This document shows, piece after piece, positions 1 to 64,000 of a stretch of 64,000 bases of DNA. The first letter of the stretch is position 1. The number at the start of each line of letters is the position of its first letter. The stretch lies in NCBI RefSeq assembly GCF_009914755.1, contig NC_060926.1. One strand, given 5' to 3'. This stretch comes from the human T2T-CHM13v2.0 reference genome, Homo sapiens. Below the pieces are notes generated by a model. The model had not been told where the DNA came from. It ran no database searches and saw only the letters and a list, made by a program, of their open reading frames with translations. The position numbers and the translations under genes are program-made.

Positions 1-276
1 ATGATAATACCATATTTTTACTGTACCTTTTCTTATTTAGATATATTTAGATATACAAATACTACTGTGTTGCAAGTGCCTACAGTATCTAGTACAGTAA
101 CATGCTGTACAGGTTTGTAGCCTAGGAGTAACAGACTATATCATACAGTAGCATAGGTGTTTAGTAGGCTCTACGGTTGAGGTTTATGTAAATACACTCT
201 ACGATGTTCACACAATGACAGAAGTCACCTAATGACATATCCCGGGAACAAATCTTTGTTGGTAAGTAATGCATGA

Positions 277-279
<3 letters not shown>
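1..279 (+). mobile_element. Tigger3/MER7-type (TcMar-Tigger) DNA transposon, 3' end
   Basis: 'cagtaacatgctgtacaggtttgtagcctaggag...gcatgact' matches the recalled Tigger3 (Golem) terminus. Confidence 0.75.
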
Positions 280-321
<42 letters not shown>

Positions 322-339
322 TGGTGTGTGTGTTGTGTG
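280..339. repeat. (TG)n microsatellite
   Basis: direct inspection. Confidence 0.98.
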
Positions 340-1899
340 CATGCGTGTTTTAAATTCAGGAAATGTGAGCTCTGCAAACCTGGTGGACAAATTCCTATAA
401 AGGAGGCCCACCAGGCATTTTGTGCCACTTTGCCCCCTGTGCCCTGTATCCAAGAAAAGTCCATAAGAACAAGTCTCCCCTCACCACTGCAACTCCTACT
501 CCTTGGCAAATGCTTGATTGTCAGAGTTTTCCAAACCCACATCAGCTCTTGAAAGAAGGAAGCTTAAGGCAGGTGGGGGAAATCTGGGGGATACTGGAAG
601 CCCTCCAGACTAGGCACAGATTCTGCTGCCTCACTTTTTAATGGTGAGCAGGGACAGGTGACCCCAACCTTCAGCTCTCCTCTCTAAAGCCCTGAAAATT
701 CCTCTTGGCCTTCCTGAACTCTCCAGGGCTCTACTCTGGCCATGAACCAACAGACTGTCTCTCCACTAAGCCCTCACCAGCAACCCCTGGGCTTCATTTG
801 TTCCAGCCAGAGCTGGAGGAAGGACAAGGTCCTTTTCTGCTCTGCATGATATGAGGTCTGCATTACCAGCCCAACCTACACCAGGAAATTAATAAAAGGA
901 CTCAGATGTGGGATTGTGATCCAGACTCCAGGGATAAAGATGCCCCTTCTTCCAGGGAACAATGGTGATTGGAGGAAAGAAAATCCAGAAGTGTACAAGT
1001 TGCTCTTCATACTTCCTGGCAGCCTTCTAGAACATATTGTGAATTACTCTTAGGTAATGTCATGAAGGACACAGAGCTTGCACCCTTGAGCCAAATGGTA
1101 ATGTACTGCACACACCTCAAGTGCAATTCATCACCCCTTGGGCTGAAGAGGCCACATGGTGATGGTTTTAATTAATGTCCCCTGAAGGCCTGGAGACCTC
1201 TGGCTGATTCCAATAGTGATGCCCCGCCCTGGAGCCTCTCAGGACACCACATCCATACAGGCTTATTCCTAGGAGGAAAAGTTGCAAACGGAGTTTCTTA
1301 GGTCTGGAGACATCTCAGTCACTATATAAATCCTCTCCTAGGGCCACTGACCAGGACCATGCCTTATGCCTTAAAAGATCCCAGGAAGCTTATTTATAAT
1401 CATTCCAAATGCCTGAGAGATTGATAACTCAGGCCCATTAACCTTGGAAAACCCTCCAAAATGTCTAAACTAAATCCCTACAACTACTACCAAAATCTAC
1501 TTTCTCATATCCTTCAAACACTTCCTTGGCTCCTGACCCTTTGGCCGGAGGATTAATTCCAAGCTGCCCCTAACACTTCATAGAAAGTCCGTCATGATCT
1601 GTACCCAATCTACAATCTTAAACTCAATTCTTATTACACCTACTTGTGTCCTCGGTGCCACAGCCACACTAAGCTGATCATTAGTCTCCAACCACACGCT
1701 GCACGTGACCCACACTGATCTTCCCCTCACCTTCTACATGGCTACCACACCCAACTCCACTCTACTGCCTTCTAAGGAACTAGCTCAATTGCCACTTGGG
1801 TCCATGAAGCATTCCACTCTAAGTCAGAATTAACAGCTACTACTTTTGTCTTGCCATGGAAGGAAATATGAACTTAGAGAGCAAGTCAGGACAAAACCT

Positions 1900-2110
1900 C
1901 ATTCATTAGTTTATTCATAAACATCTACTGAGCTGCTAGAGTATTCCAAGCCCCCAGCACTTTGCTAAGAACTGTCACTCTAAAAAACTGAATAAGACAC
2001 GGTTGGACCTTCCAGCTGCCCGTAGTCTAACAGGACAGTCAGATAAAATAACACAAGCCACAGTAAAACATGATGCTTGCTCTAGTGGACATGTAAATAT
2101 CATGCTGGGG
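1900..2110 (-). mobile_element. L2 LINE 3' fragment
   Basis: 'cattcattagtttattcataaacatctactgagc' is the reverse complement of the L2 3' tail. Confidence 0.6.
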
Positions 2111-2779
2111 CAGAGGGAGCACCAGGACAAAGGATATATGTGCCCAACAAGTAAGCTAATTCAGACCCAAGCTAATTCTTGCTGCTGAAGAAACATCAGC
2201 AACCACAGGAAAGGGCCTTGGGAACTATGTGACTGATATATGGAAAAAATCAGCCTCGTTGGAGATAAACTCAGCAGTTATGTGGACTCTGCTGCCTCAG
2301 AAATCTCTTGGGGGTACTCCTAGCATGATGAACAAAGAATTCTCAAATGAAATCAGACCAGGCCTTCTTCAGTGGGTAGGAAAATATGAAACAGAATTTA
2401 AGAGTCCACTTCCAAGTTCCAGTCAACTCAATTGAATTCAAGAAACAATTCCTGGGCCCCACTGAGTGGACCTATGTGGTCATCCCCCTGTATCAACCAA
2501 GCTCAACCCTTGAAGACAAGGCCCTAATTCCAGAAAGCCAAAGTTAATCCCAGGAGGGCTGCTCCTAGAGAACTTCCTCTAGCCCCCTGCATGGGACTTT
2601 CTGCATTCTCAACTTTCCCCACCGGACTGTCAACTCTTAAGAAGGCAGGGACTGCATGGACCTGGTTCATTGACTTTCAGATTTCCAGCCCTGGAACTCC
2701 ACATGTAAGTGAAATCTTACTTGGAATCACAAATGCCTGAAACTGAGCAAAACAAAGCTTGCTTTGAGAAGACCAGGAC

Positions 2780-3262
2780 CTTTATTCATTTCTCATTGCT
2801 GCTATAACAAATCACTGCAATGTTAGTAGCTTAAAACAAGTCACTAACCTCTGGAAGTTAGAAGTCCAATGCAGGTCTCCTTGGGCCAAAATCAAGGTGC
2901 GAACAGGGCTGTATTTCTTTTTGGGAGCCCCAGGGGAGAATCCATTTTCTTGTCTTTTCTAGCTTGTGTTCATGTGTCTTGGCTTTTGCCTCTTCTTCGT
3001 GTTCAAAGCCTATGACATTGCCTCTCCCTGACCATTTTTCCATAGGCACATCTTCCTCTCTGAATTTCCTCTTCTGCCTCTCTCTTCTACTTTTAAGGAT
3101 ACTTGTGATTATTTTGGACCCAACTCATCCAAGTTAATCTCCCTGCTTTCAGGTCAGCTGATTCATGATCTTAATTCCTTCTTTGCCCTATAACCCAACA
3201 TAGTCACAGGTTCCAGGGATTAGGGCATACATAAGACATCTTTGGGGGCCATTATTATGCTG
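2780..3262 (-). mobile_element. MLT1-family MaLR LTR
   Basis: 'ttgctgctataacaaatcac...gcttaaaacaa' and 'ttccagggattagggcatacataagacatctttgggggccattatt' are typical MLT1 segments. Confidence 0.8.
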
Positions 3263-3479
3263 CTGCATCTACTGCCACATCCTTCCCTTTGAAGCTGGCT
3301 TTCCCAGGACATAGAGAGGAATGGGCAGAAGAACCTATACTGGACTGGAATGGAGCTTCCTAGTGGACAGAGAACTGCAGGAAATAAGGGTCTATGGGAG
3401 AAGGCATGTTCTGGGCAGGACCTCCTCACCTCTAAGACTCCCTCCTCCTTACATCCAGACTAAGAGCTGTGTGAAGGCA

Positions 3480-3972
3480 GGGTCTGATTGGTATTCATTT
3501 CCGGATTCCCTTCCTTTTCTTTCTCTGGCCATTGAAGCATGCTTACCTTAGAGCAGGACAGACCAGAACTGTCAGAGAATTAACACCTTTGCGAGCAGCC
3601 CTCAGCCAATGACAAGACAGAAGTCAATGGCTTCCAGCCTCTTTGCCCCTCAGTGGGAAAATTCTAATGGAAGTGATTGAGCCTGGTTCCCCACAGCAGT
3701 AATCTTAGTCACTCACACAACAAGGGTCACCAGTTTGTCCCAGTCTGTACACGACTTTTCCCATTTAGCACTGGAAGTCCCATGTCCCAGGGAACCTCTC
3801 AGTCCCCAGCAAATGGGGTGGTTGGTCATCCTAAATACAGTCTTTCTTCCTTCCCTTCCCCATCTCATTTTCCCAGTCCCCAGTAGTGCTTCCTGGTATC
3901 ATCCTCAAATAAACAACTTGTACCCAAACCCTTATCTCAGAGTTTACTTCTGGGAACAGCCGAACTCAAACA
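3480..3972 (+). mobile_element. LTR16-family ERVL LTR
   Basis: 'cagccctcagccaatgac' and terminal 'aaataaacaacttg...tctcagagtttacttctgggaac...aaaca'. Confidence 0.65.
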
Positions 3973-5226
3973 AGCCCTGTGGTCCAGTTTGTGTCCAATT
4001 GGCAGGGCTGGTGCACTGTAACCACGCATGTTGTGTACCCCAAAACTCTAGGGGGTGCCATTCACATAATCTATGACGAGAACAATCGCCCTAGTGGAGT
4101 GCATTGCAGGCCCTCACAACAGCTGGTATCTCTGGCTGGGCCCTCTGTCAATTTATTCTAGGATGAAATTCTCCTTTCCTCACCTCCCACCACACGGAAA
4201 AAGAAAAGGCACACATTATCAAAGAAAAATCTTCCCATAAAAATGGAGCAGGCTTAATCCTCTCCTGCCCTTCTTCTCGTCGCCCTTGCCCTGCCTTGCC
4301 CTTTTCCAGATGTCTCCATTTAGTCATGGTGAGAGCTGAGCAGCGGACAAACAGCATGGCTGCCTGAACACCCTTCACAATCGATTGAGCTGTGGCAGCT
4401 GGGCTTGCCCCCAGATGAGGGGAGCTCTGTGCAGACGGCGATTATGCATGGGGAACCAGAGAGCCTTAGGGACCAGGCAGCAATGACAGTGTCTCTGTGA
4501 CCCTCACTTCACTGCAATTAGCAGCCCTGAAAATTAGTAAGGGCTCTCTGAGCTTTAACCTGCCTCCCACAGACACCAGCTCAGCCTCACCTGGGGAGAC
4601 AGCCCACCCGAGGGATGGGAGGCAGTGCTAGCAGTGGACATCTGGACACCCCTAATGAGGCCAGCCCAGGATGGGAGCTCAGCTAATTGCTCAAATCGGC
4701 CGTGATGTCTGGCTTCCAGCTGCCTTGTCTGGCAGCACCATTTGGATGTCTTGAGTTTACTGTGAGGTTGGGACTGAGAGACCCTGAGGAATGGGGAATG
4801 TCAGCTGGGGTTCATGCTGAAGCAATTAAGAGGACATTTGTTGCAGGTGAAGAATGGCGGGACAGTAAAATAAAAATATCACAGCTTGCTGTCATCTTAC
4901 CAGGAAATCCATAGTCTCCAGCCACGACAGGTTATTCCAGGAATACCGAGCATGTGATGTGTGGCTGCAGAAGCAGCACACGAAGGCTAGAAAATGTCCT
5001 GGGACCTGGAAGAACCAGATCAGGGCTCTTCCTAGCATTCCTTATCTCACCCTTCCTGAAAAACGGGAGAACTGTTCCTTCCTACCCTACTCCCAGACTC
5101 AATTTACCCTGAAGCTAAGGAAGTACAGGCTTCAGGGCCCCTCATTTGCATAGGCCAGTTTCAAGACCCTGGAAAAAGTCCTAGCAATGTTTTACCAGGT
5201 GGACTTTTTTTTTTTTTTTTTGGCAA

Positions 5227-5259
<33 letters not shown>

Positions 5260-5901
5260 CTATTTTAACCAGAATCAGTTAAGACCATTGTCTTTTTCCA
5301 CTCTGAATTCTCTTCTGTCCCTTATTATCAAGTAATGTTGGTATTTGTGTGATTTAGCTAAAAAGTGTTGAATCTAGGGTATATTTAGTTTGGGCTTAGT
5401 GGGATATATTTATAGGGTTTGGTTTCTTCTATTTATAGTTCAAGCCGTCCCCGTGTAAGAATGACTTCTAGAAATAGTCCTGCTACCCATTGTACTGATT
5501 CATCCAGTGTCTGGAATAAAGATGCCAGGCCAGAGGGCCTATTGTGACTTAAATGTGTCCCACTGCATGAGACTGGAAGTGTCTGCACAATGTAGAAGAA
5601 CCAAACTTTGAAATATAAGGAGCCAGATGCTAGTATGGCAAAAACTGTTCAGTTTCAGAAGAATAGAATTATAAGTGGAGGATTTGGTTCTGATCAACAC
5701 TTAGGCAAAACGGAAGGTTCTTATACCAAGAATATACTTGATAACTCAATGTATGCAATTATAAACATGCTGTACAATGAAATTATTTTTTATAAGTTTC
5801 TACATGAAATCAAGAGATTACTCGGACATCAACAAGGAAGCTGTAACAACAACAACAAAAAAACTGATCATTCCAAAAGCAATAATTCATTAAAAGAGAT
5901 A

Positions 5902-6060
5902 CAGGCACAGTGCCTCATACCTGTAATCCCAGCACTTTGGGACACTGACGCAGAAGGATCACTAGAAGCCAGAAGTTTGAGATTATAGTGAGTGACGATT
6001 GCGCCACTGCACTCCAGCCTGGGCAACAAAGCAAAACCTCACCTCTTAAAAACTTTTTTC
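5902..6060 (+). mobile_element. Alu monomer (FLAM/AluJ-like)
   Basis: 'ggcacagtgcctcatacctgtaatcccagcactttggg...ccactgcactccagcctgggcaaca'. Confidence 0.85.
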
Positions 6061-6289
6061 TAAAAAAAGAGATACATTTTAAATAAGAGTAGTGAATAGA
6101 CTCTTTAATTCTTTGGTAATTCAATTTAAAATGAGAAGAAAACTATATAAACATTGGAAAAAAGAGTCTAATTTCTTGCTGACAGTACTGTCACTGGAAA
6201 ATAAACTCACAAGATACAAGGCCATGAAGGACAAATTGGAAATGAGTGCAATCACTTCAAGGGGTGTTGACAATTAGTTACTGCCCAAG

Positions 6290-7680
6290 AAAGCTTAATC
6301 AACAACAACAAAAATCAACTTGATTAAAAAATGGGCAAAGGTCATTATCCTAAGTGAACTAACACAAAAACAGAAAACCAAATACCACATGTTCTCACTT
6401 ATAAGTGGGGACTGAACATTGAGTACATATGGACACAAAGACAACAAACACCAGGGCCTACTTGAGGGTGCAGGGAGGAAGGAGAGAGGATCGAAAAACT
6501 GCCCATTGAATACTACGATTATTATCTGGGTTATGAAATCATCTGTACACCAAACCCCTGTGACATGCAACTTACCCATATAACAAACCTGTACATTTAC
6601 CCCAAACTTAAAAGTTAAAAATAAAGAAATGAATAAACAATGGGCAAATGACTTGAATAGGCATTTCTCCAAAGAAGATATACATATATAAATGGCCAAT
6701 GAGCACATGAAATGATGCTTAACATCATTAATTATTAGGGAAATGCAAATCAAATAACAATGAAACACCACCTATACCCATTCAGATGGCTACTATCAAA
6801 AAAAGAAGAGAGAAGAAAAGAAGGGAGGGAAGGAAAGAAGGAGGGAGGAAGGGGGGAGGAAGAAAGGAAGGAAGGAAGGAAATAAGGGAGAGAGAGAGGA
6901 AAGGAGAAGGAAGGGAAGACGGAAGGAAAGGAAGGAGGAAGGAAGGAAGGAAGGAGAGAGAAAAGAGGAAGAAAAAGAAAGCAAAAGAGAAAAGAAAAGA
7001 ACAAGTATTGGCAACGATGTGGAGAAATTGGAACCCTTGTGCACTGTTGGGAATGCAAAATGGTGCAGCTGCTATTAAAAAAAAAACAGTAAGGTGATTT
7101 CTCAAAAAATTAAATACAGAATCACCATATGATCCAGCCATTCCATTTCTGGGTATATACCCCCAAAAATCAAAAGCAGGGTCTCAAACAGTTATTTGTA
7201 CACCTATGTTCATAGCATCATTATTCAACATAGCCAGAAGGTGGAAGTAACCCAAGTATCCATCTACGGAGGAATCCATAAGCATATCATGGTACATACA
7301 TTCAATGGAATATTAGTATTAAAAAGGAAGGGAATTCTGACACATGCTACAACATGAGTAAACCTTAAGAACAGTATGCTAACTGAAATAAGCAAAAAGG
7401 CAAATCCTGTATGATTTCACTTACATATTATATCTAGGGTAGTCTAATAGAGACTTAAAGTAAAATGATGGTTACCAGGGGCCGGTGGGGAGGGGAATGG
7501 AAAGTTGTTTAATGAGTATAGAGTTTTCAGTTAGACAAGATGAAAAGAGTTCTAGAGATTGGTTGTACTGAATGCCACTAAATATACTGAATGCTACTAA
7601 ATTGTATGCAAAAATGGTTAAGATGATAAATCTTATGTGTATTTTGCAATTAAAAATGTTTTAATCTCAAAAAAAAAGAA
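6290..7680 (+). mobile_element. Old L1 (L1MB-like) 3' end with a nested younger L1 3' end (6340-6638)
   Basis: L1 ORF2 C-terminal/3'UTR motifs; nested piece flanked by duplicated 'aatgggcaaa' (6330 and 6639). Confidence 0.85.
6800..7000. repeat. GA-rich (GGAA)n low-complexity tract
   Basis: direct inspection. Confidence 0.95.
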
Positions 7681-8392
7681 AACTTGAAATGCCTTAAATC
7701 TTAAAATTCAGATATGAGAGAAAAGCGATTTAAGATGTTCCCAAATGTAGGATTTGACAATCAAAAATTCATGACACTGTCAATAACAAGTTACAGAACT
7801 GACAGGAAATATACTAAGTTATCAGTCTTTTTTTAAAAAAAGCAAATTTCAATCAGCATAGAGAAAAGACTGAATTATCTTTGTTCTCACTATGGAAAAT
7901 CTTAACAAATTATTAATATATGAAAAAGCGATCAAAAAAGTATGCAGCCAAAAATGTAGAGAAAAAGCATTATAGAAGTAGTCCATTAATTAATTAATTA
8001 AAGCATAAATGTTATTTTCTGGATTCTGTGATGCTTGTGGTATTTTGTCATTTTTGTTGTGATTTCTTTTTCCCTTCTAGTTTAAATGCTCCTTTTTGTA
8101 TAAAATTCCATATTCTTTTTCTTAACAAAGTCTCCTAATTGTATGAGCATAAGGCCCCCAGAACCTGGGTGTGTACCATCTTATGCCCATCTTTCAACAC
8201 AGCAATTCTCTTGGGGACACTTGAGCTTTTATCTGAATCTATTCCCAACAGAAACTGAGGCCAAAGGAATCACATGGCTGTGTCACTGCCTGTATGGTCT
8301 TGAGCTTTTGCAGTCACAAGCTGGGCCTAAGCTTTTGTGGTCACAAGCTGGGCCTCAGTTTCTCGATCTTGAAATGGGGAACATTTTCTTGA

Positions 8393-8798
<406 letters not shown>

Positions 8799-9239
8799 TG
8801 AATAAACCAATTCTTATTGAAGAATTTACCTCACACATCTAAATTTTTTCAAGGTGCCTTGTCCCACTGAACTACCCATCTACGTTTGGTAATCGGGGTT
8901 GTCATGGCAAAGGCCGCAGGACAACAACTAAGTATCAGGAAAACGTGAAGGGAGCCCAGGCTAACCTGGATCCATTGAATAAGAGACACCCATTTGGGAT
9001 CTGTCAGACAGGGAGAACGTGTAGGGGTTCTTGGGGGCTTACTGGTCTGGAGAATGGTCAGAAGAAATTTGAATCAAGAGTCATCAAGCTGAAATCCCTC
9101 TCCTAGATCTTTCTCCTTGATAAGGCAAAGCAGTAGATTATAAACCCAACAGACTGTTGCAGAGCATAAACCCAACAGACTGTTGCAGAGCTTGAGTATA
9201 AGATAATGACTCTCAGGAGATAAAAGGAAAGAGTAGAGA

Positions 9240-9830
9240 GAATTTCACTCATTTAAGACTGATAGACTGGGTATGGAGATAAGAACAAAAGTTGAATCAA
9301 GAATGATTCCTAGATTTCGGACTCAGGCAACTGGATCAAAGGAAATGCTATTTACTGAGATAATGAAGGCTGAGGGAGAAACAGGGCAGAAGGCACAGGG
9401 AACATCAAGTTCCTTTTCACACAAGTTCAAGTTGAGAAACTTGTAAGATATCCAGATACAGATGTCAAGTAGACTGTTGGTTATATAAGCCTGGAGCTCA
9501 AACAAGAGGTCCGGTTTCAAGTTATAAAATTGAGAGTCATCAGAAAAAAAAGGTGAAGTTAAGCCCATGAGAATAAATCAAATCATTCAGAGAGAAAGAA
9601 AAGCAGGGAAGGGGAGGAAAGGAGACTGGGGGACGCAGAGGGTAGAGGAAACTAGCTCTAGAGAATCCAAGCATTTAGAAAGCAAGTGAAAATATTGGCA
9701 AAACAGAAGTGGCCAAAGCAGGAGGAGGAGAACCAGGAGAGAGTGTTACCTTGGAATCTAGGAGAAGAAAATGACTTAAAAAAGGAACAAAATGGTCCTC
9801 TATGCCAAGTGCTGCTGAGATGTAAATCCG
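9240..9830 (-). mobile_element. L2 LINE fragment
   Basis: 'atttactgagat...gagaaacttgtaagatatcca...gatgtcaagtagactgttgg' is a typical L2 minus-strand segment. Confidence 0.7.
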
Positions 9831-10332
9831 AGTTTTTGCCTCTGTGTTATATCAGATGACTTATGTGGAGAAAGATTCACTGGTCAGGGTCAAAGGGAGT
9901 TGCCCAAGAATCAGCAGGGAAGTTGGTCAGAAAAGTTGTTCTGACCCCCACTGAAAAGGAGGCCACTGAGCTGCCCAGAGAGTGGACACGCACTCGTGCA
10001 TCTATCCTCAGGTAGACAAGAGGCCAGTAAAGTTGTAGCAAAGTCAAGACAGATCTGCCCTAAAGCAGTTCTTATTATCAGTTCAGAGGGCCGAGAAACT
10101 TTGTCAGAGAATCCAACATCCATCATAAGCTGGCCTCAGGCAAAGTCCACTTGAATCAGTGATTAGAGAAGTGAACGAAGATTCCCCAAACCAGGAATTT
10201 CCTATCGTGTTCCATTCTTGTTTCACTGTGGAGTTCAACACCAGTCATATCCAATGACTTTTTTTCACTTCCTCATTGTCAATGGAAAGAGGGATACTGC
10301 ATCAAAGAGCAGCATTCTCTCGATGGCGTTTC

Positions 10333-10568
10333 ACCACAGGGTGCTGAACCACCGCCAGCCAGCTAGCACCAGCTTCCGTCAGCTCACATCAGCTCAGAGA
10401 TCTGATCATGTGCATGTCTTCCCAACTTCATGCTCAGTGACTTCATGTTAATAGCTTAAAATTGACCATAGTGGGAGTATTTACAACATGAAAATCAGCA
10501 AACACTATGAATCAGGGCTCCCCACCCCACAGAGAACCAGTTGTTAAATATTTCCAGCACACTACTGG
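10333..10568 (-). mobile_element. MER63-like hAT-Blackjack element
   Basis: 'ccatagtgggagtatttacaacatgaaaatcagcaaa...ccagcacactactg'. Confidence 0.7.
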
Positions 10569-12439
10569 ATAGTGACCTGCAGGATAGAGCATGTTAGGGC
10601 AAAAGAAGAAAAAAAAAAAGTTAAGATCAAATACTTTTAGGAAACATAACTTACCTCTCTTGGAAATTCCCTATGCACATTAGTATATTAAAGACTCAGA
10701 GAAGTCTTTCTATCAAGAAATCTATTTATCTTTTGTTTATAACAAAGAGTTTCCCAAACTTATTTGGCCACAGAACCCCCTTTTGTGCAATATCTATCTA
10801 TCATCTGAAGTTTATGCTGCTTTGGACTTTTCTTTTTTAAATAAAACTAAGCTGTTAGCATTGAAATAGAGATAGAAATTGGCCATAATAGTTCTGCTGT
10901 TCATTCCCATGGCTATTTCAAGAGGTGTGTAGATGACGAATGTTTGCAGCCATTCTTGTGACTGCTAAAAGACCCTTATTATTTATGACTTGAGTTCTGG
11001 GTGGTGATTGCTGTCATTAATAATGACGGCTCAGCCCCAAGGCTGGGGAGATGGCGGATCTGGAGTCTCTCTCACTTAGCCTGACATTCCTGTGATACAG
11101 GAGTTGGGACTGTAAAGCTCAGAGCACTTAGTACCAGCACAGGGAGTGCTTGATTTCAAATTCTTTCCTCATTCAAGAGCAGGCGCTTGGGGGCCCAGGG
11201 CAGGGGTCTTACTCACGCTAACTGTGGAAACCACTGCTGGCTAATAGAGTGAATGGAGGAGTCCTGGGGACCTGGTGGAACAGAACAACTGTGTTCATTA
11301 AGAGAGCCAGGAAGCAGCAATGGAGGTCTTGTCCATCGACAACTTGGCAGGACACAAAGTATTTTACCAAAAGGAATCTCACAGCTGGAAGGAGCAGGTG
11401 CGGGCAGAGCAGAGCCTGTGCAAAACTGGAGAGAGATTAAGGCAGGCAGGAAATTGGATTTTCCCAAGTTCCAAAGGGGAGGGGTGCACCAGGAGGAGAA
11501 AGGAGAAAGAGAGACAGAGAGGCTGAAATTGATTTAGGACTTGAAATAAATATCCTTAACCAGCAAAGGGGCTGTCGTTCTGCATTTTAACAATTTAACA
11601 GGCAAAAAGCCCCAGCATTCACTGAACCCATGCCTTCAACAGAGGGAGAGATTATCAGTTGCTGAACAGGAAAAACTAAACAGTTTTAACATTCTTCATC
11701 CCCCCAGAAGCAAGACTTGATGTCAGGAAAAAGGCTTTCTGCTGCTAACCCTCTACCTGCCCTTCTTCTCCCTGTTCTCTGGACAACAGGACAGGCTCCC
11801 AGCCCTGGCCCTGGTGGTGACCCCATCCTGCAGCTCTGGGATGATGCTCAGCAAATGGCAGGTTCTCCGAGGACAAAGAAGAAGGGCTGTACCAGAAACT
11901 CACAAGCAGCAAGGCTTTCCTTCCAGAGCAGGGTAAAGTGAGAGGTGGCCACCACATCTCCAGGAAGCTGTGGAGTCTGCCCCTAATCTCAGCAGGTTCA
12001 ACCTGGGCCCATGTTTCCTCACCCTCTACCTCTAATTTCAGCCATTTGAAATTAGTGTTTTACTTTTCTAAGTGTGATTTTAAAAGGAAAAAAAATGGGA
12101 CGTTCAACTAGATATGCGAGTGCAGTAAGTTATATTTTTAAAACCAATACAGAGTCATGAAATCTGAAAACAGAACACACATACATCCCCAGAAAGGCAG
12201 GGTGCTTCATCCATATGCTCATAGATTTATGGGCTGAGAACACACTCCTCACTTGTAAATACTGGGAGGCTCAGGTCAGCTTTTCTCTCCCAGGCATTAG
12301 TCCCTCCAGATGGAACACCACAGTGGATTTTAGAGAAGGGTTAATGTGCTTGCATTCTAAGACAATGGAAATTACATTGGAAAAATTCTTGTTATTATTC
12401 ATATTCAGTCTTTAAACAGTGATTGATGTTCTACAAAGT

Positions 12440-12610
12440 AATTCTCACATGTATTATTGTATTTAGTCCTCAAAATAATCCCATGAGTCAGGTGACATTA
12501 TTATCCTCATTTTCCAGTTGAAGAAACTGAGGCTCAGAGAGCTTGAGGAGTGCAGGACCCAGGTCACACAGCTGGTAAGCAGATCTGTGTGACTCTAAAT
12601 CTCTTGCTCC
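12440..12610 (-). mobile_element. MIR SINE
   Basis: core 'cattttccagttgaagaaactgaggctcagaga...ggtcacacagctggtaag'. Confidence 0.85.
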
Positions 12611-13404
12611 TTCCCCTACCCCTTGCCATAATCCTCTGGAAGGAGGGACCCTAGCAATGTACTCTGCAGGGCCCCAACACAGAGAACAAACAGGCAACTT
12701 TGTAATTAAAGATGGAGAAGGAGGGTCTCTTTTCCCACTGTCCCTAATGGAGACTCTTGGTGCTTATGCCCCAACAGATCACCACTATCTGCTCTATATC
12801 CTTGTCTCTCCACACACAATGTACCTTCCTCAACCCTAATACCCAATCCCCAGGGAAGATTGCTGAATTTGCTGGGGTGGCTAGAAATGTGCAAATTAGG
12901 TAGGCCCAGTGCCCATCCCCAGCCCCTTCCTTTCCTTTCTAACAGTCCTGGCAGAAAGTATAGGGCCCCTCTGGGTTGGAAGGTAGAAGAAAAATGATAG
13001 TGAAATTTAAGGAGCATGTACCCAGCAAATAGTCGTTGAACTGATTATTCTCCAGACAAGTCCACTGAACACATCACATCACATATCTTGTTCTCTCAGG
13101 CTTTCAGTCAATCCTTAATTCCTTCTCATTTTCATCTAACCCCTTTTCAGGTAGGGCCAGAAGCTAGTTCAGTACAACAAATGAAAAAGAGACACATTCA
13201 GACTCCTATGAAAAGACCATATCTAGCCTTTGCCCCTTAGATCTATCTGTAAGCTGCCTCACTCTCCCTGAATCACTTCCTGCATTTTGTCACTCCCTCA
13301 ACCAAGAACCTTCAATGTTTCCTCACTAACTCTTGGATTAACTCCAAATTTTTCATCATGGCGTGTCACAATTCCATACCATTCAGGCACTAGGCATGCA
13401 GTGC

Positions 13405-13495
13405 ATGTATGCATGCATGGATGGATGGAAGGATGGATGGATGGATGGAAGGATGGATGGATGGATAGCTGGACAAATGAATAAATGAATGAAAG
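13405..13495. repeat. (TGGA)n microsatellite
   Basis: direct inspection. Confidence 0.95.
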
Positions 13496-15982
13496 GCAAA
13501 ATAGATCCAACATGCAATTTCCCATTAGAACATTTTATCTGTGTCCATGGAGGTGTGGCAGTCATTTATTTGCCTCAGAAAAATGAAAGACCTCATCCCC
13601 TTTTCCTGCACATCCTGTACCCACCCCATACACACCCTTTATCATGATTGTCATATAGGTCTCTATTGTTTCTATGGCTCATAATAAAACCCATCTGCCT
13701 AGAGGGGCCAGGGGAAGGGTTGTACCCTACAATGTAAACGATCCTGGAGCCCCAGCACTAAGACTTCTAGGATTAATGAACAATGTTGCTCAAGTGAGGG
13801 CACTTCCTTCTCAGGGCTCCATTTCCTGGTTTGTGAAATTAAGGTCTTCAGATATGGAGCAGAGATGGGAGCCCAAAAACCCCTTTGTTTGGAAATAAGT
13901 AATATTCCCCAATTTCCTAGATACTCGCCATCTAGAAAGTGCAGCTGCTGAAAGAGATTTGGAAAATCCTCCGAAGTATTTGTGAATGCAGCGTCCTTGC
14001 AGGTAGCCAAAGGATAATGACTCCCACCCAAATCTTCATGAGAGGCTGGGGAAGTCCAAACTGGGCAGCTAATGAGAGGGGCCCCATGTTGTCCAAGTAG
14101 ACAGTCAAGGTCCAGGTAGACAGTCAAGGTCAACTCATCCCTGCTACTTCCTGCTGCTCCTACAACTGGGGCCATGTAGAGGAATGATTTGAGCAACCTG
14201 AAAGACAGTCTTTCCTTCCTCTCTCTGCATTCCTTAACCCTTTATGTCTCTGGGCCATAGACATATTGTCTTCTATGGTCAAATTAACCTAATGTCTCTC
14301 TTGTATCATTCTGAATCTTTTTAGTCATCCTAATGAAGAGCCTTGGGGACTATTTACTGCTCCTCAGTCAGTAGGAGTTGGATTTTATCTATTGTGAATT
14401 GTGAACAAGAGCTCTATTTGTTATTTTTTATTAGTGTACACTTCTTTCCTGATGATAGCTGTTTAATCATCCAGGATTAAGAAATAAGTGATTCTACAGA
14501 TGCTCCCTTGCTTGCTCCCCAAAATTACCCCTTACCTACCCTCCACCCTATGATACCTCCATCAGCGAAATAAGAGTGGTCCTTATGTGACCTCTCAACC
14601 ATCCCAAGGCCTGGTCCAGTACTGCTCTAGTGGACACATGAGTGTTGAGCTAAAACAGAACATCACATTGTGGACCTAATGGGATCTGGCCAAGAAGCTC
14701 CACATGGCCAGGGGTAAAGCACAGGGGTTAGAAATCATAGCCCTGTATTCTGCTTAGAGCCTGCTCCATGATTCTGTGTGGTCTCAGAGAGGTCTCTTTC
14801 CATCTCTGGGCCTCTGCTTTCCAGCTGTAAAGGAGGAAGAATTATCCTATTCACAACATCAACAAAAATTAGAAAGTGCCTGGGAAAAAACTTACCAGGA
14901 AATAAAAAAGAACAGTATGAACAAGGATATATAGAAGAGCTGACTCACTAAATGGGAAAATATGTGTTCATGTAAAGGTAAATCCCAGATCAATCTATAA
15001 ATGTATTGCAATGATTATTTTTAGGAAACTTGACAAGATGATTCTAAAATTGATATGCAAGAATAAATGCAGGCGAATGAAAACAACAAGCAAAAGAGGA
15101 CATTCACCCTACCAAACAAAATAACACCCTAGTAATTGTAGAAACATGGTATTAGCTCAGGGATAAGTGAGTAGATCAATGCAACAGAATAGAAAACCTA
15201 CAAATCAACTAATGTGTCATAGGCAGAACAATAGCTTCCCAAAGATGGTGTTCCTGGAACCTGTGATTATGTTAGGCTATGAGGTATATTAGCTTGCCAG
15301 GGCTGCCGTAACAAAATACCACAGACCAGGTAGCTTAAACAACAGCAATTTATTGTCCCACGGTACTGGAGCTGAAAGTCCAAGGTCAAGGAACAAACAG
15401 GGTTGCTTTTTCTCTGAGGCCTCTCTTACTGGCTTGCAGATGGATGCCCTATTGCTGCTTTTTCACATGGTCTTTTCCTCTGTACATGCACATCCCTGAT
15501 GTCTCTTCATGAGTCCAAATTTCCTCTTCTTATAAGGATGTCAGTCAGATTGGATTAAGGCACATCCATACGACCTCATTTTACCATAATTACCTCTTTA
15601 AAAGCCCTATCCTTCGATACAGTCACATTCTGAGATACCAGTGATTAGGGCTTCAACGTATGAACTGGAGGGGACAGGGGAATACAGTTCAGTCCATAAC
15701 ACATGGCAAGGAGGAATCAAGTTTGCAGATGGAATCAATCTGCTGACCTTGATTAAGATAGGAAGATTGCTATGGTTTGAATGCTTGTCCCCTCCAAATT
15801 GCATGTTGGAATTTAAACCCCAGTGTGGCAGTCAATTGAGAAGCAGAGTCTTTAAGAAGTGTTTGGCCCGGGCACGGTGGCTCACGCCTGTAATCCTAAC
15901 AGCAGAGTCTTTAAGAAGTGTTTGGCCCGGGCACGGTGGCTCACGCCTGTAATCCTAACAGCAGAGTCTTTAAGAAGTGTTT

Positions 15983-16368
<386 letters not shown>

Positions 16369-17669
16369 TTATGAGGACAGGAAGAGAGACCTGAGCTACC
16401 ATGCTTAGCACCCTGGACATGTGATGTCCTGTGCTGTCTTGGGACTCTGAAGAGAGTCCCTACCAGCAGGAAGACCCTCACTAGATGTGGCTGCCCAACC
16501 TTGGACTTCATAGCCTCCATAACTGTAAGACATAAAGTCTCTTTCTTTATAAATTACCCAGTTTTAGGTATTCTCTTATAAGCAACAGAAAACAGACAGA
16601 GATTATCACGGATCATCCACATGGGCCCAATGTAATCACAAAGGTTCATAAATGGAAGAGGTCATCATGAGAGTCAGCTTCAGAGTGATACAGCCTAAGA
16701 AAGACAACCAACCACTGATGAATTGAAGATGTAAGGGGGCCCTAAGCAAAGGAATGTGGCCAGCTGGAGACAGAATGACACGGATTCTCCCCTGGAGCCC
16801 CCAGATGGCTGCCTCCACACAGACCTGACAACACCTTGATTTTAGACTCTGACCTCCATAACTGTAATTAATAAATTTGTGTTGTTTGAAGCTGCTAAGT
16901 TTGTGTAACTGTTTACAACAGCAATAGAAACTAATACACCATGCATAGAAAGGAATTAAGATATGATAAAAGTAGCATTTCAAATAACTGGAGAAGGGTA
17001 TAGTATTTGGTAATATATAGACAATTAACTAGTCATCTGGCTAAAACACTAAACAAAATCAAATTTCTATGCCATGCCATTCACAAAAATAAAGTCCAGA
17101 TGGATTAAAAATCTAAACAATGTACACGTAAAAATACTGGAAGAAAATATCGGATAATGTGTTTATGACTTTGGAATAGGGAAGGGGAAAGACATAACCA
17201 AAAAATGAATAAAGTTTACAACAGTACAATATAAAACACTTCTATACAAAGACATCACAAGCAAAATCAAAAGGCAAGCAAAAAATGGCAGAAATACGTT
17301 TTCATCTTACGTATATTCTTTGAATTTTGTTGTTTTATTTTTCTTGACAGTGAATGTGAATTAGTTCATTAATTAAAAACAAAAAAAGGCAAAAAGAGTT
17401 GGAAAGAATCTCCTCTACCACCCTCTTTTCTTCCCAGGAATGAACTGGAATGAAAGGAAAAACTTTTTAAAATCAAAAACACTATGAGAACACAAGCCCG
17501 TGTTTTATTGAAGCAAAGAACAAATTATGATTTTGGAGGGCATTTCCTCATACAATCTTTCCCACATCCTCAAGCTCCTCTTTCTTAAAGACACCTGTGG
17601 AATGAGCTAAGGTCAGCCTGTGTTCATAGGAAAGTACTGCTGAAAAGCTAACCTATGTAGGGTCAGCCG

Positions 17670-18090
17670 AACATGTGGCAGAACTGGCCAATTATCTCTC
17701 CTTTTCCCACATCTTCCTGGGCACACAGCTAGACTACGTTTCCCAGCATCCCTTTGCAGTTAGCTATGTGCACATATCTGAGTTCTGTCCAATGGAATGT
17801 GGGCAAAGGTGCCACCTCTAGGCCTGGCACATGAAAACCTCATGTACTTCATGGTCTGTCCTCTTTTGCTGTTTTAATAAAGATGAATATGCAAACTTGG
17901 AAGACTTGAAGTTGCAAAGCCATAAAATGGAAAGAACTTGGATCCTTGAATCACTGCCTAGAGAGTCACCCACTGATCAGAAACACCCATATTGGGCTTT
18001 ATAAGAGCTAGAAAAAAAGTTGTATTTGAGCTCATATACATTTTTGAGCTTGCGTCTGATTCAGTAGCTAGTATTCCCTTAACTAACTCA
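17670..18090 (+). mobile_element. MLT1 (H/I/J-like) LTR
   Basis: 'ctagactacgtttcccagcatccc..tttgcagttag...gagttctgtccaatggaatgtgggc'. Confidence 0.7.
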
Positions 18091-18169
18091 GAAGCCAACC
18101 TGGCTTCTTTTGGCAAATTCCTTGGTCTGACACCTCCCCCAGCAGTTCAACTGAGCTAATTATTAAGCT

Positions 18170-19005
<836 letters not shown>

Positions 19006-22000
19006 ATACACCAACACGTTTGGAGCTACCTGGGGTTTCTCCATCATCCCAATGGTAATGATACCACAGTATGAGCCATAGATTTCTGTCTTCCTCCGTC
19101 CAGCACCTGAGCCTTGCCTACCTTTTGCCACATGCAGAGGAGAAGCAAATCACAAAACGTGTCTCCCTGCCTCCTGCTGGCATTCAACAGACCTCACCTA
19201 GGGCTGCAAACTGGAGCTATGAAGACCCAGCAGAGTATGTTTTGTCCCCTATGCCCACAGTGGCATCGCTGGGACGACCACACATTGGAGTACCACCTCC
19301 ACTCCAAGGAAAAGCAGGGGAGCCACAGAAACAAATTCTCCACTGCTGCCCTTTGAAACCATGCTTTGAAATGTCCACCCAATTTACCCCCTTTCTGATC
19401 TAAATTCTACACCAGAGTAGGGGACACATAGCCTAGAAGGAAGGGCTGCTGTGACACTGGAAGCTCCTTAAAGACCAGATTTTTTTCATATGTGTCTCCC
19501 GTCCCAAGGCACAAATATGAACTTGCATCTGAAGCTGAATAGCTCTTTAGATAACGCATGCTTGCATTTATTCTCTTTGCCTTTCGCATAGTAGACATTC
19601 AGTGAGCCTATCAGGACTGGAGTGGAATGGAATTAGATTGGGAGGAAGCTGCCAGTTGAAAAGTCACTTTTTCTAAAAAGCCTTCTCCTATTCCCCTGGA
19701 GAGAGGGAGATGCTTTTTATTCCCTTCTCTGTGTTTCCACAGCTCTTGGTGCTTCTATTTCATCCCTTGTCATGCCGAGTTGCAATTTATGTTTCCCTTC
19801 TGCCTTCCCAATATACCAAGAACCTGCCATATGCAAAGTCGCCATGTCTTTTTCATTGTTGTATCTCCAGGCCTGGTACCCGTAGGTGTTCAAAGGATAA
19901 GTAAATTAATGAACAAACCCTAGCCTAATGGAGCAGCTTTTCAATCAAAATGAATTATAGCTCTAAGTGCATTAACCTTTAGAGGTAAATAGATGAATAA
20001 GAAATGTGCTAAAGGGCACTGTAAAGGGCATCAATTTCACCCTTAGCACTGTAAAGGGCATCAATTTCACCCTTCCAATGTAGGAAAAAACCTTCCAAAG
20101 GATTCCAGATTTGAATCCTTGATTTAAATACCCCCTGAATTCAGAAGTTTATTGCCTTAGTAAAACAGTCCATTTCACTGTTAGACAGCTTTAATTATTC
20201 AAATGTTTTTCCCTCTAGTCAGCTTAAACCTTCCTTCTAATAATCCCTTTGTGGGCTCTGGTTGCAGCCTCCAGAGAAAACATTGCTAAAATACTTCTAA
20301 TCCATAGCAGAGATTCTAGAAGATGCCATGGTCCTCCACCCCGGACTACTTCTGATCTGTTGCCTATGGCAAGTATCTTGTACATCACACATCCAGTGCA
20401 TTTTGCTGCCCTTAGCTAGGATTATCAAATATCCATTCTAGTCCATTCTGAAGAATATCCACAAAAAACAAATCCAACCTATTTCTCTATTTTTGGTCCT
20501 AGGGCTGAAACATCTTAGATCTCAGTTCTAACTTAAATTCTTTCCTTTTTTATTTTTTTTAAGTCTCTCTATTCTTTCAGTGAAGAAAGAACTTTTTTGG
20601 CTCCTATCCACTCTGTAAAGAATAACTAAGTCCTCTCTTTTTCTCCTCCCCGAAAACATGCCCTTGGCAACCCAGCCTTCTCTTTTATGAGCTGACTCAT
20701 AGGTTCTGAGTGAAAAAAGCCCTTCCTTAAACACCCTCTACTGCCACGTGTGGATGAGGCTGCAGTATCCCAGTGACCAATGGAGCCAGGAAGTCGTGGC
20801 TCTGTGAACTGTGCCAGCATGACCCAGGACACTTCATGAGTCCCTTGTGCCCAAAACGTCACCACTTGGGCAACTACGTGTGGAAGCACCACCTCCACTA
20901 GGGGCTGGAAGGACGTGAGAACCAGCAGGTCTCTCCTGGCAGACCTATTGTAGGCTCCAACCCTCCCATGCTGGCCAGCCCTGAAGAGCACCAGCCCCCA
21001 TGCCATGAACTTAATTACTTTGCAAGAGGACAGTTTGTAGCTGGACTTCCTCTTTGTTCTCACAGAAAGCTGAGAGTGGGCACCAGAACAAAGGCGGGTT
21101 TTTGCAAAACACAGGCAGGAGAGAACCCATGCTGCAAATCTGGGTCTGGGTCCATGTGTGGAAGGGATTGGGGAAGCACAAGGATGGGGCTCAGAAGGAA
21201 CTGAATCCCTACCTGAGTGCTCATGCAGTGCCCTACCTGAGATCCCATTAGACCCAGACATAGCTGAACTGATTTACGCAAGCTTAGAGAAAAAAGTGTC
21301 TTTAGGGCTTCTGTCTCCCATCTCCCTGATTTTAGAAGACGATTTTTTTAAAGGTATCTTCTTTTATTTTTTTAAAATGTAGTAAGTTGAAAGGGGTGTG
21401 AAATTTGCATTGCTCACCTGATCAAGAGCTTTAACCCTCATTATTAGAATGTTCTTTATGTCTAGCCTAAATCCCTAAAGCTACTTCATGAGGTAAGTCT
21501 ATGGAGACTCATAAGTGGTTACTGGGGCATCCTTTAATGTGATAGATCAGGACTGATGGTCCTCTCACTCCTTTGGCTCCCCCTCCTTACCTATCTGAGA
21601 AGAAATTCCTTTGGCGTATGAACTCTGTGAGGTCATGTTGAGAGGTCACCAGTATTAGCAAGGGAAAGGCTTACGTGTGGAATCTGTGCTCCACACTGAG
21701 AAACCTGAACTAGCACCACCTACTTCTACAGAGGTCTGGAGGGCTTCTCTGACTCACAGTGGCCAGGAAGGGTGGGGAGAGAGTCAGAGGGAGTGCCCCA
21801 AAGTAGGGACGAAAAGAGAAAAGGAGACAAGTGCGAGGAGGGACTCCTTGGTGCCTATCCAAGCCTGGCAATCTATGGGCTGAAAGATAATTCTGCAGGT
21901 AATATAATCTTTGTCACTACCACCCCACACCTTGGCTCTGTGTGTTTGCAGTTACACAAAATTCTTTACTTCCTGAAATGGCTGCAGCTGCTCTCTCTTC

Positions 22001-24654
22001 TTCAGGGCATGATACGCATATGTGTGGGTCCTTCCTGTATGTCAAGGTCACTTCCAAATCATCCTTGGTTTTCTTTCTCCAGGATGGCTCTCTATTCTTT
22101 ACCTTTCATCCCAGAAGTTTTAAAGAAGGAGGAGGAAAGGAAACTCATGAATTGAATGTCTAGCGTGAACTAGGAAATGAGAGAAAGCCTTACATAAATG
22201 TTTTTCTTTCGTCCTCCTAGCCACTCTCAAAAGTAGGTGAAATTTTATCACCAGAGGGTTAACAACTTCTCTCGATGAGGAAAGTGAGGCTGGGAAATAA
22301 AACGAATGGCCCAGGGTCACAGAGCTGGCAAGTGGTCATTGTCAGATTAATCCCTGGATCTGTCAGACTCCAAAGACACAGGCTTCATGGTGCTCCACTA
22401 GCTTTGAGTCTCCTCTACCAACCCTGACCCGCTTCTATGTCCCCCACAGTCCTTTAGCTCCACCATGGATCTCAGTACCTCACTTGGATCAGAGCATACA
22501 GAGAAAACAGCTTCATGTAGCCAACGTGGCTCAAGATAACCCCTAGCTCTGGGACCAGACTTATGCATGAGACTGGAGGAAGATCCCAGGAGAAGATCAG
22601 GCATCTCAATGGAAACTTTAGCCATAGCCCCAGAGGCTCAAGGATGAGGAAGGGGACCTACCTCATGTGATACTTGATTTTCTCTGGAAATCACTGTGTG
22701 TGGTACCCATGGCCCAACCTCCATAATTACCATAGTGTATCAGGAAGATACATTTCCCAAATGTAGTGTATTCCCAAAACTCTGTTTTCCTCTTTAAAGA
22801 ATAACTGTGACTCCTAGAGAAATCTCTGGATATATGTAATGCTATGAAGACAATAACCAGGCCATAGAATCACAGACTATCAAAGCTAGACAGGATCTCA
22901 GAGTTCACCCAGCCAAACCTCCTTATTTCAGCCCTGGGAATTAATAACTCAGAAAGGAAAAGTCTCCCACAACTTAGACTGTGGCAGAAAGTGAGCTCAA
23001 TCCCAAGTGTCCCAGATCAAGTGACCTAGTTAGGTTTCCTTCCAGCTCTTGGGTGCCATGGTGGCAGTAGACATAGCTGTTACAGGAAACCAGGACCAAA
23101 CTCAAGCACTTTCCACTATCTGGGAATGAAGTCCTGGCTTTCTCCAAACATTGCCAGGCTTCCTCCCATGCCAGTGTCATCCTTCCCCTGGGACCCAGCC
23201 AGAGAAGATTTCTGCTCCCTTCCTGATCTCCAATGTCACAAAACCACAGCCTCAGCTTGTATTCTTCCCCACTGTTACTACACTGTCTGGGTCAAAGGAG
23301 GCAGAAAGAAGACTGCACTGGGGTAAGGCACTCAAAATGGCAGGGTGGTGAGCTCAAGGACAGAGTTAGGGCTCACAGAGTGAGACACGGGAGGCCAAGT
23401 TCTCTATGCAGAGCTTTGGGAAGATTAATAACCATGGAGGGAACTCCATCAAACTACAGGGAGTCTATTCCTCTATTATCATAGAGCTCTTTGACCCTAA
23501 CTCATGGGACCCCTTTTTCAAGACACAGGACTCCCTTGACAGACTCTGACTTCAGATTTGTGTTTGTTTGTTGTTAGTATCAAGAAGAAAAGAGCTTAGC
23601 TGAAAAGACGGGTTTTTTTTGTTTTTGTTTTTGTTTTTAAAAACTCACCTGGGGAGGGCCCAGGCCACTTCATCAGGCCACAGTTTGCCTAGGAGACCCT
23701 CCTGGGATCCTGACACCCAAGAGTCCCCTCCCAGCCCACAGAGCAGGCTGGTCCTCCGTGTCCTGGGGTGTGTGAGCTTCCCCCAAGTTTGCCTGCCGCC
23801 CACTGACTTCCATGTCAGGTTACAAAACAGCAGCCAGCTCACAGTTTCCCTAAACATGCTCAAATATTATCTTACCATGGAGGGGGGTTATCTGACACAA
23901 ACATCTTGCCACGTAGCTCAGAAAAATAGCCTGACAGCCACAAAAAGGTAAATAGAGACATCAAACTCATGCCAGCAGGGCCAGCAGCAACACAGCCCTT
24001 GACCTGGAAGTTCTAGGATAGTTCTCAACAGTTCTCAAATGTAAACACTTCTCCTCCTCCTGTTTCCCCCTCTTCTCCCTCTCTGTTTTCTTTCCTAAGG
24101 ATTAAGAGATTTCATTTTCATTGTTCCATAGATGCAAAGGGAGGTCTTTCTGAGCCAACAACAAGTACTGTGTGTTCCTTACGGTTTGGAAATCACTTGA
24201 AACACTGTGTCCCCTCCCCGCCAACCATCCCACGCTGTACCCCAACCTTCGGAGTCCTCCTATCAGAGTCCCCTGAAGGCTGCTGCAGAAGCAGAGTCTT
24301 TTTCCAGCCCACCTGACCATCTGAAAGTCAGAGCAGACCAGTGGATATATTGCCTTTCTATTTGAGATAAGGGATGAGTGCTTATGAGTTGGGTGATAGA
24401 AGGAAGGAAGAGACAGGGCTTCCTCTAAGACCTCTTTCAAAGCCCCCATGTCTCCACACACCTTTGAGGCCGGGTTGGGATCCTGACTGCCTGAGTGGGG
24501 GCTAAGGGTGACCACAGGCATTAGGCAGCCTCTCTTCTCTCTTGGGCCGGCTGGCCCCTACTAAGTAAGCTTCTGGAGGAAGCAAAGGTAGATGTCAAGA
24601 GCTCGAGCATAGCCAAGAAGAGAGAGCAGGGTCTTGCCGAGGTCTGGTTATTCT

Positions 24655-25085
24655 CCATTTGCCCGACAGTTCGCTCCAGATCCATTTTCTACTCTGTTCT
24701 ATGCCCTGGGAGCATGATCCCTGGAAACTACTTCTCCCATTGCCTTCTGGCTCCAGCTGGACTGAGCCAATGGCACTCTCCGGGAGGTGACTGGAGAGCA
24801 GCAGAAGAGAGAAGCCCCTTCTTGTTGTGCTGCATTTTTGGCAGCAGCCATGTGTGTCCACAGCACCGGCTCCCCCAGACAGCCCATCCTCCGCAAGCCC
24901 AGCTCTCGCCAAGCCCACAGAACACTGATTCCTCCACTTGCCTCTGCAGCCCTAGAAGCGATCACTGCTTCTTGCTGCTGCTAGTCTCTGGTGCCTCAAC
25001 TTCCCCTGTGTGCTCCTTTAACATCCTGCCCACACTTCTGTAGCAGCCTCTTCATTTAAGTCTTTTTGTTTGAACCATCTTGGTA
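24655..25085 (+). mobile_element. ERVL-class LTR (LTR16/33/41-like)
   Basis: 'gccttctggctccagctggactgagccaatgg...ggagagcagcagaagagagaag'. Confidence 0.55.
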
Positions 25086-25232
25086 CACCTGGTATGTTCA
25101 ATGCAAGTGTGGAGGTTAAAATAAGGGGCTAGGATGTTAACCCCACAGAGGTCATACTGTGATCAGGAAAGAGTAGAAAGTTTAGCCAGGCTGATACTTT
25201 CATCCCAGATGACTACTGGAGATGGCTCTAGA

Positions 25233-25760
25233 ACAGTGGTTCTCAAAGTGTGATAACCAAATTAGCAGCATCGGCATCACCTGGAAACTTGTTGGAACTG
25301 CAAACCATGGGGCAATACCCCAGACCTGCTGAATCACTAAGTCTGGGAGTGGGATCCAACAATCTTAGTTTTAACAAGATTTAGTTTTATGACTGTAATC
25401 CCAGCACTTTGAGAGGCCAAGGCAGAGAGATCACTTAAGCCCAGGAGTTCAAGACCAGCCTGGGTAACATGCAGAAACCGCATCTCTACAAAAAATACAA
25501 AAAAAAAAAAAAAATAGCTGGACATAATGGCAAACACCTGTAGTCCCAGCTACTCAGGAGGCTGAGGGGGGAGGATGGCTTGAGCCTAGGAGGCTGAGGT
25601 TGCAGTGAGCCGAGATCACACTACTACACTCCAGCCTGGTTGCAGAGCAAGACCCCGTCAAAAAAAAAAAAAATTTAGTTTTAACAATATATTTTAAAAT
25701 TTAATTTTAACCATCACCTGCAGGTGATTCTCATACACAATAAAGTTTGAGAAACACTAC
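25233..25760. mobile_element. MER5A (hAT-Charlie) interrupted by a 5'-truncated AluJ (25392-25672, +)
   Basis: termini 'cagtggttctcaaagtg' and 'aagtttgagaaacact'; Alu body in between. Confidence 0.85.
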
Positions 25761-26329
25761 TCTGGAACCTGAAGAGTTGTGGACACTATTGGGAAGCACC
25801 TCTCTATCTCTGCTTTCCCTGCCTATTTTCTTTCCCATCCTGAAGGGAGGCAGATAAGAAAACAGAACAACCAGATTTTCCCCACAGAATCACAGAAATT
25901 GGGGTCCTGCCTTTGGTCATCCAAAGATGACCCTGCAGATGGCATTTACCACCTGGGTGGTAGCTTAGGCTGAAGAGGCCACTATGAGTGGACAGCCCTT
26001 TGCCATACTGTAGAAAGGGAACAGATGCTTTTGACGTGGTCAGTAGCTGGTGCTCCCCATGTCTGCTGCTCTCTCAGATTTATGGCACATAAACACTTTA
26101 GATCAGTCCAGACTCTTTGTTCTCAAACGCATAAGTCAACAGCACCTTTGCTGCAGATTCTGCCTAACTACTGTCTTCCAGCTGTGCCCAGCTGTGTCCC
26201 ACAGACTGAAGTGCTGTGCTTTGTAATGGTTAGGAAAGTTTTGCACCCTCTCTCTGCTCACATGTGGCCTATTCTCACCATCTCTATACCAGCTGCTTGG
26301 GAGCCAGTTCACATTTGTAATGGAAACAT

Positions 26330-26830
26330 TGGACTCTGAGGAAAAGACAGGCTGCAGTTTAAATCCATTGTACCAACTGTGTCCATAACCAGTAACTTTA
26401 CTTTGCACCTGTTTCCTTCATTCATAAAATGGGGTAATATCCATCTTTCAGGGTAGGCTAGGAGTTAATTGAGGTGACATGCATACAATGCCTTAGCACA
26501 AGAAGTGGCACATCCTAGGTGTCAATAAAAACTTTCCCTTTCTTTCCACTCCTGCTCCTTGCAGACCAGTACCCTGTATTTTCTATGATGAAGTGTGGAG
26601 TGTAGTAAATGGGACAGGACCTGCAGTTAGAATGCCTGTGCTTGTCCCAGCACTGCCACTTACTATCTGTGACTCTAGGCAATCTATTTAACTTTTATCT
26701 GCCTCAATTTTCTCATCTATAAAATGGGGATGATAACAGTATCTACCTTGCTGGAGGATTGTCATGTTTAAATCCTAACATATATAAACCTAGTGTATCT
26801 AGTTAACACTCTGAAGATGTCAGCTATTAT
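26330..26830 (+). mobile_element. Two MIR SINE fragments
   Basis: 'ctgccacttactatctgtgactctaggc...cctcaattttctcatctataaaatggggat'. Confidence 0.8.
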
Positions 26831-27107
26831 TGTTCATTATTAATAATTTATTATTAAGATGAATGTAATTATTCATTATCAATATTATTACTATATATTC
26901 CAAGTGAAAAACTGAGACACAACACCTACCAGTATGAGCCAACAAACAGTGACAGTGGGGCAGAATATTTGAAACTGGGGCTACATGAATGTGCCTCTTT
27001 GTATCTTGCTCATCCCTGCCTGTGTTTGAAAAAAAAAATTAATATGAATCTTGAGTGAGAGTTTAGGAAGATGGAGGGAAGAAGACCAGCAAAGAAGGCA
27101 CGAAGAA

Positions 27108-27582
27108 CGTGGATGGACCTGAAGGACATTATGCTAAGTAAAATAAGCCAGGCACAGAAAGACAAATACAGTATGATCTCACTTATATGTGATATCTAAC
27201 AAATTTGACCTCATAGAAACAGAGACTAGAAAGGTGGTTATCAGAGGCTGAGGGGGAGGAGGTGGAATGGGAAAGAAGATGTTGGTCAATGGGTACAAAG
27301 TTTCAGTTAGACAGGAAGAATAAGATATTTTAGTGATCCATTGCACTGCATGATGACCACAGTTCCTAATGTATTGTATAGTTCAAAAATGCTAAAGGAA
27401 TAGATGTTTAATGTCCTCACCATGAAAAACATTGCTAAGTTGGCAAGGTGATAGATATGTTAATTAGATTAACCCTTTCTATAATATATACATAGATCAA
27501 AACATCACATGGTACTCTCTTAAATAAACACAATTATTATTTGTTTTAAATTAATAAATTTAAATTTTTAATTTTAAAAAAG
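27108..27582 (+). mobile_element. L1M (L1MA/MB) 3' end
   Basis: 'gtggatggacctgaaggacattatgctaagtaaaataagccaggcacagaaagacaaata'. Confidence 0.88.
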
Positions 27583-28619
27583 AATCTGGAAACGAGGAAA
27601 AGAGCGCCTAGATTTGGCTGGTGGTTAGAGAAATGGTGAAGCCGAGTCAGATCCAAGAATGGGGACTTTGAAAGGTTTTTGCCAACAAGTATTTCTCAGC
27701 AGAGAGTTTTTCCATTGTCTGAAGAAGAACCGGTCTGTTTTCCATCCCTCAGTCTCTGCAGAGATATTGTCACCACCACCCACTTTGTTCATGTCCTTCT
27801 TTACCCTTAAAAGACTTTGCTTCTTTCTTCTCCTTCCAAATCCTTCAGAATCCAGCTCTATTCCCACTTCCTCTGGGATACTCCCTGGTGGGCCTGTCCC
27901 TCTCCTGTACCCTCCTACACAGACCCCCTTGTGGCTTGTGGTCAACTCCACACCACTTAGCACAAATTTGTCTTCATTCCTAGACACTTTGTTGTGGTTT
28001 CACACATGCAAATCTTCTTCCCCAAACCAGTCAGCTTCTTTCCAAGGGCAAGAACCATATCTTCTATTAGCTTCTGGGCCCAATGACCTGAAAGAAACCA
28101 GATTAAGCCCCAAAGGAAACATAAAGGGTACATACAAAAGCTTTGAATACCAACTGGATCCTTTGCACTAGGTCTTTCCATCAAGATCTGTGTCCTTAGC
28201 TACTGGATTCACTCTTGTTCTCAGATCCCAGACACAAGGGAAAACAGAAAAGGAAAATGCAGCATCGTCTTCTTTTTCCATTTTAGGAACTCACTTCTTG
28301 CATATTGGCCTGGATCCTAATCCTACCCCTTAAAAGCCTTGGATTCTCCACTCCCCAATATAGGACCAGTATTCTGCAGTTCTCCTTCCTCCTGCAGAAG
28401 AACATCATTAGACAAAGGTGTGGAGAAGAGGTCTTTCTCTTCAATGTTCCTCCCTATTTTCCCTTAGCCACAAATCAGTAGAGAGATGTTAGATGGCAGA
28501 GTCAGATTGCAATATGAGTCATAACTAACAAACAAAAGAATTACTATTCAATTCTTAATAAATAGGAATTAATTCATTAAACTAAATTCTGAACTTCAAA
28601 TTTAAAAAAATCAAGTGCA

Positions 28620-29100
28620 AAAGCATAGCGGGGTAAAAGATAATTTAAGTTAACTGCAGGTGTAAGACAAGACAATAATAAATAATTTCTCTTAAGAAAG
28701 TTAATGCAGCTGGGCTGCATCAACAAATACCTAATGTTCAAGACTTTAGAGGTGATATTTCTACTTTATTAGTGCATTGGTCAGATTGGAAGTAGAACAT
28801 TTGGGATTTAAAAAGGAGGGCATAGACCATAGCCAGAGGAAGACAAGGCCAAAAATGGGTCTATAAACCACATCACAAAAAGAATGCTAGAAGAAACTGA
28901 AAGTATTTTGCTTAGAGAAGAAAAGTCTCATGGGGAAATGATCCCAGTTTTCAAATATTTCAAAGGTTTTCCTGTAAGAAAGAGACAATTTATTCTGTTA
29001 CTCTGGAATAAGAGGAAGCAGATCTCAATAGGAGAGGAAAGTTACTTTAGTGCTTTAAAAATAAAATGGGTTACTTTGTGAGGTTCCCACCACTGGAAAT
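28620..29100 (+). mobile_element. L3/CR1 LINE fragment
   Basis: 'gggctgcatcaaca', 'ttcaaatatttcaaagg' and 'gaggttcccaccactggaaat' are CR1-type segments. Confidence 0.55.
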
Positions 29101-29552
29101 ATTAAGCAAACACAGTCCTTTCAGAAGCCTGCTACTTCCTCCAAGAGTTCAGTGTCTCCTTGCTGTTCTTGGGCTATTCAGGTTGCCCCGGTGGTGGCAA
29201 AGGAGATCAGGCCACAGACAAGAGATCGAGCCTGCTCCTGCTAAGCTTACATATCAAGCTCTCCATCCCTTGGCCCAGCGAGGATGCAGTGTCCCTAGAT
29301 AAATCAGACAGGCTGAGGCTTGCTGATTAAGCCTAATAGCTAGCTGATAGAAGACACATACACCCTGTCTGCCCCCAGAAAACAAAAGACCATAGGGCAA
29401 AATGTTTAATGATGCCCCCCAAATACTTTGCTTCCTGGGGTAACTCTAGGCATCTAGGAAGGTATGGTAGAGACATTCAGAGGTCTAAGATATCCACTTT
29501 GGTTTGCTAGAGCACCTTAGGAGTGATTTAGTGATTTGCATTAACTTTCTTA

Positions 29553-29977
<425 letters not shown>

Positions 29978-30049
29978 CTATTTATTCAGAATCACAGCAG
30001 GAGTGATTTACTATCTCCCTCCCTTTCCATGAGGGAGATAGTTATTAAA

Positions 30050-30625
30050 AGCCAAAGCTTAGGAAGGTCAGGCAGTGGCTCCATAAGCTGAAACCCCAGC
30101 TCTGCTGCCTACTAGCCATGTCACCTTGGGCACTTTACTCCACCTATCTGTGCCTCCCTTCCTCCTCTACAAAATAAGAAAGTTGATCTTCATAGTACCT
30201 ATGATGGTTGATTTCATGTGTCAACTTGACTGGGCCACACATTTGGGCAAACATTATTCTGACTGTTTCTGTGAGGGTGTTTGCATGAAGTTAACATTTA
30301 AATTAGTAGACTAGGTAAAGCAAGTTGCCTTCCATAATGTGGGTGGACCTTATCCAGTTGAAGGCCGGAATATAACAGGAGACTGACTCTCCCCTGAGTA
30401 AGAAAAAATTCTCCTACCCAATAGTCTGTAGAGCATTGGCTCTGCAGATCTTGCCAGTCTCCATCATTACTGGGGCCAAATCTGTCTTTATTTGCTCTGT
30501 TTCTCTGGAAAACTGACTCATATAGTAACTATCACAAGAATTTATGTTGAGATCCATTAAGAAAATGCAACTGAAACCCTTTTTCTATATATCAGGTCTA
30601 GAGTAAGCCCTCAATAAATACAAGC
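30050..30625 (+). mobile_element. MIR interrupted by an MLT2 LTR (~30198-30525)
   Basis: MLT2 start 'tgatggttgatttcatgtgtcaacttgactgggccac'. Confidence 0.75.
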
Positions 30626-31454
30626 TATTTTTTTTTAGTAAGGTTGTTGCTTGAGGAGCAAAATCATCTAATTGGTTTTATTTGGAGGGGAAGAGAAACA
30701 CTTGTAAACAGGGCTGGAATGACTGTGGCCAGATATGTTCACACCCCTAGGTGGGGAATGACTGCAGCCTGGACATCAGCTGTGTCCTCAGAGGCTCTTA
30801 AAGTCTCACATCCAAGTTCTTTCCTCGACGACAGATGTACCTGCCAGATCTCTGAGTAGTTGTAGCCACACACCCTGGACTCAAGCAGGCCCCTCTTTGA
30901 GAAACATAATGGCACAGCCCTGAGACAAGGAGGGGAAGAGAGGTCCCCTGGCAACAAATCCACTGAATTTCCCAAAAGATTCCTTGCTATGCCCATCCTT
31001 CCTGAATCCAAGACCAAAGCCTTTTTCCAAACCCTGGATATCGCACAACTGCACCCCATGACCTCTTCCTCGTTTGTCTCCCTGAATTTATAAACCTGAA
31101 GCCTTTGCCTGAATCTACCCTGCCCAGTGACATCTACCCATCATTCCAGGAAGGGCTCACATCCACCTCAACCCTTCCCTGAAGTTCTCTGTCCACCCCA
31201 GTCACTTCAACCACCAATTTGCCCCTTGCCAGGCCCTCTTGTATTATTTGCACAGTCAACTCTCCTTGGGTTTGCACCCACTGCCTTTTCTGAAACACTT
31301 TACAAGCTCTTTAAAAATGGCCACTCCATGTCTTGCACCTTTCGCATCACCTAACACAGTCCCACATCTCTTCAATTGTTTGACTGATGATCCATGCCTT
31401 TGCAACCCCTTAGCCATCAGCAGCTCCACAGTTAGTTTTCTCTATCTGAAGCAC

Positions 31455-31632
31455 TGACTGCCAAACCTGAATGAGTGTCAAAAATCACCTGGAGAACTTT
31501 TATAAATTAAAGATTCCTGGGCCTCACCCCAAACCCACACAATCAGACCCTCCAAGGATGGGACTTTGGAATCTAAATGTTTTAAAAGGTGCTCAGGTGA
31601 TTCTAATGAGCTGCTGGTTTGGGGGACCACTA
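31455..31632. mobile_element. MER5-like element
   Basis: 'aatcacctggagaacttt...agattcctgggcctcacccc...caggtgattctaatg'. Confidence 0.75.
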
Positions 31633-31733
31633 CTCTTAGAGATATAGAAGCACTTTCTTGTGCTTTTGGACTGAACCCACCTCCAATGAAACTGAGTCAA
31701 CTCATCCAAGACCATGTGTAAAACCCATCCTCC

Positions 31734-32070
31734 GGCTGGGTGTGGTGGCTCACGCCTGTAATCCCAGGAGTTTGGGAGGCCCAGGCGGGCAGATCACGAG
31801 GTCAGGAGATCGAGACCATCCTGGCTAACAGGATGAAACCCCATCTCTACTAAAAAATACAAAAAAAAAAAAAAAATAGCCGGGCGTGGTAGCGGGAGCC
31901 TGTAATCCCAGCTACTCGTGCTGGGGGAGGCTGAGGCAAGAGAATGGCATCAGCCTGGGAGGCGGAGCTTGCAGTGAGCCAAGATCATGCCACTGCACTC
32001 CAGCCTGGGCCACAGAGCAAGACTCTGTCCCTAAAAAAAAAAAAAAACAAAAAAACAAACAAACAAAAAA
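31734..32070 (+). mobile_element. AluY
   Basis: AluY diagnostics (gagaatggc, ggagcttgcagtg); TSD ~catcctcc. Confidence 0.95.
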
Positions 32071-32899
32071 AACATCCTCCACTCTTATCAGACCAGCCTT
32101 CCTGTGGAACCCCACACGGTTCTCCTGTCCCATGCTTTTCTCTAGACTTCACTGTCTGCCAAACAACCTCCTTATATTCCTCCTTCCTGCTACCTCTCTT
32201 CCTCCCATGAATGTAAACAACCCTCCCCTCCTTAGCATCCCAGTTCCAGTCCCCTCCTGAGTGGACCCACATGTTGGCACTGTCTCTGCCTGAGTCTTCC
32301 CAACCAGCACGCTTTGCCAACAATGACTTGGGTTGAACTAAAGAAAATTTCTTAGCATTTATGCTGACTATTTAAGGAGAATTTGTTGATGTATTCTTTC
32401 CAAGATAAACACTCAAGAATATGGTTGATTAGTAGAATATGCTCAAAATTCTACTAGTGGTCGCATTTTACCTTGCAACAAGTTCTCAAAGGGGGAAAAA
32501 ATTCTTCATTTAAAGAACTTTAGTACATTTGAGAGCATGGATAGAGTTTCCAAAAAATGAGATCTTCCTGAATGAGGTCTCCAGTTCAAACAGCCAGCAG
32601 CCTTTATCTTTGCCTGCTCATGACAGGCTTGGTGTGCACTGAATTCTAGAATACCAAGGTTGGAAGGAACCTTCAATATCATTTTCTCCAGGAGCTGACA
32701 GATTCACAAAAAGTTCTTAGGACACAAACCAAGTGTTTGGAACATTCTTAAAATTTATTTTGTTGGTCTGTACCACTGTACTCAAAGGCCATACTCCCTG
32801 GCTTATCCACCAGGATATGAACACAGTGCCGTTCTAAGACTATATTAACCCTTGACACACTTGTGCCAGCAATTTGAGAAATTCAACCAGGGATTATTG

Positions 32900-33085
32900 A
32901 TTCTCTACAGTACATTGACATCTTGGACCTGACAATTATTTGTTGTGGGCAGGGTTGGTGGGTGGGGCTGTCCCATACATTATAGACTGTTTAGTAGTAC
33001 CTCTGAACTCTGCCTCCCAAATGTCATTAATAACAACACCACTCCTAGGGGACAAACTAATCCCCAATGAGAATCACTGCTCTAT
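32900..33085. mobile_element. MER20-like hAT element
   Basis: 'cattgacatcttggacctgacaattatttgttgtggg...tgagaatcactg'. Confidence 0.65.
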
Positions 33086-36000
33086 AGTGTGCTATACAGC
33101 CCCCATCCTCCAGGAGTTCTCAGTACAGATAGGACATCGACGTCTGTGCCAATCCTCATCGAACCTTGTGATAAACTCTGTATCAGGAACATGGAGAGGA
33201 AGAAGGGAGCCCCCAACTCTGCCTAGGAGAGTCAGAAAAGGCTTCACAGAAGGGGCAGCTTTTGGAACAAGTCTTAAAACGAAGAAGGCATTCCAAGGAA
33301 AGAGTATTCCAGGCAAAAGGAGCAGCTTATACCAAAAGTGTAGAATAACATGGTGCATTCAATGAATGGAAAACTGATGAGACTAACTAGAACTTAGAGC
33401 CCATAGTGAGAAGTGACAAAGCCAGAAAGAATTAACGAAATCGTTGCCAAGTCCTCTTGACCCTTATGTCCACTCCTCACTTGACTGAATCTGCATTCAT
33501 TTCGGAGCATGAGTTATAGGTATAGGAAGTGCAGGTAGATGGGGGCTGCATCACGTACTATCAACCTCAGTCTTAAAGTTTTCATTCATTGGTCCCCTAA
33601 ACTGAAGACATTTGAGCCACTACATTGCAGATTAGAATGCTGACTGTAATAAACAAGATCACCACGAGCACCTGTCTCATGAAAGCCAGCACCACTCAAA
33701 CACCTTTCTAGGATTGTCAGCTCCCAGAAGTGGGTAGTGGAAGTCTGGTACAGGCAGCCATTGCTGTTGCCTGATATAAACGAGGAGACCTAAGGAGGCA
33801 GCAGTAGCCTAGGAGGAAAGATGGTGATGTAGGAAAGAGGCCCCTGGACTGAGGGCTGGGACACCAGCTTTAGCCCAGCTCTTCTGCTAACTTTCTGAGT
33901 CACTGAAATTCCCCAGACCCGTTTCATCATCTGTAAATGGAAAGCATTACAATAACCCTCTACAAGGCCTCAGTGCAGCCACATCACCTTGCTAGTCCTC
34001 AGTTCCCCCAGATATTCAATGTGGGGACTGAATTATTCCAATGGTTTGAAGCCTTTTTTAATCCCAGTGTCCTCCAGGAATGACCTGTAGGAAAGCTATG
34101 CCTTCCCTTCATGCCCTGGGAAGATGGGCACCTAGGCAATTTCATTATTCATTTCAGGGCATTCTTAGAATTCTCAGGAGCTCCAGGTTAAAACCCTTGG
34201 ACTAGGTGGTTTCTAAGGTCTCTGCCAACTCTGGAATTCTATGAACATGATAGCTGTGGCTCTGACCCAAAGAGCTTGCATCCAGGTGTGCCTGATGGGG
34301 AGGTTTAGAGAAGGAAGTACTTGACAACAAAAGAATGAATCTACCCTGTCAGAAGGGATACAGTTCTTGCCAAAAAAGAGCAGCTCTCTGACATTAGCCA
34401 TTGCTTCTGGCCTTCCCAAACATTCCAGCACTCCCATCAAGCAAACTACCTCTGCCTCCTTCATAGCTTCTTCTACCCAGCTTGCCAGCCGGTCTCTGTA
34501 TCTCCTCACTCATCACCCATTCACTCTTGTGTCCTCCTGTACATGAACAGAATTACAGTGAAATCACTACATCTCGGTATCTGTACATTTTTTCATGTTT
34601 GACTTCTCCCCTTTTCTTTGCATCATCCCTAACAGCTCACTCAGACCCTGCCCAATTCAGACCCCTTGTCAATGTGGGGCTAGAGAGGATGACCTCTGGA
34701 AAACCCCAGACAATTGACATCCATCTGATTCTATGTCACTGAGGAATCCAAAGAAAAGAAAATGTTTATTAAAGTCAGTGAAGTCTAACAAGAAGGTGGG
34801 GACAAAGGGAGCTTCTAAATTCCAGCACTCTCCCCTTGGAGGTAGGGTGGAAAACCCAGGCCTTCCTGCTGGAAGTCATCAGATCCCAGCTGCTCCAGTG
34901 CCAGAAATCAGTGGAAATGTATATATATTTTTAATACACTCACATTGCAAATAAAAACAGTTTTACATCAATACAGGGGTTGGCCGAAATGTGTTCCAAC
35001 TCTACTAAGCAAGGAATGAATTGAAACGCCTATAATAACATCAAGCAAGGCAGTCCCTCTGCCAAACTTGGACAGAGGGGAATTTGCACTGCCAGAGAAA
35101 ATCTGTTCTTCATCAGTGTTTCAATATTCAAGGAAGCCGGGGACATTTTTCTGTGACGGAAGCAAAATGCCAGCTGCCAATACTATGATTTAATTCCCTC
35201 TTTTTTTCCTCTCTCATTGGAAATAATTGTCACAAGAATTTGGTGGGCCATAAAGGCCTTGTATATAAGAAAGATTATACTGAAATGGAGGGACGAGAAA
35301 TGTGGGGAGGGATAAGGAAGAGAAAGAAATGTAAAGTGGGAAAAGAGGAAGGTGGGAGTTAAAAAGAGGTGGAGGAAGAGAGGAATGGGGTGAGAGGAGC
35401 AATGGTGGAGAAACAGGAGAAAGTTCAAGAAAAGCAGAAAAATAACAGTGGAAAGGCGAGAGAAAAATGAGAAGAACGTGAGAATGAGAAGGGTGAGTAG
35501 AATAAAAATCACAAATAGAGAAGGGAAAATACAAAAAAAAAGTCAGAGGTGAAAGAAATCTTAAAGAGTGTTGGGTCAGTCTCCTCTCAGGTGTCAGGTA
35601 GGAGGCCAAAGGGTGAAGTTATTTGCCCGAGACCAGACGGCATGCCCAAGGTCACTGAGCTCAGAACAGAGGACCAGGACCTCCTCACTGCTGTCTAACG
35701 CTCTTCACTCTTGAGCAGGTGGCAAGCAAGGCAAAGAGACAGGGGAATTAAGAAGAAAAAGATGAGAACTTGCATGTGTGTACATGTGGATACATCGCTT
35801 GGCTTCTTCAATCACCTGTATTGTGTAATCTAATCCATTCTAAAATCTAATACAATCTAATAGTCAAAGTTTCTTGATTCTTAGACCCCATGGGCTTCTC
35901 ATGAAATGTATCTAAGCCCTGGAGAACGCTATTTTCTCTGTCATCAAATCGCACGTGGTGGAATCAGGGAGCTGAAGAGAATATCGGGATGTTACTGGGC

Positions 36001-37002
36001 TAATGTAACGCCACTAAGTGGACCTCTAAGGACCCCTCTGGTGGGGAGGGGCTTCTGGCTTCCCATGATCATAGGTTTACTGACAAGAGTCAGTTCTGTG
36101 TGCCTAGAAATCCCAAACTCCAGGACCCCAGTTCTAGCTGTGGAAGTCATCCCCTTCAAGATGAGGGCCTTTCTGGCTTAGGCATTAGCTACTAATTTTC
36201 AATCTATCATTTATTTAATAGTATCATACTAGTGTTCATTTATTTCTATAATGGCACCATGACTGTTTAAGATGTTAAAATTAGGGAAATCTGGGTAAAG
36301 GATATGCAAGAGCTTTCTGTACTATTTTAGCATCTCCTCAAAAACAAAACAAAACAAAACAAAACAACAAAAAAACTTCATAGTGATCTCAATGGCTAGA
36401 TTTGGATTTGGAAGTGTCCATCATTGCCCACATCCACAGCCCCTGCCCCCTGGCCAATGATTTACCTCTCTTTTTCCCCCTTCCTTAGTTCCTTACACAC
36501 ACACATGTGATTACCATGGGCTGTTCACCCAAGCTCTGTCCACAACCCCCAGACCCCACAAATAGCCTCTTCTTGGCCATCTCTGGGATCTAGGGATCTG
36601 TACACTGGCAGTGTAGTCCACCCTGAGAGGATAGACCCAGGGAAGGCTCAGGGCCATTTGAGCAAGGATTTCAAGGAGTTGGGTACTAGGAACATGGTCT
36701 AGAAGCTGGTGCAAACCATAGGTTTCAGGGAGGCAAATCCCTTGATGTTGCCCCCTGAGAAGGATGTAAGAAGAAAACAGCCAGTGTAGGGCCTTCTTAA
36801 GTGTGAGACCTAGGGCAGGGGTGCCATTCACCCAGGTCTAAGGCTAGGACTGTCTCTACCTTACTACCCACCTGCTGGCTAGCCCAGGCTCAGTGGCAGT
36901 GTAGGCAAGAAGAAAATGGAAAATCCATTCTGGTCATACAATCACTCTTAAGTAATTTGGACAGAATCTTAATGATGGTGTTTGCCATATGTTGCTGAAG
37001 GG

Positions 37003-37367
37003 TGTCTTAGTTCATTCTGTGCTGCTATAACAGAATATCTAAGACTGGGTATTTAAAAAGAATGGGAATTTATTGGTTTCTGAAAGCCAGGAAGTTCAAA
37101 TGCATGGCACCAGCATCTGGTGGTGGCCCTCTTACTGTGTCATCTCAAGTGGAAGGCAGAAGAGCAAGAGAGAGTAAGAGTAACGAGACGGCTGAACTCA
37201 TTTTTTAATGAGATGCCTGGTTCCATAATAATGGCATTAATTTATTCATGTGGCAGAGCCCTCATGACCTAATCAACCTCTTGATGGTCCCACCTCTCAA
37301 CACTGTTGCACTGGGGATCAAGTTTCCAACACATCAACTTTAGAGGGACATGTTCAAACCACAGCAA
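37003..37367 (-). mobile_element. MST (MSTC/D) MaLR LTR
   Basis: 'tgtcttagttcattctgtgctgctataacagaata...ttcaaaccacagca'. Confidence 0.85.
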
Positions 37368-37895
37368 GGAAGAATCAATATTTTCTCTTCTACACTCTTA
37401 AAAGCCTCTTGGGCCATGATTCATTGACTTGGAATCGCTGAAGCTAGCAAAGTGCTTGGCATATAATTTATGGTGAATAAATGAAGGAACACTGAACAGC
37501 TATTTTCACTGTAATGATATAAGTATCATCATCAAGATAAATAGTAGATATGATTCTACAGAAGTACAAAGAAGTACACATAGCCTGGACTGGAGGGGTG
37601 AGGATGGGATTCTGAATAATCTTAAAGAATGGATTGGGATTAGTCACGAAGTAAAGAAGGGCATTCCAAGCAGAGGGAAGAAATTGTCATGGCATATTGG
37701 AATGATTGTGGCAGAACAGAATTTAAGTGTCATGAAGGAAGCCAATCACTGTATGTATCCCCAACACCTTGCACAAGCAGGCATCTAGTAGATTGAATAT
37801 ATGTATTAGGTAAATGATGAATATATGTATTAGGTAAATAAGAGAATGTGGGTCATCTCTTTTCAAAACCATAGAAAGCTTAACAATATTCTAGT

Positions 37896-38110
37896 CCAGG
37901 GACTGGCAAACATTTTCTGCAAAGCGCCAGATAGCAAATATTTCAGCCTTTGAAGGCTATGTAGTGTCTGTCACAACTACTCAACTCTGTTGTGTCCCAT
38001 GAAAGCCACCATGGATGACAGGTAAATGGCGTGAGTGAGTTCTAATAAAACTATATTTATAAAAATGGGCAATGGGCAAGGAATCATAGCTTGCTGACCA
38101 CGGCTCTAGT
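37896..38110. mobile_element. MER58A-like hAT-Charlie element
   Basis: 'cagggactggcaaacattttctgcaaagcgccagatag...tctaataaaactat'. Confidence 0.8.
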
Positions 38111-39329
38111 CCAACACCTAGAGCACAGGTGGTTGATGGCGGCACTTAAACTAAATATTAATGTCCCAATATAAGTGTTTGGACTGAGAGTAGCACAGAT
38201 GTTTCGAGATAAGAGAGGTAACTGTAGGCCTCAGAAACCAGGAACATATTCACAGAGGAAACAGGATTCCAATTAGGCCTAGAGGCTCAATGCAGTCCAA
38301 AAAATGAGAAGACAAGATGTTGAAAAAAGAACACACACCTGGTAGTTGCCTGTCTTTTCACCAATGTATTTAGGTTCTAGCTGTGCTTCCCTGAACCTAA
38401 GGTAGAGGAGGAGAGGGAACAAGGGTAAAAGCAAAACCACATTCTAGGACAGCATGTCAGGCCAAAGAACAGACACAACACTGTGTCTCCTAAATGGGGA
38501 TTTGGGGAGTTGAAAGGCCTTAGTCTCTGGGCGAACAACACAGAGACACAGAAGCAGCCAGTCTGGCAGATGGAAAAGCACAGCCTGATCTACTGCCCAA
38601 GAGGGGAACCAGCCCCTGGTCAGAATCTCCCTCTGCATTTCAACTGAGAGAGAATGCACAGTCTCTTGGGACCCCAGATGTGAAAAGCCATTGTAAGTTC
38701 ATTCTGGCACAAAGTCATTTTACAAATTGAGAAACTAAGTTCTAGACAGAAGAAACAACTTTCCCAAGGTCACAAAGCAAGTGAGTGGCCAGGGTGATTC
38801 TGAGTCTTAAAGCTGGCCTCCCAATTCTCTGTAGACCCTTCTCCGACATCCTGCTGAAGCTCCCCACCCCGACCCCCATCCCAGTGCAGGCATTCTAATG
38901 ATCTTTTATATATAGACATACAGGTGTCTAGGCTTTGGATGTAAAAATCTGTAAGACATTTCATCAGCATTGACTCTATCTCCTATTAGATCATAGTCCC
39001 TTGAGGTGATGGGTGGCTCATCTGCTCTCTCTGGCTCTGTGAAGACAGGTCTCTGCACTCACTGTGAGGAGGCCAAGTCCTGCACTTCTCAGACCTGCTT
39101 AGAGAACCCTGCCCTTCAGGAACCATCCCCAGGTTCACTCCATCCCCAAACACAGGAGACTAAGCCCTTTTCAATTCCACATCAACTACCTGAGCTCCTA
39201 CTAATGCTCTGATTAGAATTATTTGTGTTCAAGAGTATCTGTCTTGCCCACTAGATTGAGAACTCCTCAAAGGCGAGAATTGTGTCTCAGTTATCTCTGT
39301 ACTTCTGGCCATGAGTCTGACACATAGAT

Positions 39330-39848
39330 AGGTGGTATTAACTGAGGGTTAAGTGGGTTATAGCCTCCAGAGGGCCAGGAGAGCATAACCAAGAGATTAA
39401 GAGATTGTGTCAACTGGAAAAAAGGCAATCCTGAGTTCAAATTCTGACTCACATGCTATTTAATCTCTCTGAGACTTAGCTTTCTCATCGGAGTCATTGT
39501 CAGAGTTAAATGAGACAATGCTGCTGGTATTGGTGGCAATGAGGGCTGGTTCCCTTCTTGGGCAGCAGATCAGGCTGTGCCCCTCCATCTGCCAGAATGG
39601 CTGCTTCTGTGCCTTTGTGTTGTTCACCCGGAGACTAAGGTGGTATTAACTGATGGTTAAATGGTTATAGCCTCCAGAGAGCCAGAAGAGTATAGCCGAG
39701 AGATTAGGAGATTGTGTCAACTGAAGAAAAAAAAAAAAAGGCAATCCTGAGTTCAAATTCTGACTCACACACAGAAGGTATTTAATCTCTCTGAGACTTA
39801 GCTTCCTCATTGGAGTCGTTGTCAGAATTAAATGAGACAATGCTGCTG
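39330..39848. repeat. Direct duplication (~200 bp, MIR-containing) separated by an inverted copy of 38518-38615
   Basis: 39330-39526 ~ 39638-39848; 39543-39640 is the reverse complement of 38518-38615 (88/98 by manual alignment). Confidence 0.92.
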
Positions 39849-40814
39849 AAGCCTTTGGCAGAACACCTGGCATTCAGTAAACACTCTATCAATGTGCTGG
39901 AAGACCAAAGTCAGGCTGCCAGTATCATGGGTTGGGCTGTGGATGAGCTGGTTAGTTCACACTGGGCTGTCTCGCAGTTATCTTTATTTAGGTACAGGGA
40001 GAGCTTGAGCAGAAGATGGATGAGGTAAATCCACCCATGTGACCAGAAAAACTAGAAAATCAGGCCCCACTCAACTCCTGAAGGAAATAACCCAGGGTAC
40101 GCCCAGTCCCAACAACCAGGCCAGTGGCCTCTCTAAACCAGGCCAGCACAATGCTGCAGGCTCTCCAAGCCTCCTGCTAGTTGACAGAGCCCCACACACT
40201 TTCCAGAGAGCTGGCCCTCTATATTCTCCAGCTAAGACCCTTATATCTCAGGCTGGCTGGTGACAATGGTGAGATACATTGGGTAGCTGACAAAGAAAAA
40301 TAGACTTTTTTTAAAGAAATCAACACATCAACACCTGTTAGTCAAAGCTAACTGAATTCTAGCAGCCTGTGAATGCCAAAAAAGCGGGGGGAAAAAAGGC
40401 ATGAAAGATGGATCATGGAAGGCAATGACAGAGACAGAGGTCTCAGAGCAGATGGCCTGTATAGTCATGGACTGGGTGGGAGGTGAAGGTAGCAGTTCAC
40501 CTGGGGAGTCCGGTAACAAGGTCAAAGCACAAAGTTGTGGCAGCTAAAGTCTGGACCAAATCTCTCCCAACTGCATTAAGATTACGAAAAGCAGAAGGAA
40601 TAGGTAAGTAAGGGATAAACTAAAATCAAATTCGAGCCCCCAAACAAAACAAGTGCAACAACAACAAGAAACCTTTTAAGAGAATAAAATCTAAGCAAAT
40701 TAAATTTACATGCAAGAATTTAACTGGATAAAGCACACTTCTGAAATACAAAGTCAAAAGGCTAAGATGTAACTAAGCATAGACCTTCAGGGTCTAGCTC
40801 TGTGGAAGTAAAGC

Positions 40815-41015
40815 AGTGGTGTGCTGGAAAAGTTGGTCTCACCCATGCCCTCCCCACCAAAAATGTCCCCTTGATTTGCAGTATTTGCTAATTTCCACGC
40901 TGTGAACATTTCCACCATAGCCAGTTTTAAGCCACAAACATGAATATCACTGAGCTCAGAGTTGGGAAGAAATTTAACAATAGGCTCTTGCAAAACCAGT
41001 ACAAACTGCCAGTGG
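40815..41015 (+). mobile_element. MER63-like element
   Basis: 'cagtggtgtgctgg...tttgctaatttccacgctgtgaacatttccaccatagcc'. Confidence 0.65.
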
Positions 41016-41963
41016 AAGAAAGCTGAACTTGGGAAGCACAAAGAGAAGCAAGAGCATAGTAGGTATGCAACCCCCAAGTGCTCAACAAGAAGCAAAGGAA
41101 GGAGTAATGAGATCAAAGACCTTTCAAGCTCTCCCCCAAAATAAACAGTCAAATCTAGGATCAGATCCAGACTCTGCTACCCACTGGCAACAAGACCTGG
41201 GAAAATTCCTTAATCTCGCTTAGTTTCAGTTTCCTCAAGTGCAAAATGAGGCAAATAACACTGAGGAAGGGATGTTGTCAGAATCGGGAGAGATCGTGAC
41301 TGTAAAGCACAGTGATAGGCACTTGGGTGACGCTGAGCAATGATCACACTCTATTCCAGCAATGCTTCCCATGCTCCTTCTTCTGGACCCCACTAGAGCT
41401 TTGTAAATGTGCTAGTCTACTGTGACAATATGTTTCCTGGAACAAGTTCTCATTTCAAATATTCTTTGTGCCCTTTGTGCCCATTCATTTCATAGAGTCT
41501 TGATTTGAGAGTTCATAAAATATGTTCAACATAATATAAAATATATTCAACATTGTAGAAGAGACATTTATATATGGATCTGTCTTCTTCTACAAGCTAT
41601 GAGCCTCTTGTAGGCAAGGATATGTGTTACTTTTTTATCTTTATCCTCAATTATTAGCCCAGTATCCAACATAGAGTGGGGTCTTGGTAGATATTAATTG
41701 AGGAAGGAAAGTAGGAAGGAAGGAAGGAAGAAACTGGTTTGTCTCTGTCACATGACATTAGTGAAAAGAGAAGACATTTTGGCATCAGCTAAACCTGGGT
41801 TTGAACCCTGGTTTTGTCTTATAATGGCCAAGTTAATAATACCTTGAATAAAATATCTATAAAATAAGATAATTTCTGACTCATAGCATTGTTGTGAAAT
41901 GACAGTTAAGAATGTTATGCATTCTGCAGATTTTTTAAATTGCAATATAATTTACATAAAGTA

Positions 41964-45240
<3,277 letters not shown>

Positions 45241-45736
45241 CTATAAAGACACATGCACACGTATGTTTATTGCGGCACTATTCACAATAGCAAAGACTTG
45301 GAACCAACCCAAATGTCCAACAATGATAGACTGGATTAAGAAAATGTGGCACATATACAGCATGGAATACTATGCAGCCATAAAAAAATGATGAGTTCAT
45401 GTCCTTTGTAGGGACATGGATGAAATTGGAAATCATCATTCTCAGTAAACTATCGCAAGGACTAAAAACCAAACACCGCATGTTATCACTCATAGGTGGG
45501 AATTGAACAATGAGAACACATGGACACAGGAAGGGGAACATCACACTCTGAGGGCTGTTGTGGGGTGGGGGAGCGGGGAGGGATAACATTAGGAGATATA
45601 CCTAACGCTAAATGACGAGTTAATGGGTGCAGCACACCAGCATGGCACATGTATACATCTGTAACTAACCTGCACATTGTGCACATGTACCCTAAAACTT
45701 AAAGTACAATAATAATAAAATAAAATAAAAAATAAA
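45241..45736 (+). mobile_element. L1PA 3' end (non-inverted part of the same insertion) with A-rich tail
   Basis: L1PA 3'UTR; TSD aatttacataaagta at 41949-41963 and 45737-45751. Confidence 0.96.
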
Positions 45737-45751
45737 AATTTACATAAAGTA

Positions 45752-47530
45752 TACAAATCTTAAGTATGACTCTCAATAATTTTATATATAACTTATGTAG
45801 CCAAATCAAAATATAGAATATTTCCATCAGCCACATGAAGTTCCTAGGGAAGTTTTAAAATGTGGCTGCAAAGTCTTTGAAACTCCTTTCATTGAGAGGT
45901 GGGTACTATGTCCCCTCTCTCTGAATCTGAGCAGGATCGTGACTTCCTTGACCAATAGAATACAGCAGAAGCAACACTGTGTGACTGCCAAGGCTAAACC
46001 AGTAAAGGCCATGCAGGTTCTACCTTATTCTCTGGGACACTCCCTCTTGGTGTCCTGAATACCAAGTAAGAACCCTGATCATCCAAGGTTGCCATGTTGA
46101 AAAGGCCACATGTAGGCACTCCAGTCAAGAGTTCCAGTTGAACCCAGCCTTCCAACCAGCCTGCCAAGATGTCAGACATGAGGGAAGCCATCTTGGACCC
46201 TCAAGACCAGTCTATCTATCAGTGCCACATTAAAAAAAAAGAAGACTTACTTAATCAAGCCCTGTCTGAACACCTGACTCACAAAATTGAGGGGTAGAAT
46301 GTGCTGGTTGTTGTTTTTAGCCACCAAGTTTTAGGGTAGTTTGTCACATAACAATAGATAAATGGAACAGTTCATACTTTTCCTTTCCCAGTCAACAGTA
46401 TCCCAACTCCTCCCCTGAAATTATGATATTTCTAATGTTTACCACCATAGACTAATTTTTCCTGCTCTCAAACTTCATATAACAGAATCACCCAACATGA
46501 ACTGTTGTGACTGCCGTCTTTCACACAATAGAATGTTTTTGAGAGTCATCTATGTTGTATCAGTAACTTTTTATTGCTGAATAGTACTCCATGTTATTAA
46601 TATACTATAACTTATTTATCTGATCTCCTGTTGATAGACATTTGGGGTGTTTCCAGTTTGGGGCTTTTACTAATAAACCTGCTTTCCCAGAAAAGTCTTT
46701 CTTCTACATAAATTTTCATTTCTCCTGGGTATATGTCTGGGAGTAAAACTGTTGCATCATAGACTAGGTATATTTGATATTTATTTGAAAATGTCAAACA
46801 GTTTTCCAAACTGGCTATAGTATTTTAGGCTCCAACAAGCAGCATATAAGAGTTCCAGATGCTCCACACCCCACCAACACTTCTTATTGTTAGTCATTTT
46901 AATTTTAGCCATTCTAATGTGTGTGCAATAATATCTCTATTAGTTTAATTTTCATTTCCCTGATATTTAATAATACTGAGCATTTTATTGGCCACTTAGA
47001 TATCTTTGTGAATTTCCTATTCAATCTTATAGATTTTTTAAAACTGGGTTTTAAAACTCAGTTGTTTGACTTGTTATAATTGAGTCATAAGAGTTCTTTG
47101 TATATTCTTGATGCTAGTCTTTTGGCAAATATTTTCCCCTATACTGTAGCTAACTTTTCACTTTTTTAATTGTGTCTCATGATGAACAGAAATTAATTTG
47201 TGTTTAGTTTTTTATGAAATCCAACTTATCAATTATTTTGTAGTTAGTAGCTTTGTGTTCTACCTAAGAATTCTTTGCCTACTCTGAGGTTACAAGGGAT
47301 TCTCCTATGTTTTCTATGAGTTTTATTGTTTTAGCTTCCACATTTAAGCTTATAACTTATTTCAAATTAATTTGTATGTATAATGTGAAGTAGAAACCAG
47401 GAGGTTTTTTTTTTTTATCCCCCTTACAGATATTCAGTTGCTCCAGTACCACTCATTGAAAAGAGCCTTCTTTCTCCACTGAACTGCATTGGTGTCTTTG
47501 TTGAAAATCAAGTGACCATGTATAGGTGGG
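45752..47530 (-). mobile_element. Old L1M fragment with an MLT1 LTR insertion (~45855-46370)
   Basis: L1 minus-strand motifs 'gttgatagacatttggggtgtttccagtttgggg' and 'ttccacatttaag'; MLT1 end 'gccaccaagttttagggtagtttgtcacataacaatagata'. Confidence 0.8.
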
Positions 47531-48779
47531 TCTACATTCTACACCTTTCCAAAAGTGGCCTAGCTGTCAGGGTGCCTGAAATTTCATCATTAGAGATAAC
47601 TGTCTTTATTATTTGTATGATTTTGGTCTTTAAAATCCCAAATATCTATCTACAATATAACAAATTAAGCCCTGTTCTCTATTTATACCTTTGGGTCTTA
47701 GAATTCATTGAGTCCCTGATAACAGAAATGACCTGCGCTGGAAGTCAGAGGACCTGAGTTACAGATCATTGTAATTCAACACACCATTCACTGAGGACCT
47801 TCTGTTTGCCAGGCATGATGCTTGGGGTGTGTCAGGGGGAGGTGAGAGGCCAAGGAATAAGACACATTCCCTGCCCTTAAGGACTTCACAGCTGGGTTGC
47901 AGGTCTAATGATTTGAGAACACTTTCACTGATCCCAATCCCCACAAAGAAGCCTGGAATTCAGAGTGTAGAATTTGGAGAATGTTTTCTCCTCTAGTAGT
48001 TACAAGAATTTTAAGACATTCTAGTCAATTATCTAACAGGTGACCTAGAACAATATGTGCCTTAAATTTTTCCATTGTTAAAGAATGGCCTCAATCCTCG
48101 GATAACTCACATAAAGTACTTAACTCTGAACTTAATATCTAGTGAATGCTTAATATGTTACCTGTTATTATAATGATGATGATGATTCCTGCCAGGGCTG
48201 CAGTAAGGATAAAATCAAATCACATGGTCACAGAATCTGATGATTGGAAGTAAACTTCCAACTGGAGTTCAGCAGCTAACTATCAGAATTGCCTGGAGAC
48301 CTTGTTGAAAAATATGAATTCCCCAGTCAAGGATTCTGTTCCTTTTTTTCCAAGGTGAGGCCTGGGATTTTACAATTGGAACAAAAATCTCCAGGTATTC
48401 TATGATCAGCCAAGTTTAGAGACCACTAACTTCTGGCACAAACTGAAGAGGGGAGGGGTGGGAAGATTCCTAAAACTGTCCTAGAAATGCTATTATCATA
48501 CAAATAGAATTGGTTAATTAGATACAAGTATTGTCATTGACAAATACTTCCTAGGAGAAACAGCTAGCACAGGGCAAACCCAGAGAAGAAAGGGCATGAG
48601 ACAGGAGGGAGCTGAAGAGGAAGGTCACTGGGTGCCAGAGACTCATTTCAACAATCCCACAGTTTTACCTGGGGCCAGACCGTGCTTAAGACCCAAAACC
48701 AGTTTATGTCAGGTTGATGATAGGTTAAACCAACACATCTGTTAGCCAATTCAAACTAATTTTTTAAAAATCAGCACCA

Positions 48780-49108
<329 letters not shown>

Positions 49109-52074
49109 TCAAGATAAAGCACACAGATATGGCAAACTCCCAGAGAAATGATTTTAAGGAAGGATAGCAAATTTCAAAATCTAACTGAGGCATGGTGACC
49201 CAGCAGGACTGCAGAGGATCAGGGTACCTCCAAAGTTGTGAAAATCCTGCAGACAACAGGCTAAAGAAAACTGATTCCAAGATTGCTGATGGAACCAAGC
49301 AGGGAGGGGTTGAGACTGCTTTTGTCTGCAATAAAATTTTCCACTGGTCACACATTTCTTTTTTCTTTTCTGAGTTTCAGGGTGGGTGAGCAGATGGCTG
49401 GAGCATTGGAAGAGAGTGAGTTCAGGAATCTCACTAAGAAGGGCAAAGTAAGATGAAAGTTTTGGGGTCAGGATTGAGACCAGGAGCCAGAATGACCCCA
49501 ACCCAAAATCTCCAGAAAGGATACTCCAGAAGGGCACAGTCTTGTAGTACAGGAGGAGAAGCCCTCAGCTGGGAAGCAGGAGGTCTTTCTTCAGCCACTA
49601 ACAACCAGAGTGGCCAGGGTAAGCCACTTCCATCTTCAAGCCTCAGTGTAGACATCATTACTGTTCACTAGTTACTAGATCCTACCGTCATGATCTCTAA
49701 GGTCCCTCGCACACTGAGTGGCATTTTCTGGTCTTATGAAGAGGTTAGGAAGCCCACTGGGGCCACTAAAAAAAATGCTTTGCCCACAAAGCTTCACCCA
49801 CTTTTATTCATATCCAATTGTGCCTCTCAGAATGGAGGCTGGGGCAGGATACTAAAGTGGGCTCAGTGGCATGGAGCTGGCGAGGAGGGGGAAGAGGATG
49901 GAGCCCCCAAAGTTCTCCCCATCAGTAGCAGACCCTTTCTATACCTGAGCAGCACAGACCTTTAGAAGCACCAGTGGGGTCCCTGCTAACCCTTCCTCCA
50001 CCCCAACTCTATCTCCACTTCCCATTGTCACCTCCTCATTTCAGCTGGGGAAACGGAAACTTGTTCACCAGGAGTCCCTCTGCTCTCAAAAGAGAGGAAG
50101 TCGAGAAAAGCCAAGGAAAGCACTGCCCAGCATGTCCAATAAGCCAGTAGCATAAAGTGAATTTCATCTTACAATCTGAAAATGCTCAGGTAGATTCTGG
50201 AATGGCCAGCCCACAGTTCAGGAAACTAGAATATTTGGAAGAGAACCCCCAGTCCCATTCTTTTGGGATTCACAATAAGAAGGATAGTTATCTTTAAGAG
50301 AGAGACATATTAATGTTCTCTCTCTTGCTCTCTCATCTAAGTGCATTTATCCCTTTCTTAAAGATAAAGTCAGTAGATTTTTCCTTGTTTCTAATTTAAA
50401 CCTTCTGGCCATCATATAAACCCAATTCCTCCTTTTGAGGGAGGAGGGAGGGCTCCCTAGTAAACAGAACAGCCCACCAAAATTCCTGACTTGAAAACAA
50501 TTCATGGCCTGCCTACAAAATTTCTCAGACTATATTGCCTATAACCTGAAAAATGTCTGTAGGCCCAATTTTCTAAAACTGCTTCTTTCTTTTCTCATAT
50601 TTTGAGAGATGAGGCCCCTAATCCCTTTTAATGGTCACAGCTGTGCCCAATGTGTTTCTGAGGCCTCAACATCTCAAATCCATTGTTGGTAATGATCCCA
50701 GAAGCTTGTTTTTCCTCTACCATGAGAGGGGACAGAAAAATCAGTTCCACAAAATAGGCATTCTTATTCAAGAAGGGTAAGATGCAATGCACACCAAGTG
50801 TGAGCATTGTGTGTTTAAAACCTTTACCCTTTTTCAGACAAGATTCAACCAGCTAATTTCATTCTGCAGCCAATTCTCTTTGTGCAATAACAGCCAAATG
50901 GCTATCTGGGAATCTAAATTGCTAGAGCTTGGTGCCAGATTCACCACCCATGTGGAACACATGTTCAATGACTTTCAAATTTGTGTTTGTGTGTCTGTGT
51001 GTGTGTGTGTGCATGCATGGTTGTGGGGGTGAGTGGGAAAATTCTGCCATCCATGACTTTCTGGAAATGCCAAGATCTGTTTTGTCCTCATCTTAAGTAA
51101 ATGATTTACAGGCTGTAAATACGTTAGTTCCTTGAAAAAGGAGGTATAAAAGGTACATTCCATCCCCAGATCAAATTAAACAATTTACTCCAAAGGGATC
51201 TACTGTCACTCATACCAAGGCTCCTCTGAGCTTCTCTGCATTATCCAAGGACTTTGCTCCATGGCAACAGCCACCTTTTCCAAAGGCCTAGCCTCTGTAC
51301 TTAGTCATGTTCATGTCCCCAGATGATTTTCCTCATCTTTTCTATTGAGGGGTTATTAAACTGACGTATTCCTATATTTCTCCATTTGCTTTAATTTTTC
51401 TTTCCCTCCACCTATTTTCTGAGCTGAAAGAAAGAATGTTATTCCCAGAGGCCAAAGAAACTAGGTAGTCTGAGGAAAGTTCTTTGGATTTGGAAGGTAT
51501 GTCAAGCCCAGTGAGAGTTACAGAGAATTTTCACCAGGATAAGACTGACATGTGGCTAGGACTAAGTGGCCAGGCTTGCTTCACTTGCCTTTTCTCTGAG
51601 TTTCCCACATCTGAGCCACCACAGGAGAACAGGAGACCTCTCCCAGCCTCTTTGGAAACCAATCCTCTTGAGAACTGAGTGCCTTGTAGGAATGCTTTAG
51701 GGAGCTGAACAGGACATGCTGATTCCCTTGCCACGTTTGATTGGCTCCATCATTTTTGTTCCTTTGGTGGTTTTAAAATCTGCTTTCAAACATTTTTCCA
51801 ATTTACTTGTTTCTAAAGTCATAAATTTCAAAAGTGAAGATTTAATGACATTCAACAAATTGTGTATATATAATTTGATTGCCTAGAGAACCTGAGATCT
51901 TCTTTGCTGGACTATGAACAGCCTAAAGACTGAGGGCCTGGCTTTTATCTCTGTATCTCCAGAGCTTAGCCTGGTGATTAGCACATGGTAAGTGCTTAAC
52001 AAAGATAGTTTGGTGAATGAAACAATGAATTAAAGCTCAACACAGACCCAGCACTAGCTAGGAAGACCTTGGGT

Positions 52075-52250
52075 GGATGGAAGAAAGGAAGGAAGAAAGG
52101 GGGAAGAAGGAAGGATGGAAGAAAGGAAGGCAGAGAGGGGAGGAAGGGGAAGGAAGGAAGGGAAAGAGGAAGAAAAGAAGAAAGGAAAAAGGAAGACAGA
52201 AAGGAAGGGAAGGAGGGAGGAAGAGAGAAAGGAAAAAAAATGAAGAAAGG
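52075..52250. repeat. (GGAA)n/GA-rich tract
   Basis: direct inspection. Confidence 0.95.
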
Positions 52251-52401
52251 AAGCTACAGCATAATATACAGCACTGATCCTTCAGAAAGATAAGATATTC
52301 CTACATGAAATACATGGAGAACAATGAAAATCAATGTATATAGCTCCCTGAGCTGGAAGACAAATAAATGAGATAAGAAAGTAAAGTATTCACAGGCAGA
52401 A

Positions 52402-52434
52402 AGAGAATAAGTGTGTGTATGTATGTGTATGTGT

Positions 52435-52474
<40 letters not shown>

Positions 52475-53487
52475 TATGTGTGTGGGGGCTGGAGGGTAGA
52501 CGACGGGTGGGTTGGGGAAGGAAGGTAAAGACTACATAGCATACTGTTAAGTAAAAAGGTTGCAGGCCAGATTTTTCCAGGTCAGCTGTCTCTATTCATC
52601 AGACTGAGTTAATTTCTATAGTTCCAACTCCCTTTGGCCTGAGTAAATGAAACCTAAGAGATGCTTAGCGTTTATGCCCTTGTTTTCTTAGCCCTTCTGA
52701 GTGTGCCGTCAACCCGAGGCATTAGCCACACCCCTCTCTTTCGACACCTCCAGGGATTTGCTCTGTTTATCCAGCAAACTTGCATCAGACTGTCTCTAGC
52801 TTAGGGAGGCTGCTCTGTTGACTCACTAACCTGTTTGAGAAGCTGACAAAATCAACTTTCTCTGTAGGAATCCACAAAAGCAAAAGAGTCTCCTCAAGAC
52901 TCCCCACTCCTTGCCTTTTTGAATGAATCAATCCATCCCCAGCCCAAGTGAAGGACACATCTAAGGAGACCCCTTTTTCCATTTATTTTGTTGGGTTCAG
53001 TGTCATTGCCTATATTGTCCATTTAATTCCATCACAAGATCCTGCATGTTTTGTCTACATGTTGATGGCAGCCCCATCCATTTGATTTGTATTTCTTACA
53101 CTACATGCTGGGCATAAGGGCAATGCACTTAAACTTACGGAAACTCATCCTATGTCACATAAGTGTGCATAAACACACTAACACACACACGAGCACAACC
53201 TGCAAAATCCTATTCAAAGAGAATTCTAAAGTCCTACTTCCCCGAAGAAGCCCTTACATGCTGCACAGAGCTTATGTTTCTGTGCCAGAGAAACTGTCCA
53301 GAGAAACTTCTTGGTTTGCTCAATTGAAGGGAGTTGAGACTATAGGAATTAGCTGTCTGATCAATAGAGATAGCTGACCTGGAAAAATATGGCCTGCAAC
53401 CCTTTTACTTAACAGTATGCTATGTGGTCTTTACCTTCCTTCCCAAACCCACTGCTCCTCTACCCTCCAGCCCCCACACACATACAC

Positions 53488-53543
<56 letters not shown>

Positions 53544-53550
53544 ATTCTTT
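52402..53550. repeat. Long inverted repeat: arms 52402-52635 and 53326-53550, each with a TG/CA microsatellite
   Basis: manual alignment about 90% identical over ~163 nt of unique sequence. Confidence 0.97.
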
Positions 53551-53859
53551 GAAAATTGAGCAAACCAAGAAGATAACAGTGGGGAAAGGAGTTGTCTTGC
53601 ACAGACTGGAAGAAAAGCCTTGTTTCAATTAAATATCTACATATTTAGTCACTGTCTAGAATGAGGTGACATTCCACTACACAAATATATTTTTCTTTGA
53701 GTTCTACTCCATGTCTATATAAATCTTACAGATTTGTTCAACATTTACTGCCATTATTTATAATTGTCTGGGAATACTACAGGTATTAAGTTGATGCTAC
53801 CTGTTTTCCACCAAAAAAAGTCTAGATGATAAGGACTTTACCGCTGAGCAATGACCCCA

Positions 53860-54002
53860 GTCACAAAGATTTTCCAACTCCAAATGCACATTAGATTCAT
53901 CAGGAAATGTTGACTTCAGTCTCCACCCACAGATTTCCAAATCAAGATCTCAGGGGCTGGGGAGTTCTTAGAATCTTTGCTTTTAACCCTTTCCCAGGTG
54001 AC
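53860..54002. mobile_element. MER5-like fragment
   Basis: 'ttttccaactc...gcacattagattcatcaggaaa...ttttaaccctttcccaggtga'. Confidence 0.55.
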
Positions 54003-55380
54003 CATCAGCAGCTATCTCAGCCCTGGTGCATGTGTAAGAGTTAGGACTCACAATCTAGCTTATGCAGCTGGGTTGTTAGCAGGGTCTCCTGGATGGAACA
54101 ACGTCTACCAACCTCCAGATCTTTGTGAAGGCAATATTCCCCATAATGCATTTGAGAGCTAGGTGAAGGAAACCCCACATGTCCAGGGAGAGGAAAATAT
54201 CTCAAAGAAGTCATTTCTTGAGTCAAGACTCCAAAAGATATTCATGCTGGAGATAAGCCCACCTTCTTCCTTTCAATAGTGTCAACATCTTCTCCCACCC
54301 ACCCTTCCCAAATTGTCCACTGTGGGCTTCCTGAGCAGGGAAAAAAATGGAATCATGAAAGATCACTCAGGATTTCTCCAGTGACCCACATATGCATGTT
54401 CCAAAATTACACCTTCTAACATTTACACCAATTTGGCATTTACCCATACTCTGGTTTTCACCTATTCTCCATCCCTAAATGAGATGTTAGTTAAGCTAGT
54501 GCCATAGCAATGGGGACAATCTTGAAGCTAAAATAAACCTCCTCTATATTTCATTCTGTATCATAAAACCCAGGAAATGTATGAAGGTCAAAATCACTCC
54601 TCATCTTCACTCCTGTTTCACCCTACATGCAAACACTGAAAGGGTAGACAAGAGGGTCTCTGAGATGCCTTCTAATTCTCTCTTCTTTATCCTCTACTCT
54701 GGCAACATTAGTCTTTTCTTCTCCACCTTGTCTCTTTCCTTCAGTTTTCCCATTTTATGCTGAGCAGACCACCAGCAAATTCTAAATGGTTATCGATTAC
54801 AATGCAGAAAGAGCTCAGCAGTGATGCTCAATTGTTCTCAAGCTGGTCTTCAGACCCCCTTCTCTTTGAACCTTCTCCAGAGTCTGACATGCCAGGGACA
54901 CAAAATGCTAAGTTTCTAAGTTCTTTATAGCAATAGTCTCATCAGTGTCTACAAGAAGGTCACTGACTGCCCTTCCCCATGACCTGCAGCTGTATTTGTT
55001 TGCAGTCCTAATATCACTGGCTGCTTCTTCTAAACAATTGCCTCCCTGCCCCATCTCCCTCCCACCCCTTATCCCATCAGCCAGCCGTAAGTTACAGGGC
55101 AAGTACAGAACAAATTTGCAATTCTCTCTTCTGCCCCAGGTCTCTCTAAGCACTAATTTTTTCCAGCTTTCACCCTACAGCTCAGATATTTGTACTTGGG
55201 ATTCCTGTCTTACAGATGTATTTGTTTGTGCGATTCCAGGCTGGAATTAAGTTCCTGCCTCTTCCCACCAAGAAGGGATCTCTAAATCTGGAACGTTCTG
55301 TCCTGGACTTTTTGTTGCTGTCCACCAGCACATTCTATTCCGAATCCACAAATGGCTTGGAGAGGAGGTTAGGCAGGGTT

Positions 55381-56063
55381 GAAGCTTTGCTTTTCAGTGG
55401 TCCAGGCTGCAAATATGCAGCCAGCTTACCCCCTAATACACACCAATTTTGGTGACCAACATTGGCCATGCCTAAGTGCCTAAGACCACCAAATGGATAA
55501 ACGCATTCGGCACCAAGCCCCTGCACGGTGGTGAGCATGGAAACCTGGAGGTGCCATTAATTTTCAAGAATGTGGTAAAGATTTGGATCTCTAATCCAAA
55601 CATGATCCTTTCTACTACACGTGCCAGAGCACCCATGGAAAATAAAACTGGGATCACAAAAGGGAAAGTGCAAAAGCCTGGGGGGAGAAAGGCAGACCCA
55701 GCCAACAGACCAGTGCTGCAGACAAACCAAAAAGAAAACCACATTGAAACTTAAATGGGGGAACAGAGGATGGGTTGGTCTTCTTTTCCACTGTTCTTTT
55801 TCCATCCACAGAATTACTCAATATTGGGTGAAGGAGTTCCTTAGATGTTATGGATTTGAAATTTTAAGAAAAAATATGACAGGACTGCTTGTAAATTTCA
55901 ACCAGAGGTGTGCACAGATTATTTTGAAAAGCACCGCAGCCAAGTTCCCTGCTAGAGAACTGGCAGGAGGTCAGAGGGAGGGATGGTGGTGGCCTCCCAT
56001 GTTAGTATTATGGGGTGCGCTGGCTGGATATTTGCAGCCTGGACCCCTGAACAGTAGAGCTCC
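55381..56063. repeat. Inverted repeat: core arms 55381-55439 and 56005-56063
   Basis: 50/59 matches by manual alignment (ggtccaggctgcaaatat / atatttgcagcctggacc). Confidence 0.95.
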
Positions 56064-56289
56064 CAGGCCCAAAGCTGCCTGAATTCAGTGACCTGGAACA
56101 AGCTGTTTTTGCTGAAGACCGAGGCCACTCTGTAACTTCCTGTAGTCCAGACCAAACTGCTGTTTTCAGAAACCTGCTGACAAAGAAAACACAACTGGGG
56201 AAAAAGATCTCCTTTCTTTGTTTTATAATCCCCAAGTTAAAAACTAGAAACCATAGGTTTAATTATCTGGCCTCTTGATTGAGAAACAC

Positions 56290-56299
56290 CACACACACA

Positions 56300-56340
<41 letters not shown>
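56290..56340. repeat. (CA)n microsatellite
   Basis: direct inspection. Confidence 0.97.
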
Positions 56341-56342
<2 letters not shown>

Positions 56343-56481
56343 AAGTTTTCCATTGTGAAATGTAGTGGGAAAAACAAAAACCTGGGAGTCTAGAAACCTG
56401 AGTGTCACTCTGGGCTCTGACAGAGCCTTGCTGGGTGACCTTGGGAAAATTACTATGATTTCCACAGCACCACTCTGCCCC

Positions 56482-57070
56482 TGTGATTGCTAATTTTTTG
56501 TGTCAATTTGGAGTGTGTTTGGGGATTAGATTAATATTGAAATATGCAGAGGTTGAGTAGAGTACATTTCCCTCCATAATGTGGGTGGGCCTCATACCAT
56601 CAGTTGAAGGGCTGCATAGAACAAGAAGACTGGTCTCCCTGAGCAACGGGAGACTCTCCAGCAGCCTGCCTTCAGACTTCATCTGCATCACTGGCTCTCC
56701 TGGGTCTCCAGTCTGCTGGATCACATTGCTGATTTTGGACTCACCAGCCTCCATAACCACATGAGCCAATTCCTCATAATAAATCTCTTTCTACATACAG
56801 ATGCTCCTCAACTTATGATGGGGTTACATCCTGATGAACTCATCATAAATTGAAAATATCATAAGTAGAAAGTGCATTTTCAACTTATATTATTTTTAAC
56901 TTATGATGGGTTTATCCAGATGTAACCCCTGCGTAAATCCAGGAGCATGCTGAAGGTGTACTGCTTTCAAGCCATTGTAAAGTTAAAAATCATAAGTCAA
57001 ACCATAAGTTGAGGACCATCTTATATATACATCCTACTGGTTCTTATTTCTCTGGAGAACCCTGACTAAT
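56482..57070 (+). mobile_element. MLT2 LTR interrupted by Tigger4/MER46 (~56799-57022)
   Basis: MLT2 'ccctccataatgtgggtgggcctcat...cagttgaaggg'; Tigger4 'cagatgctcctcaacttatgatggggttacatcc'. Confidence 0.85.
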
Positions 57071-57364
57071 ACGGCCCCCGAGAACTGAGTACCTGCCGCG
57101 TACTCAGCCCTGCAGGGATCATTGAGACAAATGATTCTGCTACCATGCAGCACAAAACCTAGTTGGAAAGACGAGGCTAACTTGGATGAAACACTGCAGA
57201 GCAATGTACACTAGTGACAAAGGGTGTGGGCCAGTGGCTGGTGCTACAGGAGTTCACAGGAAGGTTCAGAGGAGGATTCGAAGAGGATATGGCACTTGTC
57301 CTGAGTCTTTACGGCAGCTAGAATTTCCCTAGGGGAAGAGAACAGGAGGGATGGCCCAAAGAGA

Positions 57365-58220
57365 GGATGTGCTTGGTGCCTCTCCTCTCCCCAGCTTGCC
57401 TGTCTCTATGGATAGCATCATCCTTCACACAGGTGCCCAAGACAAAGGGGCTTCATCCCTATGCCCACCCACCATCACTAAATACTCCCTGACGTTGACT
57501 CCTTTCTTATACAATGAATCACGTGTCTTCAGACCCTCCTCCCGTAACTCCGAGGGTACCATTTCCCTGCTCTCCACCCCCACACCCACCTCCCCAGTCC
57601 AGGCCACCATGGTTGCTCTCCTGGACCACCACAGTAACCCCTTACATGGTTACCCTGCCTTTAGCCTTGCTCCTCCAAGTCCTTTCTCCCCACAAAGCAG
57701 AGTGATCCATTCAAAAACGAGCATCTGATCATGCCTCTCTCTACTTAAAACTCTTCAGCATCTCTGCATTTTCTACAGAATAAAATCCAAACCTAGTCTG
57801 GTTTCAGCATGCTGTGCTCTGGCCCCTGCTGTCTCTCTGTCTTCATCTATTGCTACTTGTCATCTTGTAGTCGACTAAACAGTTTTCAGAAATGCCCTCG
57901 TCTCTCCCACCTCCAGGCCTTTGCACATACTATCCCCTCTGCCTAGAACTAGTTCCCTTTTTCTTTAGCTAATTTCTACTTGATTCAGATCACAGTTCTT
58001 AGATCTTCCAGGAGAAAACCTCCTCTGGCTTCTGCAGACCTGTTTAGAGTTCCCCTAACAGCACTCTGTTCTTCCTCTCTCAAAGCACTTATTGTAAGTG
58101 CTAGTGAAAAATTTGCTATTTTCCCAGCTAGATGTTAAGCTTTAAGAGGCTAGGTCTAACTCACATGCCCAGAAATTCCCAAAGTACTGAAGTACACGTG
58201 ATAGGGTCTCAAATATTTTA
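57365..58220 (+). mobile_element. L2 LINE fragment
   Basis: 'ccaggccaccatggttgctctcctggac', 'tctgatcatgcctctctctacttaaaactcttca', 'ggcctttgcacatactatcccctctgcctagaac'. Confidence 0.85.
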
Positions 58221-58381
58221 AGTTTGCTAGGTCTGTCCTATATCCTGAAAATACACCAAGTACAAGGCAGGCCAGCCCTCACAGGGCTCACACTCTAAAG
58301 ATAATAAACCAGTGAATCAATGCAGTTAGAGTTATGAAGAGGACCACAGAGGAAAGAAACAGAGGGCTGTCATAGAGCATT

Positions 58382-58800
58382 AATATTGTTTGGATGTCTT
58401 TCCCTTCCAAATCTCATGTTGAAATGTGATTCCTAATGTTGGAAGTGGGGCCTGGTGAGAGGTGATTGGATCTTGGGGGCGGATCCCTTATTAATGGCTT
58501 AGCACCATCCCCTTGGTGATAAGTGAGTTCTCACTCTGGTAATTCATATGAGAGCTGGTTGTTTAAAAGGGTGTGGCACCTCCCCCATCTCTTGCTTCCT
58601 CACTCACCATGTGACATGATTGCTCCTGCTTCGCCTTCCACCTTGAGTAAAAGCTTCCCGAAGCCTCACCAGAAGCCAAGCAGATTCTGGTGCCAAGCTT
58701 CCTGTACAGCCTGCAGGACCAATAAAACCAATACAACCTTCTTTCTTTATAAATTATCCAGTCTCAGTATTGCTTTATAGCAATGCATTGGACTAACACA
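58382..58800 (+). mobile_element. MSTA/B MaLR LTR inside an L2 fragment
   Basis: 'gtttggatgtctttcccttccaaatctcatgttgaaatgtgat...ataaattatccagtctcag'. Confidence 0.88.
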
Positions 58801-59473
58801 AGCATATTGGGGGAGGTAGAGAGAGAACGCCTACTTTAGACATACAGTGGTCAGGGAAGGCTTCTCTGAGAAGCTGACATTGAACAGGAAGCTGAAGAAT
58901 GAAAACCAGCCAGTCACGCAAAGGCCAGGGAAGTGAAGGCTCTAGGCAGGAAAAAGCCTACCATATTCTAGGGATGTCAGAAGGTTAATGTGGTTGAGCA
59001 AAGAGGAGAAATAACATAGTCTTCATTCTATCAAGCCCACATTGCCAGAAGCTTATACCACAGTGTCTTTATCGGCTGTGGTCTGAAGTCACTCTAGTGC
59101 AGTGGTTTGTTCCATCCAGTGGGAAGGGCACATGGTAACAGAGAAGCCCCCACACGGCATTGCCTTTTCTACAAAACATTTCAAAGCCCTAAGGCCCTGC
59201 CTTCCAAATCCAAATTCCAACATAGTGAGGTGAGCCTATTCTTATTAAAAATGTTCCATGTGCTAAAACTCATTAACAACCGGAAGAAGAATGAGAATGA
59301 GATTATTATCAGTCCCTTCTTGCCTGGATGGAAAAAGGGTACGATGAGAAAACAGGACTTCTACTGTCTTTCCAACCATCAAACCAAGATGTATCTCTTT
59401 GAGAACATGGGCTCTGCAGGTGTCCCTGGGATGAGTCATGCCCTTTCCAAAGATTAAGCACTGAGGCCACCCT

Positions 59474-59490
59474 TGACGTCATGGCAACCG
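59474..59490. promoter_or_regulatory. Perfect CRE (TGACGTCA) overlapping an RFX half-site (ATGGCAAC)
   Basis: sequence tgacgtcatggcaaccg; motif match only. Confidence 0.3.
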
Positions 59491-61243
59491 AGCCACAACC
59501 ACTTTATTCCTAGGCCAAGTTTGCACCTCTGCACACTAGACCTGCAATGTGCCTTGCAGTCTGCTCCTGGTTGGACTCCACCTTTTCCCTGCCCCAGAAC
59601 AACACCCAGGATACATTGATTGGGAGTAACTATGGATAACAGCAGGAACGCTTGAGCCAAGGACTGTTTACATGTCCTTTGAACAACCAGTTCTCCTGCT
59701 CCACCATCAGAGCCAAAACTCCCTCCCTCCATTCCCCTCTTTCTCCAGCCCTCAGAGGCGGTCCACATTCCTAGTTTAGGCAATGCATTCTTGCTGCCCT
59801 GACACATACCACGAGAGTGGGCCAGGCAGGCTCTTGAGAGAGCCAAGCTACCCACCCAACACTTGGCTTTGGCTGAGGGCATCAAGCCAGGCCATAGCAT
59901 CATAGCAGCTAAGGTCCCTTGATAAGCCACATCAGCTCAACTCTTTAAAATTGATCATGGCATTGCTGATGGAGCTGATAAGAGTTACATCAGACTATCC
60001 CTCCAAAGCCCAGATTGAATGACTACTAATTTTGATAGGCCTGGCAGTTAACACTCCCCTCACTGTGGAGGCCACTGCTAGATCCAAATCTGGAATGGGT
60101 TTCAGGGAGGGGAGGGTTGTTGATTACAGGATGAGCCATAACATAATCAGAACTTCTGGGCATGAAAAGATCTCCAAGGCAGCGTTTGGGTTCAGTTTCA
60201 TCACTACTAAGTCACCACCGATCCTAGATGATTTTTGAACCAATATCTAATGTCAATGCCTTCTATGAATAGGATTCATTTATTTATTCATCTATTTCTT
60301 TAAAAGGCATATTTAGCACCTTTGTATGTCATATACTGTGCTAGATATGCAGGATAATGAGATGAATATGACATGTTTCTTGCCTTCAAAGAGCTCTGTA
60401 AAGGGTGATGCATAGGATTATTTCTTGAGAAGACAGGGCTGAAAGACCACTATATGAACCTTCTAAAGTCACTAACTACCAAAAATGTCATGACTAGCTA
60501 AGATAAGCATCCATCTGCAGGGACTGTGATGAGGATGCTGGTGGGCATATTGCTTTTATATTCCGGTTACTTATTATAATCTTAATAACTAAATTTGTGT
60601 GCTCATGATATACCAGAAATACTTCTAAATGCTCCACATGCATTATCTAATACTAACAAACCTGCATGGTATATGTTGTCATTCTCTTATTTTCACCCTG
60701 ACTTTACAAATGCAGAAACTGAGGCTTAGATTGACTTATGCACCTTTTTCCTCAGAAAGACTTCCAGGAGCCCCAGCTGAAAATTGAGGAGCTAGTTTGA
60801 GCCTCTTGCTTTATGAAGTTTGTTCATTCATCTCTTTATCTCTTCCATCAGTGGCTACATTTCTCTGCCAAATGGTGGACACAAACCCGCAGACCCTAAA
60901 TTGTGAGGTCATTTATTCATTCAACAAATATCTATTTTTGAATTCCCATGTGATAAGAATATGATGATGAAACAAACATAGGTTCTGCCCTCAGAATACT
61001 TTCAACCTGGTAGGGTAGATAAGAAATGCATGGAAATAAGATAGAAAACAGATCACAGGTGCTGAACTTAATGGGCTGCAGGATGCCAGCCTGATTTCCA
61101 GGCTGACATTGGCCCTTTGGTGTCCCTGTCTGGAGCTCCTAAAGCTAGATCCCTGGGCTCCAGGCCCTTAGTATGACCCACACCTTAGAGTTGCACCTTC
61201 ATGCAACCCAACCTCATCCTCCAGGGCCCATGTCATCCACTTC

Positions 61244-64000
<2,757 letters not shown>

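What the first reader, a model, noticed from the sequence alone, without database searches (positions are those of the whole stretch)
38518..39848. Duplication/inverted-insertion scar that extends a stem seeded by two inverted MIRs: a hairpin caught being built
Seen: after 39526 the sequence jumps to the reverse complement of 38518-38615 (39543-39640, 88/98). It then restarts at 39330 via the shared 'agg', giving a ~200-bp direct duplication. The new inverted arm lies on nearly the same axis (~39090) as two oppositely oriented MIR fragments (~38700-38830 and ~39420-39526). Established: FoSTeS/MMBIR template switching leaves such scars. Inference: fold-back template switching may be how this locus accumulates palindromes.
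Basis: partly seen in the sequence, partly recalled or inferred. Interest (0 to 1): 0.7.

Follow-up and report, generated by a model that had tools for sequence, protein, structure and literature searches.

The report
Old copy-paste DNA repair scar
A 197-base stretch in an intron of the human DIRC3 gene is duplicated with a flipped 98-base copy of nearby DNA between the copies; this is likely the ordinary scar of one copying or repair error tens of millions of years ago, and the two old repeats inside the loop likely did not cause it.

Summary
The rearrangement is real and as described. The order is donor B (38518-38615), spacer, D1 (39330-39526), 16-nt filler, inverted B (39543-39640, 88/98), AGG microhomology, D2 (39638-39848). 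Inverted and direct copies differ at 10/98 and 15/196 sites (Fisher p=0.51, low power). That fits one event about 20-45 Myr old: a decaying scar, not a hairpin in the making. It is a known kind: a '4-before-1' template switch, dup-invDup, or repair-mediated duplication. A catalogued one lies about 98 kb away. The MIR-seed idea is poorly supported. The switch landed 68 nt beyond the MIR register, the longest perfect MIR-MIR helix is 7 bp, the pre-event sequence is predicted to form no in-register MIR pairs, and 0 of 5 neighbouring inverted duplications have such a pair. In its favour, the near-shared axis is rare (0.24% of placements). On DIRC3-strand RNA the MIRs are predicted to pair only after the new arm closes the loop. 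Three more inverted scars lie in the window; the local excess is not significant (p=0.09). No primate genomes were available.

The parts
38518..38615 (+). B, donor of the inverted insert (switch points 3 and 2); no repeat-profile hit
38715..38825 (-). MIR-like fragment 1 (profile positions 27-153, E 9e-12); name recalled
39231..39328 (+). L2-tail-like fragment ending one base before D1; the profile's next five letters match the first five of D1, so this junction is likely the original one; name recalled
   Evidence: E 2.8e-9; the scored alignment itself stops at 39328
39330..39526 (+). D1, first copy of the 197-bp direct duplication (switch points 4 and 1); its MIR-like part is cut at 39526
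39424..39518 (+). MIR-like fragment 2 inside D1, with two internal deletions against the profile
39527..39542 (.). 16-nt filler at junction 1; no exact template in the window; weak candidates 39299-39314 (12/16) and a two-piece copy of 39331-39339
39543..39640 (-). Inverted copy of B (acceptor), 88/98
39638..39640 (+). 3-nt microhomology AGG at junction 2
39638..39848 (+). D2, second copy; its MIR-like part runs on past 39848 into the original right flank (to 39873-39895)

Best explanation
A 197-bp direct duplication with a filler and an inverted 98-bp copy of nearby DNA at its junction is present, and it likely arose in one germline copying or repair event about 20-45 million years ago, with the inverted MIRs likely bystanders. 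Steps: (1, inferred) a 3' end stopped at 39526; (2, shown) 16 nt of filler follow; (3, template shown, switch inferred) synthesis copied 38615 back to 38518 on the opposite strand, across a 911-nt loop, by fold-back or by invading the other strand; (4, microhomology shown, annealing inferred) the new end joined at 39330 through AGG and so copied D twice. In four-point terms the order is 3-2-4-1. The ancestral allele is inferred to be A-B-C-D-E, because old repeats run across C|D1 and D2|E. I lean to break repair with a fixed second end (SDSA or polymerase-theta-type joining) over free fork switching: a 10-nt match to the growing end at 39155-39164 was not used while a 3-nt one was. That preference is weak. 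The scar has since likely decayed neutrally.
For: Two junctions explain both duplications, and the inverted copy ends exactly where D2 starts. Divergences 10/98 vs 15/196, p=0.51; non-CpG 8/94 vs 12/190, p=0.47. Repeat continuity across D2|E and up to C|D1. Size, distance, filler and microhomology fall in the ranges of Pace 2009 (PMC2671141: mean 162 bp, peak near 1.2 kb, filler 1-68 nt, microhomology 2-9 nt). Walker 2021 reports many '4 precedes 1' events giving direct plus inverted repeats (PMC7954356). Hermetz 2014 shows fold-back over 766-70,466-bp spacers with 2-8 bp microhomology or local filler in 18 of 21 junctions (PMC3907307). Against a MIR role: 68-nt offset and 7-bp longest helix; 0 in-register pairs pre-event; 0 of 5 other inverted duplications have an in-register MIR pair.
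Against: No outgroup genome could be examined, so a single event is not shown; the divergence test would detect two ages only 21-58% of the time in three simulated cases. The 197-bp flanking duplication far exceeds the 4-21-nt target-site duplications in Pace's Table 1. The MIR axis coincidence is rare (0.24% at +/-40 nt, 0.55% at +/-100 nt). The filler has a 12/16 match at 39299-39314 that 3.5% of 2,917 random 16-mers equal, which would allow a three-switch or two-step history. Junction 1 has no microhomology. The C|D1 continuity rests on five letters beyond a scored alignment.
Confidence: 0.73

Rival explanations
1. Two steps: a 228-bp tandem duplication of 39299-39526 came first, and a later repair-mediated insertion put the inverted 98 bp into the second copy while deleting 15 bp. 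The 'filler' would then be the diverged start of that second copy. A three-switch single event gives the same sequence.
For: Filler matches 39299-39314 at 12/16, matched by 3.5% of random 16-mers. Microhomology plus a 1-15-nt deletion is among the commonest signatures in Pace's Table 1.
Against: 4 differences in 16, three of them transversions, against 4 transversions in 294 sites elsewhere. An independent insertion would have to land 16 nt from the earlier junction. The match was found after the fact.
Confidence: 0.13
2. MIR-seeded fold-back: in single-stranded DNA the two inverted MIRs annealed, perhaps protein-assisted, held the 3' end near 38680, and synthesis started a little further on, lengthening the stem.
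For: Axes within about 30-35 nt; 662 of 272,136 placements do as well. MIR1 vs reversed MIR2 scores above 496 of 500 shuffles. Fold-back at inverted Alu/LINE pairs occurred in 3 of 21 junctions in Hermetz 2014, and spacer length did not limit inverted Alus in yeast ssDNA (PMC10164571). The MIRs were less diverged at the time (inference).
Against: Priming from the stem would copy 38616-38683, which is absent. The pair shares 45 of 70 alignment columns and a 7-bp longest helix; one base of that helix is a D1-only change away from D2 and the profile. Duplex energy -23.0 kcal/mol is reached by 19 of 300 random pairs. A non-MIR alignment in the same loop scores higher (40 vs 31) on an axis 122 nt off. 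In yeast the effect fell below 75% homology. The finding was picked from a genome scan, so a 0.24% coincidence will occur somewhere.
Confidence: 0.09
3. Whatever its origin, the arm is kept because it forms a functional double-stranded stem in DIRC3 pre-RNA (editing or processing).
For: On the DIRC3 (-) strand RNA about 94 of 98 arm pairs are predicted, and about 27 in-register MIR pairs form inside them (max p 0.98); on the + strand they do not.
Against: The inverted pair is not more alike than the direct pair. No Rfam match at E<=1 in 38000-40500. The supplied annotation shows no exon or element here. Any 90% inverted repeat folds in silico.
Confidence: 0.04
4. Chance similarity, or independent insertions of the same mobile element.
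For: Part of D is a MIR-like repeat; the genome search can miss diverged repeats (note).
Against: E 4e-31 and 9e-65; only two genomic places each; D1 and D2 share 90 bp of non-MIR sequence and the same two internal deletions.
Confidence: 0.01

Closest known systems
Repair-mediated duplications (Pace et al. 2009, PMC2671141; read: parts 1-4 of 8 of the text, passages, Table S1 parts 1 and 8 of 15 plus one search)
   Same: Single-copy donor under 5 kb away, about 100 bp, filler and microhomology at the junctions, acceptor inside an old repeat, primate age. Their chr2:218147770 (hg18) row matches my L011 pair (101 bp, 97%), about 98 kb from this event.
   Different: The flanking direct duplication is 197 bp against 4-21 nt in their Table 1. 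This locus is not in Table S1 (prefix 2182: 0 hits); their filter needs abutting repeat coordinates, which this duplication breaks.
Four-point template switch, '4 before 1' type (Walker et al. 2021, PMC7954356; read: passages and part 2 of section 8)
   Same: Order 3-2-4-1; yields a direct plus an inverted repeat and looks like one large insertion; point 2 precedes point 1, so an intra-strand switch is possible.
   Different: A filler lies at the first switch. Their set is short-range and within great apes; I did not see their size limits.
[quoted passage not shown] 2020, PMC7025897; read: passages)
   Same: Same topology: two duplicated segments joined by two inverted junctions, thought to be one copy-paste event; 531 cases in cancers.
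   Different: Those are somatic and far larger; this is an old 0.3-kb germline gain.
Fold-back inverted duplications (Hermetz et al. 2014, PMC3907307; read: passages)
   Same: Single-copy spacer of 911 bp between departure and landing; a 16-nt locally templated filler is also described there.
   Different: Those go with terminal deletions and a dicentric intermediate; here copying stopped after 98 nt and returned.

Membership tests
Repair-mediated duplication (Pace 2009) | Insert of 50 bp or more with one other copy in the genome | tested here: met
   98 bp; 2 places found (lower bound)
Repair-mediated duplication (Pace 2009) | Donor more than 50 bp and less than 5 kb away | tested here: met
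   927 bp between arms
Repair-mediated duplication (Pace 2009) | Microhomology, filler or deletion at junctions; no poly(A) tail | tested here: met
   AGG and 16-nt filler, no poly(A/T) at the insert ends
Repair-mediated duplication (Pace 2009) | Interrupted repeat with abutting consensus coordinates (+/-30 bp); target-site duplication 4-21 nt if any | tested here: not met
   Profile positions 51-203 then 52-232; duplication 197 bp. It works like one but fails their operational filter.
Repair-mediated duplication (Pace 2009) | Empty site in an outgroup species | not testable with these tools
   No other primate genome is held
Four-point template switch, 4 before 1 | Descendant = left flank to point 1, reverse complement 2 to 3, then 4 onward, with 4 upstream of 1 | tested here: met
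   1=39526, 2=38615, 3=38518, 4=39330, plus filler
Four-point template switch, 4 before 1 | Direction resolved from an ancestral sequence | tested here: inconclusive
   Inferred only from repeat continuity
Dup-invDup local 2-jump | Two duplicated segments linked by two inverted junctions on one chromosome | tested here: met
   definition
Dup-invDup local 2-jump | Single-event origin | tested here: inconclusive
   p=0.51 with 21-58% power
Inverted-repeat-seeded fold-back | Junction at homologous positions of the two repeats, in register | tested here: not met
   Landing 68 nt beyond the register and about 100 nt outside the MIR1 hit
Inverted-repeat-seeded fold-back | Repeats alike enough to anneal (about 75% or more in the yeast assay) | tested here: inconclusive
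   Today 45 of 70 columns, core 22 of 28 pairs; no pairing predicted; identity at the time of the event unknown

The most novel reading that the evidence does not exclude
Old, heavily diverged inverted MIR pairs steer where a broken or stalled 3' end lands, so long hairpins in introns grow outward in steps around ancient repeats; the DIRC3 region is a hot spot for such copy-back events (9 local duplications in about 237 kb), and this one built a compound stem (98-bp arm plus 27-bp MIR helix) in DIRC3 pre-RNA.
Probability: 0.07. Interest if true: 0.6.

Novelty: new member of a known kind. Interest (0 to 1): 0.2.

Why it matters
By itself little: it is a clean, apparently uncatalogued example of a known mutation type in a non-coding intron. 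Two side points have some value. A plain self-comparison found 9 such local duplications in about 237 kb here, of which 1 is in the 2009 catalogue, so that catalogue's 0.62 per Mb either undercounts widely or this region is rich in them. And scars with long flanking duplications are invisible to that catalogue's filter. If the MIR-steering idea held genome-wide it would extend repeat-driven fold-back to far more diverged repeats than experiments support.

Tried and rejected
Outgroup dating: no primate genome is held, so branch placement is untested. Genome-wide background: only 30 kb of distant control (3 x 10 kb) was examined; it held 0 single-copy local pairs, too little to decide on a hot spot. 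The 26-nt inverted similarity 38503-38527 / 39156-39181 across switch point 3: equalled by 58 of 150 random pieces, rejected as a cause. A 3'-end complement near the landing site: the best duplexes listed among windows starting at 38600-38640 were about -6.5 kcal/mol, weaker than -10.5 elsewhere. Filler as two slipped pieces of 39331-39339: 12 of 18 covered, equalled by 9.3% of 1,930 random words, unproven. An inversion of the spacer between the arms (same junctions) would need a second event; rejected on parsimony. First L2-tail profile (3 sequences) was too weak and was rebuilt. Rfam: none. Rows dropped before counting local duplications: pairs masked as interspersed repeats, tandem arrays (L009, L019, L025, L026 116-499, window 15842-16019) and self-palindromes. 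Literature; none of the listed papers concerns this locus by title, the 15 listed had 0 mentions of DIRC3, and searches gave no usable genome-wide rate. Subscription papers and preprint supplements were not visible; 13 of 15 parts of Pace's Table S1 were searched but not read.

Full report
OBSERVATION. Segment B (38518-38615) matches 39543-39640 in reverse at 88/98 with no gap; D1 (39330-39526) matches D2 (39638-39848) at 181 of 196 aligned bases with three indels. Each query found two places in the genome (lower bounds). Junction 2 shares AGG. Junction 1 has a 16-nt filler (39527-39542) with no exact template in the window.

REPEATS AND DIRECTION. No repeat library was at hand, so I built profiles from the window and 200 kb of flanks, leaving the index locus out of training after round 1. 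One profile (235 positions, 88 hits at E<1e-3) hits 38715-38825 (-), 39424-39518 (+) and 39741-39873 (+); I call it MIR from recall. It runs from D2 into the right flank but is cut at the end of D1. A second profile, L2 tail by recall, covers 39231-39328, and its next five letters equal the first five of D1. So C|D1 and D2|flank are likely original joins, the ancestor was likely A-B-C-D-E, and the inverted copy is the acceptor. This is inference from repeats, not from an outgroup.

AGE. Substitutions: 10/98 and 15/196, Fisher p=0.51; pooled 25/294 = 8.5% (95% interval 5.6-12.3%). The test is weak: power 21-58% in three simulated cases. At 2.2 to 1.0 x 10^-9 per year the point estimate is 20-45 Myr. 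In the rows of Pace's Table S1 that I read (133 used, from parts 1 and 8 of 15), mean divergence was 9.4% for events in all primates (54 rows), 6.2% for those shared with macaque (19) and 5.0% for those shared with orangutan (60). The event is therefore likely of simian or catarrhine age. The inverted pair is not better preserved than the direct pair, so there is no sign of ongoing building, conversion or selection.

MECHANISM. Switch points are 1=39526, 2=38615, 3=38518, 4=39330: a 3' end left D, gained filler, copied B backwards, and rejoined 197 nt behind where it left. Walker et al. describe many such '4 before 1' events, Li et al. the same topology in cancers, Hermetz et al. fold-backs over spacers from 766 bp with short microhomology or local filler, and Pace et al. 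824 proximal repair-mediated duplications. Sequence cannot separate fork switching from break repair. The last ten bases of the insert before the final G also occur at 39155-39164 yet the join used three bases at 39330, which mildly favours a fixed second end.

THE MIR-SEED TEST. For: the axes lie about 30-35 nt apart, and only 662 of 272,136 placements of a 911-nt loop in 294 kb hold an opposite MIR pair that close (11 such pairs within 1.1 kb, the index pair excluded from the placements); the pair beats 496 of 500 shuffles. Against: in register, 39526 faces 38683, but copying began at 38615, and the 68 nt between are not in the insert. The pair shares 45 of 70 columns, longest helix 7 bp, one base of which is a D1-only change. 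Duplex energy is matched by 19 of 300 random pairs. An alignment score of 31 is reached in 26% of 400 random loops, a larger search space than the MIR comparison. Folding the unchanged stretch 38480-39526 gave 0 expected in-register MIR pairs for both strands as DNA with and without G-T and as RNA. These folds use today's sequence and ignore proteins. In yeast single-stranded DNA, inverted Alus lost effect below 75% homology (PMC10164571, abstract and passages). Of 5 other inverted single-copy duplications (window 28551, 52404, 55383; L013; L015), 4 have no MIR-profile pair in the loop and L015 has one about 220 nt off axis (hand calculation). I put seeding at about 9%.

After the event, the minus-strand RNA (DIRC3 sense by the supplied annotation) is predicted to form about 94 arm pairs and about 27 in-register MIR pairs inside them; plus-strand RNA forms 0.04 and minus-strand DNA at most 3.5 in-register MIR pairs. 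So in the model the arm brings the MIRs together, not the reverse. No Rfam family matches and nothing shows function.

IS THE LOCUS SPECIAL? The same scan found 4 inverted single-copy pairs in the window, 2 in 200 kb of flanks and 0 in 30 kb elsewhere. The five others each gave two genomic places. P=0.032 with the index event, 0.092 without; for all events 0.29 without. With 3 direct pairs in the flanks (L011, L020, L026; not searched genome-wide) there are 9 events in about 237 kb, 38 per Mb, against 0.62 per Mb of repeat DNA in Pace, whose method is much stricter. Only the L011 pair is in their table; it fixes the hg18 offset and shows the index event (about chr2:218,244,300) is not listed. 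Whether the region is a hot spot is open.

VERDICT. Real, old, a member of known classes by topology; it works like a repair-mediated duplication but fails that paper's operational filter because of its 197-bp flanking duplication. The MIR seeding that made it interesting is weakly supported. Interest 0.2.

Noticed in passing
window 52404-52634 / 53327-53548: Second inverted duplication (133/147 outside its GT/CA tract). The right arm is itself flanked by a perfect 19-bp inverted repeat (53307-53325 / 53554-53572, the only such word with a 150-400 spacer in the window) and a 13-14-bp tandem repeat at 53280-53308: likely a serial, multi-switch insert.
   Followed up: partly
window 55383-55439 / 56005-56061: Third inverted duplication, core 40/45, loop 565 nt.
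   Followed up: partly
window 28551-28708 / 29537-29992: Older inverted duplication (100/119). An Alu-like element (about 29566-29873) with a worn target-site duplication sits inside the right arm; 17 bp of the arm lie on its far side, so the duplication likely predates the Alu.
   Followed up: partly
L015:6545-6624 / 8802-8881: 80-bp inverted insert (91%) that splits a MIR-like element at abutting profile positions: a textbook repair-mediated duplication not found in Pace's Table S1.
   Followed up: partly
L011:243-343 / 2043-2143: Direct 101-bp, 97% duplication; equals Pace's row chr2:218147770 (hg18), human-chimp-orangutan.
   Followed up: yes
L013:8917-9061 / 9315-9452; L020:319-558 / 1277-1521; L026:2179-2242 / 4482-4540: Further local duplications: inverted 79%, direct 89%, direct 78%.
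   Followed up: partly
window 56801-56948, 5205-5250, 27536-27585: Self-palindromes; the first overlaps an NCBI-masked repeat and looks like a small DNA-transposon derivative (recalled, untested).
   Followed up: no
window 15842-16019; 9140-9191; 20016-20074; 37794-37839: Perfect short tandem duplications (59 x 3 taking in an Alu start, 26 x 2, 30 x 2, 24 x 1.9): likely recent and possibly polymorphic.
   Followed up: no
window 38575-38577 vs 39581-39583: Three adjacent A/G differences between the arms, perhaps one multi-base change; counting them as one would lower the inverted divergence to about 8/96.
   Followed up: no
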